DNA of 64,000 nt from Pirellulales bacterium (GTDB lineage Bacteria > Planctomycetota > Planctomycetia > Pirellulales > PALSA-1355), in the NCBI GenBank assembly GCA_963733035.1, contig CAVTBU010000003.1:21635-85634 (forward strand), read 5' to 3'. Shown one piece after another: positions 1-64,000 of the stretch. A program made the translations under genes and the position numbers. Each line of letters opens with the position of its first letter. Within the stretch, counting starts at the first letter, position 1. The notes under the pieces were generated by a model. It saw only the letters and a program-made list of their open reading frames with translations. It made no database searches and was not told the DNA's origin.

Positions 1-1350
1 CCCGCAGGCTCCGAGCAGCGCCAGCCGGAGCAGCATGGCCCCAAAGTTCGGGCCGCCGGCCGGGTTGTTTTGCAGCGCAAGAAAGGGAAGCTCATCTTCC
101 TCGACATCCGCGATTGGACCGGGCGGGTCCAACTCTTCGTCGGTCGCGGCCAGGTGGGGGAGGAGAATTGGGCCCTGGCCGAATGCCTCGATCTGGGCGA
201 TCTGGTTGGCGTCGATGGCGAACTGAAACGGACCAAAACCGGTGAGTTGACGATCTTCGTCGAGAAGCTGCATTTCCTCACCAAGAGCATCGAAACGCCG
301 CCCGAGAAACATCATGGGCTGACCGACCCGGAGCTGCGGCAACGGATGCGGTACCTGGACCTGGCGTATACCGAGGGCGTACTGCCTCGATTCGTCAATC
401 GCACGAAGATCGTGGCGTCGGTGCGGAGCACGCTGGCCGGTTGTGGGTATATCGAAGTCGAAGGGCCGACGCTGCACGCGATTGCCGGCGGAGCCGCGGC
501 TCGACCTTTCAAGACGCATCACAATACGCTCGACATGCCGCTGTTCATGCGAATTGCCTTGGAGTTGCACCTGAAGCGGCTGTTGGTGGGTGGCATGGAG
601 CGGGTTTACGAGCTGGGTCGCGTCTACCGCAACGAGGGGATCAGCCCTCGGCACAATCCCGAGTTCACGATGCTCGAGGCCTATCAGGCCTACGGCGACT
701 ACCAGACGATGATGGACCTTACCGAGCGGATCATCGTCGAAGCGCTGGCGGCCACGGGGCAGGGGCAGCAGATTGCCTGGGGCGAGCGGACGATCGACTT
801 CACGCCACCGTTTGCGCGCCACACGTACGACGAGCTGTTTGAAACGCACACGGGCGTCAACCCGGCCAATGCGGAGGCGGTGAAGAAGCTGGCCGAAGGG
901 ATGGGCTTTGAAACAGCCGGCAAGCATCCCGACGTGATCAAGAGCGAAGTGTTCGAGGAGCGGGTGGAAGACCAGCTGGCCGGTCCGGTGTTTGTGCTGG
1001 ATTATCCGGCCAGCATTTGCCCGCTCACCAAACGGAAGGCCGACAACCCGGCCGTGGCCGAGCGGTTCGAGCTGTTCGTGCAGGGGATGGAAGTGGCCAA
1101 TGCCTACACCGAGCTGAACGACCCCGACTTGCAGGAGCAACTTTTCCGCACGCAGCTCGAAGGCCAGAAGGACGAGGATTCGATGGCCAAGATGGACCAC
1201 GATTTCATTCGGGCACTGCGGCACGGCATGCCGCCGGCCGGTGGGTTAGGAATCGGCATCGATCGACTGGTGATGCTCCTGACGGGCAGCCAGAGCATTC
1301 GCGAAGTGATTTTGTTTCCGCTGTTGCGCACGGAAGAACCGAAGCAGTAG
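1..1350 (+). CDS. lysS: Lysine--tRNA ligase (class II), 5'-truncated by the window edge
   Basis: Frame is open from base 1 (PAGSEQ...KVRAAGRVVLQRKKGKLIFLDI). OB-fold followed by GGAAARPF.THHN, RIALELHLKRL, YRNEGIS.RHNPEFTMLEAY, motif 3 GLGIGIDRLVM and VILFP. Confidence 0.97.
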   Translation, partial: PAGSEQRQPEQHGPKVRAAGRVVLQRKKGKLIFLDIRDWTGRVQLFVGRGQVGEENWALAECLDLGDLVGVDGELKRTKTGELTIFVEKLHFLTKSIETPPEKHHGLTDPELRQRMRYLDLAYTEGVLPRFVNRTKIVASVRSTLAGCGYIEVEGPTLHAIAGGAAARPFKTHHNTLDMPLFMRIALELHLKRLLVGGMERVYELGRVYRNEGISPRHNPEFTMLEAYQAYGDYQTMMDLTERIIVEALAATGQGQQIAWGERTIDFTPPFARHTYDELFETHTGVNPANAEAVKKLAEGMGFETAGKHPDVIKSEVFEERVEDQLAGPVFVLDYPASICPLTKRKADNPAVAERFELFVQGMEVANAYTELNDPDLQEQLFRTQLEGQKDEDSMAKMDHDFIRALRHGMPPAGGLGIGIDRLVMLLTGSQSIREVILFPLLRTEEPKQ

Positions 1351-1420
1351 GCGTCGGCTGAGTCGGGGGGCGGCCGACCGCGTTGCTAGAGAAAAACGCC
1401 GCGTAGCCAAAGGACTGGCG

Positions 1421-2980
1421 ATGTACAAATTCCTGCTCTGTTGGCGCTATCTGCGAACGCGCTGGATCGCGCTGGCGAGCATCATCAGCGTCACGCTGGG
1501 CGTGGCCACGATGATCGTCGTCAACAGCGTGATGGCGGGCTTCTCGCGTGAAATGCAGGGACGCATTCACAGCATCCTCTCGGACGTGACGATCGAGAGC
1601 CACGGGGCGGAAGGGTTCTCCGATCCGGACGATCATATGCGGCGCATTCGCAAGGTTGCCGGCAAGTACATCGCCGGCATGAGTCCCACGCTCACCATCC
1701 CGGCCATGCTGTCGTTTCAGGTGAACGGAAATTGGCACCAGCGGCAGATCACGTTTATCGGCATCGATCCGGCCAGCTACGGCACGGTTGGCGACTTCAA
1801 TCATTACTTGCAGCATCCCGCCAATCGCAAGGCGCTTGAGTTTGTGCTCCGCGACGGGGGATACGACGTTGTCGACCACGACGGTGACGAAAAGTCGCTG
1901 CCGCGTCACCGGATGGACATCGCTGGCTGGCCGAACCGCCGCATGTGGGGCCAGTTTTATAACGACATGCAGGGTGACCGACAGTCGATCGAGGAGGTCG
2001 AGACCGATCCTGTTTCGCTGGAATCGCCGCCCGAGGAGATTGAGGAATCGGGCTGGGTGTACGAGCGTGACGGACAAATCGCCGAGGGTGTCGGCGCGGG
2101 CCGGGATTTCGATCCGACGAAGCAGACGCACACCGGCATCGTGATGGGGATGGCGCTGGCTTGTAATCGGATGCCGGACGGCAGCGACTTCTTTTTTCTG
2201 CTGCCGGGCGATGACGTCGAAATCACGGTTCCCACGGCCGGCACGCCGCCGAAGGTCGTGCCGCAATTGTTTACGATCGTCGACGTCTACGAGAGCAAGC
2301 TCAGCGAATACGACAGCAACTACGTCTTCGCGCCGCTCGAGGCCGTCCAGCAAATGCGCGAGATGATCGATCCGGCCACGGGAATCGGCGCGGTCACTTC
2401 GATTCAGATCAAGCTCAGGCGCGAGGCGGACGGCGAACGGGTGCGCGACTTGTTGCGGGCCGAGTTTCCGGCGGGACAGTATGCCGTGCAAACCTGGCGC
2501 AACAAACAGGGCCCGCTGCTGGCCGCCGTGAATCTGGAAACGGCGATCCTCAATGTGCTGTTGTTCATGATCATTGCCGTGGCCGGGTTTGGCATTCTGG
2601 CGATCTTTTACATGATCGTCGTGGAGAAGACGCGCGATATCGGCATTCTGAAATCGCTGGGTGCCCCGAGTCGCGGGATCATGGGCGTGTTTCTGGCCTA
2701 CGGACTGGGACTGGGGATCGTGGGGGCCGGCGCGGGAATGGTCTTGGGGCTGTTGTTCGTGGCCAACATCAACGGCATTGCCGATGGGCTGGCAAGTCTC
2801 ACCGGGCAACAGGTCTTCGACCCGACGGTGTATTACTTTCAGGAAATCCCCGCGATTGTGAAGCCACTGACGGTGACTTGGATCGTGCTGGGGGCGATGC
2901 TTATCGCTGTGTTGGCCAGTGTGTTGCCGGCCCGTCGAGCGGCACGGATGCATCCGGTAGAAGCCTTACGCAATAAGTGA
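1421..2980 (+). CDS. LolC/E (FtsX/MacB-like) ABC transporter permease, copy 1
   Basis: N-terminal RYLR...SIISVTLGVATMIVVNSVMAGF. C-terminal TM block with VVEKTRDIGILKSLGA and PARRAARMHPVEALR. Lies between lysS and lolD. Confidence 0.9.
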   Translation: MYKFLLCWRYLRTRWIALASIISVTLGVATMIVVNSVMAGFSREMQGRIHSILSDVTIESHGAEGFSDPDDHMRRIRKVAGKYIAGMSPTLTIPAMLSFQVNGNWHQRQITFIGIDPASYGTVGDFNHYLQHPANRKALEFVLRDGGYDVVDHDGDEKSLPRHRMDIAGWPNRRMWGQFYNDMQGDRQSIEEVETDPVSLESPPEEIEESGWVYERDGQIAEGVGAGRDFDPTKQTHTGIVMGMALACNRMPDGSDFFFLLPGDDVEITVPTAGTPPKVVPQLFTIVDVYESKLSEYDSNYVFAPLEAVQQMREMIDPATGIGAVTSIQIKLRREADGERVRDLLRAEFPAGQYAVQTWRNKQGPLLAAVNLETAILNVLLFMIIAVAGFGILAIFYMIVVEKTRDIGILKSLGAPSRGIMGVFLAYGLGLGIVGAGAGMVLGLLFVANINGIADGLASLTGQQVFDPTVYYFQEIPAIVKPLTVTWIVLGAMLIAVLASVLPARRAARMHPVEALRNK

Positions 2981-2989
2981 CGGACCACG

Positions 2990-4575
2990 ATGTACAAGCT
3001 CTTTCTTTGCTGGCGATACTTGCGAACGCGCTGGATCGCGCTGGCCTCGATCGTTAGCGTGACGCTGGGCGTGGCCACGATGATCGTCGTCAACAGTGTG
3101 ATGGAGGGCTTTGCCGCGAGATGGAAGGCCGCGTTCACGGCATTCTTTCCGACGTGGTATTCGAGAGCCAGAATCTGGAGGGTTTTTATGACGCCGAAGC
3201 GCACATGGCGCGGATTCGCGAGATCGCCGGACCGTACATTGCCGGCATGACACCCACGGTGGCCGTGCCCGGGCAGCTACGGTTCGACGTCGACGGGCAC
3301 GAACAGACGCGCCACGTGAGCTTCATCGGCGTCGACGAGAACACCTACGGCACCGTGAGCGATTTCAACCGCTACCTGCGGCATCCGCAAAATCGACAGC
3401 AGTTGAGCTTCGAGCTGCGCGACGGCGGCTACGATGCACCGGAAGGAGAAACCGTTGCGGCCGATTTGCGCTCCGCCGGTTGGCCCCGCCGTTGGCGCGA
3501 TGCCGAGCGCAAGAAACAGCGGCAGCTCGCGGCGCCGGAAGCCAGCGCGGCCGAGACCGCAGCCGACCAGCAGCTGCCCCCCGAGACGATTGTGCGCGAC
3601 GGCTGGAGCTACCATCGTTCGCGAGAATCGCTGGCAACCGTCGAGCGGAACGTGGCGGCCCCGGCGCCGAATAATCCTTTCGAAAAGTTCGAAACGCAGG
3701 GAGCCTTTGATCCAGCCCGCCAAACGCATACGGGCATCGTGTTGGGGATTGGCATCGCGCGCGTCGCGGCGGCGGACGGGCAGAAATTCCTGGTGTTGCC
3801 GGGCGACGATGTAAAGGTCACGGTTCCTACAGCCGCCACGCCCCCCAAGCCGTCGAGCGATACGTTCACGGTCGTCGATCTTTATGAAAGTCAGATGACG
3901 GAGTACGACGCCAATTTCATCTTCATGCCGATTCGGAAGTTGCAAGTGATGCGGGGCATGATCAATCCGACCAGCGATGTGGGGCATGTGACGTCGATTC
4001 AAATCAAGCTGCACAACGAGGCCGACGGGGAGACAGTTCGCGACAAGCTGCGCGAGGCCTTTCCCGGTGGCGCCTACGGAGTTTACACCTGGCGCGACAA
4101 GCAGGGGCCCCTGCTGGCCGCCGTGCACATGCAAACCGCCATTCTCAACGTGCTGTTGTTCCTGATCATCGCGGTGGCCGGCTTCGGCATCTTGGCGATC
4201 TTCTGCATGATCGTGGCCGAGAAGACACGCGACATCGGAATCCTCAAGTCGCTGGGCGCCTCGAGCGACGGCATCATGGGCATCTTTGTCAGCTACGGAC
4301 TGTCGCTCGGAATCGTCGGCTCGGGAGCGGGTCTGCTGATCGGCCTGCTATTCGTGGCCAATATCAATCGGATTGCCGACCTGCTGGCGCGCGTCACCGG
4401 GCGCGAAGTGTTTGACCCGTCGATTTACTATTTCCAGCAAATACCCACGATCGTCGAGCCGCTGACGGTGGCCTGGATCGTGACCGGCGCGATGGCGATC
4501 GCAGTCGTGGCCAGCATTGTGCCGGCCCGTCGCGCGGCTCGCTTGCACCCCGTGGAGGCTTTACGCCATGAGTGA
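2990..4575 (+). CDS. LolC/E-like ABC transporter permease, copy 2 (one frameshift at ~3114)
   Basis: ORF 2990..3250 gives the N-terminus and ORF 3121..4575 the rest. Adding one C at 3114-3115 restores GFAREMEGRVHGILSD, collinear with copy 1. Confidence 0.88.
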
Positions 4576-5365
4576 CTCCAGCCGTCGTCTCATTCAACCG
4601 CGCCGTCGTGACGAGCAGGCGGGACCGCACCTGTCGCTGGTGGGCGAGCAGGATACGCCTGCCGCACCCGCTGAAGTGCAATTGGCCGCCATCGGCTTGT
4701 GGAAGCGCTACCAGAAGGGACGCGTCGAGATTCCAGTATTGCGGGGGGTCGACCTGGAGATTCGCCGCGGCGAATTCGTTTCGATCATCGGGCAAAGCGG
4801 CTCGGGAAAAAGCACGCTGCTGCATCTGCTGGGCATGCTCGACGCTCCCGACGAAGGCGAAGTGTGCTTTCGTGGACAACGGATCGACAACCTGCCGATG
4901 ACTCGGCGCGACATGCTGCGGAACCGCGAGTTCGGCATGATCTTTCAATTTTACCACCTGCTGCCCGAATTGACCGCGCTTGAGAACGTGCTGTCGCCGC
5001 TGCTGATTTCCGAGGGAGTGTTCGGCTACTTCCGACATCGCAAACGGCACATAGCGCGAGCCACCCATCTGCTGGAGATGGTCGGCCTGTCGCACCGCCT
5101 GAAGCATCGCCCGAGCGAACTGTCCGGCGGCGAAATGCAGCGGGCCGCGATTGCTCGGGCGCTGGCCGCCGAGCCCGAAGTGCTGTTGGCCGACGAGCCG
5201 ACGGGTAACTTGGATAGCGACACGGGTCAGGAAATCTTGCGAATCCTGCGAACCTTGAACGACGAGCACAATGTCACTATCATCATGGTAACGCACGACC
5301 GCAGCATCGCAGCCGAAGCGGATCGTACGCTGCGGCTGGCCGCGGGCCAGATGGAAGTCGTGTAG
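4568..5365 (+). CDS. lolD: Lipoprotein-releasing system ABC ATPase (LolD-like)
   Basis: Walker [19 protein letters not shown], signature [16 protein letters not shown] and VTHD. ATG at 4568 overlaps the end of the upstream permease. Confidence 0.88.
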
Positions 5366-5439
5366 CCAACCCTCTTTCGTACGCGGCTCGCATCCGTCAT
5401 CCTGACGCTTCAAACGCGGGAACAGTCCCGGAGGTTCTC

Positions 5440-6360
5440 TTGTCGATCCATAGCCCTTCGTCCCGCCCGGATTCCGCCACGAGTGCCCGACCGGACAGCA
5501 CCGCCGACTTCAAGATTTGGATCAACGGAACACTCTTTGCCAAGCAGGACGCCAAAGTCAGCGTCTATGACCACGGGTTGCTCTACGGCGACGGCGTGTT
5601 CGAGGGCCTGCGGAGCTATGGCGGCAAGGTGTTTCGGCTGGAGCAGCACCTCGAACGATTGTGGAATTCGGCCAAGGCCATCTTCCTCGAGATTCCGATT
5701 TCGCGGGCCGAGATGGGCAAAGCGATTAACGACACGCTCAAGGCCAACGGAATCGAAGACGGCTACATTCGTTTGATCGTCACGCGCGGAGCCGGCACGC
5801 TTGGGCTCGACCCGAACCGGACCAGCAATCCGCAAGTGATCATCATCACCGATTTCATCGCGGTGTATCCCGAAGAGTTATACGCGGCCGGTTTGGAAAT
5901 CATCACCGCCAGCTCGCAGCGGAACCATCCGGCGGCGCTTAGCCCTCGAATCAAGTCGCTCAACTATCTGAACAACATCCTGGCCAAGATTGAGTGCACG
6001 CAGGCCGGTTGCATGGAAGCCCTGATGCTCAACCACAAAGGCGAAGTGGCCGAGTGCACGGCCGACAATATCTTTCTCGTCAAAGACGGCATCCTGCTCA
6101 CGCCGCCTACCGACGCGGGCATTCTGGAAGGTATCACACGGGACGCCGTGATCGAGTTGGCTCGCCAGTCGGGCTACGAAGTGCGCGAGGTATCGCTCAC
6201 GCGGCACGACGTCTACATTGCCGACGAGGTGTTTTTGACCGGCACCGCGGTGGAAGTTATCGCCGTGGTACGGGTCGATAGCCGCAAGATTGGCGACGGC
6301 GCTCCAGGCCCGATCACCAAGGAACTGAAAGAGAAGTTCCACAAACTGGCGCGGTCGTAG
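5440..6360 (+). CDS. ilvE: Branched-chain amino acid aminotransferase (PLP class IV)
   Basis: DHGLLYGDGVFEGLR, KSLNYLNNILAK, ILEGITR and EVFLTGTAVE motifs. Exact start uncertain. Confidence 0.92.
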   Translation: MSIHSPSSRPDSATSARPDSTADFKIWINGTLFAKQDAKVSVYDHGLLYGDGVFEGLRSYGGKVFRLEQHLERLWNSAKAIFLEIPISRAEMGKAINDTLKANGIEDGYIRLIVTRGAGTLGLDPNRTSNPQVIIITDFIAVYPEELYAAGLEIITASSQRNHPAALSPRIKSLNYLNNILAKIECTQAGCMEALMLNHKGEVAECTADNIFLVKDGILLTPPTDAGILEGITRDAVIELARQSGYEVREVSLTRHDVYIADEVFLTGTAVEVIAVVRVDSRKIGDGAPGPITKELKEKFHKLARS

Positions 6361-6572
6361 GCAATGCCTACCGATTCGTTTAGCCCGGAGCCAACGGCGA
6401 TGGCGTGTCCTGATTCCGCGACTGGATGGCAGGCAGGTCGCGATTGACTTCGTCCCGCCCGAATCGCGAAATCGATTTGCCATTTGCCCGCGACTGGCGA
6501 CAATATCGGGGACACCACGCGCCGTCGCCGTTGGCTCCGGGCGAAACGTTGCATCTTTGGGAGAGCGCAATC

Positions 6573-7883
6573 ATGGATCTTGGGCGAACTTTCCGGTTCG
6601 TGTGCTGTTTCGCTTTGGCACTTTCGATCGGTGGTACTTTGGCCGCGGACGAGTGGCCGCAGTGGCGGGGGCCGAATCGGGACGGCGTGTGGCGCGAAAC
6701 GGGGCTGTTGGATAAGTTTGCCGGCGACGAACTGAAGATCCAATGGCGGCAACCGATCGGCAGCGGCTATAGCGGACCGACCGTGGCCGACGGCCGGGTG
6801 TTTGTCACCGACCGGCTCGTCGAACCCGAGCAAGTGGAACGGGTTCACTGCTTCGATTGGAAGACGGGCGAGCCGCAGTGGACCTATAGCTATGCCTGCC
6901 CTTATGTCAACGTGGGCTACACGGCCGGGCCGCGCGCGAGCGTCACCGTCGATGAAGGCCGTGCTTACGCGCTGGGGACGATGGGCAACTTGTATTGTTT
7001 CGAGGTCGCCAGCGGCAAGCCGTTGTGGAACAAAGACCTGAACGCCCAGTACAAGATCCGCATGCCGATCTGGGGTATCGCCGCTTCGCCGCTGGTGGAT
7101 GGCGACCTGGTGATCGTGCAGATTGGCGGAGAGGAAGCGTGCCTGGTGGCCTTCGACAAGAAGACGGGGGACGAACGCTGGCGGGCTCTCGACGACAACG
7201 CTTCGTACTCGGCCCCCATCATCATTCAGCAGGCGGGCCGGCCGGTGATGGTTTGCTGGACCGGCGGGAGCATCGTCGGCATGAATGCCCAAACGGGCGA
7301 AGTGTATTGGCGGCAACCGTTCAAGCCGGCCAAGATGGTGATCAATATCGCGACGCCAGTGTTCGAGAAAGGCCGCTTGTTCTTCACCAGCTTTTACGAC
7401 GGGTCGATCATGCTGGACGTCAATGACAAGCAGCTGGCCGTCAGCGAGCTGTGGAGTCGCCAGGGTCGAGACGAGCAGCATACCGACGGCCTGCACTCGA
7501 TTATCAGCACTCCGTATCTCAAGGGCGACTATGTGTACGGCGTCGACAGCTACGGCGAATTTCGTTGTTTGGACGGCAAAACCGGCGAGCGAATTTGGGA
7601 AAGCCTGGAACCCACGCCCAAGTCGCGATGGAGCACGATCCACATGGTCGAGAACGCCGGCCGGATGTGGATGTTCAACGAACGGGGCGAGTTGGTCATC
7701 GCCAGGATTTCGCCGTCGGGATACGAGGAAATCAGCCGGGCGAAACTGATCGAGCCAACGAGGGTTCAGCTCGGCCAACGCGGCGGAGTCTGTTGGGCTC
7801 ACCCGGCTTATGCACATCGGCACGTATTCGCCCGCAACGATAAGGAGATTGTTTGCGCGTCGTTGGCCGCTGGAGAAAATTAG
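6573..7883 (+). CDS. Secreted PQQ-like (BamB-like) beta-propeller protein
   Basis: Signal peptide then DEWPQWRGPNRDG, repeated AxDxxTGxxxW units and C-terminal WAHPAY...FARND, typical of the planctomycete-expanded family. ATG 6573 preferred to 6426. Confidence 0.85.
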   Translation: MDLGRTFRFVCCFALALSIGGTLAADEWPQWRGPNRDGVWRETGLLDKFAGDELKIQWRQPIGSGYSGPTVADGRVFVTDRLVEPEQVERVHCFDWKTGEPQWTYSYACPYVNVGYTAGPRASVTVDEGRAYALGTMGNLYCFEVASGKPLWNKDLNAQYKIRMPIWGIAASPLVDGDLVIVQIGGEEACLVAFDKKTGDERWRALDDNASYSAPIIIQQAGRPVMVCWTGGSIVGMNAQTGEVYWRQPFKPAKMVINIATPVFEKGRLFFTSFYDGSIMLDVNDKQLAVSELWSRQGRDEQHTDGLHSIISTPYLKGDYVYGVDSYGEFRCLDGKTGERIWESLEPTPKSRWSTIHMVENAGRMWMFNERGELVIARISPSGYEEISRAKLIEPTRVQLGQRGGVCWAHPAYAHRHVFARNDKEIVCASLAAGEN

Positions 7884-8002
7884 GCGGTGTCAGTCGTGTG
7901 ATAGCAGGGACATGACATCGACGAGCGTCTGGCAGCCCACTGTTTGGCGCGCTGTTAGCGGTAGAGCGATTTGAGCTCCTGGCAAAAAGTGCGATTTCTC
8001 AA

Positions 8003-8030
8003 TTGACGCCTTGTCCGGGTTCGTTACAAT
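8003..8030 (+). promoter_or_regulatory. Sigma70-like promoter upstream of ispE-spoVG
   Basis: TTGACG (8003-8008), 16-bp spacer, TACAAT (8025-8030), in an AT-richer intergenic region. Confidence 0.55.
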
Positions 8031-8138
8031 TCGACTCGGTTTAGCAGGCGCCGCGTCTTATTACGGGCGGTTTGTATGTAATTTGCTCGCGGTCTTGAAC
8101 TGAAAATCGCCGCGTCGCGCAAGCAGGGATCGCTTGTC

Positions 8139-9041
8139 ATGTACGTACACCGGCTAGCATCGAGCGTGGTAGTTCGAGCGCCGGCGAAGTTGAATCTCTT
8201 TTTCGAGGTGCTGGCTCGCCGAAGCGATGGCTACCATGAGATCGAAACGCTCATGGTTCCGATTGGCTTGTACGACACGCTAACTGCGCGCGTCGAGCCT
8301 AGCGGAGCGGTGCATCTCGACTGTCGCTGGGCCAACGGTGGCTCCGGGAGCGATTCATTGGGCCAGTTGCCCGCGGCGGAAAACAATCTTGCTTTTCGCG
8401 CCGTTACGCTGTTGCGCCAGCATGCCGGAGTCGACCTCGGCATTTCGATGACACTGGCGAAGCGAATTCCCTCGGCGTCTGGCCTTGGAGGTGGTTCGAG
8501 CGACGCGGCCGCCGCGCTGTTGGCGGCCAACGAGGTTTGGAATCTTGGCTATTCGCGTCCGCAATTGGGGGAACTTGGCGCCAAGTTGGGTAGCGATGTG
8601 CCCTTTTTCCTGGGCCAAGGGGCCGCGGTTTGTCGCGGTCGCGGCGAACGGATTGAATCTCAGCGCGGGTTGACGCCGTTGCACGTCGTCGTCGTGCGTC
8701 CACCGGCCGGGTTGTCGACAGCGGAAGTCTATGGGAAGTGCGAAGTGGCCAATCAGCCGCGTCGCGTAGCACCGCTGTTGGCGGCGCTACAACAAGGCAA
8801 CGTGCGGAACTTGAAAAAGCTGGTCTATAACCGGCTGCAACCAGCAGCCGAAATTTTGTGCCCGTGGGTCGAGCGACTGCATCGCGAATTGGCCGGCCAG
8901 GATTGCCTGGCGAACCAGATGAGCGGCAGCGGGACAAGCTATTTTGGGATTTGCCGTCACGCTCGGCACGCACGGCGTGTCGCGGGACGATTGCATTCGC
9001 GGGGCGTGGGTCGAGTCTATGCCACTAGCACTTGCAATTAA
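8139..9041 (+). CDS. ispE: 4-diphosphocytidyl-2-C-methyl-D-erythritol kinase
   Basis: APAKLNL, DGYHEIETL, GHMP motif KRIPSASGLGGGSSDAA, LGSDVPFF and MSGSG. Confidence 0.95.
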   Translation: MYVHRLASSVVVRAPAKLNLFFEVLARRSDGYHEIETLMVPIGLYDTLTARVEPSGAVHLDCRWANGGSGSDSLGQLPAAENNLAFRAVTLLRQHAGVDLGISMTLAKRIPSASGLGGGSSDAAAALLAANEVWNLGYSRPQLGELGAKLGSDVPFFLGQGAAVCRGRGERIESQRGLTPLHVVVVRPPAGLSTAEVYGKCEVANQPRRVAPLLAALQQGNVRNLKKLVYNRLQPAAEILCPWVERLHRELAGQDCLANQMSGSGTSYFGICRHARHARRVAGRLHSRGVGRVYATSTCN

Positions 9042-9065
9042 CGCCAGTTCGTAAGGAGAACGGCC

Positions 9066-9686
9066 GTGGAAATCACCGAGGTCCGCATTAAGCTCATGGA
9101 AGAGGCCAGCGAACGGTTGCAAGCCTTCTGCTCAATCACGTTCGACAATAGCTTCGTCATCCGCGATCTGAAAATCATCGACGGCGTCAACGGTCCGTTC
9201 GTGGCGATGCCAAGTCGCAAACTCACGGCCCACTGCCCGCATTGCGGATGCAAGAATCACCTCCGCGCGGCGCATTGCAATCAATGTGGCGGGCGTTTGA
9301 GCGAGGACCGCTTGGTGAAGGATGAGGATGGGCGGGCCAAGCTGTATGCCGACATTGCGCACCCGATCAATTCTGCCTGCCGCGAAATGATTCAGGACCG
9401 CGTGATTACGGAGTTTCGATTGGAACTCGATCGGTCGAAGATGCCGGGCTACAAGTCGACTTACGACGACTACGACCACGACGTGGACCTCCCGCCGCCC
9501 AGCAGGGAATCGCGCGAGCGGGAGGCTGCCCAGCGCAAGACGACGCACGTGCAACCGGCCGAACCACAGCCGCGCAGCCCGCACAAAAAGGCCGTGCCGC
9601 AGCCGCAAGCAGGCAACTCGGTCCCGCATTCCGCTCCTTCGCAGCAAGGCGCGAACCGCGACGGATTCGGGGCGGGAATCTTTTAG
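9066..9686 (+). CDS. spoVG: SpoVG-family nucleic-acid-binding protein with Zn-ribbon insertion and disordered tail
   Basis: [33 protein letters not shown] and DIAHPINS. Inserted CPHC...CNQC. RBS AAGGAG before the GTG start. Confidence 0.9.
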
Positions 9687-9917
9687 GCAGTTTTCGCGGC
9701 GGAAGCGATGATGCTCGTTTTTCCGACGCGGACCGGCCAATCCGCAATCTCGTCACAATCCGCGCGTACGAACGCACGTCGAGGCTGCGTTGCCGAAACG
9801 CGACGCGATGCGTTTGCACATCACCGGGCATGAGGTATGGTTCCCTAGCCTGCCTTTCGCGCTTCCTTATGCGCGAAGCATGAACCCACCTTAACTTTCC
9901 TGCCCGGAGAGAGAACG

Positions 9918-10166
9918 ATGCGTAAACTACTGATTTTGACGGCCCTCGCGTTGTTGACGGCTGGCACGACCGGCTGCTTCCACAACAATTGCGGCACGGG
10001 TTGGCGGCCTGGCGGACTGTTCAGCAGTCGTCAGCCGACTCAGGCCCCGTACCAATGTTGCCAACCTGTTCAATGCTGCGATCCCTGCGCTGGTGCAACC
10101 ATGGTTGGATCGCCGATGATGGCGGCTCCGATGGCCGCGCCGGTATCGGCACCCTGTTGCCCGTAA
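9918..10166 (+). CDS. Small Cys-rich putative lipoprotein (82 aa)
   Basis: GGAGA RBS. MRK plus hydrophobic stretch ending in lipobox-like TTGC. Nine Cys including three CC doublets. Confidence 0.7.
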   Translation: MRKLLILTALALLTAGTTGCFHNNCGTGWRPGGLFSSRQPTQAPYQCCQPVQCCDPCAGATMVGSPMMAAPMAAPVSAPCCP

Positions 10167-10248
10167 CCGCGGCCAAGGAAGTTTTTGAAACCGGGCCTGC
10201 GAGCCCGGCGCGTTTCGCAGTCGCCAGCACGTTTGGAGACGGGGGCGG

Positions 10249-11040
10249 CTACGCGAAGTAACGCACGGCATTTTGAAACACGCGCAACCCGTCGCCGGCC
10301 TCTCGTGCCGGCTGACGGGTCCAGCGTGGATGCTGCGTGAAATCGATATGACGCTCGGGATGCGGCATCAGTCCGCAGACCCTGCCCGTGACGTCGCACA
10401 CGCCCGCCACGTCGGCCAGCGAGCCGTTGGGGTTCTCGGGATACGGGACCCGCGGTTCCATCCGCGCACTCTCGCCGACCTTCGTGCCGTAGCGCAACAC
10501 GAGCTGCCCGCCGGCATCGAGCTCGCCGAGCACTTGCTGGTCGCGCGGTACAAACTTTCCCTCGGCGTGGGCGATTGGCAGATACATTTGCTCGATGTTG
10601 CTGAAGAACACGCTCTTGCCGCCGCAGGTGACCAGCGGCACCCAACGGTCCTCGAATTTGCCAGAGTCGTTCCAAGTGAGCGTGGCCGGTGCTGAAGTGT
10701 CGTCTTGCAATGGCAACAGCACGCCGCTCTTGATCAACACTTGAAAACCGTTGCAGATTCCCAGGATCAACTTGCCGGCGGCGTGGAATTCGCGCAGGCA
10801 GCCAAACAGGTGGTGGCGGATCTGGTTTCCGAGAATGCGCCCGGCGGCCACGTCGTCGCCATAGCTGAAGCCCCCGGGCACGCAGAGGATCTGAAAATCG
10901 TTTACGAGCGCGGACGATTCGAGTAGCCGATTCACGTGCAACCGCTGGGCGAGTCCACCGGCGCGCTCGAAGGCGAACGCGGTTTCCTCGTCGCAGTTCG
11001 TACCGGGGGCTCGCAAGATTAGCACGCGTGGTTGTGCCAT
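10249..11040 (-). CDS. purQ: FGAM synthase glutaminase subunit
   Basis: PGTNCD, PGGFSYGD, catalytic GICNGFQ, AHAEG, NPNGS and GLMPHPER. Confidence 0.95.
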   Translation of the reverse strand: MAQPRVLILRAPGTNCDEETAFAFERAGGLAQRLHVNRLLESSALVNDFQILCVPGGFSYGDDVAAGRILGNQIRHHLFGCLREFHAAGKLILGICNGFQVLIKSGVLLPLQDDTSAPATLTWNDSGKFEDRWVPLVTCGGKSVFFSNIEQMYLPIAHAEGKFVPRDQQVLGELDAGGQLVLRYGTKVGESARMEPRVPYPENPNGSLADVAGVCDVTGRVCGLMPHPERHIDFTQHPRWTRQPAREAGDGLRVFQNAVRYFA

Positions 11041-11076
11041 GAACGTCGACCAACAGTTCTTCGGGGTTTGCTGTGC

Positions 11077-14025
11077 TTAGGTCCAATCCAGCGGTGCCAG
11101 CCAGGCCGCCTTCAGGCGGTCGAGGCCAACGACCATCACGGGGTGTCCGGCGTGCGACACCTGTAAGTCTTGCTGGGCAATCACTTCGCCGAGCCGGCCG
11201 AACGGAACGCCCTCGAGTTGCTTCTCGAACGCAGCGGCCTGCTCGGGCGGAACTTCGCACAGGAAACGGGTGTTCGATTCGGAAAACAAGAGCACGGCCG
11301 CCGTGTGTGGATCGCTGGCGGTTGTGTGCGGCACGGCGGCCAGGTCGACTTTGGCTCCCAGCCCTCCTGCAAAAGCCATTTCGGCAAGGGCCACGGCCAG
11401 GCCACCTTCGCTGAGGTCATGACACGACCGCACTCGCCCGGCGGTGATCGCGGCATGCACGGCGTCGAACGTTTGTTTGGCGACTTGAGCGTCGACGCGC
11501 GGCACCTGGCCGCCGGGCAGATGGTGGATGGCGGCAAAGTGCGAGCCGCCTAGCTCGTCATGCGTCGTGCCGACGAGATAGATGTAGTTGCCCGCTGCCT
11601 TGAGGTCCATGGTGACGGCTCGGGCGACGTCGTCGATCTGCCCGAGCGCGCTGATCAGCAGCGACGGCGGAATGCCGATCGATTGGGTTTGGCCCGCCTG
11701 GTCGACGTAGCGGAATTCGTTGTTGAGGCTGTCCTTGCCGCTGATGAACGGCGTGCCCAGGGCCACGGCCAGATCGTGACAGGCCAAGGCCGCGCGAACC
11801 AACGAACCCAAGGTTTGCGGTCGGTCGGTGTTGCCCCAGCAGAAGTTGTCGAGGATAGCGATACGGCTCGGATCGGCTCCCACGGCCACGCAGTTTCGCA
11901 GGGCCTCGTCGATGGCGCTGGCGGCCATGTGATAGGTGTCGAAATCGCCAAAGCGGGGATTCATGCCGCACGCCACGACCACACCGCGCCGGGAATTGAG
12001 CACCGGCCGCACCACGGCGGCGTCACTCGGACCGTCGTTGTTTACGCCCACGAGCGGCTTGACGACGCTGCCGCCTTGTACCTCGTGGTCGTACTGGCGG
12101 ATTACCCAGTGTTTGCTGGCTACGTTGAGCGATCCGAGGATCCGCGTGAGCGATTCGGTGAGGTTGGTTCCGGCCTCGGCGGTGATGCGCAGCGGTTCGA
12201 CACCGGGAGGATCGTAGGATGCCTCGCGGACCACGGGCGGTCGGCCGTCGTGGAGAAACTCCATCGACAGTTCGCCCACCACGTGTTCGCCGAATTTCAA
12301 TTGCAGCCGGCCGGTGGGCACGAACTGGCCGATGACGGTTGCCTCCACGCCTTCGCGGGCGGCCAGCTCGCAAAACTCCGTCCACTTATCAGGCGGCACG
12401 GCCAAGACCATCCGCTCCTGGGCTTCGGAGATCCAGATTTCCGTGTAGGAGAGGCCTTCGTATTTGAGCGGAGCTTTGTCGAGCCACACTTCGGCGCCGA
12501 TTTTTTCGCCCATCTCGCCCACGGCACTCGAAAAACCGCCAGCGCCGCAATCGGTCACGGCGTTGAAGAGCCCCCGATCGCGGGCTTGCAGCAGGACGTC
12601 GAGCACCATCTTCTCAGTGATGGCGTTGCCGATCTGCACGGCACCGCCCGAGAGGCTTTCGCTTTCGTGCGTCAATTCGGCCGAACTGAACGTGGCGCCG
12701 TGAATCCCGTCGCGACCCGTGCGTCCGCCGAGGGCCACCACGTAGTCGCCCGGTTTCACCTCCTTGAAGGATTTGTCGCGCGGAATCAGGCCGACGTTGC
12801 CGCAATAGACCAGCGGATTGCCGAGGTAACGCCGGTCGAAGTAGATCGCTCCGTTGACCGTCGGAATGCCCATGCGATTGCCGTAGTCGCGCACGCCCGA
12901 GACGACGCCCTGCATGACGCGCTTGGGGTGCAAAGCTCCTGTGGGAATTGCCGCCGCGGGGGTATCGGGCGGGGCGAAGCAGAACACGTCGGTGTTGCAA
13001 ATTGGCTTGGCGCCGAGTCCCGTGCCAAGCGGGTCGCGGATCACGCCGCCAATGCCCGTGTTGGCGCCGCCGTAGGGTTCGAGCGCCGAGGGATGATTGT
13101 GCGTTTCGACCTTGAAGACGATGTTGTAGTCGTCATCGAAGCGGACGACCCCGGCGTTGTCGGCGAACACGCTCACGCACCAGTCCTGCTCGCCGAGCGA
13201 TTGCCGGATTGTGTTCGTGGCGGCGAAAATGGTTTCCTTGAGCATATTGCCGAACGACCGCGGGCCGTCGGGCCCACGGTAGGCGATGCGGCCGGCCAGC
13301 GTTTTGTGGCTGCAGTGCTCGCTCCAGGTTTGGGCGACCGTTTCCAGTTCGATGTCGGTTGGATCGCGGTCGAGCTGGCGGAAGTGAGCCTGGATGGTCT
13401 GCATTTCGACGAGTGACAGATATAGCTGTCCCTCGCGGCTGAGTCGCACGAGGGCATCGTCGTCGAGCGACCGGAACGGCACGCGGACGAGCTCGAATCT
13501 GTACGGCGAACCAAGTTCCAGATGATCGAACGGCAGGCCGCCCACGATCACCTGTTCGATGGCATCGTTGGCCAGCACCTTGGCGCAAATCAGCTTCAGG
13601 TCGTCGTCGCTGATTTCGGCAAACCAATATTTCCGCAGCGTTCGCACGGCATCTGGTTTTCGTCCGAAGTCGGCGATCGCCGTCATGGCGCTTTGCGCAA
13701 CGGGGTCCATTACTCCCGGCTTGGGGAGCACGTGCACCACGCTGCGATGCCCTGGAGCACTGTCGAGTCCGGCGGCCAGCGGGTCGACGAGGCGGTGGTC
13801 GCCGACCGGAGCGATGACAGCCCGCTCAACGACGCTATCAGCGAGCAAATGGCGGCTGATGCGACCGACTTCGATGTCGTCGAGGTCTCCCTGGATCAAG
13901 TATCCGGTGGCGGCGGACGCGACGAGTCCGTCGGGAAGCCCCAATTCCATGGCCGCGGCAGCAGCGCTCTCCGCGGCTCGATTGGGTTGGCCGGCGGCCG
14001 GATAGATGTCAACTTCCCACAGCAT
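11077..14025 (-). CDS. purL: FGAM synthase subunit PurL with two N-terminal PurS-like repeats
   Basis: [50 protein letters not shown] and HDLSEGG. True start taken as ATG 14025 (MLWEVDIYP); the ORF-track extension to 14262 overlaps tyrA. Confidence 0.93.
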
Positions 14026-14868
14026 CGCGGATGCGCTTGGCCTCAGTAAGGAGTCGTTCCAGTTCTGCAGCGTCCCGTGCCTCGATTGCATGACGCCAGG
14101 CTTCGAGCAGGGTCGAAAACTCGGCGAATGCCGCCAGCAGGTTTTCCCGATTCGCCAGCATGATCTGTCGCCACAGCGCCGGATCGCCGGCGGCAATGCG
14201 GGTCGTGTCCTGCCATCCGCCAGCCGTAAGCGTAACGTACCGCTCGGGCGTCGTGCCCGCAATGGCCGCGGCTACCAGGTGTGGCAGGTGACTGGTGACG
14301 GCCAGGGCTCGATCGTGCTCGTCGGCCGGCATTTCGACGACTTTGGCACCCACAGCGGCCCAGAATTCGTTCAGGCGACGGACGTCATCTGGGCGCGAAG
14401 TTTTCACCGGCGTGACCACGACGGTTCGACCCGCGAACAGCTCGGCGGTCGCATGCTGAGGTCCCTTTTTTTCGTTTCCCGCCAGCGGATGGCTGCCGAT
14501 GAAACGAACGTCGGTTGGCCAATTTGCCTCCGTGGCGGCGTTGGTTAGTTCGGAGACAATGGCGCCCTTGGTACTGCCGGCATCGGTGACGAGCGTTCCC
14601 GGATCACAATGCGGGGCCAGTTGCTTGACTTGCTGAACGATATGATCGACCGGGCGCAGACGACGACCAACTGGCTGCCGGCGACGGCTTGTTTCGCATC
14701 CGTGGCGACTTCGGTGATCGCGCCGAGTTGTTGGGCAGATTCGAGCGTCGCCTGACGCGAGCCGTAACCCACCACGCGGAGTTTGGCGTCACGTCGGCGC
14801 AGCGCCAAACCGATCGATCCCCCGATCAGACCCACGCCAACGACGGTGACGGAACGCACGGTATTCAT
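14009..14868 (-). CDS. tyrA: Prephenate/arogenate dehydrogenase (one frameshift at ~14653)
   Basis: Rossmann motif GVGLIGGS. After adding one base at the GGG run 14652-14654 the frame reads CAPVDHI...TDAGSTK...GSHPLAG...[14 protein letters not shown]...DTTRIA. Confidence 0.88.
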
Positions 14869-14985
14869 TTGGAGAAGCGGCGATTGTAGCAGATTGGGCG
14901 CAGACTGTGCAGGCGGGGGCATGCCAGAGCAGAAGCGAAACTCGAGTGCCAGAACGTCGATTCGGATGGCGCCGCCTGTCGCCTG

Positions 14986-16365
14986 TTACGGCAACAGTTC
15001 GTCGACATCGTCTTTTTTGGGGGCGCTTAGCAGGGCGCGGTTCTTGGCGAGGAACTGCCCCAGGAAATCACTCAAGGCGTAGGCCGGCGCGGCCCCGACG
15101 GTTTCCCTGGCCGCCAGATTCTCGACGCCCAGCACGTCGGCTTCGGCCTGCATGAGCTGCTTCTTGGCCGACGCCTCGCGCTGGGCAATGAGCGGCATGT
15201 AGGCCGACTTGCAGGCTTCGACGCATTGGGCGTGAATCTCAGCCGGCAGCCGGACGTTCTGCAGCGTCACTTCGTGTACTTCGATGCCATACTGCGAGAC
15301 GCGCTCGCGCAAGGCACCATAAATCCGGCCGGCCAAATTGTCGGTGCCCGAGCGGTAGCCCCGATCGGTTGGTGAAAACTGGGCGTTTTCGGGAACGTTT
15401 ACCTGCAACTTCTGCCGCAGGTCGGGCGGCAAATCTTCGGCTACCTGATCGGCCACAAGCAAGCCCGTGTTGAGCCGCGAGACGACAGCGCGGGTTTGTT
15501 CCTCGGCGGTCCAACGGAGCCATTCGACGGCCAGCGCCATTTTGCGGCGCGATTCGACTTCGTAACGGGGTATGCCTGCTTCGTGCATTTGCTTGAGCTC
15601 GCTCTTGAGCTCCGGCCGCTGCCCGACTTTGCTGACGTCGCTGCTAACCAGCAGATAGAAATGCTCCAGCGAGACGATGCGCCATTTAATGGTGCCACGC
15701 ACGGTGATCGGCAGGTACTCGCGGGTCAGGACGTCTTCGTCCTCGAAGATGAGCGACTGCGGTTCGAGCGGCACGCGGAGCGCGATTTCCTCGCCGAGCA
15801 TGTGGCGAATCAGCTTGATACCGCCGCCGTCGTGCAGGTTGTCGTCGACATAGTGCACGACCTTGTTGCGCAGAATGAGAATGCCTTGCGTCGGGTTCCA
15901 GCCGACCAGGCTCATCAGACCGAACAGCAGCGACTGGTCTCCCTTGCGAATGACTCGCGACTTGGCAGTCAACAGGATGATGCCGTGCACGGCCAGCACG
16001 AGCGAGGCGAGCATCAGGAAGCTAATCGCGAGCCACCCCAAGAAGGGGACCAAGGCCACGACACCCATGCACAACAAAAACAGCAGCGCCCACAGCATGA
16101 AATAGATCAAGAGCACCTGGCCGATGCCGGTGGTCGTGGGGTAACCTCGCTCGGCCTGGGAAAAACCCTCGATCGGTCCGATGCGGGCGTCGGGCGGGGC
16201 GAGGATGGGGTCGGCGAATTTGCGGGGAACATTGTCGAGCGTGGCCGGCATCTGCGCGGGTACCTCGATCGGTCGTCCGCACTTGGGACAAGGATAACGC
16301 TTTCCGACCTGATCGTCCCGAGCGGCGACGCGCTGACCACACGAACAACGGAGTTCAACCGGCAT
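14986..16365 (-). CDS. SPFH/band-7 domain membrane protein with N-terminal Zn ribbon
   Basis: CSCG...CPKC, two TM helices, then SPFH-like VLTREYLPITVRGTIKWRI and YGIEVHEVTLQNVRLP. Start at ATG 16365 after GGAGA. Confidence 0.7.
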   Translation of the reverse strand: MPVELRCSCGQRVAARDDQVGKRYPCPKCGRPIEVPAQMPATLDNVPRKFADPILAPPDARIGPIEGFSQAERGYPTTTGIGQVLLIYFMLWALLFLLCMGVVALVPFLGWLAISFLMLASLVLAVHGIILLTAKSRVIRKGDQSLLFGLMSLVGWNPTQGILILRNKVVHYVDDNLHDGGGIKLIRHMLGEEIALRVPLEPQSLIFEDEDVLTREYLPITVRGTIKWRIVSLEHFYLLVSSDVSKVGQRPELKSELKQMHEAGIPRYEVESRRKMALAVEWLRWTAEEQTRAVVSRLNTGLLVADQVAEDLPPDLRQKLQVNVPENAQFSPTDRGYRSGTDNLAGRIYGALRERVSQYGIEVHEVTLQNVRLPAEIHAQCVEACKSAYMPLIAQREASAKKQLMQAEADVLGVENLAARETVGAAPAYALSDFLGQFLAKNRALLSAPKKDDVDELLP

Positions 16366-16606
16366 CAATTTCTCCCTGGCCGGGCGGACTTCGCGTCCCG
16401 CCGGCCGGAACTTGGCGGAGGGGCGAAATCCTCCTGATGGACAGTACATTCAACTCTAGGAGAGGGCCGTGGCCTTTGCAAGCAAGGCGCGACCGAGGAC
16501 CAGGCGGCGGCCAGTGCCGGAACAGCGGTATGAAACCCGATCGGCAAGTCCCGCTCATTTCGCTAACCGACAAAGCCGGGTATTCTGGAGTCAGGAGAAT
16601 ACGATC

Positions 16607-17650
16607 ATGATCGGCCAGGCGCGGATCGGGACCAAAACGCTCGCCAACCTATGCCGGCGGCTGGCGATTTCGCTTTCGGCGGGTGTCGACGTACGCAACG
16701 TTTGGATGCGCGAGGCCGGCAGCGCGCATGGGGCCGCACGCAGGCACTTTGGCCAAATCCGTAGCGCCGTGGCCCGCGGTTCGACAATCAGTGACGCGCT
16801 CGACGAGACCGGCAACTACTTTCCCGAGTTCTTTCGCGAAATGGTTCGTGTCGGCGAGGAGACGGGCAACCTGCCGGAAGTGTTTCGCCAACTGGCCGAA
16901 AACTACGAGCACCAGTTGCAGATGCGGCGAACGTTGCTGACCGCAATCTCCTGGCCGATGATTGAGTTGGGACTGGCGCTCGGCGTGGTGGGGCTGGTCA
17001 TCTTTGCGATGGGGGCCATTCCGCAGCTTGCCAAATCGAATATCGACATGCTGGGGCTGGGGCTCAAAGGCACCAGTGGGCTGATCGTCTATCTCGCGGT
17101 GCTGGCGGCGATCGCGGGAGGGTTGGCCGCGCTTTATCGTGCCGCCGTCCGCGGCGCGCTATGGACCACGCCGATTCAACGCGCGCTGATGAACGTGCCG
17201 AAGCTGGGCACCGCGATGGAGACATTTGCCCTGGCACGGCTGACCTGGGCGATGCACGTGACGCTCAACTCCGGGATGGAACTGCGCAAAGCCATGGCGC
17301 TTTCGCTACGGAGCACGCAAAACGTGCTCTACACGCAACACGTCGATCGCGTCCTACGTTCCATTCGGGCAGGCAACGAGATTCACGAAGCACTGGACGA
17401 CACGCGCGTGTTTCCGCCGGGCTTTGTCGACGCGGTGCACGTGGGCGAGCAGAGCGGCATGCTGTCTGAAACGATGGCCAATCTGTCGACCCAATATCAG
17501 GCCGAAGCCCGGCTGGCGATGACGGTGATTACCGCGGCCTTGGGGTTCCTGGTGTTTGTGCTGATCGCCGGGATCATCATCTTCTTCATCTATCAGATCT
17601 TTATGAATGCCTACCTGGGGCCCATCAACGATGCGCTCAAGCCGATTTAG
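16607..17650 (+). CDS. Type II secretion / type IV pilus platform protein (GspF/PilC family)
   Basis: Duplicated T2SSF repeats (MVRVGEETGNLPEVFRQLA and AVHVGEQSGMLSETMANLS) with TM helices. AGGAG RBS before ATG 16607. Confidence 0.88.
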   Translation: MIGQARIGTKTLANLCRRLAISLSAGVDVRNVWMREAGSAHGAARRHFGQIRSAVARGSTISDALDETGNYFPEFFREMVRVGEETGNLPEVFRQLAENYEHQLQMRRTLLTAISWPMIELGLALGVVGLVIFAMGAIPQLAKSNIDMLGLGLKGTSGLIVYLAVLAAIAGGLAALYRAAVRGALWTTPIQRALMNVPKLGTAMETFALARLTWAMHVTLNSGMELRKAMALSLRSTQNVLYTQHVDRVLRSIRAGNEIHEALDDTRVFPPGFVDAVHVGEQSGMLSETMANLSTQYQAEARLAMTVITAALGFLVFVLIAGIIIFFIYQIFMNAYLGPINDALKPI

Positions 17651-17660
17651 CGGGCGGCTT

Positions 17661-17699
17661 GGACTGGTTCGCTTGAAGCGGGGGCAGCAGTCCTTTTTT
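17661..17699 (+). terminator. Possible intrinsic terminator between convergent GspF and MFS genes
   Basis: GGACTG...CAGTCC imperfect stem followed by TTTTTT. Confidence 0.4.
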
Positions 17700-17754
17700 C
17701 GACGTTTTTCGCGGCTGCGAAGCAAAGAGATTCCCGTCGAAATCTCGCCGGGCT

Positions 17755-19068
17755 TCAGGCCGTGATGCCTGCTTCGTCACGCTTTGGCGCGGTTGCCCAA
17801 AGAGACAACAGGGCCAAGGGCAGCGGCAGAAGGCCGAACAGCAGTAGCGCCGGCCCGAAGTTGCCGGCGCCGTCGTGGATTACGCCGGCAATCAGCGGGC
17901 CCAGGCTCGACGACGCGACATTGCCAGTGGCGAGAATGCCGCGGATTTTGCCCAGGTGCAGTCGGCCGAAGAAGCGCGCAAAAAGCGGTTGCGACGCGCC
18001 GAAGAAGAGGCCCTGCGAAAAGCCGAGCAGTGCGGCGGCGACGGTGGCCGTGGCGACGGAGTTCGTGCCGCGGATGATGAAGATGCCCGTGCTCATTCCC
18101 ACCAGGCCCAGTGACAGCAACAGCCGGGCCGGCAGGTGGTCGGCAAGCGTACCGCCAACAAGTTGCATTAGGGCCAGGCTGCCGGCGAATGCGGTGAGGG
18201 CGGCCGCGGCGTCCTGGGCGTCCAGTCCGCGCTCTTGAAAGATGGGCACCAGGCAGAAGAACAGGGCCGTGTGGACGAGCGAAAAACAGGAGGTGCCGCC
18301 GGCCACAATCCAGAAGGAATACTTTCGCACGGTTTCCTCGAGCGTCAGCCCCCACCAATAGTTGGCCGGCAACTTCTGGTGTGCTTCCTCGCTGACGCCG
18401 TCGAGACGCTGCCCCATGTCTTCAGGGCGGTTGCGAAAGGTAAACCAGAAAAGCGGAAACACCACACACCAGATCGTGACCCCCAGCAGCACGTACGAGC
18501 CGCGCCAGCCCCACCGCGAAAGCAGCCACAAGTTGACCGCCGGAATGAAGAGCATGGCCATGCCCATGCCGAATTGGCGGATCCCCTCGACCATGCCCAG
18601 CCGGCACTCAAACCAATAGGGCAAGATGTTGCCGCTGGTAAATCCCAGCGCCCCGGGGCCGAGCATCCGCAACATGCAAAAGGCAAGCACCAGGGTGATC
18701 CATCCCTGGACGAAGGCCGTAACCAGGCAAGCCAGGCAGAAAAGCGTGATGGTGACGAGCGTGGTTAGACGTCCGCCATGCCGGTCCATCAGGGCCCCGA
18801 AGTAAGTGATGGGCAGTGCGCCGAGCAGCGTGCCGATCATGTAGGCACCGGTCAGCTGACTGTAACTGAGACCGAGCGCCAACCGCATCGGTTCGTTGAA
18901 AATCGAGACGCCGAACGTCTGGCCGGGGGAACTGGCCACCAGCGCCACCATCGAGAGCGGCACCATGATCCAGCCGTAGTAAAGGGTGCCAGTGCGGCGG
19001 GGGACTTGGGTGGAATTCGGTTCCAGGCAGGTATCGGTGAGCACGCTCTTCAGGTTCCAGGCAGGCAA
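17755..19068 (-). CDS. MFS transporter
   Basis: YYGW N-terminus, motif A GALMDRHGGR, about 12 TM segments and FGRLHLGKIRG. Start codon uncertain. Confidence 0.88.
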   Translation of the reverse strand: MPAWNLKSVLTDTCLEPNSTQVPRRTGTLYYGWIMVPLSMVALVASSPGQTFGVSIFNEPMRLALGLSYSQLTGAYMIGTLLGALPITYFGALMDRHGGRLTTLVTITLFCLACLVTAFVQGWITLVLAFCMLRMLGPGALGFTSGNILPYWFECRLGMVEGIRQFGMGMAMLFIPAVNLWLLSRWGWRGSYVLLGVTIWCVVFPLFWFTFRNRPEDMGQRLDGVSEEAHQKLPANYWWGLTLEETVRKYSFWIVAGGTSCFSLVHTALFFCLVPIFQERGLDAQDAAAALTAFAGSLALMQLVGGTLADHLPARLLLSLGLVGMSTGIFIIRGTNSVATATVAAALLGFSQGLFFGASQPLFARFFGRLHLGKIRGILATGNVASSSLGPLIAGVIHDGAGNFGPALLLFGLLPLPLALLSLWATAPKRDEAGITA

Positions 19069-19200
19069 TAGTTCTTGTGAACACGATCATTCACATTTTC
19101 ACCCGCTGGGACAATGCCGGATTTGGGTGGGTTCGTGGAATTCACCGAAAGCTCACGTTTCGCCGCCGGCCGACCTGCGCAAACACGCAGCGGGCAGTTT

Positions 19201-20112
19201 TTAGCGCTGTGCAAAACGTTGGGCCTGCTCGATGACGTCGACTCCCACCCGCTGGCTCCAAGCGGACATGCAGTCGACAAACACCGGGCCCGGGTGTCCC
19301 TGGGCAATCGGCCGGTCGTTGAACCGCAACACAGGCAGGATGCAGGGCGACGTGCTGGTGAGAAAGACTTCGTCGGCCGCGGCGACGTCGGCGGGCTGCA
19401 AGTCGCGATGCGCGAATGGGATGTCTAACTCCGCGGCGATCTCGAGCAGCACGGCCTGGCTGATGCCTGGCAGAACTTTTTCTGCAGGCGGTAGCAACAG
19501 TCCTTCTGCTGGCCGGTAGATCAGGATGTTGGCAGTGGTCGTCTCGAGAACCGATCCGCCTTCGTCGAGCATCAGAGCTCGACTGCCAGGCGAATGGCGA
19601 CGTGCATGAAGATCGGCCAGGTAATAGTGCATGCGGCTGCGACACTTGAGTTCCGGTGGCCAGCAGGCGGCGGGAACCTGCGCCACGTCGGCGGCTACGA
19701 GCGACTCGCCCTGTTCGAACTTTGCGGCCCACTGGGCAAAACGGAGCGGAAACGTATGCAAGCAGACCGTCGCTGCCGGCGGCTCGGCCGACATGGCCGC
19801 GTAGGGACCGGGAGTGACAAACATGGAGAGTCCCAGGTCGTCGCCGGTGGACAGCAACGGGTGATTGCGCGCTACCAACTCCAGGGCAACCTCCGCCAAC
19901 GCCTCGCGCGTGAGGCCAGCCTCGACTTCGACAATCGACAGCGAGTGGAACAACCGCTCGATATGTTGTTCGAGGCGAAACAGGCGGCCGGCGAATGTGC
20001 GAAGCTGTTCGGCGACGGCCGTGCCTTGCACAAAGCCACCATCGGAAACGGGCAGCTGGGCTTGAGCGGCGGGGACGTAGCGGCCGTTGAGATAGGCGAA
20101 GGGTTGGGGCAT
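19201..20112 (-). CDS. PLP class IV aminotransferase / aminodeoxychorismate lyase-like protein
   Basis: AYLNGRYV, E.LRTFAGRLFRLEQHIERL, candidate PLP lysine in ELKCRSR, VLPGIS and DEVFLTST. Confidence 0.85.
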   Translation of the reverse strand: MPQPFAYLNGRYVPAAQAQLPVSDGGFVQGTAVAEQLRTFAGRLFRLEQHIERLFHSLSIVEVEAGLTREALAEVALELVARNHPLLSTGDDLGLSMFVTPGPYAAMSAEPPAATVCLHTFPLRFAQWAAKFEQGESLVAADVAQVPAACWPPELKCRSRMHYYLADLHARRHSPGSRALMLDEGGSVLETTTANILIYRPAEGLLLPPAEKVLPGISQAVLLEIAAELDIPFAHRDLQPADVAAADEVFLTSTSPCILPVLRFNDRPIAQGHPGPVFVDCMSAWSQRVGVDVIEQAQRFAQR

Positions 20113-20215
20113 GTGGCGCTTGCGCTGTGAGGGACTGAGTGCGGCGGGAGTCGTCACGGGTGGACGGCCGACGCGGCAGTTTTTCGATTCTTGACCGGCA
20201 TTCGGGTTCGTTCGT

Positions 20216-21214
20216 TCAGGGAATCACGCAGTGTTTGCCTTGACACGTGTCGCGGCGCTGGAGTTCGGCTTCGAAGGCCATGCGCACGGCCGGTTTGTCG
20301 AGGCACCAGGCCGGTCCGACAAAATAATCCGGCGGTGCGTCGCCGCTGATGCGTTCGACCATCGTCGTGCGCGGCAACAGTTCGAGGAAGTCGACGAGCG
20401 TGTGGATGTATTCCTCGCGATCCATGAGCTGCACTTCGCCGCTGGCGACCTGCTCGGCCAGGGGGGTGTTCTTGACGGCGTAAAGGTTGTGAATCTTAAT
20501 GGCGTCGAGACCCAGCCGCGCGACTTCGCGAGCCGTCTCGAGCATGTCGGCATGCGATTCGCCGGGCAACCCAAGCATGATATGGGCGCAGATTTCGAAC
20601 GATCGGCCGCGGCTGCGGTTCATGGCGTCGATCATGGCATCGTGGTGGTGGCCGCGGTTCATCCAGTCGAGCGACCGGTCGTGCATGGTTTGCATGCCAT
20701 ATTCGACGGAGAGATAGGTGCGGCGTCCGATCTCGTCGAGCAATTCGAGCACGTCGTCCGCGACGCAGTCGGGCCGGGTGCCGACGGCCATCCCGACGAT
20801 TGCCGGATGTGCGAGCGCCTCTTCGTAAACCTCGCGCAGGCGGTCGAGGGGGGCATAGGTGTTTGTGGCGGGCTGGAAATACGCGAGGAATTGCTCCACT
20901 TTGCGGTACCGCAGGCGGAGTTGCCGGATGCCGGCGTCGATTTGGTCGCGAATGTCCCGCCGCGACACGCGACGGCTGGGGCTGAAACTGCGATTGTCGC
21001 AGAATGTGCAGCCACCGGTGGCTACCGTGCCGTCGACGTTTGGACAAGTAAACCTGGCGTCGATGCTGACCTTTTGGACGCGGCCGCCGAATTTCTGCCG
21101 CAGGAAGTGGTTGTAGCCGTAGTAGCGTAGCCCGGCTGCGTGCCAGTCGAACGTCGGGGAGGCGGAACCGCGAGGGGTCGGGTGCCTGCCGTTTGGGCAA
21201 AGGGGGATAGCCAC
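20216..21214 (-). CDS. Radical SAM protein, YhcC/TIGR01212-like
   Basis: FTCPNVDG...GGCTFC, YFQPATNTY, GTRPDC, HIMLGLPGE and IKIHNL. Start uncertain. Confidence 0.9.
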   Translation of the reverse strand: MAIPLCPNGRHPTPRGSASPTFDWHAAGLRYYGYNHFLRQKFGGRVQKVSIDARFTCPNVDGTVATGGCTFCDNRSFSPSRRVSRRDIRDQIDAGIRQLRLRYRKVEQFLAYFQPATNTYAPLDRLREVYEEALAHPAIVGMAVGTRPDCVADDVLELLDEIGRRTYLSVEYGMQTMHDRSLDWMNRGHHHDAMIDAMNRSRGRSFEICAHIMLGLPGESHADMLETAREVARLGLDAIKIHNLYAVKNTPLAEQVASGEVQLMDREEYIHTLVDFLELLPRTTMVERISGDAPPDYFVGPAWCLDKPAVRMAFEAELQRRDTCQGKHCVIP

Positions 21215-21252
21215 AAACCCTTACCTTGTGGTGAGTTATTGACGAAAAATGG

Positions 21253-21281
21253 TTGACTGCCAAGGGGCGGGTATCTACACT
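21253..21281 (+). promoter_or_regulatory. Sigma70-like promoter upstream of the FHA gene
   Basis: TTGACT (21253-21258), 17-bp spacer, TACACT (21276-21281). Confidence 0.6.
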
Positions 21282-21349
21282 TCAAGTTAAGACTCCCCGC
21301 ACGATCATAAGTCTTGTAAATAGGTGTCACAAGGTAAAGACGGACAGAC

Positions 21350-21838
21350 ATGCACGGCGAACTAGTTCCCCTTGGAGGAGGCGACCCGATCCCGTTGCTC
21401 AAGAAGAACCTGCTGGTCGGACGTCGCGAGAGCTGCGACATCGTCTTGCGGTTCTCGAATGTTTCGGCCCACCACTGCCAGTTGTACTGCAACGGCGGTT
21501 ATTGGTACGTCAAGGATCTGCAAAGCCGAAACGGGATCAAGGTCAACGGATTGCGAGTCACGGAAAAACGGCTCGATCCGGGCGACGAGCTCTCGGTCGC
21601 CAAGCATCGCTACGACGTTCGGTATTCGCCGTTCGACCTGGGGGCCATTGGGCCGCCACCGGTCGACGACGAGACCACGAACGTGATGAAACAGTCGCTG
21701 CTGGAGCGCGCCGGCCTGGAGTATCGGTCGAGCAGCAAGCCGTCATCCGCTCCCAAACAGCCGAAGAGAATGGGCGAGCGGTTCGATATTCTCGACGACA
21801 GCGAAGGCCAGATCAAAGATCCGAACCGCCCCGTGTAG
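21350..21838 (+). CDS. FHA domain-containing protein
   Basis: VGRRESCDI, VSAHHC and DLQSRNGIKVNG are the conserved GR, S..H and NG motifs of FHA domains. Confidence 0.9.
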   Translation: MHGELVPLGGGDPIPLLKKNLLVGRRESCDIVLRFSNVSAHHCQLYCNGGYWYVKDLQSRNGIKVNGLRVTEKRLDPGDELSVAKHRYDVRYSPFDLGAIGPPPVDDETTNVMKQSLLERAGLEYRSSSKPSSAPKQPKRMGERFDILDDSEGQIKDPNRPV

Positions 21839-21857
21839 GATTCAAGGAGCCCCTATG

Positions 21858-21940
21858 GGATCAAGGGTGAAGGGTGAACGCCGACGGAACCTCGATGCGG
21901 TTCGGTTGCCGGGTCGGTTTTCACCCCTCAGCCTTTATCC
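21858..21940. repeat. Inverted pair of 3x heptamer tandem repeats (GGNTGAA-like)
   Basis: GGATCAA-GGGTGAA-GGGTGAA at 21858-21878 and TTCACCC-CTCAGCC-TTTATCC at 21920-21940. Confidence 0.6.
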
Positions 21941-21959
21941 TGTAGGACGTCCTCTCTGA

Positions 21960-23090
21960 ATGGCGGCCAAAAAAAAGCAGAAGATTCGGGCTCAGTTTCG
22001 CAAGAACCGTGCGGAGCGGGCTCGGAGTGACGAATGGACGCGTCGATTCCGCGCCGAAGGGGCCGAAGGGGTCGATGACGCCGCGCTGGCCGAACGCATC
22101 AGTGGCAAGGGCGAGCTCAATCGTCGCCGCACGGTTTTGGTCGAACTTGCCGCAGGCGACGCGGCAGCGCAGCTCGACGTTGACGACTCGCTGGTCAAGT
22201 TGGGGCGTGTGTTGGCCGTCCAGGGTTTGTTGAGCACTGTTCAGGCCGAAGACGGCGCCGTGTTCATGTGCGCCACGCGGCGGCTGCTGAAGACAATGGC
22301 CACCGACGAACGCCACGTGGTCGCGGCCGGCGACTTCGTGATGTTTCGGCCGGTTACGGCCGACGAGGGTATCATCGAACGGGTTGAACCCCGCAAAACG
22401 GTGCTCAGCCGTGCGACGCGTGGTCGCCAGCACATTTTGGTGGCCAATGCCGACCAGCTTCTGATTGTCGGCAGCGCGGCCGAACCTTACCTGAAACCGC
22501 ACCTGATCGATCGGTTCTTGATCAGCGCCCACCAGACCGGTCTGCGGCCCTTGATCTGCATCAACAAAATCGACCTGGTCGATCCGGCTTCACTGGCGCC
22601 GCTGGTGGGCACCTATAGTCAAATGGGCTACCGCGTGCTGATGCTCTCGGCAGCAACCGGCTTTGGCATCGACCGCTTGCGACAGGAGTTGAACGGGCGT
22701 GCTAGCGTCGTGGCGGGGCAAAGCGGCGTCGGCAAATCGTCGCTGTTGAACGCCGTGGACCCGGCGCTCGTGCTGCGCACCGCTGCGGTCAGCACCGAAA
22801 CGCAAAAGGGACGGCACACGACGACTACGGCCCGGCTGTGGCCCCTTTCGACGGGCGGCTACGTCATCGATACGCCGGGAATCCGCCAGTTTCAATTGTG
22901 GGACGTGATCCCGGCGGAAGTGGCCGGCTATTTCCGCGATTTGCGCCCGTATATCAATCACTGCCGGTTTCCGAACTGCACGCATACCCATGAGTCGAAC
23001 TGCGCCGTGAAAAATGCCGTGGCCGACGGTTGGCTCGACCTGCGTCGATACGAAAGCTATTGCCAGTTATTTGCCGGAGATACCCAGTAA
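21960..23090 (+). CDS. rsgA: Small ribosomal subunit biogenesis GTPase RsgA
   Basis: Circularly permuted G motifs NKID, GQSGVGKSS, GRHTTT and DTPG, plus Zn site CRFPNCTHTHESNC. Confidence 0.95.
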   Translation: MAAKKKQKIRAQFRKNRAERARSDEWTRRFRAEGAEGVDDAALAERISGKGELNRRRTVLVELAAGDAAAQLDVDDSLVKLGRVLAVQGLLSTVQAEDGAVFMCATRRLLKTMATDERHVVAAGDFVMFRPVTADEGIIERVEPRKTVLSRATRGRQHILVANADQLLIVGSAAEPYLKPHLIDRFLISAHQTGLRPLICINKIDLVDPASLAPLVGTYSQMGYRVLMLSAATGFGIDRLRQELNGRASVVAGQSGVGKSSLLNAVDPALVLRTAAVSTETQKGRHTTTTARLWPLSTGGYVIDTPGIRQFQLWDVIPAEVAGYFRDLRPYINHCRFPNCTHTHESNCAVKNAVADGWLDLRRYESYCQLFAGDTQ

Positions 23091-23250
23091 CGACGAACCC
23101 CAGGCACCGCCAGACTGTCCAGCTAGTTGGTTTTACCCAGTGAACCAATTGCCATTTGCGGAGTAGAATTGAATACGTGGCCGAGCCGAAACGAGCTCGC
23201 ATCAGGCTACGTTGAACCCTTCAGGAACAACCAATAGGAAACGAGCGCCT

Positions 23251-24602
23251 GTGACAGAAAAAAACCGGGTTGAGAGCGTCGCCAGCGAGGCGGCCATTCT
23301 CGTCGGAGTGTTACTTCCACATCAAGAATTTCACGGCGATCCGCTGGAGGAATTGGAGGGGCTGGCCACGACGGCCGGTTCGCGCGTGGTTGGTCAATTG
23401 ACTCAACGCCGTCAGACGCCCGACATCACCACCTATCTTGGCAAGGGAAAGGTGGATGAACTCAAGCAACTGGTCGGAGCGACCGACGCCGATGTCGTGT
23501 TGTTCGACAACGATCTGACGCCCGCTCAAACCCGGAATCTCGAAGAAGCCTCCGGCATCAAGGTGCTCGATCGGAGCGAGCTGATTCTCGATATCTTCGC
23601 CAGCCGCGCGAGACGTACCAGGCCCGACTGGCCGTCGAGCTCGCGCAACTGCAATACTCGCTACCGCGGCTGAAGCAGATGTGGAATCACTTGTCGCGGC
23701 TCAAGATGGGCATCGGCATGCGTGGTCCTGGCGAGAAGCAGCTGGAAGTCGACCGCCGACTGGTCGAGAAGAAGATCAGCGAATTACGAGGCGAACTCAA
23801 GGCGATCGAACAGCGCAAGGAGCGCGAAGTTGCGGCCCGCAGCGAACGGATGACCGTTTCGTTGGTCGGCTACACGAACGCTGGCAAGAGCACGCTGCTC
23901 AACAAGCTCACGGGGGCCGACGTGCTGGCCGAGAACCGGCTGTTCGCGACGCTCGATACGCGGACCCGGCGGTGGCAACTTCCCGGCTGGGGACCGGTGC
24001 TGCTGAGCGATACAGTTGGTTTCATCCGCGACTTGCCCCACCATTTGATCGCCAGCTTCAAGGCCACGCTCGAAGAGGCACGGCATGCCGACCTGCTGCT
24101 GCACGTGGCCGATGCCAGCAATCCGGCGGCGCTGGAGCAGATTGCCGTGGTCTATCAGGTGCTCGAGGAGTTGGGCATCAAGGAGAAGGATACGCTGCTG
24201 GTGCTCAACAAGACCGACGCTACGGATCGAGGCCAGCTGGCAGCGCTTCGTAGTCGCTATCCGCACGGGCTGTCCGTCAGCGCCTACACCGGAGACGGCA
24301 TCGACAAGCTGTCCGCGGCCGTCAGCCAGGTGCTCAGCAACAACTTCCTCGACATCGACGTGGAAACCGGGGTGGAAAATGGCCGCTTGTTGGCGTTGCT
24401 TTCAAACCATGGCGAAGTGCTTTCCAAACGCTACACCGACTCTCGCGTGATCGTGCACTGCCGAATTCCAGAGCGCGCGATGGGACATCTCCGCGGCACG
24501 GGTGCGGACATCCGCCCGCATGGCCGTGCGGCGATGGGTTCGAACGGCGCAAACGGTCACGCACCGCCTCATTATGCCAACGGGCAGCAAGCCAGCCAGT
24601 AG
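23251..24602 (+). CDS. hflX: GTPase HflX (one frameshift at ~23612)
   Basis: LILDIFASRA continues as RTYQARLAVELAQLQYSLPRL after adding one base. Then RGPGEKQLE, GYTNAGKSTL, LFATLD, DTVGF and NKTD. Confidence 0.92.
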
Positions 24603-24690
24603 TCTGGCTCGCGGCGGCCCGCAATGAAAATCCAAGGCAAGTTGTGGCCCGGATTTCTTCATTGACCGGTGTGTCACTATATTGTTCCGC

Positions 24691-25473
24691 ATGGCACGTC
24701 GAGAAATCACAGGGCTACGCGGCATTCTGACTGGCGCTTCCAGTGGCATTGGTCGGGCGCTGGCCGTGGAACTGGTGCAACAGGGAGCACGACTCGTCGT
24801 GGTCGCCAGGCGGCAGGCGCGTTTGGACGAGCTGAAGCAGAGTCTGGCGGGCGCAACGGGGGAAATTCTGACGCTGGCCGCGGACGTGACGGAGCCGGTT
24901 GCGCAACGCGCCGCCATCGAGCGGGCCAAGGACGCCTTTGGGGGTCTCGATTTCGTCGTCAACAATGCCGGCGTCGGGGCGATGGGCCGATTCGAAGAGG
25001 CTTCTCCCGAGCGGCTGCGGCAGGTGATGGAAGTCAACTTCTTTGCCGCTGCCGAGCTGACGCGCGACGCGGTCCCACTACTGAAGCAGGGGCGTCACCC
25101 GATCGTGGTTAACGTGAGCAGCGTGTTGGGGCATCGCGGCGTGCCGGGCTACGCGGAGTATTGTGCCAGCAAGTTTGCTCTCGAGGGCTTCAGCCAATCC
25201 CTGCGAGCCGAGCTCGCCCCACAGGGGATCGACGTGCTGGTGGTGAGCCCCGCGCGAACTCGCACCGAGTTTTTTGAGCAAGCAATCGGCGCCGAGGCCA
25301 CGCCCTGGCCGCTGATAAAAGGCATGACCTCCGAGACAGTAGCCCGGCGGATCGTCCATGCGATGCGGCGGGGAAAGCATCAACTGATTATCAGCCTGGG
25401 CGGCAAAGCCTTGGTATGGGTCAGCCGATTGCTGCCGGGAATCGTCGACCGGATCTTAGCGCGGCACGGCTAA
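24691..25473 (+). CDS. Short-chain dehydrogenase/reductase
   Basis: TGASSGIG, NNAG and catalytic YCASK. Confidence 0.92.
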   Translation: MARREITGLRGILTGASSGIGRALAVELVQQGARLVVVARRQARLDELKQSLAGATGEILTLAADVTEPVAQRAAIERAKDAFGGLDFVVNNAGVGAMGRFEEASPERLRQVMEVNFFAAAELTRDAVPLLKQGRHPIVVNVSSVLGHRGVPGYAEYCASKFALEGFSQSLRAELAPQGIDVLVVSPARTRTEFFEQAIGAEATPWPLIKGMTSETVARRIVHAMRRGKHQLIISLGGKALVWVSRLLPGIVDRILARHG

Positions 25474-25658
25474 CCTGGCTGAAGGAGGCCTTTTTCGCTG
25501 GTTGAAAGGCCCTCCGCAACCCTCGGCGGCTGGGCTGACATCCGGAGGAATTTGCGTTATTCTAGGAGTTTGCGATCCTGGCGGAGCCTAACGCCGGGTT
25601 CGTTTGGTTCCCGCCCTCCCAGATTGCAGCCAACCGATCTCCCCAAGGAGCCCTTCCG

Positions 25659-27116
25659 ATGTCGAAGCGTACACGACGCCAGTTTCTGGAAGATTCGATG
25701 TTTGCGGCGGCAGCCGCAGTTGCGGCCAGTCCGGCCACCGCGGCGTTTGCAGCCGAGAAGGCCCCTAGCGACAGCCCGAGCGAAAAGCTGGGCGTGGCCG
25801 TGGTTGGTTGCGGCGGGCGCGGCGGCTCACACTTGGATGCCTTTGCCAGCCGCCCGGACAGCGAAGTTCTGTACGTCGTCGACGTGGACGAAAACACCGC
25901 CAAACGTCGCGCCAAGTACGTCACCGAAAAGCAGGGACGCGAGCCGAAGATCGTGGCCGATATGCGAGACGCGTTTGACGATCCGGCCGTCGACATTGTG
26001 ACGACGGCCACTCCCAACCACTGGCACTCCTTGGTGGCCATCTGGGCGATGCAGGCGGGCAAGGATGTGTATGTCGAAAAGCCGGTGAGCCACAACGTGA
26101 GTGAAGGACGCCGCGCGGTGGAAGCGGCTCGCAAATACAACCGCATCTGCCAGACCGGGACACAGTGCCGGTCGAACAAGGGCATGCAGGATGCGATGCA
26201 GTACATTCACGACGGCAAGCTTGGCAAGGTCAACGTCGCCCGGGGATTGTGCTACAAACGCCGTCCTTCGATCGGCGCCAGGGGAGACTACCCGGTGCCG
26301 AAGGAGGTGAACTACGACCTGTGGTTGGGACCAGCGCCGATCGCACCCGTCACGCGTCCGCGGTTTCACTACGATTGGCACTGGCAGTGGCCGTACGGCA
26401 ATGGCGACCTCGGCAACCAGGGGATCCACCAGATGGACCTCTGCCGGTGGGCCCTGGGCGTTGACCGCTTGAGCGATTGGGTGCTGAGCTACGGTGGCCG
26501 CGTCGGCTACGAAGACGCCGGCGACACCGCCAACACCCAGATGATCGTGCACGGCTACGGCGATCAGGCTCTGGTGTTTGAAGTGCGTGGGCTGGTAACC
26601 GAACCGTATAAGGGCGCCAACGTCGGCATCATCATTGAAGGCGCCGACGGCTACCTTGTGATGACCAGCTACGACGACGGAGCCGCCTTTGATCCGGACG
26701 GCAAGATCGTGCAGGAATTCACCGGCGGCGGCGATCACTTTGGTAACTTCGTCGCGGCCGTGCGTAGCCGCAATCATGAGGATCTGAACGCCGACATCGA
26801 GGAGGGGCACCTCTCGAGCGCCTTGTGCCACCTGGGTAACATTTCCTACCGCTTGGGCGAGCCGCTGTCGGTGCCGCAGATTGAAGAGCGGTTGCAGGAT
26901 CTCAAGTCCGCCGAGCACGCGGTGGCGAGCTACGAGCGATTTAAGGAACATCTGGCACACAACAAGCTCGACCTGGATACGCTCAAACTCGGCTATGGCG
27001 TAAAGCTGGACTTCGACCCGGCCAGCGAGACCTTCAAGGATAATTCGCAAGCCGATGCGATGCTGACCCGGGAGTATCGGGCGCCGTTCGTGGTGCCGGC
27101 CAAAGGCCAGGTATAG
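25659..27116 (+). CDS. Tat-exported Gfo/Idh/MocA oxidoreductase
   Basis: Twin-arginine TRRQFL signal, GCGGRG, ATPNHWH, DVYVEKP and NQGIHQMD. AAGGAG RBS. Confidence 0.92.
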   Translation: MSKRTRRQFLEDSMFAAAAAVAASPATAAFAAEKAPSDSPSEKLGVAVVGCGGRGGSHLDAFASRPDSEVLYVVDVDENTAKRRAKYVTEKQGREPKIVADMRDAFDDPAVDIVTTATPNHWHSLVAIWAMQAGKDVYVEKPVSHNVSEGRRAVEAARKYNRICQTGTQCRSNKGMQDAMQYIHDGKLGKVNVARGLCYKRRPSIGARGDYPVPKEVNYDLWLGPAPIAPVTRPRFHYDWHWQWPYGNGDLGNQGIHQMDLCRWALGVDRLSDWVLSYGGRVGYEDAGDTANTQMIVHGYGDQALVFEVRGLVTEPYKGANVGIIIEGADGYLVMTSYDDGAAFDPDGKIVQEFTGGGDHFGNFVAAVRSRNHEDLNADIEEGHLSSALCHLGNISYRLGEPLSVPQIEERLQDLKSAEHAVASYERFKEHLAHNKLDLDTLKLGYGVKLDFDPASETFKDNSQADAMLTREYRAPFVVPAKGQV

Positions 27117-27133
27117 TCGAACAAACGAATCGA

Positions 27134-27178
27134 GGAGGAAGGCTGGAGGATACATCGTCCTTCAGCCTTTCTTTATTT
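27134..27178 (+). terminator. Intrinsic terminator-like hairpin built from heptamer repeats
   Basis: AAGGCTGGAGGA / TCCTTCAGCCTT stem followed by TCTTTATTT. Confidence 0.6.
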
Positions 27179-27179
27179 C

Positions 27180-27968
27180 ATGGCGACATCAGAACCTGGT
27201 TTTGGGATTCTGTTCGAGGACGAGCATGTCTTGGCGGTCAACAAGCCAACCGGCATTACCACGCAGGCACCGCGGGCGATTGAGAGTCTGGAGTCCCGTA
27301 TCCGGCGGTACCTGGCCGCAGCGGACCGCTCGACGGAAGAGGTGTATCTCGGAATTCCGCACCGGCTCGATCGGCCGGTATCCGGCGTGATGGTGTTTGC
27401 CAAGACGCGCCGCGCGGCGCGCCGGCTTTCCAAGCAGTTCGCGCGGCGCCGCGTGAAGAAAGTTTACTGGACCTGCGTCGAGCGAACGGTCGAGCCGCTG
27501 GATGGAACCTGGGTCGACTTTCTCTACAAGTTTCATGGTCAACCGAAGACGGCCGTGGTCGAGGCCACGCATCCGGACTCGCAAGAGGCGATTTTGCATT
27601 ACCGCACGCGAGGCTTTCACCAGGCCGGGTCGTGGCTGGAGATTGAACTCGAGACCGGGAGAACGCACCAGATTCGCGTGCAGTCGTCGACGCGGGGACA
27701 CCCGGTGCTCGGCGACGAAATGTATGGTGCGAGGATCCCGTTTGGGCCCTATCACGACGACGAGCGACAGCGATTGATTGCGCTGCACGCGCGGTCGCTG
27801 ACGTTCTTTCACCCGTTGAGCAAGGAGGCGATGACGCTGGAAGCGCCCTTGGGTGACGCTTGGGCGGCACTGACGTTAACGCGGCGTAACGGTGTGGGGT
27901 GTGGCGCGGGTGAGTTGGCAACTGGTACCGAGAGACGCGAGGAGCTTCCCGACAAAACGGGGGGCTGA
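27180..27968 (+). CDS. RluA-family pseudouridine synthase
   Basis: VNKPTG, catalytic HRLDRPVSG, TGRTHQIRV, GHPVLGDEMYG and LHARSL. Confidence 0.93.
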   Translation: MATSEPGFGILFEDEHVLAVNKPTGITTQAPRAIESLESRIRRYLAAADRSTEEVYLGIPHRLDRPVSGVMVFAKTRRAARRLSKQFARRRVKKVYWTCVERTVEPLDGTWVDFLYKFHGQPKTAVVEATHPDSQEAILHYRTRGFHQAGSWLEIELETGRTHQIRVQSSTRGHPVLGDEMYGARIPFGPYHDDERQRLIALHARSLTFFHPLSKEAMTLEAPLGDAWAALTLTRRNGVGCGAGELATGTERREELPDKTGG

Positions 27969-27990
27969 AGGCGTGAGCATCGCCGGGACG

Positions 27991-29408
27991 TCAGGTGATC
28001 CATCCCAGCGAATGCAGGAAGTTCCACAACCACGGGTGCGTCCATGGATTCCATGTCGGATAGCTAGCCGACATGACGCTCAGCGCCAGCAGCACCGAGG
28101 CAAATACCTGAGCGGCGCGACAACATGCCAGCCGGTCGGCGGCCGGCAAGAGGGCCACGAGCCAGAGCGGCGCGAACCAGAACATCCAGCGAAAGCCGCT
28201 CGTCATGCCGCCGTAGTTGCGATCGATTTCCGGCCGCAGCATGTAGAACGTCAGGCAGACGACCGACAACAGCCCGATGAAGATCGCCAGCGCCGGTAAA
28301 TCGCGGCGCCACAGCAGCCATAGTCCCCATACGCTCAGCAGCCAAATGGGTGTCAGCGAGAAGATTCCATGATGGCCAATCGTGGAATGCAGGACGTAGG
28401 TGCCCAGGCACGGCTCGCCACGATCAATTCCCTGTGGATTCCGCCAGTAGCTGTCGCGCAGTTTCCCACCCCGCATGTAAGAGTAGTCGTACCAGTTGTC
28501 CTCGGGGATTGTCGCGCTGCGGTGCATGTAAGGGGGCGCAGGCTGCCGTGCGCCAGATAGTTCGTCCCCAGAGCGGCCGCCGCGACGATGAGCGCCGGCG
28601 GCGCGAAAGCAACGAGCGCCGGTCGCGGACATTTCCAGAGCAATACTGCGCCGGTTAGCGCAAACAGCGACAGAGCGGGCAATTCGTTGGTGACCGCCAG
28701 TGCCGAGAAGAAACCAGCCAGCACAAAGTATCGTCGTCGCCGCTCGCCGTCGTACCAGATGCGCACGAGCGCCCAAAGCACGACGGCAGCGCAGACGGCG
28801 GCGGGCAGATGGTTGTTGATCGATACGGCAAACGTCGTGAGAAACGTGCCAAAGCAGGCGGCGGCAACCATGAACATGCGGCCGAAGTCTGTCGTGCCGA
28901 GGCGTTCGGCCAACAGCGCGAGCACGAAGAAATAGAGCACCAGCGGCACGACGTTGAACAGCACCAGCAGCGAGCGGCCGACCTCGTACGGGTATTCGCC
29001 GAGCGTGGCGCCAGTCGTGTGGTGGATCAGCCAATAGGGGCCCGCCATCACCGTGGCGAAAAGGGGGGGCTTGCTCGAGTACTGGTGTAGCTGGCCGTCC
29101 CACCCTCGATGTTGCACCATGTCGATGGTGTCCCAGCCGCGCTCTTGGATCACATCGTCGATCGTATAGGTGCCGTGTTCAACCAGTGCTCGGACCGTAG
29201 CCCAGCGGCTGCGATCGTTGGCGCTCAGGAAAGGCCGCTGTCGCTGCCAGTCCTTGCGTCCCTCGCGATAGAGCTGGGCTTCGACGGCAATCACGTCCAC
29301 GGAACTGACGGCCAGGATGCGACCGAGCATGGCACCGGTCGACAACGCGATGAGCAACAGATACACGCCCCAGCGGAGCGGGCGCGTCGGGTCGCTGGTT
29401 TCATTCAT
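27991..29408 (-). CDS. Polytopic membrane protein, possible GT-C-type glycosyltransferase (one frameshift at ~28534)
   Basis: ORF 28353..29408 joins ORF 27991..29103 when one base is added to the G5 run 28532-28536 (LRPPYMHRS). N-terminal TM followed by an acidic loop (SANDRSRW, DTIDMV, YSSKPP) and many TM helices. Confidence 0.65.
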
Positions 29409-30382
29409 GAGGCGTGGGCGTGGCGCGGTCGGCGTGCTCGGGCGTGCGCTCGGCCACCGAGTAGGTGTCGGTGTCGCGCACCTGGTAGGCGGTGATTAAC
29501 TCGGCCAAAAAGCCCATCGACATGAGCTGCGCCGAGCAACAAGGCTCCCAGAGAATAGAGTACCGCCGGCCGCTGGTGCAAGGGCGTGATTTCCCAGCCT
29601 GGAATGGTATGGCCCAGCACCCAATTGACGGCCAGCGCCGCCATGCCCAGGAAGCCAAGCGTGAACGAAATCACTCCGATCGTGCCCAGCACGTGCTGCG
29701 GGCGCTGGCCGAAACCGGTGAGGAACTTCACGGTGAGCAGGTCGAGAAAGCCCTTCATGATCCGCCGCACGCCGTACTTCGATTGTCCGAACTTGCGGGG
29801 ACGATGATGAATGGCGATTTCGCCCACGGAAAAGCCACGCGCCGCGGCCAGCACCGGGACGAAGCGATGTAATTCGCCGTACAGCCGCACTTCGCCCAGC
29901 ACGCTGCGGCGGTAGCATTTCATGCCGCAGTTGTGATCGTGCAATCGCACGCCCGTCATCCAACTGACCAGGGCGTTGAAGGCCCGCGAGGGATAGACCT
30001 TGTGCCAGGGATCGTGGCGCACCTGCTTCCAGCCGCTGACGACGTCGAGCTCCTCGGACATCGCCGCGAGGAAACGGGGGATTTCGTGCGGATCGTCCTG
30101 CAAGTCGGCGTCAAGCGTCATCACCAACTCGCCGCGCACTGCCCGAAAGCCGGCCGACAGCGCGGCAGCCTTGCCAAAGTTGCGACGGAAGCGAATGCCC
30201 CGCACGCGCGAATCCTGGGCTGCTAAACGGCGGATAACACTCCACGAGCCGTCCTTTGAACCGTCATCAATGAAGATGATTTCAAGATCATAGTCGCCCG
30301 CACGCGCAACTTCGTCGAGCTCCTGGTGCAAGAGTTCGAGGCTTTCGCGTTCGTTGAAGACGGGGATGACGATCGACAACAT
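29401..30382 (-). CDS. GT2 polyprenol-phosphate glycosyltransferase (ArnC/GtrB-like; frameshift at ~29530)
   Basis: SIVIPVFNE, DDGSKD, RRNFGKAAAL, DADLQDDP, HDHNCG and ELHRF. The corrected C-terminus QLMSMGFLAELI...PHE overlaps the next gene's start. Confidence 0.9.
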
Positions 30383-30437
30383 CGACTTGCCGGGTCGGGA
30401 GGAGGGAGTCACGGGCCGTCGACGGCGTTGGGGGCGC

Positions 30438-31427
30438 TCAGCCGCCGCTTTGGATGCTCATTTCGGCTTCGGCCACTTCGGTCACGCGGGGCATGCGCCG
30501 CCAGCCGGCCACATATAGGATAATCGAAATGGCCAGCTCCGACACGACCATCACCAGGCGGTAAAAAATGGCTGAAACGACGGCCATGCTTTCTCCGTAC
30601 ATCGGCTCGATGAGCTGCGCCGAGACCCATTCGCGAACGGCCAATCCGCCCGGAATCTGCGAAAGAAACCCGGCCACGAGCGACAACGCGACGGCCGTCG
30701 TGTGCAGTGAAAGTTCGTGAAACGGCCCCTGATCGGTTGCTCCCAGTCCCCGCAAGGTCGCCCATAGGCTCATGCCCTGCAGGAGCCAGCCGAAGGCGAT
30801 GGTCAGCCAGCCGACGACGAGCATGTTCCAACTAATCTTGCGGAATTTCTTGCCGGCGGTCGGATTCAGCCGCGTTACGCCCAGGGTGCGCAACAGAAAC
30901 TCAAAAAAGAACGGGGCGGTCGGCGCACCCAGCAAGACGATCGACCCGGCGGCCGTGGCGATGAGCAACGTTTGATTCGGATGCCAGATCACGAGAACCA
31001 GGGCGGAAATCGCGGAGCCCACGGCCAGCATCGTGAAGGTGTCAAAAAAGACGCTCGCCGCGACGACCGTGTGTTCGACCTTCGGATCGCGAAGCAACAC
31101 GCGACGCAGCAAGATGACCATCCACTTGCCCGGCACATACTTGCCAAGTTGCGAGATGTAATAGGCCCGAATCGACTCCATTGGTCTGGCAGGCTGATCG
31201 GTGGCCAATAGGATTCGGTACCAAAAAAGGGCGAACGGGAACATTCCGGCCAGGTACAAGAGCCCGGAAACGAGCAGCCAAACCGGCTCCACGTGCCATT
31301 TGTGCTGGCTAAGTTGCTGGTTGCCAGTATGGAGCGCATGGTAGATGGCCCAACACAGCAGACCGAACACTCCCAGCTTGAGAGCTACGACGAGCCAATG
31401 GGTCCAGCGCTTTTTCGATTCGCTCAC
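30438..31427 (-). CDS. Lysylphosphatidylglycerol-synthase-TM (flippase-like) membrane protein
   Basis: YYISQLGKYVPGK, PGGLAVRE and R...E in the last helix, about 8 TM segments. GTG 31427 chosen as start. Confidence 0.8.
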   Translation of the reverse strand: MSESKKRWTHWLVVALKLGVFGLLCWAIYHALHTGNQQLSQHKWHVEPVWLLVSGLLYLAGMFPFALFWYRILLATDQPARPMESIRAYYISQLGKYVPGKWMVILLRRVLLRDPKVEHTVVAASVFFDTFTMLAVGSAISALVLVIWHPNQTLLIATAAGSIVLLGAPTAPFFFEFLLRTLGVTRLNPTAGKKFRKISWNMLVVGWLTIAFGWLLQGMSLWATLRGLGATDQGPFHELSLHTTAVALSLVAGFLSQIPGGLAVREWVSAQLIEPMYGESMAVVSAIFYRLVMVVSELAISIILYVAGWRRMPRVTEVAEAEMSIQSGG

Positions 31428-31632
31428 GAGGGTGCCCGTCGAGTGGTGTTGGCCGCGAAACCCATATTCTGTCGTTGGCCTGAGAATCAAACAAGAGCGG
31501 TCGCGTAAGCCTGGAGGGATAGTAAAGGGTCGGGCAAGCTGTTGGTTGGGGACAGCTGCTTCGACTACATCAGATGCTCCTCGGGTGATACCATGAGTTG
31601 AGCACTTGGTTTGTAAACCCGCAGGTATCGTT

Positions 31633-32712
31633 ATGAATGCGCTTTTCGTTGTCGTTGCCACCGCCGCGCTGGGCATCGAAGTGGGCTGGGAGCCGCTACC
31701 CGGTGGAGGCCACGAATATACGATTCAGATCGAGCCCCAACTGCTCGACGTGCTGGAAAAGGGGGAAGACGAAATCTACAGCGACGTGCCCGCCGGGATC
31801 GACGTTCGACGCTATCGAATTGTCGTTGGCGTGGGCAAACTGCGGCGTGAGGCCGGTCCGCTTGTGCCGGAAGCTGCACCGGCAGCGGGTGCTCATTCGC
31901 CAGCTGACAATGAGCCAACAGCCAGGTCTCCAATGGCGCAGCCACCTGTCGACCGTGGGACGGTTGTCAACCAACAAGTCCCTCCGAGTGCCGCACCTGC
32001 CGTCGAAGTGCCGCCCGCCGCTGCCAATCCGGCGGAAAGCCATGTTGCTGCCGGCCACGATCCATTTGGGACGCCTCCGAGCGATGATCGTGGCCTCGGC
32101 GAGATTCCACCGGCGACGGGGCAGCATCACGACGGGCAGCCGACGGTCGCCGGCAACGATCCCTACGAATCGTCGGGCGTTAGCGGAGAGCCGGCTGAGA
32201 AACCTGCGGTTGACCCCGACTTTCCGCAACATCAAATGCCCGAGCTGCCGTCGGCCAGCGAATCGCCTGCGACCGAGCCGCCTCCGGCCGGACATCCAGC
32301 GACCGACAAGCCCCCGGCGGTTGACCCTTGGGCCAAGCGTCAAGACGCGCCGTCTCCGAGCGATGCGCAGACACCGCCGCTGGCCAACGTTGATCGCAAG
32401 GACGCACCAACCGCCGAACAGCCGCCCGGCAAGCTTCCGGCCGATAGCGCCGTGGCGGGGCACATCAAGCAAACCACGTTTGGCGATGCGAAGGTTTCGT
32501 CGTCGGAGGCTGAACCTCGCGACGCGGCCAAGCCGGCCTTGGACGGTGAGCCGCCTGGTAAGGGGCCAACCGAGGCGTGGCTGCCGCTGTTTATCGCCAT
32601 CGTGCTGCTGGCTTGTTCGCTGGGTGGCAATGTATACCTAGGCTGGGTGGCTGTCGATGCGCGCGCCCGATACCGCAACGTGGTTGCGAAGTTTCGCGGC
32701 GCCGCGGCGTAG
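31633..32712 (+). CDS. Hypothetical protein: small N-terminal domain, long Pro/Ala-rich linker, C-terminal TM anchor
   Basis: Hydrophobic N-terminus, GWEP...EYTIQIEP block, low-complexity middle and C-terminal WLPLFIAIVLLACSLGGNVYLGW plus basic tail. Confidence 0.7.
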   Translation: MNALFVVVATAALGIEVGWEPLPGGGHEYTIQIEPQLLDVLEKGEDEIYSDVPAGIDVRRYRIVVGVGKLRREAGPLVPEAAPAAGAHSPADNEPTARSPMAQPPVDRGTVVNQQVPPSAAPAVEVPPAAANPAESHVAAGHDPFGTPPSDDRGLGEIPPATGQHHDGQPTVAGNDPYESSGVSGEPAEKPAVDPDFPQHQMPELPSASESPATEPPPAGHPATDKPPAVDPWAKRQDAPSPSDAQTPPLANVDRKDAPTAEQPPGKLPADSAVAGHIKQTTFGDAKVSSSEAEPRDAAKPALDGEPPGKGPTEAWLPLFIAIVLLACSLGGNVYLGWVAVDARARYRNVVAKFRGAAA

Positions 32713-32748
32713 GACGCAGCGGACCTGTCGGTTGCAGCGAAGGCGAGC

Positions 32749-34541
32749 TTAGAATTCCAGTGCGCGAAAGGCCTTCAGCCCGAGCCGCATGGGAACGACC
32801 GTGGCCACGGCGCCGGTCAGGCAGGCGGCCACGATGCCACCGATCAGCCAGTATTGGATGCGGAGCGCGTCGGCGTCGGTCTGACGAACCGCCAAATAGA
32901 AATGGGTCGGCAGCGCGGTGAGCATCACGATGACGATGATGTAGATCGCGCTGATCACCAGATTGAGCGTGCCGCCGAAGCCGGCGGCGATTTTTGACGG
33001 CGACTCCTCGCGCAAATCCGGCATCTTGGCCCCCAGTCCCACCGCTATTCCGGATAGCCCAAGGCAAAGCAACAGGCAGGTCAGCTGGTGGATTGCCAGC
33101 ACCAGTGGCGCCACTCGCAGCATGTAATCGCTCAGCAGGATCAACACGCAACTGGGAATCGTGGACCCGGCGGCCGCGAACAGAAACTTTCCCCACAGCA
33201 CCGATTCTCGCCGCACCGGCAACATACTGAGGATCCAAAACCGCCGTCCCTCGAGGCTCAGCATCGGAAAGATGAATCGCGTCGTGAAGGTCGACAGAAT
33301 CAGCCCCACGACGGCAAGATTCAAGAAGCTGATCATGTTGACCCAGGCCGTGTAGTTCACGTCATAGCTGAACCGCCGAATATTGGCGAAATACAACGCC
33401 AACAGACCAAAGAAGATCAGGAATTGCGACCACTGGACCGGGTCGCGGCGAAACAGCCGCAGATCCTTGACGATCAACAGCCGCATCTGCGGGGTCAACA
33501 GCGGCGTCGCCCGCATCACCAGCCGGTCCAGCCAGAAGTCGCGGCGTGGGCGCCGCCGGGCATGGTCGGTGCGTAGTTCGCTGTAGCTCGAGCGATAGAT
33601 CCGACTGGCGAGCCAAACGGCCAGCACGCGCAGAAACAGCGCGTTGGAAATCAAGAGCGACAGAAACAACAGGCTTTCGGCCCAGGGTGCGCTTCCCAGC
33701 CGGCCAGCGTCGTTGCGCGACGCTTCCAATAGCCCCGAACTTAGCCACCAGCTAGGCAGCAGTCGGTGCTCGCTGAATTGCAGTCGGCCGAGCATCTCCT
33801 GAAACCAGTTGGCGGTGAGCAGATTTCCTTCCGTCTTGGCGAACAGCGACCAGCCGACGGCCAGTATGCCGAATATTGTCAGGCCGCCAACCAGCCACAG
33901 CGCCTGCCGTCGAATGCCAGCCAAATGGTGCACGAAGAGCATGCATAGAATCGCGCCGATGCCGCCCGGGATGTAGACAAAAGCGGCCATGAAGGGTAGC
34001 AACAGCACGAAGTAATACCAGGGCGCGTCGACTTGCAGTCCGTAGGCCACGAGCATGGGACTTCCGAGCAGCAGAAAACCCCAACTGCTAAACACAATGG
34101 CCTCTTGAAACTTATGCAGCACGATTCGCTCGGGCGCACCGGAGTTGTCAGCAAGAACTCGGCTTCGGAGGAGCAATACAGCCCGCCATAGAAAATGATG
34201 GCCGAAGACAGTACGAGCATCACCAATAGCGAGGCGAAGAACACGTTGTAAATCGCCTGCACGGTCTCGGCCCGCGTGACGGGGTGGTCGATCGTCATGT
34301 CGAGAAACTGGAAGCCGCCACCAAACAATCGAAACAACCCGTACCAAAAAAGGAGACTCAACAACACGACCAGGGAAACCCGCAAACGAGCTGTGCTCAG
34401 CGCTTGCCGAAGCATGGTCCGAATCATTTGAGCGCGGATACGCCACAGCAGCTGTGCTTCGGCTTGGGGCGAAAGCGGCGGTTTCAGCGGCGTGGCGGGA
34501 TCCACGGCTACCTGGCCGAGCTGTCCGGCAAGGGAACTCAT
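32749..34541 (-). CDS. Putative ABC transporter permease (one frameshift at ~34133)
   Basis: ORF 33879..34541 joins ORF 32749.. via EFLLTTPVRPERIVLHKF after adding one base at GGG 34132-34134. Also KDLRLFRRDP.QW and SLEGRRFWIL. ATGA overlap with the upstream ATPase. Confidence 0.8.
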
Positions 34542-35323
34542 TGCGGGTGTCCCTCCGGCAGGGACTGGGAAGACGGGTCCACCGGGGCGGCGGCAGCTCC
34601 TTCGAGCGACGTGAAGCTGAGGTACAGGTGTTCGAGTGAAGTTTCGTGCGTGGCCAGTTGTTTTCGCAACTGATCAATCGTACCGAGAAACCGCAGCTCC
34701 CCCTGGTCGACAATTCCCACGCGATCGGCAATTTCCTCGGCGATCGACAACAGATGCGTGGACATGAAGATCGTCTGGCCGCCGCGGGCCTTTGCCCTGA
34801 GCAAATCCTTGATGATCCGCACGCTGCGCGGATCGAGTCCGACCATGGGTTCGTCGATGACCAAGACCTTCGGATCGTGCAGCATCGCGGCGGCAAACGC
34901 GACCCGCTGTTTCATTCCATGGGAGTAGCTTTCGGTGAGATCATCGACAAAATCCCGCAGCTGAAAGACGTCGATTTGTTCGGCGATGCGCCGGTCGGCT
35001 ACCTCTCGCTCCATTCCGTACATGTCGGCAATGAATCTCAGAAATTCGGCGCCGGAAAGCTTGTCGTACAGATACGGTACGTCGGGGACGTATCCCAACA
35101 GTCGATTCGCCGCGTGCTGGCTGTCACTGACGTCGTGTCCGCACAGACGAATCGAGCCCGAACTTGGATGCAGCAGCCCCACCATCATCTTGATGGTGGT
35201 GGTTTTGCCGGCCCCGTTGGGCCCCAGAAACGCGAACAACTCTCCGCGTGGGATGTGCAGGTTCAAGCGGTTGACGGCCAACTTCGCGCCGTATCGCCGC
35301 GTCACGTTTTCGAAATCAATCAT
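34538..35323 (-). CDS. ABC transporter ATP-binding protein
   Basis: GPNGAGKTT, YSHGMKQR, DEPMVGLDP and STH. Confidence 0.93.
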   Translation of the reverse strand: MIDFENVTRRYGAKLAVNRLNLHIPRGELFAFLGPNGAGKTTTIKMMVGLLHPSSGSIRLCGHDVSDSQHAANRLLGYVPDVPYLYDKLSGAEFLRFIADMYGMEREVADRRIAEQIDVFQLRDFVDDLTESYSHGMKQRVAFAAAMLHDPKVLVIDEPMVGLDPRSVRIIKDLLRAKARGGQTIFMSTHLLSIAEEIADRVGIVDQGELRFLGTIDQLRKQLATHETSLEHLYLSFTSLEGAAAAPVDPSSQSLPEGHPQ

Positions 35324-35406
35324 GCCGACGACGAACGCTCCAGCGCGTGGTTCCGGGCAAGCCCCGCGCCGACCGGACATGCCGCGCGCGAATCGACTTG
35401 ATGTTC

Positions 35407-36396
35407 CTAAGATGGTTCGGCCATCAATTCCTCGAGTTGCGCGGCCTGTTCGAGCAGCAGTCGGTCGAGCAGTTCCTGGCCCAGACCGGGCGGCAGCCGC
35501 GTGCGCCAGTTGTCTGGCAGGGCTTCCCAAACCTGGCGCGCCTGTTCGTCAGAAAGTCGCTCGAACTGGATCGGTGACTTGAATGCGTTGACCTCCTGCC
35601 GCAACACGAGTCCGTCGTCGCGAACCCACATCCGCCCGCGGACTTCATCGCTGCTGCGGCCGGCCCCGGCGTCGCCGCGATAGACGACGACTCGGGCCTG
35701 AACGATTTCGTGATTCCACCGGAGCGGGTCTTCGCGTTCAACCGAGGCTTGCAGAATATCCATGGGACTGTGCGGAGAACGGAAGGGGGAATAGAGCGGC
35801 ACGGTCCAAGTTTGCCCAACGCGGAGATTGGGAAGCCGCGACTGCGGGGAGAGTTCATCGTTCATTGGCGAGTTGGGCGTCAGCGGCTGATAGATGGTGC
35901 CGCCGATGTCGCCCGACTTGACCGTTAACTTGAGCTTGGAGTCTTCTACCTGCCCCTGCACGCGAATGGCATCGGGGATGTCGGCCAGCCCGACGCGCGA
36001 CTCGAACTCCGAGAGCCGCCCCAGCGGATCGATGACGAACCAACTCTGCTTGTCGACGTCGAGTAGTTTCAGATTCGGGAAGACCGGCTTGAGCACGCTG
36101 GTCAACCAGCCGGGAGCAAGTTCATCGAGCGGCAACTGCGACAGATAAACGCGGTTGTAGAGTTCGCTGATGCCTTCGGGGCGGTGGACGAGTTTCGTTG
36201 CTGCCCAGCCAACGGTCCGGCTCTGCATGCGAATGGTCCAGCACGTGGGCGGTCCGTCGTCGCTGTCCTCAAGGATCGTGGCGTAGCTCGGAGGCTCTCC
36301 GACCCGCAGCGGCGGAACAATCTTCGCCACCACCAACCAACTCATGGTGGCCAGCCAGAACAGGACTACGATCAGATTGAAAGCCGGGTTCCCCAT
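35407..36396 (-). CDS. Hypothetical protein with N-terminal membrane anchor (first gene of the ABC operon)
   Basis: 329-aa ORF with N-terminal hydrophobic helix and beta-rich-looking remainder, co-oriented with the ABC genes. Confidence 0.7.
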   Translation of the reverse strand: MGNPAFNLIVVLFWLATMSWLVVAKIVPPLRVGEPPSYATILEDSDDGPPTCWTIRMQSRTVGWAATKLVHRPEGISELYNRVYLSQLPLDELAPGWLTSVLKPVFPNLKLLDVDKQSWFVIDPLGRLSEFESRVGLADIPDAIRVQGQVEDSKLKLTVKSGDIGGTIYQPLTPNSPMNDELSPQSRLPNLRVGQTWTVPLYSPFRSPHSPMDILQASVEREDPLRWNHEIVQARVVVYRGDAGAGRSSDEVRGRMWVRDDGLVLRQEVNAFKSPIQFERLSDEQARQVWEALPDNWRTRLPPGLGQELLDRLLLEQAAQLEELMAEPS

Positions 36397-36670
36397 GCGC
36401 TGGCGACAACGAAAAACGGGAACGGAAATTCACAAAACACTTGATCCAGTTTAATTCATTTGCAGCATCCTCGCGAGGCACTAGAGCTGGCAGTTCCGGC
36501 AAGCTGGGACGTCTGATATCCAACATACATGTTTCCCAAGTACCACGTTTTAGCGACCGGCTGGCGAACCTGGACAAATTGGCAAGTGTCTGAGGGTAAA
36601 TTGAAAGGCGAGAGGAGTTTCGTGCCGTGACGGATGACGGTGACGAGCGCATTGAGAAAACCGTTTGGAT

Positions 36671-36686
36671 TGTGATTTCTTTCACG
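36671..36686. promoter_or_regulatory. CRP/FNR-family-like operator
   Basis: TGTGA-TTTCTT-TCACG, a 9/10 match to TGTGA-N6-TCACA, in the 400-bp divergent intergenic region. Confidence 0.45.
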
Positions 36687-36796
36687 AATTCCGCGGGGAT
36701 TACACGCAAGTAATGTCGCTTATGATTGCTGAAAATCACACGATGGCGTACGATGATGGGACTTCGCAGTGCGGGCAAGGTAACGGAGGTACCCCG

Positions 36797-37021
36797 ATGT
36801 CGCGATCGACTTATTTCGTTCAGGAATGTCCGACTTGCGGCCGTAGCTTGCAGATTTGCGTCGAACATCTCGGCCGACAAGTCGTCTGCCAACATTGCCA
36901 CGGACGATTTGAAGCGAGCCAAGGAATGCGGACGCCCCGTGGAACCGCCGCGGATCTTCTCCGGCGCGCCGACGAGCTCTTGGCGTCGTCGATGAATCAG
37001 CGACAGCCGCCCGCTGCCTAG
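36797..37021 (+). CDS. Small Zn-ribbon protein (74 aa)
   Basis: Strong RBS GGAGGT, CPTC...CQHC pair and short C-terminal helix LLRRADELL. Confidence 0.8.
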   Translation: MSRSTYFVQECPTCGRSLQICVEHLGRQVVCQHCHGRFEASQGMRTPRGTAADLLRRADELLASSMNQRQPPAA

Positions 37022-37119
37022 TGAAGCGTCAGCTGCCAAGCGAAGATTGAGGACGACGCTGTGCGCCTCGAGCTCGTCTGCAACCCTGCAATTGTCCACG
37101 CCAGCGGGTGAATTTCTGT

Positions 37120-38407
37120 CTAGCGGCGAAGTTGCTCAAGGTCTTTCCAAAAGCCGGGGTACGTTTTGGCGGTGCATTGTGGGTCGTTGATGATGACACC
37201 GGGGATCGCCAAACCCGGCAAGGCAAGGCTCATGGCCATGCGGTGGTCGTCGTAGGTGTCGATCGTGGCGCCGTGCAAGTCATTTGGCGAAATCCGCAGT
37301 CCGTCGGCACGCTCTTCGACGGTCGCTCCGAACTTGCGCAGCTCCGTTGCCAGGGCTCCTATGCGATCGGTTTCCTTGTGGCGGATGTGGCCGACGTTGC
37401 GGATGTTGGTTGCGCCCTGGGCAAAGAGGGCTACGGCCCCCAGGGTTTGCACGGTGTCGCTGATGGCATTCATGTCGACGTCGACTCCCCGCAGCGGCCC
37501 GCCCTCGACGGCCGTTCCGCCCTGCTCCTCGCGGACGCGGCACCCCATCTGGGCAAGCACGTCACAAAATGCCACGTCGCCCTGCAGGCTGTGCCGGCCG
37601 AGACCCTCGACGCGGACGCGCCCAGCGGTAATTGCCGCCGCCGCCCAAAAGTAACTAGCGGCCGAGGCGTCCGGTTCAATCTCGTAGCGGGCCGCCTGAT
37701 ATCCCTTTGGCGCAATCTGAAAATGCTTCCAGTCCGCGGTCACTTTCAGCTCGGCGCCGAACGAGCGCATGACGGCAACGGTCATTGCGACATACGGCAC
37801 CGACACCAGTTCGCCGACAATTTCGATTTCAAACGGATTGCCGGCCTCCGCCGCCGCACAAGGTGCGGCCAGCAGCACGGCGCTTAGAAACTGGCTGGAG
37901 ACGTCGCCACGAATCGACGTCTTTCGAGCGGGTAGCCCGTTCGCATGCACGACGACCGGCGGGCAGCCGGTGGCCGCTTCGCTCTCGGCGCGGACGCCGA
38001 GGCCGCCGAGCGCGTCGAGCAGGTCTTGAATGGGTCGCTCGTGCATTCGCGGCGTACCATGCAAGCGATACGTGCCATGGCCCAGCGCCACCAGGGCTGT
38101 CAGAAATCGTACCGTCGTGCCGCTGTTGGCGATGTATAAGTCGGCGCTCGCTACGGGTAGGCTGCCATTGCAGCCATCGAGCTCGGCCGTGTGACGCTCG
38201 TGATCGACACGCACTGGCAGGCCGAGACGGACAAGCGCGTCGAGCATAACGCGGGTGTCTTCACTATCGAGCACGCTGGTGAGACGGCTCGTGCCTTGAG
38301 CCAATGCCGCGCAAACCACGCGCACGGTTCGTCAGGCTTTTCGAACCGGGTGGTCGCACATTTGCGTTGGGCGGCGCGGCTAGGGGTTCGATTTCGATGC
38401 TCGACAT
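37120..38407 (-). CDS. aroA: 3-phosphoshikimate 1-carboxyvinyltransferase (one frameshift at ~38320)
   Basis: N-terminus MSSIEIEP...PPGSKSLTNRA from ATG 38407 joins the main ORF (NSGTTVRF, SSQFLS, DASAASY, KETDRI, DHRMAM, KTYP) after removing one base. Confidence 0.93.
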
Positions 38408-38434
38408 GGAACAGTGCGAGGGACCAAGGAGAGT

Positions 38435-39682
38435 CTAGGGGGCGGCGATCTTCCAGAGGTGGCCGTCGCTGCGGATATAGAGCGCGCCACCGGCGAGCGC
38501 GGGTGAGCTTTGGATCTCACCGTTGAATTGTCCGGTTCCGATCAATTTGCCTTGCTCGCCGTCATCGGCAATCTCGACAACCTGTCCCAGACCCTTCTTG
38601 CTGACGGCATATAATCGGTTGCCGGCCAGCACCGGAGTGCCCCAGAACTCACCATCCAGCCGTGTGCGCCAGAGAACTTTGCCATCGTCGGCGCTTGCGC
38701 AAGTGAGCACGCCGGCGCGGTTGATGGCAAGTAGCCGCCCGTCGCCAACCACGACGCTGGCCGCCCCTGGTTGTAGATTCTGCGAGTTCCAGAGGATTTC
38801 GGGCTCGGCCCCGGAGCCGGGCTTGAGGGCCGTCACACCCTTGGAGGCAACATAGATCGTTTGGTCGGCAACCGTGGGTGACGAAATCGCATCGCAAGCG
38901 ACTTCATAGGCCCACGCTTGCTGGCCGGTATCAACGCGGTGCGCGGTGAGGTGCTTGGGTGACTGCAGCAAGACGAGCGTGTCTTTGGGTTTTGAGCCGC
39001 GGAGTAAGACCGGGGACGACCAACTGGCGTCCTTGGGGCGCGGAATCTTCCAGCGCGGTTCGCCGGTCAGCTTGTCGACGGCTGTGGCGAACGAGTCGCC
39101 TTGACATTCCACTTGCGCGATCACGACGTCGTCGGCAACCACGGGAGAACTCGACATGCCCACGTCGTTGCCGGCAGCCGGATAGTCGTGAGCCAGTCCG
39201 CGAAACCACTTCAGATTGCCATCCAAGTCAAGACAAGCCAGATCGTTGGATGAAAAGAACGCGAAGATCAGGTTGCCATCGCTGGCCGGAGTCGGCGCCG
39301 CGTTGGCGCTGCTGGGGTGGGTCAACGTGCGACCGGTAGCCCAAAACTGGCGCTCCCAAAGTTGACTTCCGTCGGCGGCATCGAAACAAAGCACGTGCAA
39401 TCGATCCTGATTGACGCCGCTTGATGCCGTGACGAATACCCGCGATCCGACCACGATCGGGCTCGACGGGCCGCGCCCTGGCAACTTCACTTTCCAGGCC
39501 ACGTTCTGGCCATCGGAGTCCGACCACTGGGCCGGAGGTTGCGCCGAATCGCTCACGCTGCGGCTGTCCGGCCCCCGAAACTGCGGCCAATCGGCGGCCC
39601 GGGCTGCCAGGACGAACACTCCCGCGACGGCCGCGGTCGCAAACGCTAGCTTCCAGGTCGCGAATCTTGGCTGGTGGATCAT
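38435..39682 (-). CDS. Secreted PQQ-like beta-propeller protein
   Basis: Signal peptide ending ARA, DWPQFRGP, repeated SSP and DG...W units, C-terminal SSPAL...LYIRS. Confidence 0.85.
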   Translation of the reverse strand: MIHQPRFATWKLAFATAAVAGVFVLAARAADWPQFRGPDSRSVSDSAQPPAQWSDSDGQNVAWKVKLPGRGPSSPIVVGSRVFVTASSGVNQDRLHVLCFDAADGSQLWERQFWATGRTLTHPSSANAAPTPASDGNLIFAFFSSNDLACLDLDGNLKWFRGLAHDYPAAGNDVGMSSSPVVADDVVIAQVECQGDSFATAVDKLTGEPRWKIPRPKDASWSSPVLLRGSKPKDTLVLLQSPKHLTAHRVDTGQQAWAYEVACDAISSPTVADQTIYVASKGVTALKPGSGAEPEILWNSQNLQPGAASVVVGDGRLLAINRAGVLTCASADDGKVLWRTRLDGEFWGTPVLAGNRLYAVSKKGLGQVVEIADDGEQGKLIGTGQFNGEIQSSPALAGGALYIRSDGHLWKIAAP

Positions 39683-39712
39683 CTCGCAAGGTCTCCCTGG
39701 TGGGCGAGGAAA

Positions 39713-40900
39713 TTAGCGGGTGGCGCTATCGGTTTCGAGTTTTTTCGGATTCGGGTCGCTGGGGGGACGATTCGTGGCCAGTACGGCCTTGCCCGTCGGG
39801 TCGCAGACGCGGAGTTGAAAAGCCCAATTCTGCGCCCAGTCGACGGTTTGCTCGTCTTGGCAGACCTTAAGCAGGATGACGTTGCGTCCCTTCTGCAATT
39901 CGCCGTGGCCCGTGTATTGATCGATCGCTGAGTTGGCGTGATATTTTTCCGCCTCGAAGAGCAAGTGGCCGTTGAGCCAGATCTTGCAGGCGTTTTCCGA
40001 CCCCAGGCGCAATTCGATGGGCTGCTGTCGATCGCTCTCGAAATCCGCCACGGCATAGCCGACGGCGCCCATGTGTTTGCCGATGGCCTTATTGAGGTCG
40101 ACCGAACCATAGGGATCGTCGGTGTGGTGCGAAAACCACTTCAACGGACCAGCGGGAGATTCGTAGGTTGCCTGAAGGTCAATTTTTTCCTCCGGAGGAT
40201 AAACCGCGTTGAAGCCTTTGCCTCCGCGGTTGTCGAATGGGCCGACGAGTTTCCAGTCGACCAGGAAGCCGTAGTGGTGGGCCAGATCGACGGGCTTGCC
40301 CAGTTTTTCCAACGCCTCGGTGATCGTTTTGATCTGGTCCAGGTCGCGGGCCGCATCGAGGGCCTCACGATATTTCTCGATCGCGATCTCGGGTTTTCCG
40401 TCGCGGTCAGATTGTTCCGCACTGGTGAGCAGCCTCGCCACGGCGTCGCGGCGCATCTCCAGGCTCGGATCGTCGAGCATGTCAGGGATCAGACGCTCGG
40501 GCGCCGTTTCGTCGACGCGAGCAATCCATTCATAAGCCAGGCGGCGTGCGCGCGGGTTGTGTCCGGTGTGCGACAGGAATTTCTCCAGTCGATCGACCGG
40601 GAGTTTGCCGGTCCGCTGAACGTTCTTTTCCGCGATCGAATCGACCGCGGCTCGGAGCCAATTTTCCGCTAGCGGGCCGGCACCATCCATGCCGGCCAGA
40701 ATGGTGGTCAGGTCGTCGGCGTCGGCTCGCGAAGTGAGTTCGGCCCAGGCATAACTTGCTTCGCGGTGTCCGTGCCCTTCGGGCTGCACGTTGCGGAGCG
40801 CTTTCAGCAAGGGAGCGAATTCAGGCGATTGGCCTGGCGCCGGAGCCAACCAGGACGAGATAAATAGCAACAGGATCGAGGCGCGTAGCACAAGTCGCAT
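39713..40900 (-). CDS. Secreted hypothetical protein with helical-repeat N-terminal region and beta-rich C-terminal domain
   Basis: Signal peptide from ATG 40900, HEAT-like LDDPSLEMRRDAV, then WKLVGPFDN...KIWLNG...LQKGRNVILLKV. Confidence 0.7.
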   Translation of the reverse strand: MRLVLRASILLLFISSWLAPAPGQSPEFAPLLKALRNVQPEGHGHREASYAWAELTSRADADDLTTILAGMDGAGPLAENWLRAAVDSIAEKNVQRTGKLPVDRLEKFLSHTGHNPRARRLAYEWIARVDETAPERLIPDMLDDPSLEMRRDAVARLLTSAEQSDRDGKPEIAIEKYREALDAARDLDQIKTITEALEKLGKPVDLAHHYGFLVDWKLVGPFDNRGGKGFNAVYPPEEKIDLQATYESPAGPLKWFSHHTDDPYGSVDLNKAIGKHMGAVGYAVADFESDRQQPIELRLGSENACKIWLNGHLLFEAEKYHANSAIDQYTGHGELQKGRNVILLKVCQDEQTVDWAQNWAFQLRVCDPTGKAVLATNRPPSDPNPKKLETDSATR

Positions 40901-41144
40901 GCAAGAGTCTCGGCGGGGTACACGGCGGCGGTGGCGATATCGGCGACATTGTACCGGATGGCTCGGCACTTGGGAACGCGGCGCCGGGGGCACTAGAGAT
41001 GCGTCGTTGGTCGGCGTCGCAAGCGGTTTCGTCATTGTGCAATGCGGTTTGCCGCGACGGGCTGGCCCACCGCGCCAGCGTAGTGTGTTTCGCCGCGCGG
41101 GACTACAATAGAGACCGAACGCGGAAAAATGACCGGGAGACGCC

Positions 41145-43403
41145 ATGAAACAGGTTGATCGCGGAGGCGGCTGGCCGGCCGTCCGGTACACGCTTGCGAA
41201 AGCCTTCGAGGTCGGCGGCATCTACAAGTTGTGGAATGCCATGCGCTCGAAGAACGCATGCAAGACCTGTGCCTTGGGTATGGGCGGGCAGGCGGGTGGC
41301 ATGGTCAACGAGGCCGGACACTTCCCCGAGGTGTGCAAGAAATCGCTTCAGGCGATGGCGTCAGACATGCAAGGCGCCATCCGCGACGACTTCTTCGAAA
41401 CCTATTCGCTGCCGCAGCTGCAGGCTTTTACGCCGCGCGAGTTGGAAACCTGCGGACGGCTGACGGCGCCGATGATTCTGGAACGGGGTTCGCAGTATTA
41501 TCGGCCACTTGGCTGGGATGATGCGCTAGGCCGCATTTCCGCGACGTTGGCCAAACTGTCGCCGGGTGAAACCTTCTGGTACGCCAGCGGCCGCAGTTCG
41601 AACGAGGCCGGTTTTTTGTTGCAACTCATGGTGCGAATGTACGGCACCAACAACGTCAACAACTGCAGCTACTACTGCCACCAGGCTAGCGGCGTGGGGC
41701 TGACCAGCGCGGTCGGCGTGGGCACGGCTACCGTTTCGCTGGACGATATCGAAGGTGCGGACCTGGTGTTCGTGATCGGTGGTAATCCGGCCAGTAATCA
41801 CCCCCGACTATTGCGCACACTGGCCAATCTTCGTCGCAAGGGCGCTGAGGTGATCGTCATCAATCCGGTTGTCGAAACCGGGATGGTCAATTTCGGTGTC
41901 CCGAGCGACGTGCGGAGCCTGCTGTTCGGTTCGCCGATCGCCAGTCTGTATGTGCAACCGCATATCGGCGGCGACCTGGCGCTGCTGGCCGGCATTGCCA
42001 AGCGGATTGAGGAAGTTGGCTGCACGGACGCGAATTTCCTCGAGTATCACTGTGAGAATTGGCCCGAACTGCGCGACCACTTGCGATCGCTTGGTTGGGA
42101 CGAAATCACAACCAAATCGGGCATCGATCGAGCGACGATCGACGAGATCGCCAAACGCTATGCGGCTGCCAAGCGAGTCGTCTTCTCCTGGACGATGGGG
42201 ATCACGCATCACGTGCACGGCGTGCAAAACGTGCAGGCCATTGCAAACCTGGCGCTGATGCGCGGCATGGTCGGTAAGCCGCATTGCGGGCTGTTGCCGA
42301 TTCGTGGCCATTCGAACGTGCAAGGCATGGGGTCGATCGGTGTGACTCCGGCGCTGAAAGACGCGGTTCTCAAGCGGCTTGAATCGCACTTTGGGGTTAG
42401 GATGCCGATCGAAGCGGGGCTCGATACGATGGGCTGCATGCAGGCCGCTGACGCCGGCAAGTTGAAATTTGGGTTCTGCCTGGGCGGCAATCTCTACGGT
42501 TCGAACCCAGACGCGACGTTTGCCGGCCATGCACTCGGCAAGCTGGATATGCTGGTTTATTTGAATACAACGCTGAACACCGGTCACGCCCATGGTGTTG
42601 CGGCCCAGGACACAATCATCCTGCCTGTGTTGGCCCGCGATGAGGAACCGCAGCCGACGACGCAGGAGTCGATGTTCAGCTACGTTCGCATGAGCGACGG
42701 TGGACCACGGCGACACGCCGGTCCGCGGAGCGAAGTGGAGATCATCGCCGAGATTGCCGGGCGCGTATTGGGTTCGACTGGTCCCATCGATTGGCAACGT
42801 CTTGCCCAGACGGGCGAACTTCGCGAAGCGATTGGGGCGATCTTTCCCGGTTGGGAGAAGATTCGCGATATCGAACGCACCCGGCAGGAATTTCAAATCG
42901 GCGGGCGGCGGTTGGCCGAACCACACTTTCCTACCGCCAGCGGCAAGGCGCGGTTGCATACGCACACGCTCCCGGACCGGGTGAATCAGGAGGGCCACTT
43001 GCGGCTGATGACCGTGCGGAGCGAGGGGCAATTCAACACGGTTGTCTATGAAGAGTACGATCTTTACCGAGGGCAAGATCGCCGCGACATCGTTTTGGTG
43101 CACCCCGATGATTTGAAGCGGCTGGGCCTCGTGACGGACAAACCAGTGACCGTCCGAAGTGAGGTTGGTGAAATTCGGGTGCTTGCGCGATCCTATGAAA
43201 AGATCCGTCCGGGGAACGTGTTGATGTACTACCCCGAGGCGAATGTGCTGGTTCCCCGGACCGTCGATCCGGCATCGAAAACGCCAGCGTTCAAGAACGT
43301 GGCAGTGACGCTTGAGTCCGCCGAGGCCGCCGGGCCGCGCGACCATTCGGCAGCCGAAATCGTGGGGGCCGGAGCCTCGCGAGGGCAAATGCGGGCGTGC
43401 TAG
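41145..43403 (+). CDS. FdhF/YdeP-family molybdopterin oxidoreductase
   Basis: CKTC...EVC, YASGRSSNEA, NNCSYYCHQAS, RGHSNVQG, TVRSEGQFNT and SKTPAFK. GGAG RBS. Confidence 0.92.
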   Translation: MKQVDRGGGWPAVRYTLAKAFEVGGIYKLWNAMRSKNACKTCALGMGGQAGGMVNEAGHFPEVCKKSLQAMASDMQGAIRDDFFETYSLPQLQAFTPRELETCGRLTAPMILERGSQYYRPLGWDDALGRISATLAKLSPGETFWYASGRSSNEAGFLLQLMVRMYGTNNVNNCSYYCHQASGVGLTSAVGVGTATVSLDDIEGADLVFVIGGNPASNHPRLLRTLANLRRKGAEVIVINPVVETGMVNFGVPSDVRSLLFGSPIASLYVQPHIGGDLALLAGIAKRIEEVGCTDANFLEYHCENWPELRDHLRSLGWDEITTKSGIDRATIDEIAKRYAAAKRVVFSWTMGITHHVHGVQNVQAIANLALMRGMVGKPHCGLLPIRGHSNVQGMGSIGVTPALKDAVLKRLESHFGVRMPIEAGLDTMGCMQAADAGKLKFGFCLGGNLYGSNPDATFAGHALGKLDMLVYLNTTLNTGHAHGVAAQDTIILPVLARDEEPQPTTQESMFSYVRMSDGGPRRHAGPRSEVEIIAEIAGRVLGSTGPIDWQRLAQTGELREAIGAIFPGWEKIRDIERTRQEFQIGGRRLAEPHFPTASGKARLHTHTLPDRVNQEGHLRLMTVRSEGQFNTVVYEEYDLYRGQDRRDIVLVHPDDLKRLGLVTDKPVTVRSEVGEIRVLARSYEKIRPGNVLMYYPEANVLVPRTVDPASKTPAFKNVAVTLESAEAAGPRDHSAAEIVGAGASRGQMRAC

Positions 43404-43614
43404 GGCCTTCTCGACCCTGCAAAATCTACCCAGACTAGCAGGTGCAGCTCGTGCCCCCCAAAAAGTACCGGAATTTGAGCTCTCTGACCTGTTCAGCCGA
43501 CACTTGTCGTGTAAGATAGGCGGTCGCTCCATGCTTGTGGAGCCGCATGCGGCAATGGTCCACGAATTGTCGCACGCGCCCGTGATTGTGTTGCGTGGAG
43601 GGAGAGCTACCGCT

Positions 43615-43827
43615 ATGTCGTCGGGTAAGATTAAAAAGTTGGTTCAGGACAAAGGTTTCGGATTCATTCAGACTGACAATGGGCAAGACGTGTTCTTTCA
43701 CCATTCGACTGTCGCCGACCACGGCTTCGACGATCTGACCGAAGGTCAGCGTGTGGAGTACACGGTTGAAGAGGGGCAGTCGGGTTCCGGCAAGGGTCCG
43801 CGGGCTGCGTCCGTCGTTCCCGCCTGA
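43615..43827 (+). CDS. Cold-shock domain protein
   Basis: RNP1 KGFGFI, RNP2 VFFH and KGPRA in a 70-aa ORF with GGAG RBS. Confidence 0.95.
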   Translation: MSSGKIKKLVQDKGFGFIQTDNGQDVFFHHSTVADHGFDDLTEGQRVEYTVEEGQSGSGKGPRAASVVPA

Positions 43828-43880
43828 GCTGAGGATTCAATTCCCCCCCAGGACAACGAATTCTTAAGTCAGGAAGAACC

Positions 43881-43916
43881 AAAAGCGAGCCGGAGTCATT
43901 CCGGTTCGCTTTTTTT
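43881..43916. terminator. Intrinsic, probably bidirectional, terminator
   Basis: AAAAGCGAGCCGGA-GTCAT-TCCGGTTCGCTTTTTTT between convergent genes. Confidence 0.8.
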
Positions 43917-43996
43917 GTGGAATCGCTCCGCGGTCTTCGACCGGCGGGCGCCGCACCAGCCGCGGGAGATTTTGCCACGCCGGCCGCAGTCGCTTC

Positions 43997-44275
43997 TCAG
44001 TCGGATTCGGCGGTTGTCGGGTCGATCACGGCGCGAACCTCAGCGATGCTATTTGCCGGAAAGCCGCCTCGCTGGGCATGCTCCTCGATCGCTTGCTTGT
44101 CAGGAGCGATGTACACGCAGTAAATCTTGTCGTCGGTCACATAGCTCTGCACCCATTGGATCTGCGGGCCCATGGCACGCAGCACGCCACACGAGGTTTG
44201 CGAAGCAGCCTCGAGCTCTTGGGGCGAAAGTGAACCTGCCCCTGGCATTTCGCGTTCGATGACAAATTTCGGCAT
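43997..44275 (-). CDS. DUF4242-family small protein
   Basis: MPKFVIERE, IQWVQSYV.DDKIYCVYIAP, HAQRGGFPA and IDPTT. AGGAG RBS. Confidence 0.85.
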   Translation of the reverse strand: MPKFVIEREMPGAGSLSPQELEAASQTSCGVLRAMGPQIQWVQSYVTDDKIYCVYIAPDKQAIEEHAQRGGFPANSIAEVRAVIDPTTAESD

Positions 44276-44446
44276 GTTCCTGGCTCCTGAGAGTTCTCTA
44301 ATAAAGGTTTCCACGCGCCGTTGCGCGGCACAACGATTGTGTGAAAGCTGCCGCGGTAATGCAAACGGCCAGAGGGTGTGGCGATTCAGAGTTCAATCCA
44401 TCTGGGATTGTTGAGCCGGGCGAACAGGGTAGCCATAATACACTTC

Positions 44447-45588
44447 ATGCAAAAACCAACTCTCGCGTTTGCCGTCGTTGTGTTGTTGATGAGTACCGCG
44501 CCCATTGCGGCGCAAGAATCGCGGCACGTTACCGTCTATCACCAGCCCGGACGCTTCGGCGGCTGGCCGGCCAATCATGGTATGTGGGCCTGGGGCAATG
44601 AAATGCTGGTGGGCTTCAGCGCCGGATATTACAAAGACAATGGTCCCGCGCGGCACGCGATCGATCACGACAAGCCGGAAGAGCATTTGCTGGCCCGCAG
44701 CCTCGACGGCGGTGAAACCTGGACCGTCGAGAATCCAGCCGAGAAGGGCGCCCTCATTCCCCGCGGCAAGGCGCTGCATGGAACGGAGCTGCCCGGTGTC
44801 GCGGACGGGCCCTGGGTCGACTGTCCGGGTGGAATCAACTTTGCCCATCCGGATTTTGCCATGACGCTTCGCATGAGCGACGCCGACGGCGGCGCTTCGC
44901 GGTTCTTTTACTCGCTCGATCGCGGTCATCGCTGGGAAGGACCGTTTCTATTTCCAATGCTGGGGCTGAAAGGAATTGCTGCCCGCACCGACTACCTGGT
45001 GCAAGGCCCCAGCGATTGTCTCGTGTTTCTTACGGCCTCGAAAACGAACGGCAAGGAGGGTCGCCCGTTTTGCGCGCGGACAGTCGATGGCGGCAAGAGT
45101 TGGACGTTTGAAGGTTGGATCGGACCCGAGCCACCCGGCTATTCGATCATGCCCTCGACCGTGCGTTTGGGCGAAGGCGAACTGTTGTCGGCCGTGCGCG
45201 TGCGCCAGGGGGAACCGAGTTGGATCGAGGCGTACTTTTCCGCCGATGATGGCAAGTCCTGGACCCTTCGCAGCACGCCCGTGCCCGACACGGGTGAAGG
45301 GAATCCGGCCGCTATGCTCAAGTTGGCCGATGGCCGCATTTGTATTACCTATGGCGTCCGCAAGCCACCGTTCTACATGGCCGCTCGCATGAGCAGCGAC
45401 GACGGCAAAACGTGGGGTGACGAAATCGTTATTCGACCAGACGGCGGGGGCGCGACCTCGGCTATCCGCGCAGCGTGCAGCGGCCGGATGGCAAAGTCGT
45501 GACGGTCTACTATTGGAATCACGATCCCAATGAAACGCGCTATATCGACGCGACGATTTGGGATCCGGGCCAATCATCGAGTGAGTGA
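44447..45588 (+). CDS. Secreted BNR/Asp-box (sialidase-fold) protein (one frameshift at ~45448)
   Basis: Signal peptide and five Asp-boxes (SLDGGETW, SLDRGHRW, TVDGGKSW, SADDGKSW, SSDDGKTW). Adding one G to the run 45446-45450 restores DLGYPRSVQRPDGKVVTVYY...ATIWDP ending at TGA 45588. Confidence 0.85.
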
Positions 45589-46064
45589 TGAGCGAAGTTT
45601 TGCGGGCGGTTCGCGACTTGCTCAATTCCGCCGGCGTTGCCTTCGTCGAAAAGCAGCACCAACCAACGTTCACTTCCGAGGAGTCGGCGCTGGCACGCGG
45701 CGAACCGCTGGGGATTGGCGCGAAGGCCCTGGTCGTGAAGACCGACGACGTGTTTCGACTGTTTGTGCTGCCAGCCGACCGCAAGCTTGATTCGTCGGCC
45801 GTCAAACGCCAGTTGGGCATCAAGAAGATGCGTTTTGCCGACGCCGCGGAACTGCTTGAGTTGACCGGCCTCGTGCCCGGCAGCGTGCCGCCGTTTGGTC
45901 CCCCCGTGCTTGAGCTGCCGTTGTGCGCCGACCCGGCACTGTTAGAGCACGAAAAGGTCGCCTTCAACGCCGGCACTCTTACCGACTCGGTCATCATGGC
46001 TTCGGCCGACTATCAGCGAGTGGCCGGTGCCCAATGGTTGCGACTGGCGGTTCAAGGCCCGTGA
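45588..46064 (+). CDS. YbaK/ProX-family aminoacyl-tRNA trans-editing domain protein
   Basis: H.PTFTSEE, conserved K in GAKALVVK, GSVPPFG and FNAG. TGATG coupling with the upstream gene. Confidence 0.88.
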   Translation: MSEVLRAVRDLLNSAGVAFVEKQHQPTFTSEESALARGEPLGIGAKALVVKTDDVFRLFVLPADRKLDSSAVKRQLGIKKMRFADAAELLELTGLVPGSVPPFGPPVLELPLCADPALLEHEKVAFNAGTLTDSVIMASADYQRVAGAQWLRLAVQGP

Positions 46065-46304
46065 CTCGCCGCGTGCGGTGGAAGTGCGGCCATCGGCCCC
46101 GAGGCACGCGGTCGCCCGCACTTGCCGATTTCGCCGCAATGTTGTTCTGCGCGTGCCCTGAGACGCCGGTGGTGGCACGTCGACGGCAAATATGTGCCAA
46201 CAATTTTTGTCCGGTTCGGCGAAATCGACGCCCTAAGGGGAGTAAGGGAGCGGCGAACGTGCGGAGATGGGGTATTTTCAGCTCGTTCCCTTAGTAAACA
46301 ATGT

Positions 46305-46331
46305 TTGTCTGGACAAGTGTTGTCCGGATAA
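46305..46331. promoter_or_regulatory. Tandem palindromic operator-like sites
   Basis: TTGTCTGGACAA (46305-46316) and TTGTCCGGATAA (46320-46331), about 80 bp upstream of the flavoprotein gene. Confidence 0.5.
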
Positions 46332-46411
46332 TTAATCTGGCATTACATGGCGACAGTCGTGGCGCGCACCCTGTAAGCCTTTGGCCCAATTTGGCTTAAG
46401 CCGAGGATTCC

Positions 46412-47662
<1,251 letters not shown>

Positions 47663-47671
47663 GCGCGATTG

Positions 47672-50263
47672 CTACCCGCGGTTGAGGCGAGCCTGCTGTT
47701 CTTGCAGCCATTGCAGGGCCGCGATCGGTGTTGTTTGGTCGAGGTCGAGGCGGCGCAGTTCGTCGAGCAGCGGAGGTTCCTCGGCCGCGAACAACGTAAG
47801 TTGCAGGTCGGAGGTCTTGATGCGGCGACTGCGGCGCGTTCCCTGGGCGCGACCGGTGGAATCGACTTGATCATTTTCGAGCTGCGCCAGAATCTGCTTG
47901 GCTCGCTCGACGACTGGGGCCGGCACGCCCGCCAGTCGGGCGACGTGAATTCCGTAGCTTTTGTCGGCCGCGCCGGGCAGAATCTTGTGCAGAAAGATGA
48001 CCTGGTCCTGCCACTCGCGCACGGCAACATTGTAGTTTCGCATGCCGGCCAGCGAACCGGCCAGGGTCGTGAGTTCGTGATAGTGCGTGGCGAAGAGAGT
48101 CCGGCAGCCGATATGATCGTGCAAGTGCTCGACCACGGACCAGGCCAATGACAGGCCATCGTAAGTGCTCGTGCCGCGGCCGATCTCGTCGAGGATGACC
48201 AGGCTTCGGTGCGTCGCGGAGTTTAGAATTCGCGCCGTCTCGATCATCTCGACCATGAACGTACTCTGGCCGCGGGCCAATTCGTCGCTGGCTCCCACGC
48301 GGGCAAAAATGCGGTCGGCCACGCCGATGGTTGCTTGTTTGGCCGGAACGAAGCTGCCCATCTGGGCCATCAGTGTGATCAGCGCCACCTGTCGAATGTA
48401 CGTGCTCTTGCCGGCCATGTTCGGTCCGGTAATCAGCAGCGAGAAGCCGTGCTCGGCGTCGCATTGCACATCATTGGGCACGAAGGTTCCTGCGGCCAGC
48501 ATGGCGTCGAGGACCGGATGCCGTCCTTCGGCGATGTCGAGCACCGGATCGGCCGAGATGGCAGGACGGCAGTAGCCACGGTGCCGGGCCAACTCCGCCA
48601 GTCCCACGAGCACGTCGAGCCGTGCCAGAACCGCGGCCACCTGCTGCAGGCGGATTGCCTGGCCGGCCAGAAACTCGCGGAGTTCGAGGAAGATCGTGTA
48701 CTCGAGTTCCTGCGCCTTTTCGTCGGCCGACAAGACGCGCTCTTCGTATTCTTTGAGCTCGGGCGTGATATAGCGCTCGGCATTCTTGACGGTTTGCTTG
48801 CGAATGTAGTCGGCGGGAATCTTATTGCCGTGCGTGTTGGTGATCTCCAGGTAGTAGCCAAAAACCTTGTTGAAGCCGACCTTGAGGTTGGGAATTCCCA
48901 ACCGTTCCGCCTGTTCGGCCTGATAGCGCGCGATCCACTGCTTGCCGCCGCTGGTCAAGTCGCGGAGTGCATCGAGCTGGCTCGAGAATCCATTGCGAAT
49001 GAAACCGCCGTCACGGCTGACCAGCGGGCACTCGTCGGCAAGCGCGCTTTCCAAGCGAGCACGAACGTCGCCGCAGAGATCAAGCTGCTCGTCGAGTTGT
49101 TGCAGCAGCGGGCTTTTGCGGGCAGTGATCTTGGCCTTGATTTGGGGAAGCTTGCCGAGCGTGCGGCCGATGAAGCTCAAATCGCGGGGGCTCGAGCGGC
49201 CAGTGGTTACGCGGGCCAGCAAACGTTCAAGATCGTAGATGCCGCGCAGTTGCTCGCCCAACGACGTACACAGCGAGCTGTCGGCGACCAACTCGGCCAC
49301 GGCGTCGAGCCGCTCATTGATGCGATCGACGGCAGTCAGTGGATTCGCAAGCCAATCGGCCAACAACCTCGAACCCATCGAGGTGACGGTGCGGTCCATG
49401 ACGCCTAGCAGCGAGTTTTCGCGCCGCGCCTCGCGGAGCGTGGCGGTAATTTCCAGACTACGTCGCGTCGCGGCGTCGATTTCCAGTGCTTCGCCTGCCG
49501 AATAACGCAACAGGCGATCGATATGGCCCAGGGATGCCTTTTGAGTTTCCTGCAAGTAGCCGAGGACGGCGCCTGCGGCACGCACGGCGGGGCCATCGTC
49601 GTCACCAAAGCCAAATCCCTCCAGGTTGGCCGTGCCAAAGTGTGAGACCAATGTTGCGTGCGACGTGGCCGCGGCAAACGCCCAATCGGGACGACGCGTG
49701 ACCAGCGGACCACCGCCGGGAACGCCGGACGGCAATTGCGTTTCGTCGGCGGCCAGGCACTCGGCCGGGGCAATGCGGGCCAACTCGTCGTCGACGCGCG
49801 CGGGCGGAAAACAAGCCGCGTGGAAACGACCGGTCGAAAGCTCCACCCAGGCCAGTCCCACGGCTTCTCCGTCGGGCACGACGGCGGCCAGGTAGTTGCT
49901 CGTACGCGGATCCAGCAGGGCATCGTCGGTCACGGTGCCGGCGGTAACCACGCGAGTCACTTCGCGCCGTACGAGCCCCTTGGCGGCTTTGGCGTCCTCG
50001 ACCTGATCGCAAATCGCCACCCGGAAACCGGCAGCGATCAGTTTTCCCAGGTAGCTTTCAAGCTGATGGTGCGGAAAGCCCGCCATCGGCGTAGCATTCT
50101 CGCCCTTGTCTCGGCTCGTGAGGGCCAAGTTAAGCACCCGGGCCGCGGTCTTTGCGTCCTCATGAAACAACTCGTAAAAGTCACCCATGCGGAACAGCAA
50201 TAGCGCATCGGGACACGCGGCTTTTGCGTCCTGATACTGCTTCATCATCGGTGAGATGGTCAT
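47672..50263 (-). CDS. mutS: DNA mismatch repair protein MutS
   Basis: PMMKQY, FRMGDFYELF, TGPNMAGKSTY, STFMVEM, LDEIGRGTSTYDG, FATHYHEL and SYGIHVA. Start ATG 50263. Confidence 0.97.
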   Translation of the reverse strand: MTISPMMKQYQDAKAACPDALLLFRMGDFYELFHEDAKTAARVLNLALTSRDKGENATPMAGFPHHQLESYLGKLIAAGFRVAICDQVEDAKAAKGLVRREVTRVVTAGTVTDDALLDPRTSNYLAAVVPDGEAVGLAWVELSTGRFHAACFPPARVDDELARIAPAECLAADETQLPSGVPGGGPLVTRRPDWAFAAATSHATLVSHFGTANLEGFGFGDDDGPAVRAAGAVLGYLQETQKASLGHIDRLLRYSAGEALEIDAATRRSLEITATLREARRENSLLGVMDRTVTSMGSRLLADWLANPLTAVDRINERLDAVAELVADSSLCTSLGEQLRGIYDLERLLARVTTGRSSPRDLSFIGRTLGKLPQIKAKITARKSPLLQQLDEQLDLCGDVRARLESALADECPLVSRDGGFIRNGFSSQLDALRDLTSGGKQWIARYQAEQAERLGIPNLKVGFNKVFGYYLEITNTHGNKIPADYIRKQTVKNAERYITPELKEYEERVLSADEKAQELEYTIFLELREFLAGQAIRLQQVAAVLARLDVLVGLAELARHRGYCRPAISADPVLDIAEGRHPVLDAMLAAGTFVPNDVQCDAEHGFSLLITGPNMAGKSTYIRQVALITLMAQMGSFVPAKQATIGVADRIFARVGASDELARGQSTFMVEMIETARILNSATHRSLVILDEIGRGTSTYDGLSLAWSVVEHLHDHIGCRTLFATHYHELTTLAGSLAGMRNYNVAVREWQDQVIFLHKILPGAADKSYGIHVARLAGVPAPVVERAKQILAQLENDQVDSTGRAQGTRRSRRIKTSDLQLTLFAAEEPPLLDELRRLDLDQTTPIAALQWLQEQQARLNRG

Positions 50264-50465
50264 CCGCGCGATCGCTCGGGGGTTCGCAGCGCATGCTAGC
50301 AAACACCAGCACCGAGCGGGAGGGGGCGTGGCGTGGCGACGGCACTGCCGCAATGCGATCCGGTCGCGAAAGCGGACACGAGTAGAGAGCCGTCGCGGAT
50401 GGGCGGCGGTCGTTGCGAGCGGTGTGCCGCGGACGGCGAAAGTTTCACGACGCCGGCACGCGACG

Positions 50466-51371
50466 TCAACGATCGTCCTGCCGGAGTGTCGCAGGCCGCG
50501 CATCGGCCGACAGGTCCAAATAGGGCATCCGCTGTTCGTGTGGAGTGTTGAAGTCGATCAACTTTCGATCGGGTAGCGAATCGATGGGCACATTGCGAAT
50601 CAGAAATAGTCGGATGCCAAAGTTTCGGATTTCAACTTTTGTTCCATCCGCCAGTTCGAGAGTCATAAGGTTTTCGTACGCTGGCGAAGGAGGATTGAGC
50701 AATTGTGAGCAACCCGGTTCGCACCAGGCCGGGCCGATGGGACCGATGCGCTCGATCGCCGACGCCTTCTTGTTGCGCAGATTTGCGAACGCATGGGCGA
50801 AGCCCGGAAAGTACTGGCGGTAGTTGTTCCAGGCCCAGCTTTGGAGATCGACGGCGGCCAGATTCGTGCGTTCGGCGTCGGTCAGGAGCACGTCGAGCGG
50901 CGCGGTCCGATAACCCGGTTCGGCCGCGCGCCGCATATCGATCTGTTGGACCACCTGCAGCATGCCGCGCACGCTGGCTGGAAAGATCGTGTGGTTGCCA
51001 ATGGGAAACAGCACCGCCGAGACCCCCTGGCCGTCGTGAATTGCGCCGCCAGACTTGTACACTGCTTCGCTGGCGGTATACCCGCGCACCTCTTCATAGT
51101 CGGCGACAAACGTATAGTCCTCGACCGGCCCGCCCAGCATTTTCAGGTGATCGATGCGCAATTCAGGATTCGCCGGATCATAGGGCACCATCCGCACCAG
51201 CCACCGGGTGGGCTTGTTGGCCTTGAGGTTCTCGAAGGCCTGCTGGGTCGGCATCGGGGCAGGCAGCGAAGAGATTTCCCCCGCCACGCAGAACTGCGCC
51301 GCGAGCGCCATTCCGACCAAACAGCAATGGAACCTATCTCGTCTCACGAATGGACGTGCTCCGAACGACAA
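50466..51371 (-). CDS. Hypothetical, probably exported, protein
   Basis: 301-aa ORF filling the gap between mutS and the RND genes. Basic then hydrophobic N-terminus. No family recognised. Confidence 0.55.
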   Translation of the reverse strand: MSFGARPFVRRDRFHCCLVGMALAAQFCVAGEISSLPAPMPTQQAFENLKANKPTRWLVRMVPYDPANPELRIDHLKMLGGPVEDYTFVADYEEVRGYTASEAVYKSGGAIHDGQGVSAVLFPIGNHTIFPASVRGMLQVVQQIDMRRAAEPGYRTAPLDVLLTDAERTNLAAVDLQSWAWNNYRQYFPGFAHAFANLRNKKASAIERIGPIGPAWCEPGCSQLLNPPSPAYENLMTLELADGTKVEIRNFGIRLFLIRNVPIDSLPDRKLIDFNTPHEQRMPYLDLSADARPATLRQDDR

Positions 51372-51629
51372 TTGGGAAGCCGCATTTTCAGTTTAGCCTA
51401 TTGGGGGTGGCCCGAAGCGGGGCCGAATTTGCCACGGAAGTACGCGGTGATTTTTGCCAGAATCTTCTTGTCGGCGGCGACGTAGCGGCATTTCTGGCGT
51501 TCGGCCAGGCCATGAGAGTTGCTGCCGGCGGCAGCTTGGCAAGGGGTGCTTGCATGACTATATTAAATCCCAGACAGGTTTAGGCGGCCTGCAAGTTTGG
51601 TTTTTTAGCCCTTTCATGCAAAGTCGTCT

Positions 51630-53018
51630 ATGAAACTGTCTTTCTTTTTGCGCCCTCTCGATCGCTATCGTCCCCAGGTTTTTCAGGTCGTTGTTGTCGC
51701 CGTGATGTTTGCCATCGGCGTGTGGGGCCATAGGAGCCATTGGCAATTCACGCCCCACGCACACGCCGACTTTGCAGGCAACGAACAGGGGCCCGGTGAC
51801 GCCAAACCCAGTTCCGCCCTCGTGGAGGGTGCCAAATCCGGTGCCGTGGACGCGCCAGACGCGTCCCTTATCGAGTTTCCGACGCCCGAGTCGGTTGAGG
51901 AGTTGGGGGTCAGAACGCTAAGAGTGGTGCAGCGCCCGGTATCGCGCGAAGTAACGGCGGCCGGCGTGGTCACGTACGAACCGACTCGCTTGGCCCAGCT
52001 ATCGGCGCACGTGGCCGGTACCGTGTGGCGCGTCGAGAAACAAGTTGGCCAGACGATTCGCGCCGGCGACGTGTTGGCGATCATCGATGCTCCGGCCGTC
52101 GGCGATGCCAAGGCGGACTTTCTGCATTCGATTGCCGACGTCCAGATGTGTGAAATTGCCGCCGACCGCCTGAGGGGCTTTGCGAAGGGGGAAGTGCCCT
52201 ATCGCCAAATCCAAGAGGCGGAAACGGCGCTCCGCAAGGCCCGGGTCGACCGGTTCAACGCCCAGCAAGCGTTGATTAGCCTTGGTCTGCCGATCAATCT
52301 TGACGAGTGGCAAGCCCTATCGGAGGACGAGTTGCAGCGCAGGATCAAGTTTCTCGGGCTGCCTCCTTCGCTCGTTTCGCAACTCGATCCGAATTCCACG
52401 ACGGCCACGCTGCTGCCCCTGGTGGCACCGTTCGACGGTATCGTAATCGGCCGTGAGCTTAGCAAGGGTGAGGTTGTTTCGCCTGGAAATGGGCACTTTG
52501 AAATCGCCGACGTCAGCAAGATGTGGATCGTCTTGCACGTGCGCGAGCAGGACGTTGACGACCTGCAGCTGGGGCAGACCGTCACCTTCCGTTCCGGCAG
52601 CGCGTCGGCTACCGGCGCGGTCTCGTGGATGAGCACCGCCGTTGATGAAAAAACCCGTACCGTCGAGGTGCGCTGTGAAACTCCCAACCCCGAGATTGCC
52701 GACGCCGAGGGGAAATCGACCGGCAAACGCCTGTTGAGGGCGAATCTATTTGGCGTGGGTTCGATACAAGTGAGCCGGAGCCAGTCGGCCTTGGTTGTTC
52801 CGACCAAAGCCGTGCAGCGCAGCGCGTTCGGGCCGATTGTGTTTGTTCCGCGGGGTCCCAAGACATTTGCCGTGCAGCCGATTCAGTCGGGCGTGGTCAA
52901 TACCGACGACACCGAAATCGTGGCAGGCCTGACGCTGGCCGATTCGGTCGTCGTCGATGGTAGCCACATCCTCAAAGCGGAACTGCAGCGGTTGAGCGCG
53001 GCGGAACAATCTCCGTGA
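51630..53018 (+). CDS. czcB: RND efflux periplasmic adaptor (CzcB/CusB-like)
   Basis: N-terminal TM, lipoyl halves VAGTVWRVEKQVGQTIRAGD and APFDGIV...GEVV, IADVSKMW, VDEKTRTV and GLTLADSVVVDGS. Confidence 0.85.
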   Translation: MKLSFFLRPLDRYRPQVFQVVVVAVMFAIGVWGHRSHWQFTPHAHADFAGNEQGPGDAKPSSALVEGAKSGAVDAPDASLIEFPTPESVEELGVRTLRVVQRPVSREVTAAGVVTYEPTRLAQLSAHVAGTVWRVEKQVGQTIRAGDVLAIIDAPAVGDAKADFLHSIADVQMCEIAADRLRGFAKGEVPYRQIQEAETALRKARVDRFNAQQALISLGLPINLDEWQALSEDELQRRIKFLGLPPSLVSQLDPNSTTATLLPLVAPFDGIVIGRELSKGEVVSPGNGHFEIADVSKMWIVLHVREQDVDDLQLGQTVTFRSGSASATGAVSWMSTAVDEKTRTVEVRCETPNPEIADAEGKSTGKRLLRANLFGVGSIQVSRSQSALVVPTKAVQRSAFGPIVFVPRGPKTFAVQPIQSGVVNTDDTEIVAGLTLADSVVVDGSHILKAELQRLSAAEQSP

Positions 53019-53164
53019 TGCATGTTGTCGCGCTGGGCGACGCCAATACAGTACAAACATAGTGAACGAGATAAGTCGGGCGAGTCTGGCGGCCTCCCGA
53101 CAGATTTGAAAGAACCCTTTCGCGGCTGCCACCGTGCAGCCCTTCACTCCGACTTTCGATCCCC

Positions 53165-56100
53165 ATGGCCGCCCGCATCATCATCTGGTCGCTTAACTAT
53201 CGTTGGTTGGTGGTCGCGATCGCAATCGTCTTTGCCATTGTCGGAGTCTTTTCCGGTCGGTCGTTGAATTTCGACGCCTTTCCGGACACGACGCCCGTTC
53301 AAGTGCAGATCAATACGCCGGCTCCGGCCCTGGTGCCCGAAGAGATCGAGCGGCTGATCACGTTTCCGGTGGAACTCGCGATTAGTGGCATGGCGGGCTT
53401 GGAGCAGGTGCGCTCGGTCTCGCAATTTGGCGCGTCGGCGGTGATCGCCACCTTTCGCGATGGGACCGACGTCTATCGCGCGCGACAGCAAATTAATGAG
53501 CGGCTGAGCACGGTCGAAGTGCCCGAGGGCATCGAGCGACCGACGATGGGGCCGGTTGCCACGGGTTTGGGAGAAGTTTTTCAATACACCCTTACCAGCC
53601 GCACGCTCGATGCGACAGAGCTGCGCACGCTGCACGACTGGGTGATCAAGCCCAAGATGCGGGCGGTGAGCGGTGTTGCAGAGGTCAACTCCTGGGGCGG
53701 CCTGGAGAAGGAATATCAGGTACGCATTGATCCGACGAAGTTACTGCGTCATGAAGTTTCGTTCGACGAAGTCGTGGATGCGGTTCGTGAGAACAACCTG
53801 AACGTTGGGGGCGGCAACATCAACGAAAACGCCACCGGCGAGATGTTGCTCGTGCAGGGCGTGGGCCGGACGTCCAGCGTCGACCAGATCGCGAACATCG
53901 TCGTTACCGCCAAGCAGGGCGTGCCGATCCGCGTGGCCGACGTGGCCGACGTCGTGATCGGTCACCAGTTGCGCAAAGGGGCCGTGACCGCCAACGGACA
54001 AGGCGAGGTGGTGCTGGGACTCGGGTTCATGCTGATGGGCGAGAACAGCTATGCCGTGACCCATCGTCTGAAAGACAAAATGGAACAAGTCAAGCAGACG
54101 CTGCCTGCCGGGGTCGAAGTCGCCACGGTGTATGACCGCACGCGGCTGGTCGACCAGGTGATTGCCACGGTGCGGGCTAACCTGTTCGACGGGGCACTGC
54201 TGGTTACGGCCATCGTGTTTATCTTTCTGGGCAACCTGCGGGCCGGGCTGATTGTGGCGCTGGCGATACCGTTCTCGATGCTGTTTGCTTTTTCCGGCAT
54301 GCTGCAACTGGGCATCGCCGGAACTCTCCTGAGTTTGGGGGCGATTGACTTTGGCATCGTGGTGGATAGTTCGCTGGTCGTGATTGAGAGCATTCTGCGG
54401 CGAATCGCCCATTTGGGCGACAACGATCCGGCGCTGGTCCGCGACGCCACGATCGAAGTGCGGCAGCCCACGACGTTTGGGCAATTGATCATCATGATCG
54501 TCTACCTGCCGATTCTCAGTTTGCAAGGGGTCGAAGGCCGCATGTTCCGGCCGATGGCCTTGACGGTTATCCTGGTGCTGATTGGCTCGTTGATTTTGTC
54601 TCTGACGCTGATGCCCGTCTTGGCGAGCTTCCTGTTGCCGCGACGCATCGAAGAAAAAGATCCGTTGATCGTGCGGTTGGCAAAGCGGATCTATCAGCCA
54701 CTGTTGGGTGCAGCGCTCAAGTCAAAACTTGCGGTGCTAGGTTTCGCTACCGGCGGACTCGCGACGGCGGTCTATTTGGCGATGGGGCTGGGAACCGAGT
54801 TCGTGCCTCGACTGTCAGAGGGCGACGTCGTGGTTGGCGTCCTGCGACCGGCCGGAACCCACTTGTCCGAGGCGATCGCCATTAACACCCGCATGGAGCG
54901 TCTGCTGCTCGAACACTTCCCGGACGAAGTCGATCACTTGTGGTGCCGTATGGGTGCGCCCGAGGTTGCTACGGACGCGGGCGACGTGCAGATATCAGAG
55001 ATCTTCGTGTCGCTCAAGCCGCGCGAACAATGGAGCAAGGCCCAATCGCAGGCCGAACTGATGGGGCTGATGAACGGGGTTATCGGCCGATTTCCGGGCC
55101 AGACCGTGTGGCTTACCCAGCCAATCGAGCAGCGCATCAATGAGATGGTTTCCGGCGTCCGAGCGGACGTGGCCCTAAAGCTATTCGGCGACGACATCGA
55201 CACGCTGGTGGCCAAGGGACGCGAACTCGAAAAGGCGTTGGGCTCGGTGCCTGGCTGTGTCGATCTGGCGACCGAGCAGATCAAGGGGCAGCCAATCCTG
55301 CAGATCAAAGTCGACCAGGACAGCATCGCGCGATATGGCCTCTCGGCGCGGACCGTGCTCGACCTGGTGGAGTCGGTGTCGAGCAAACCGCTGGGGGAAG
55401 TCATCGAAGGGCAACTTCGCTTTCCGCTTTCGGCCCGCTTGCCCGAATCGATGCGTGACAGTCCGGAGACAATAGCCAACATCATGATGTTGACGCCAAC
55501 TCGCGAACAGTTGCCGCTGTCGATGCTGGCCGATGTGAAGCGTGCCGAGGGGCCGAAAATGATTTCGCGCGAATGGAGTAAGCGGCGGATCACCGTGCAA
55601 TGCAATGTGCGCGGACGGGACATCGGCAGTTTCATTGCCGAGGCCCAACAGCGCGTGTCCAACGGCGTGCAGCTTCCCTACGGCTATTCGATCGAATGGG
55701 GCGGCCAGTTCGAAAACATGCAGCGGGCGCAACAGCGGTTGGCGGTGGTGGTGCCCTTGGCGCTGCTGTTGATCATCTTGCTGTTGTACGTGACGTACAA
55801 GAATGTCACGGACACGCTGTGCGTGTTCACCAGCGTGCCGCTGGCCTGTATCGGTGGCATTGGACTGCTTTGGCTGCGGGAAATGCCTATCTCGATTTCC
55901 GCGGCGGTCGGATTCATTACGCTTTCGGGCGTCTCGGTGCTGAATAGCATGGTCTTTGTTTCGGCGCTGCGAGACCTGCTGCGGCAAGGCGTGGATCCAG
56001 GCGAGGCGATCTCGACTGCCGCGATGACGCGTCTCCGCACTGTGATGATGACCGCGCTGGTGGCCAGCGTTGGGTTCGCGCCGATGGCGCTTTCCAACGG

Positions 56101-56242
56101 GATGGGCGCCGAAGTGCAGCGCCCGCTGGCTACGGTAGTGATTGGCGGCGTCATTTCCAGCACGGTGATGACCCTGTTCGTGATGCCCGCCCTGTACCGG
56201 TTGCTCGTGCGAGCCCGCTCCGAGCCCGTGGTGGTTGCCTAA
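53165..56242 (+). CDS. czcA: Heavy-metal efflux RND permease (CzcA/CusA family)
   Basis: DAFPDTT, GLGEVFQY, TM4 GAIDFGIVVD...IE, EGRMFRPMA and GAEVQRPLATVVIGG in a 1025-aa ORF. Confidence 0.92.
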   Translation: MAARIIIWSLNYRWLVVAIAIVFAIVGVFSGRSLNFDAFPDTTPVQVQINTPAPALVPEEIERLITFPVELAISGMAGLEQVRSVSQFGASAVIATFRDGTDVYRARQQINERLSTVEVPEGIERPTMGPVATGLGEVFQYTLTSRTLDATELRTLHDWVIKPKMRAVSGVAEVNSWGGLEKEYQVRIDPTKLLRHEVSFDEVVDAVRENNLNVGGGNINENATGEMLLVQGVGRTSSVDQIANIVVTAKQGVPIRVADVADVVIGHQLRKGAVTANGQGEVVLGLGFMLMGENSYAVTHRLKDKMEQVKQTLPAGVEVATVYDRTRLVDQVIATVRANLFDGALLVTAIVFIFLGNLRAGLIVALAIPFSMLFAFSGMLQLGIAGTLLSLGAIDFGIVVDSSLVVIESILRRIAHLGDNDPALVRDATIEVRQPTTFGQLIIMIVYLPILSLQGVEGRMFRPMALTVILVLIGSLILSLTLMPVLASFLLPRRIEEKDPLIVRLAKRIYQPLLGAALKSKLAVLGFATGGLATAVYLAMGLGTEFVPRLSEGDVVVGVLRPAGTHLSEAIAINTRMERLLLEHFPDEVDHLWCRMGAPEVATDAGDVQISEIFVSLKPREQWSKAQSQAELMGLMNGVIGRFPGQTVWLTQPIEQRINEMVSGVRADVALKLFGDDIDTLVAKGRELEKALGSVPGCVDLATEQIKGQPILQIKVDQDSIARYGLSARTVLDLVESVSSKPLGEVIEGQLRFPLSARLPESMRDSPETIANIMMLTPTREQLPLSMLADVKRAEGPKMISREWSKRRITVQCNVRGRDIGSFIAEAQQRVSNGVQLPYGYSIEWGGQFENMQRAQQRLAVVVPLALLLIILLLYVTYKNVTDTLCVFTSVPLACIGGIGLLWLREMPISISAAVGFITLSGVSVLNSMVFVSALRDLLRQGVDPGEAISTAAMTRLRTVMMTALVASVGFAPMALSNGMGAEVQRPLATVVIGGVISSTVMTLFVMPALYRLLVRARSEPVVVA

Positions 56243-56644
56243 ACCGAGGCGGCAAGCGGTTCACCAACGCTTCTGATGACACCATGCCACTTGGCGGCAT
56301 AGAAATCTGACCGCCCGCGGTGTTGCTGTCGTCGCTCCGCACCTTGGATATTCCGCCACGGAATGGCCAGAAAGAACAGATGCAGTTCAAGTGCGGTTCC
56401 TCGAAATCCGATGCATCAAGTGGCGATTTGCGCGTTTCTGCCAATCCGGCGAGCGCGTACGTCGTCAACGCCCTCCGAATCGGCAAAGCTGTCCTAGACT
56501 GCCGACGTTCGCGATCAAAAGCCTGCCCTCGTCCCGCCTCGATTCACTTCGCATCGTTGCCTGAGTGCCTGGCTGACAGTTCGACGCGTGTTCGAGATGC
56601 GCGGCACGCCGCTGCTTGCGCCTGAGTTGGGTAGGGAAGCCCAG

Positions 56645-58739
56645 ATGCATTCACAACGTCCACTTGCCAGCAAGTTGCTGATGGCAATCGCCATTGCGAT
56701 CGCCTATCCATGCGCTCTTGAGGCACAGCAAGCGGGCGAGAATGCCCCGGGGCCAGCAGCCGCGGCCACCGATTCAACACAATCGGAAGCGCAATTGGGC
56801 GGCGGCCTCTCGACGGACATGAAGCTCGACGACCTCGTCAAACAGGACGTCGTCGTTCCGGCATTGAGCCAGGTGGTCGAAACGGCTGAACGCCAGGTCA
56901 GCACCGTGGGCCGAACGCCGGCGGCGGTGTTTGTCATCACGCAAGAGATGATCAAGCGGAGCGGCGCACGCTATGTGCCGGAAGTCCTGCGAATGGCTCC
57001 GGGGGTCTCGGTGGCCAAGATCGATTCCAGCACGTGGGCGATCACGGCGCGCGGTTTCGAAGGACGGTATGCGAACAAGCTGCTGGTGCAGATCGACAAC
57101 CGCGTTGTCTATTCGCCCACGACTTTCGGCGGCGTCTTTTGGGACGTGCAGTACCTGCCGCTGACGGACATCGAGCGGATTGAAGTGATTCGCGGTCCGG
57201 GAACCACCACCTGGGGTTCAAACGCCGTGAATGGCGTGATCAACATCATCACCAAGAAGGCCAGCGATACGCAAGGGCCAATGATTCAGTCGGGAGGCGG
57301 TAATCAGGAGCAGGATTTCAATACCGTGCAATACGGTAGCAAGTCGGGTGATATTGCCTGGCGAGCTTGGGGCCAGCAGTTTGATCGGAACAAGGGCTGG
57401 AGTCCTAACGATATTCAGGACCAATGGCGCCAACAACGCACGGGCTTCCGGGCCGATTGGAGTTTGTCGCGCGAGGAGAATCTGACCGTTGAGGGCGATC
57501 TCTACAACGGCTACGAGGGACAGCAGTTCACCAATACGATTCGTGATCCTCCCGGCCGAGCGACGGTGGCCGACCAAATCCATGTGAGCGGTGGCGACAT
57601 CCTGCTGCGCTATGACCGCATGCAGGACGAAGACACCGGCTGGAAGTGCTGGGCGTACTACGACAAGATGCGGCGCAATAATACCGCGTTTGCGTTTACC
57701 CAGGACATGTACGACCTGGACTGTCAGTACCAGTTCAAGACCGGAGAGAATCATAGTTGGATTGCCGGGGCAAACTACCGACTGGTGCAGGACTTCACGC
57801 GAGGCAGCTTTTCGTTTTTCATGACGCCGCCGTCGTTCACGACCAATTGGGCGAGTGTCTTTGCGCAAGACACGATTACCCTCGTTGACGAGTACATGTA
57901 TTTCACCGTCGGCGTTCGGTTGGAATACAACACGTTTGGCGGGTTCCAGCCCGAACCAACCGCGCGCCTCCTGATCTTGCCGAGTGAGCGAGAAAGCTTG
58001 TGGCTTGCCGTCTCGCGCAGCGCGAAATCCGACGCGGTGGGACACAGGGGTGAATGAACGTGTTTACGCCGGGGGAAACTCCTTCTTCAACGCGCAGGGT
58101 AACCCCAACCTGAGAGCCGAGGGGTTGGTGGCCTACGAGATCGGCTATCGTGCCGCCCCGACGGACGATTTCACCTGGGATATTGCCGCGTATTTCAACG
58201 ACTACAACAGTCTGCAGGGCTTCGGCAATCCGGGCACGCCATACGTCATTCCGCCGCCGCCGAACGCGGTCGTGATTATTCCGGTGCCGTTTGCCAACAA
58301 CACACGAGCTCAAACCTGGGGTGCTGAGCTGACGGCCACGTACGAATTCACCGAGAAGTGGCGGCTGACCGGCAACTACACGGTATTCGAGGCGAATGCA
58401 CAATCATCGGAGCCGGCACTGATCGACACGACGGTGCGAATCATCGAAGGGGGGACGCCACACAACCAGGTTTATCTGCGGTCGTCATGGGACTGGGGCA
58501 GCAACGTTCAGTTTGATTTGATCGGTCGGTACATGGATCGGGTGACGGCGCTCGACGTTCCCAAGTACATCGAAATGGACACCGTTCTTTCGTGGCACGC
58601 GTCACCGGCATTGGACCTGAGCCTGGTCGGACAGAACCTGCTGCAGGCGCACCATCTCGAATACACGGATTGGCAAACCGGCATGCAATCGACGCAAGTG
58701 GTTCGGGGCGTCTATGGAATGTTGACCTGGATGCACTAG
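56645..58739 (+). CDS. TonB-dependent receptor (plug plus barrel; frameshift at ~58015)
   Basis: Signal peptide, plug motifs PAAVFVITQEMIKRSG...LRMAPG and IERIEVIRGPG...NAVNGVINIITK, barrel motifs GNPNLRAE...YEIGYR and GQNLL. The two ORFs join as AVSRAARNPTR if one GC dinucleotide is restored at 58013-58018. Confidence 0.88.
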
Positions 58740-58835
58740 ATTTCCACGGGGCAATGGACTGTTTTGGAATCTACCGCCAGATATTTTGAGCAGATCCCTC
58801 GAAGCGCGGTGCGCGTTGCCACACTGGCGAGCGCC

Positions 58836-59417
58836 ATGCGGTGGTGCGCGCAGCATGCGCCCTGCCGGCTGCTGCTGAGCGGGGTCCTCATTTGTCTCCT
58901 GGCGCAATTCGCAAGTGCCCAACCCGACGTCATCAATCGAGAGCACACGCTGAAGGCTCTCTTTATTTACAACTTTGGCAGCTACGTCGAGTGGCCCCCG
59001 GCGGCGTTTAGTAGCGACGGTCGCTCGTTCGTCATTGGCGTGCTTGGATCTTCACCGGTGGAGTCGACACTACGGGAAATCGCGGCCACCAAGACAATCA
59101 ACGGACGGCGCATCGCGATCGAAAGGTTCAACTCGGCAGCCGCGGTTCGGCCGTGCCAAATCCTGTTTGTGGCCGGTGAAGTTAGCCCAAGCGAACAGCA
59201 GGCAGCCATCCAGCGACTGGGCGATGCACCGGTATTGGTCGTGGGGGAGTCCGCGGGTTTTGCGCAACGTGGCGCCGCGGTGAACTTCTTTATCGAGGCC
59301 AATAAGATTCGATTCGAGATCAACGTGGACGCCGCGCGGCAGCGCGAATTGAAGATCAGTGCGAAGCTCCTGGCGCTGGCCAAAATTGTGGGTCAAGGCA
59401 GCGCCGCACGCCGTTAG
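58836..59417 (+). CDS. yfiR: YfiR-family periplasmic protein
   Basis: Signal peptide, KALFIYNFGSYVEWP, CQILFV and RFEINVDAA...LKISAKLL.LA. Start could be as early as 58764. Confidence 0.85.
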   Translation: MRWCAQHAPCRLLLSGVLICLLAQFASAQPDVINREHTLKALFIYNFGSYVEWPPAAFSSDGRSFVIGVLGSSPVESTLREIAATKTINGRRIAIERFNSAAAVRPCQILFVAGEVSPSEQQAAIQRLGDAPVLVVGESAGFAQRGAAVNFFIEANKIRFEINVDAARQRELKISAKLLALAKIVGQGSAARR

Positions 59418-59432
59418 ATTTGGATCCAAGTT

Positions 59433-61118
59433 ATGCGCAGTTATAAAGACCTGGCCATCAATACGAAACTGACGCTGTTGGTCGTGCTATCCGGCAGCGC
59501 GGCGTTGATGCTGTCCTGCGTCGCGTTTGTGATCAACGATATTCGCATGATCCGTTTTTCCATGATCAATGAGATGTCCACTTTGGCCGAGGTGCTCGGG
59601 TCGAACAGCACTGCGGCCCTTAGCTTCGACGATGCGAAAACGGCCGGCGAACTATTGATGTCGCTCGAAAAACAGCCCGACGTCGAACTGGCCTGTATCT
59701 ACGACGCAAGCGGCCGCGTGTTTGCCACCTTCTACCGTGGTGTTTCGCCCCCGATCGCTCCCCCGGCGCCGCCTCCGACGGGCTATGAGTTTACCGCCGA
59801 CGGCTACTTGGACGTGACGAGACGGATCGACCATGATGGTCACAAGCTTGGCACGATTTACTTGCACTCAAGCATGGGCAAGCTCTACGACCAGGTCTTC
59901 TGGTATATCAACATCGTCGCGGTGGTCATGATCGGGTCGCTGGCGGCGTCCATCGCATTTTCGTCACGACTTCAGCGGGCGATCTCGACGCCAATTCTGC
60001 AACTGGCCGACGCCGCCGAGCAGGTTTCGGCGGAAAACAACTATGACATTCGCGTAACGAAGATTGCCGACGACGAGCTGGGAACTCTCTACGACCAGTT
60101 CAATGCAATGTTGGAACAAATCCAGCAACGCGACGCCGCGATCAAGCGGGCCAACGATGAACTAGAGGCCAAGGTCGACAAGCGCACGCTGGAACTTTCG
60201 AGCGCCAACCAGGAACTGAAACACGAAATTTCAGTTCGTTTGCGCGCGGAAAAGGAACTCGCCGCGACACAGCAGCAGCTAATGGACTCGGCGCGGCGGG
60301 CGGGGATGGCCGAGATCGCCACCGGCGTGCTACACAACGTGGGCAACGTCTTAAACAGCATCAATGTATCCGCCACACTGGCCTCAGACCGCTTGCGGCA
60401 GTCGAAAGTGAGCGACCTGGCTCGCGTGGTGCAACTCATTGAGCGGCATCACGACGATTTGGCGGCGTTTATCACGGCCGATCCCAAAGGCAAGCAGCTG
60501 GTGCCCTTTCTGGGATTGCTTTCCACGCACCTGGCTGACGAGCGCGTGGACATCCTCAAGGAGCTCGAGCTGCTCAGTTCGAAGATCGACCATATCAAGG
60601 CGATCGTTTCCACGCAGCAATCCTATGCCGGGGTTTCGGGCGTGACGGAGACGGTCGACGTTGGAACGCTGCTCGACGACGCCATGAAACTCAATTCCGC
60701 ATCGCTCGAGCGCCACAACATCCGTATTCACCGCGAGTACGGCGATTTGCCGCTCGTGCGGCTCGACAAGCAAAAGACGCTGCAGATCCTCGTCAACTTG
60801 ATCAAGAATGCCAAGGACGCCTGCGCCGAATCACGTGAGCCCGATCGTCAGGTAATACTCAAAACTCGGTTGGCCGAGGGCGGGACGATACAGATCCAGG
60901 TCATCGACAACGGCGTCGGCATTCCGCGCGATTCGCTAACACAGATCTTTTCACACGGCTATACCACCAAACGGACGGGCCATGGATTCGGACTGCATAG
61001 CTGCGCCAACGCTGCTCAAGAACTGGGAGGCTCGCTGATGGCCTACAGCGAAGGCGTTGGCCGAGGCGCAACGTTTGTCCTGGAACTTCCCTTCGAGCCA
61101 GCGGAGGTCATGGCATGA
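59433..61118 (+). CDS. Membrane sensor histidine kinase (CHASE8-like periplasmic domain, HAMP, HisKA/HATPase)
   Basis: TM, then LAEVLGSNSTAALSFDD...ACIYDASGRVFA, second TM, HAMP DELGTLYDQFNAML, H-box EIATGVLHNVGN, N-box NLIKNA, G1 DNGVGI and G2 GHGFGL. Confidence 0.92.
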   Translation: MRSYKDLAINTKLTLLVVLSGSAALMLSCVAFVINDIRMIRFSMINEMSTLAEVLGSNSTAALSFDDAKTAGELLMSLEKQPDVELACIYDASGRVFATFYRGVSPPIAPPAPPPTGYEFTADGYLDVTRRIDHDGHKLGTIYLHSSMGKLYDQVFWYINIVAVVMIGSLAASIAFSSRLQRAISTPILQLADAAEQVSAENNYDIRVTKIADDELGTLYDQFNAMLEQIQQRDAAIKRANDELEAKVDKRTLELSSANQELKHEISVRLRAEKELAATQQQLMDSARRAGMAEIATGVLHNVGNVLNSINVSATLASDRLRQSKVSDLARVVQLIERHHDDLAAFITADPKGKQLVPFLGLLSTHLADERVDILKELELLSSKIDHIKAIVSTQQSYAGVSGVTETVDVGTLLDDAMKLNSASLERHNIRIHREYGDLPLVRLDKQKTLQILVNLIKNAKDACAESREPDRQVILKTRLAEGGTIQIQVIDNGVGIPRDSLTQIFSHGYTTKRTGHGFGLHSCANAAQELGGSLMAYSEGVGRGATFVLELPFEPAEVMA

Positions 61119-62809
61119 ACCAGCCTCCGGCGCACCGCATCCTGGTGATCGACGACCAGGCGGCGATTCACGAAGACTACCGCAAGGTTCTCAGTAAGCA
61201 GGCCGCCAGCTCGACGTCGGCTCTCGAGCGAGCCGCGGCGGAGCTGTTTGACGACGACCCTGAAACGATCGTTACTTGGGAAGGATTTGAAGTTGACTCC
61301 GCCTTTCAGGGACAAGAAGGACTTGAGCTGGTCGAGCGGGCCGTCGCCGAGCGACGACCGTATGCGCTGGCATTCGTCGACATTCGCATGCCGCCAGGCT
61401 GGGACGGCGTGGAAACCGTGCGTCGAATCTGGGAGGTCGACCCGGAAGTATTGGTCGTCATTTGCTCGGCCTACTCGGATTACTCCTGGCAGGAGATGGT
61501 CCGGGAATTGGGAAGAAACGACCGTTACCTGATTCTGCGAAAGCCGTTCGACAATATCGAAGTTCGCCAGTTTGCGATGGCGCTCACCGAACGCTGGAGC
61601 CAGTCGCGAACGGACGAACTAACCGGGCTGCTAAACCGACGTGCCCTTGGCAGCTATCTTGATCTCGAATGGAAGCGTTCGGTGCAGCAACGCCTACCGC
61701 TATCATGTGCGATGCTCGACCTGGATCATTTCAAACGAGTCAACGACTCATTCGGCCATCAGGCGGGCGATGACGTTCTGAAGCAAGTGGCGCATGCGCT
61801 ATCGGCGAAGTGTCGTGCCAGCGACTCAATCTATCGGTACGGCGGCGAGGAAGTTTGCGTGCTGTTGCCCCAAACGTCCGAACAGGACGCAGTCGCTTGG
61901 GCCGAAAGAGCCCGCCGGGCCATCGATGCGACTCCGTTCCTGCTGGGCAATCGCCAGCTGCGGGTGACGGTCAGCATCGGAGTTGCCGAACGGTCGGCCG
62001 AGGATGGCACTCCCGAACTCCTGATCGATCGCGCAGACCAGGCGCTAATCCTGGCTAAGTCCGCTGGACGCAATCGTGTCTGTGCCAATTCGACCGTAGG
62101 CACGGCGGGCAGTCAGGCCCACAATCTGTGGGCTGAAGTCCCACTGGCCGAATTGATGAGCACGACGTTTGTCGCCCTGCGATCGTCTGCAACCGTGGCC
62201 GACGCCTTGCAGTTATTGGTGCATTCTCCAATGGGTGCGGTCCCTGTCGTGAATGCAGAGGGTCAACTGGTCGGTGTTCTGGCAGAACAGGATTTGCTGG
62301 GTCTGGTGCCGACCGGCAAACAATTGCAGGAGCCCGTCGAGAATATCATGAGTGAGGAGTTTGAGACCCACGCGTTCGACTCCCCCGCTTCCGCAGTTGT
62401 CGCCTCGCTTGAGCGCCCGGGCGTAAACTTCGTCTTTGTGCTGCGCGACGGACGCCCGCTTGGCATCGTCAGTCGTGGCAGCCTATTGCACTATTGGTCC
62501 AAACGCTCCGTCGTGCAGACGAACGTGAACGCGGCTGGCGGTTTATGTCTATTCGGCCAGGTTGAACCCGCCCGCCTGACTCGTTGTGCGGAGCGTTTGG
62601 CCGAATTGGCGGCACAAATACTGCAAGAAAGCCGGCGTTCGACGGTCGAGTCTGGGCAGCTGTCGATTGCACAGCTTGCAAGTCTTCAGTCGCTCGTGGG
62701 CAACACGTGGGAATTCTTGCTGCGTGACAACCTTCCGCCGGTTGTCGGGCAAGGGCCGGATTTCGGTGGTTTTGGGGCACCCGACGCACCACTGGCCCCT
62801 TTGGGGTAG
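61115..62809 (+). CDS. Response-regulator diguanylate cyclase with C-terminal CBS pair (REC-GGDEF-CBS-CBS)
   Basis: REC: ILVIDD, FVDIRMPPGWDG, KPF. GGDEF: DELTGLLNRR, DLDHFKRVNDSFGH..GD, RASD I-site, RYGGEEV. CBS: VPVVNAEGQLVGVL and LGIVSRGSLL. ATGA overlap with the kinase. Confidence 0.9.
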   Translation: MNQPPAHRILVIDDQAAIHEDYRKVLSKQAASSTSALERAAAELFDDDPETIVTWEGFEVDSAFQGQEGLELVERAVAERRPYALAFVDIRMPPGWDGVETVRRIWEVDPEVLVVICSAYSDYSWQEMVRELGRNDRYLILRKPFDNIEVRQFAMALTERWSQSRTDELTGLLNRRALGSYLDLEWKRSVQQRLPLSCAMLDLDHFKRVNDSFGHQAGDDVLKQVAHALSAKCRASDSIYRYGGEEVCVLLPQTSEQDAVAWAERARRAIDATPFLLGNRQLRVTVSIGVAERSAEDGTPELLIDRADQALILAKSAGRNRVCANSTVGTAGSQAHNLWAEVPLAELMSTTFVALRSSATVADALQLLVHSPMGAVPVVNAEGQLVGVLAEQDLLGLVPTGKQLQEPVENIMSEEFETHAFDSPASAVVASLERPGVNFVFVLRDGRPLGIVSRGSLLHYWSKRSVVQTNVNAAGGLCLFGQVEPARLTRCAERLAELAAQILQESRRSTVESGQLSIAQLASLQSLVGNTWEFLLRDNLPPVVGQGPDFGGFGAPDAPLAPLG

Positions 62810-62831
62810 ATTTTCAAAAGAGGGCGCCATC

Positions 62832-64000
62832 GTGAGTCAAGAAAACCGCCGAATTCTAGTCATCGACGACAACGAGTCGATTCACGCCGATTTTCGCAAG
62901 ATCCTCATGGCCGACGGCCGGTTGACCGAGGCCGTGGAAGATGCGGCGGCTGCCTTGTTTGACGACGACGGCACGCACAAATCTGCCCGCGTGGACTTCG
63001 ACCTCACGTCGGCCCGACAAGGGGAAGAAGGGCTGGCGCTTGTGCAGCAAAGTGTTGCGCAGGACCGTCCGTTTGCCCTGGCATTCGTCGACGTGCGCAT
63101 GCCGCCGGGTTGGAATGGTGTGGAGACAGTGCGAAGAATTTGGGAAGTTGACAGCCGCATCCAAATCGTAATTTGCACCGCCTATTCCGACTATTCGTGG
63201 CACGAGATGATTGACGAACTCGGCGAGAAGGACAATCTGTTGATCCTCAAGAAACCGTTCGACATCATCGAGGTCCGGCAGCTCACCTCGGCGCTGGTTG
63301 TGAAGTGGAATCTAGCTCAAAAGGCCAACCGCACCGTTCGCGAGTTGGAGAACATGGTGCAGGAACAGATGCGCGCCGTGCATAGCGCACAGGAGGAAAC
63401 GATCTATCGTTTGGTCAGGGCATCGCTGTGCCGTGACGAGGAGACCGGCTCGCATATCCGCCGCACGGGACTGTGCAGCGAACTACTGGCCGCGACCGCC
63501 GGCTGGGACGCCCAACGCGTGAATCAGATTCGGTTGGCGGCACCCATGCATGATGTGGGTAAGATTGGCATTCCCGACGCGATCTTGCGCAAACCCAGCG
63601 AATTGACCGATCAGGAAGTCCAGACGTTGCGCGAGCATACGATTTTAGGCGCCAAGATGCTCGCGGGATCCACGTCGCCCGTGCTGCGGATGGCACATGA
63701 AATCGCGATGTACCACCACGAGCGTTGGGACGGGACCGGCTACCCCACGGGGCTGAGCGGCGAAGCGATACCAGAAGCGGCGCGGATTGTCGCGATCGTC
63801 GACGTCTATGACGCCTTGACCCATGATCGGGTCTACCGCAGGGAAATGCCCGAAGAGAAGGTCATCCAGATAATGCAGGATGGTCGCGGCAAGCATTTCG
63901 ATCCGCGGCTCCTCGATGTGTTCATGTCCGTGTTGCCAGAAATGCGGGCCATCGCGCAAGCCACTCCCGACGACGAGAATGATAACGTCGTGGCAAAATG
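62832..64000 (+). CDS. Response-regulator HD-GYP phosphodiesterase (REC-HD-GYP), 3'-truncated by the window edge
   Basis: Absent from the ORF track because there is no stop in the window. From GTG 62832 the frame reads RRILVIDDNESIH...FVDVRMPPGWNG...KPFD...ETGSHIRR...MHDVGKIGIPD...HHERWDGTGYP...VDVYDAL...HFDP. Confidence 0.92.
   Translation, partial: MSQENRRILVIDDNESIHADFRKILMADGRLTEAVEDAAAALFDDDGTHKSARVDFDLTSARQGEEGLALVQQSVAQDRPFALAFVDVRMPPGWNGVETVRRIWEVDSRIQIVICTAYSDYSWHEMIDELGEKDNLLILKKPFDIIEVRQLTSALVVKWNLAQKANRTVRELENMVQEQMRAVHSAQEETIYRLVRASLCRDEETGSHIRRTGLCSELLAATAGWDAQRVNQIRLAAPMHDVGKIGIPDAILRKPSELTDQEVQTLREHTILGAKMLAGSTSPVLRMAHEIAMYHHERWDGTGYPTGLSGEAIPEAARIVAIVDVYDALTHDRVYRREMPEEKVIQIMQDGRGKHFDPRLLDVFMSVLPEMRAIAQATPDDENDNVVAK

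Follow-up and report, generated by a model that had tools for sequence, protein, structure and literature searches.

Five genes on the + strand, extending from position 56645 to the end of the 64,000-nt stretch of Pirellulales DNA analysed here (the window), encode a TonB-dependent receptor, a periplasmic YfiR-like protein, a membrane histidine kinase and two response regulators that carry opposing c-di-GMP enzymes. We regard it as slightly less than an even proposition that these genes constitute a single sensory unit that spans the envelope and governs the level of c-di-GMP. An earlier note, made from the letters of the sequence, had described five co-oriented and closely spaced genes, and this layout is present as claimed, with gaps from -4 to 96 nt. 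Pfam searches likewise recovered every domain that had been assigned to the five proteins. The features of the cassette, taken from the open reading frame (ORF) map and from Pfam searches, are as follows.

56243..56644, putative promoter region of the cassette, 402 nt between an RND pump gene and the receptor gene (ORF map)
56645 (ATG) to 58739 (TAG), + strand, TonB-dependent receptor of the TOL_0244 type, in two frames (Pfam, NF053590)
56816..56896, + strand, N-terminal Ton-box-like motif of the receptor, DMKLDDLVKQDVVVPALSQVVETAERQ, before the plug (alignment of 61 receptor N-termini)
58836 (ATG; or 58764, TTG) to 59417, + strand, YfiR-like periplasmic protein of the TOL_0243 family, 193 aa with signal peptide
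59433..61118, + strand, membrane histidine kinase (CHASE8, HAMP, HATPase_c), in the order TM1, CHASE8 (59565-59864), TM2, HAMP (59970-60128), coiled stretch, H-box, ATPase domain (60771-61097)
60333-60335, + strand, His301 of the kinase H-box GVLHNVGN, an H-box unchanged in 12 of 12 loci from relatives
61115..62809, + strand, REC-GGDEF-CBS response regulator (Pfam)
62832 (GTG) to 63998 at the window end, + strand, REC-HD-GYP response regulator, 389 aa present (Pfam)

The spacings between these genes are, in order, 96 (or 24), 15, -4 and 22 nt. The negative value is the overlap of the kinase stop and the cyclase start in the letters ATGA, which had also been claimed and which was confirmed letter by letter. 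The last gene is truncated, as the window end is also the contig end. A sigma-70 consensus scan of 56243..56644 returned no + strand site, a consensus that says little for a planctomycete.

Conservation of the gene order

The order of the cassette is colinear in 13 of 14 relatives' loci. A wider survey took in 80 loci from other organisms, with at least seven phyla named in the record titles. The gene immediately upstream of the YfiR-like gene encodes a receptor in 76 of them, and the gene immediately downstream encodes a CHASE8-type sensor in 78; when 34 of these 78 sensors were sampled with Pfam, all 34 carried CHASE8. Given that the order is kept to this extent both among relatives and elsewhere, chance does not account for the arrangement. 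The two families also occur together in a phylum sample of 301 genomes, in which 43 carry both the YfiR-like family and the receptor family (the latter counted at 1e-60), five only the former, six only the latter and 247 neither.

The expectation that similar gene strings occur in other bacteria is thus borne out for the trio of receptor, YfiR-like protein and CHASE8 kinase. This trio is already catalogued as the linked NCBIfam models NF053590 to NF053592, and the gene string itself is not new. Members share the common gene order, and here two of the three proteins, the YfiR-like protein and the kinase by its sensor, pass the curated cut-offs, whereas the receptor pieces together reach about 538 bits, below 645, and the outputs are REC-GGDEF-CBS and REC-HD-GYP proteins. 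The models are annotation only, and our literature search found no experimental study of the trio, in agreement with the earlier statement that a mechanistic description is lacking.

The YfiR-like protein and the sensor kinase

The second gene product matches DUF4154 (PF13689) at 1.7e-42 and passes NF053591 with 153.8 bits (154.6 in the genome search; cut-off 125). Its signal peptide, judged by eye, ends at ASA before QPD and has no lipobox. The family profile finds YfiR in the PDB at 3.2e-07, and a structure model of the protein (pLDDT 88.6) has YfiR chains as its top fold matches (E 3.8e-09, TM 0.71-0.77), so the proposed periplasmic YfiR-like protein is supported by both profile and fold. 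A profile search of the genome revealed no second DUF4154 protein. On the equivalog model for true YfiR, NF053586, the protein scores 41.2 bits, below the cut-off of 85. When positions were mapped by hand, the YfiR disulfide Cys145-Cys152 was found to be replaced by A and N, with only the Cys110 equivalent retained, and the residues that contact YfiB were found to be partly changed in the family consensus (R60 to E, H177 to S and R171 to Q). The FExN stretch with E163, a proposed contact with YfiN, is conserved in the family.

The kinase carries CHASE8 (4.4e-17), HAMP (7.2e-10) and HATPase_c (1.7e-18) domains by Pfam. Residues 9-232 pass the 'YfiR-like protein-associated' model NF053592 (222.5 bits, cut-off 194), and the DgcN/YfiN model NF007423 aligns to residues 22-253 (6.3e-26). 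The CHASE8-HAMP module is therefore homologous to that of the cyclase YfiN, as the earlier assignment of a YfiN-like periplasmic sensor had it, and the kinase is the only CHASE8 protein that a profile search found in the genome. Pfam gives no HisKA match for this kinase; the domain is likewise missing from all five planctomycete cassette kinases sampled, versus its presence in 29 of 29 from other phyla. His301, within the H-box, is the putative phosphorylation site.

In Pseudomonas, the OmpA-like lipoprotein YfiB sequesters YfiR, which otherwise represses the cyclase YfiN through its periplasmic domain. The cassette resembles this YfiBNR system (TpbB/DgcN; P. aeruginosa and E. coli) and the HmsCDE system of Yersinia in placing a YfiR-fold protein beside a CHASE8-HAMP membrane sensor in a pathway that ends in c-di-GMP. 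However, it differs from both by having a TonB-dependent receptor upstream instead of YfiB, by fusing CHASE8-HAMP to a histidine kinase rather than to GGDEF, by placing the cyclase on a separate receiver protein with a hydrolase added, and by the loss of Cys145-Cys152 along with the low NF053586 score. The statement that the window holds no YfiB is upheld: the two OmpA-domain matches in the genome are on contigs C6 and C10, and none is on the cassette contig. No yfiB was recognised elsewhere in the genome either.

The receptor need not be the input of such a system. The YfiR-like protein and the kinase could sense the periplasm or envelope by themselves, as YfiR senses redox, in which case the receptor might be a target transcribed along with them, or a scaffold, or a gate for nutrients with no bearing on the signal. 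According to PMC4887326, YfiR of P. aeruginosa senses independently of YfiB. Moreover, the four loci with no receptor directly upstream (L052, L081, L094 and L105) and the five of 48 YfiR-like genomes with no receptor-family match at the threshold used fit this possibility. We nevertheless judge it improbable in view of the adjacency in the other 76 loci, the 43 genomes that have both families against the few that have one, the loss of the redox disulfide, and the retention of the cassette receptor as the only one of its kind in these genomes.

A frame break in the receptor gene

Pfam identifies both a Plug (2.6e-19) and a barrel (4e-15) in the receptor, but the earlier note had overlooked that there is no single open frame. 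The gene reads in two frames (A, 56588/56645..58057; B, 57984..58739), and an alignment with the intact orthologues L014, L020 and L021 reveals that 2 bp are absent between 58013 and 58014. The two pieces score 390.5 and 147.4 bits on NF053590, over profile positions 15-386 and 381-602. This is by far the best family for the receptor, though the sum stays below the cut-off, which is exceeded in only 12 of 49 planctomycete genomes, many intact copies falling below it.

If the 2-bp gap is real, then the system could be decaying, with the receptor a pseudogene or phase-variable and the kinase branch deprived of its outer-membrane input. The identical gap occurs in L017, from another genus, and in L016, the last of the three close relatives, a G run is instead interrupted by a gap of 1 bp, such that the receptor is broken in all three of the closest loci while the other four genes are intact. 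Measured against L017, however, the receptor gives dN/dS of 0.05 before the break and 0.14 after it (dS 0.74 after), and this purifying selection on the downstream part excludes an old shared pseudogene. The hflX gene in the same window is also frame-broken, at a CGCGCG run, although only 4.7% of window positions are within 3 nt of a CGCGC-type 5-mer. Split receptor or kinase genes are furthermore concentrated in one MAG series (6 of 19, versus 1 of 61 others among the 80 loci, by reading). We found no public contig covering 57972-58059. Because hflX is broken in the same sequence context within the same window, the break is probably an assembly fault, and decay of the system appears unlikely.

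Receptor type and TonB

With its Plug, beta-barrel and a Ton-box-like motif before the plug, the receptor has the architecture of a TonB-dependent transporter. The likeness is to the general Ton-box consensus. Across the 61 aligned N-termini, receptors from other phyla have MSLEDLMN..VTSVSKR at this position, and two residues, L32 and V46, do not vary in 60 sequences. Of four non-cassette receptors of the same order, none showed the motif. It is what a TonB client would carry, and it counts against a TonB-free reading of the system.

The receptor is also the only Plug match in this genome, which is 92% complete, and no TonB was detected there: PF03544 gave no match, TIGR01352 reached at best E 0.118, and a clade HMM based on six planctomycete TonB C-termini reached at best 0.47 over all six frames. 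TonB_C is similarly without a match in any of 10 cassette-bearing genomes of the same family. A genome at this level of completeness whose only TonB-dependent receptor is present without a detectable TonB is a new observation, and the receptor is under purifying selection despite this (dN/dS 0.05 to 0.14). The genome does encode four ExbB/ExbD clusters with TPR proteins, and a 2025 report (PMC12204202) suggests that, in this group, new force transducers of the vWA type lie next to clusters like these; an unrecognised energiser is possible on these two grounds. Across the phylum sample, TonB_C is absent from 11 of 48 YfiR-like genomes versus 84 of 301 overall. The cassette thus exhibits no preference for TonB-less genomes, and for this reason the receptor may be an ordinary energised importer in most hosts.

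Import followed by periplasmic sensing is a strong rival to the reading in which the receptor replaces YfiB, even if we rate it as somewhat unlikely when taken by itself. An energised receptor would import a small molecule, which the YfiR-like protein would bind before docking on, or leaving, the CHASE8 kinase. Binding-protein-dependent kinases of this kind are known from LuxP-LuxQ and TorT-TorS. In its fold the YfiR-like protein is similar to a single lobe of a substrate-binding protein, and the next fold matches of the model after YfiR are indeed substrate-binding proteins (5z6v at 7.5e-07 and 3lft, with L-Trp bound). Vitamin B6 and L-Trp both bind in a surface pocket of YfiR from P. aeruginosa, though with Kd values of 35 and 77 mM (PMC4887326). 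Import would also agree with the conserved motif before the plug, the ExbB/ExbD motors and the presence of TonB_C in 37 of the 48 YfiR-like genomes. It is opposed by the failure of all three models to find a TonB C-terminal domain in this genome, and by the same result in 10 of 10 cassette genomes of the family.

Predicted receptor contact and a proposed mechanism

A complex prediction for the receptor and the YfiR-like protein, run on the intact orthologue pair from L030, scored 0.54, while the best of three controls scored 0.00. The runs agreed on at least 51% of contacts, with partner pLDDT of at least 82, and returned no interface. In calibration, 116 of 157 solved complexes and 2 of 215 mismatched pairs came up to the pass mark, and scores at or under 0.60 comprised 18 of the 157 solved complexes and both passing mismatches. 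By this calibration, passes in the band of 0.54 are wrong in more cases than not, except where the pairing was likely beforehand. We know of no solved receptor-YfiR complex, and hence the pass is unlikely to reflect a memorised structure. The prediction weakly suggests that the receptor binds the YfiR-like protein directly, a contact that would be new here. It leans slightly away from import, though such contact would be compatible with import too. That the receptor stands in YfiB's place, as the earlier note proposed, is therefore plausible with one modelled contact in its favour, yet unproven.

If the receptor does take this role, then the YfiR-like protein would act as the go-between. It would bind CHASE8 and keep the kinase in a single state of signalling, as YfiR does with YfiN, until a change of state in the receptor draws it off the kinase. 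The simplest trigger would be the binding of a ligand outside the cell, with release of the N-terminal Ton-box-like segment into the periplasm. A receptor that draws off the YfiR-like protein would thereby play YfiB's part, and TonB-driven import would be unnecessary. Once freed, the kinase may alter how far the two receivers are phosphorylated, on Asp89 and Asp87, and the cyclase and hydrolase may act jointly on c-di-GMP, for example to create a pulse or a set-point, with the RxxD site and the CBS pair of the cyclase perhaps adding feedback and metabolic input. In its most specific form, the YfiR-like protein would capture the released segment in TonB's stead and so release the CHASE8 kinase, resulting in TonB-independent signalling across the outer membrane by a receptor that, in TonB-less Pirellulales, where it has no other of its type beside it, would act purely as a sensor with no role in transport. 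In the present cassette the signal would drive the paired cyclase and hydrolase. We offer this version as a speculative one that is probably wrong in at least some part.

Known signalling by TonB-dependent receptors proceeds from FecA-type N-terminal domains to anti-sigma factors, and FecA signalling needs TonB, in contrast to a cassette whose genome has no detectable TonB. The likeness to FecA-FecR-FecI is limited to an outer-membrane receptor of the TonB-dependent type heading a signalling pathway. The cassette receptor has no STN domain, Plug being the only Pfam match in its N-terminal piece (E <= 0.01). Apart from the RND pump gene upstream, the neighbourhood comprises only the five genes, among which Pfam finds no anti-sigma or ECF sigma domains, and a soluble protein of the periplasm would instead carry the relay to a kinase. 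In its parts, the cassette is thus distinct from the FecIRA route, as claimed. Should the YfiR-like protein indeed shuttle between receptor and kinase, this would represent a second general Gram-negative route for reading the outside without importing the signal, and it would carry the principle behind YfiBNR, in which a repressor in the periplasm is sequestered at the outer membrane, well outside the proteobacteria. The TonB-less Pirellulales, which have a single receptor and a single cassette but no TonB, provide a natural test case.

The c-di-GMP output enzymes

The REC-GGDEF-CBS protein (GGDEF 3.7e-44, CBS 2.3e-15, REC 1.6e-10; Pfam) has Asp89, the I-site RASD and the active-site motif GGEEV at 61841-61855. 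The REC-HD-GYP protein (HD_5 9.7e-37, REC 1.1e-09; Pfam) retains Asp87, HDVGK and HHERWDGTGYP intact. Their receiver domains are close paralogues (60% identical, E 7e-60), and these features support the claim of paired, opposing c-di-GMP enzymes. The putative use of such similar receivers to feed an opposing cyclase and hydrolase is a further new feature. RpfC-RpfG (REC-HD-GYP), PleC/DivJ-PleD and Wsp-WspR (REC-GGDEF) share receiver-controlled enzymes with intact Asp, HD/GYP, GGEE and RxxD motifs, whereas in the cassette both enzymes appear behind one kinase, with near-duplicate receivers and a CBS pair on the cyclase. To our knowledge, there is no characterised case of GGDEF and HD-GYP paired behind one kinase, and the arrangement would offer a simple circuit for studies of c-di-GMP set-points or pulses.

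The HD-GYP branch is optional, being complete in only four of 14 relatives' loci; REC-GGDEF follows the kinase in 11 of the 14. A GGDEF ORF comes after the sensor in 43 of the 80 loci from other organisms, and when 33 of the genes next to the sensor were sampled with Pfam, GGDEF was confirmed in 10, which came from three phyla. The cassette ends in c-di-GMP enzymes in soil Acidobacteriota and Planctomycetota.

Gene arrangement and domain content

The window covers C3:21635-85634 of the source genome (G000). The cassette lies at the end of the window, which is also the end of contig C3, and it is preceded by a co-oriented efflux pair. Pfam confirmed each domain named in the earlier note, and the five cassette genes were found on the + strand as described there, with the ATG of the cyclase gene overlapping the TGA of the kinase gene as ATGA.

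Features at the end of the window (Pfam E-values in brackets)
51630..53018, +, membrane-fusion protein (HlyD-type adaptor of an RND pump)
53165..56242, +, AcrB-type RND pump, co-oriented with the cassette
56645 (ATG) to 58739 (TAG), +, TonB-dependent receptor (Plug 2.6e-19, barrel 4e-15)
58836 (ATG)..59417, +, YfiR-like protein of 193 aa with a signal peptide (DUF4154 1.7e-42)
59433..61118, +, kinase (CHASE8 4.4e-17, HAMP 7.2e-10, HATPase_c 1.7e-18)
61115..62809, +, REC-GGDEF-CBS protein (GGDEF 3.7e-44, CBS 2.3e-15, receiver)
from 62832 (GTG), +, REC-HD-GYP protein, 389 aa to the contig end (HD_5 9.7e-37, receiver)

The catalytic and acceptor motifs of the cassette enzymes are intact (RASD-x5-GGEEV, HDVGK, HHERWDGTGYP and D(I/V)RMP), and the H-box of the kinase, G(V/I)LHNVGNVLN, is identical in all 12 of 12 relatives' loci. 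A scan for promoters and terminators gave no signal over the shuffled background. A 402-nt gap separates the pump from the cassette, and the RND pair (51630-56242) is not kept beside the cassette in relatives, the sole distant RND match being in locus L022. The earlier observation was right on the genes, but it overlooked a frame break in the receptor, which is described below.

Recurrence of the gene string

NCBIfam holds three linked models for the trio of receptor, YfiR-like protein and CHASE8 kinase, so that as a gene string it is already known to curators. The YfiR-like protein (NF053591, ‘TOL_0243 family YfiR-like periplasmic protein’) scores 153.8 bits against a cut-off of 125, and the kinase (NF053592, ‘sensor histidine kinase, YfiR-like protein-associated’) scores 222.5 against 194. 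The two pieces of the broken receptor gene score 390.5 and 147.4 bits with NF053590 (‘TOL_0244 family TonB-dependent receptor’), for which the cut-off is 645. Our search of open-access papers and preprints, in which CHASE8 papers were judged by title, found no experimental or mechanistic study of the trio; for DUF4154 it returned the YfiB-YfiR structure paper and none pairing DUF4154 with TonB. What is local to the present cassette is a TonB-less background with a single receptor, a contact prediction of weak support, and paired opposing c-di-GMP enzymes.

The earlier note guessed that similar gene strings occur elsewhere, and a neighbourhood survey bears this out. Among 41 sampled genomes (relatives, with the 92% complete G000 included), 13 have the YfiR-like family, but none of the three other genomes in the genus of G000 does. 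The cassette is colinear in 13 of the 14 relatives' loci fetched, the exception being L025, where the receptor is weakly similar and divergently oriented. REC-GGDEF lies behind the kinase in 11 of the 14, and a complete REC-HD-GYP gene comes next in four.

A wider survey used one genome per species and the family alignment as query, and the best 80 of 478 confirmed loci were kept; as these were picked by likeness to this YfiR-like subfamily, they describe the subfamily and not all DUF4154 proteins. Their titles span Planctomycetota, Acidobacteriota, Verrucomicrobiota, Bacteroidota, Proteobacteria, Armatimonadota, Fibrobacteres and others, and they include Terrimonas and Pedobacter isolates (L087, L088 and L105). 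Among these best 80, a receptor ORF lies immediately upstream of the YfiR-like gene in 76 (exceptions L052, L081, L094 and L105), and a CHASE8-type sensor immediately downstream in 78 (misses L083 and L084, the latter stopping at a contig end). When 34 of the 78 sensors were sampled with Pfam, CHASE8 was found in every one and HAMP in 33, and many were hybrid kinases with GAF, PAS, REC or Hpt domains. In 301 genomes sampled from the phylum, each 90% complete or better, the YfiR-like family occurs in 48 and the receptor family (E <= 1e-60) in 49: both in 43, the YfiR-like family alone in five, the receptor alone in six and neither in 247. Three genomes of one genus (G141, G240 and G310) carry a TOL_0244-family receptor of 648-682 bits, above the curated cut-off, and lack a YfiR-like match, and these could serve as a natural ‘receptor only’ control.

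Likeness to YfiBNR and the predicted receptor contact

The family profile of the YfiR-like protein matches the PDB entry of YfiR at 3.2e-07. For the protein encoded in the window, the AlphaFold structure (pLDDT 88.6) has YfiR chains as its top fold matches (3.8e-09, with 20-22% identity and a TM of 0.71-0.77 on the target). Lower in the ranking are substrate-binding proteins, a result in favour of a strong rival reading, somewhat less likely in our view than the leading one, in which the receptor would bring a ligand into the periplasm and the YfiR-like protein would sense it there. The YfiN-like sensor that the earlier note assigned to the kinase is supported: besides the CHASE8 match, the DgcN/YfiN model aligns with residues 22-253 at 6.3e-26. 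G000 has a single DUF4154 and a single CHASE8, and no OmpA-domain gene was found on contig C3, in agreement with the earlier statement that the window has no yfiB.

Xu et al. 2016 (PMC4887326) list S57, R60, A89, S146, E163, L166, I169, R171, R175 and H177, among others, as YfiB contacts of YfiR, and F151, E163, I169 and Q187 as its proposed YfiN site. These residues were mapped by hand onto the alignment of the family profile with the PDB YfiR. By this mapping, the FExN stretch with E163 is kept in the YfiR-like family, F151 is V, the YfiB contacts R60, H177 and R171 are replaced by E, S and Q, respectively, and Cys145 and Cys152 are absent. The cassette would work like YfiBNR in part, but it is not a YfiBNR member: both YfiB and a fused cyclase are missing.

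The earlier note had proposed, as a check, a structure prediction of the YfiR-like protein with the receptor. This was run on the intact orthologue pair of locus L030 (by tblastn, they share 73% and 61% identity with their counterparts in the window) as mature forms with a 60-row alignment each, and it went part of the way: the verdict was ‘weak support’, with complex scores of 0.54, 0.54 and 0.50 against 0.00 for the best of three controls. In calibration, 116 of 157 solved complexes attained this mark, as did two of 215 mismatched pairs; passes with scores of 0.60 or less comprise only 18 of the 157 solved complexes, yet include both passing mismatches. At least 51% of contacts agree among the runs and partner pLDDT is at least 82, with no interface given. 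Because conserved adjacency makes contact fairly likely beforehand, and with the complex prediction added, we judge that direct binding of the YfiR-like protein to the receptor is at most about evenly balanced.

The interpretation in the earlier note was a reasonable hypothesis, and we retain it, tentatively, as the leading one: the receptor would stand in for YfiB, the YfiR-like protein would act as go-between, and the kinase would address the c-di-GMP enzymes, all of these functional steps being ones that we infer. FecA, LuxPQ, TorTS, RpfCG, PleD and WspR provide comparison systems.

Outputs behind the sensor

The receivers of the REC-GGDEF-CBS and REC-HD-GYP proteins are 60% identical (7e-60) and have in common an unusual insert, and therefore their sequences fit a single kinase serving both. 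After the sensor, 43 of the best 80 of 478 loci have a GGDEF ORF. Pfam was applied to 33 of 71 genes lying next after the sensor, and in this sample the gene was REC-GGDEF(-CBS) in 4/4 Planctomycetota, REC-PAS-GGDEF-EAL in 5/5 Acidobacteriota and REC-GGDEF-EAL in the Armatimonadota locus, the remaining loci having REC-kinases, single receivers or unrelated genes. A c-di-GMP output recurs behind trio sensors, and the HD-GYP branch is a lineage-specific addition.

The receptor and TonB

The cassette receptor is the sole Plug-domain match in G000, and cassette receptors are the only such matches in nine of the 13 cassette genomes. None of three models detected a TonB C-terminal domain in G000: it was sought with PF03544 (none at 0.001), with TIGR01352 (best E 0.118) and with an HMM of six planctomycete TonB C-termini (best E 0.47, unfiltered, six frames). 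The genome has four ExbB/ExbD clusters adjoining large TPR proteins and unknown ORFs (C5:876k, C6:860k, C7:528k and C7:620k; L120-L123), where a search for a hidden TonB found that the unknown neighbours match no Pfam or NCBIfam family. The layout recalls TPR-tolQ-tolR-tolR clusters beside which, according to a 2025 paper (PMC12204202), vWA-type force transducers are proposed in this group; these proposed transducers are a caveat on the TonB-less picture.

Among the 41 relatives, TonB_C occurs in G012, G032, G033, G037 and G039 only, adjoining a non-cassette receptor in G012, G033 and G037, and it is absent from all 10 of 10 cassette genomes of the family of G000 (f1). This scarcity agrees with Speth et al. 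2012 (PMC3422733), which reports TonB and its receptors in just four planctomycete genomes. In the phylum sample, TonB_C is present in 217 of 301 genomes and in 37 of the 48 with the YfiR-like family. The cassette was considered as a marker of TonB-less genomes and rejected, TonB_C being absent from 11 of 48 cassette genomes versus 84 of 301 overall. Families f20 and f1 have TonB_C in 2/24 and 1/24 genomes, respectively. TonB-lessness is a trait of the lineage (class and family) and not of the cassette, which occurs with or without TonB.

Cassette receptors have a common N-terminal motif ahead of the plug, MSLEDLMN..VTSVSKR, with the planctomycete form MKLDDLVKQD-VVVPALSQ-VVETxxRQ; two positions are invariant across 60 sequences, and the motif was not seen in 4/4 non-cassette receptors of the same order. 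The motif resembles a Ton box.

The frame break in the receptor gene

The receptor gene is read in two frames, one to 58057 and the other from 57984, and alignment with the intact orthologues of L014, L020 and L021 places the loss of 2 bases between 58013 and 58014, within the TCTCGCGC stretch. The identical 2-bp gap occurs in L017, a locus of another genus, and L016 has a different gap of 1 bp in a G run. Compared with L017, dN/dS is 0.05 before the break and 0.14 after it (dS 0.74 after the break), values that show the post-break part to be still under purifying selection; an old pseudogene shared with L017 is excluded on this ground. A programmed frameshift was also rejected: the 0-frame sequences at the break are unlike in the window and L017, and no shared slippery site was seen. 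Parts of the window occur in eight public runs, with no RNA run listed among them; contigs of the four that were compared with the window give no coverage of 57972-58059.

We consider that the break is probably an artefact of assembly or base calling, because of three observations. First, hflX, a conserved GTPase gene (23173-24602, +), is likewise split (23173..23673 and 23460..24602). Second, its break near 23605-23612 falls in a run of CGCGCG, a context that the receptor break shares; both breaks are no more than 3 nt from a CGCGC/GCGCG 5-mer, which by a post-hoc count is true of only 4.7% of positions in the window. Third, by our own reading of the best 80 of 478 loci, split receptor or kinase genes are concentrated in one MAG series (6/19; L028, L029, L033, L043, L046 and L081), with 1/61 outside it (L064).

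Variant arrangements and other observations

In two homologues (P0016 and P0058; 342 and 364 aa) the YfiR-like domain is duplicated in tandem. In two Verrucomicrobiota loci (L070, 3746-7944, and L071, 3752-7935) a tandem pair of paralogous receptor genes precedes the YfiR-like gene. The order is altered in L094 (7746-13740, Lysobacterales), where the string opens with the YfiR-like gene and a hybrid CHASE8 kinase, and one long ORF call downstream contains a receiver-kinase and a TonB-receptor barrel. Elsewhere in the window, a SpoVG homologue (9066-9683, +) is 206 aa long, and the 82-position Pfam profile is stretched across residues 1-118, a spread that points to an insertion and to a long extension at the C-terminus.
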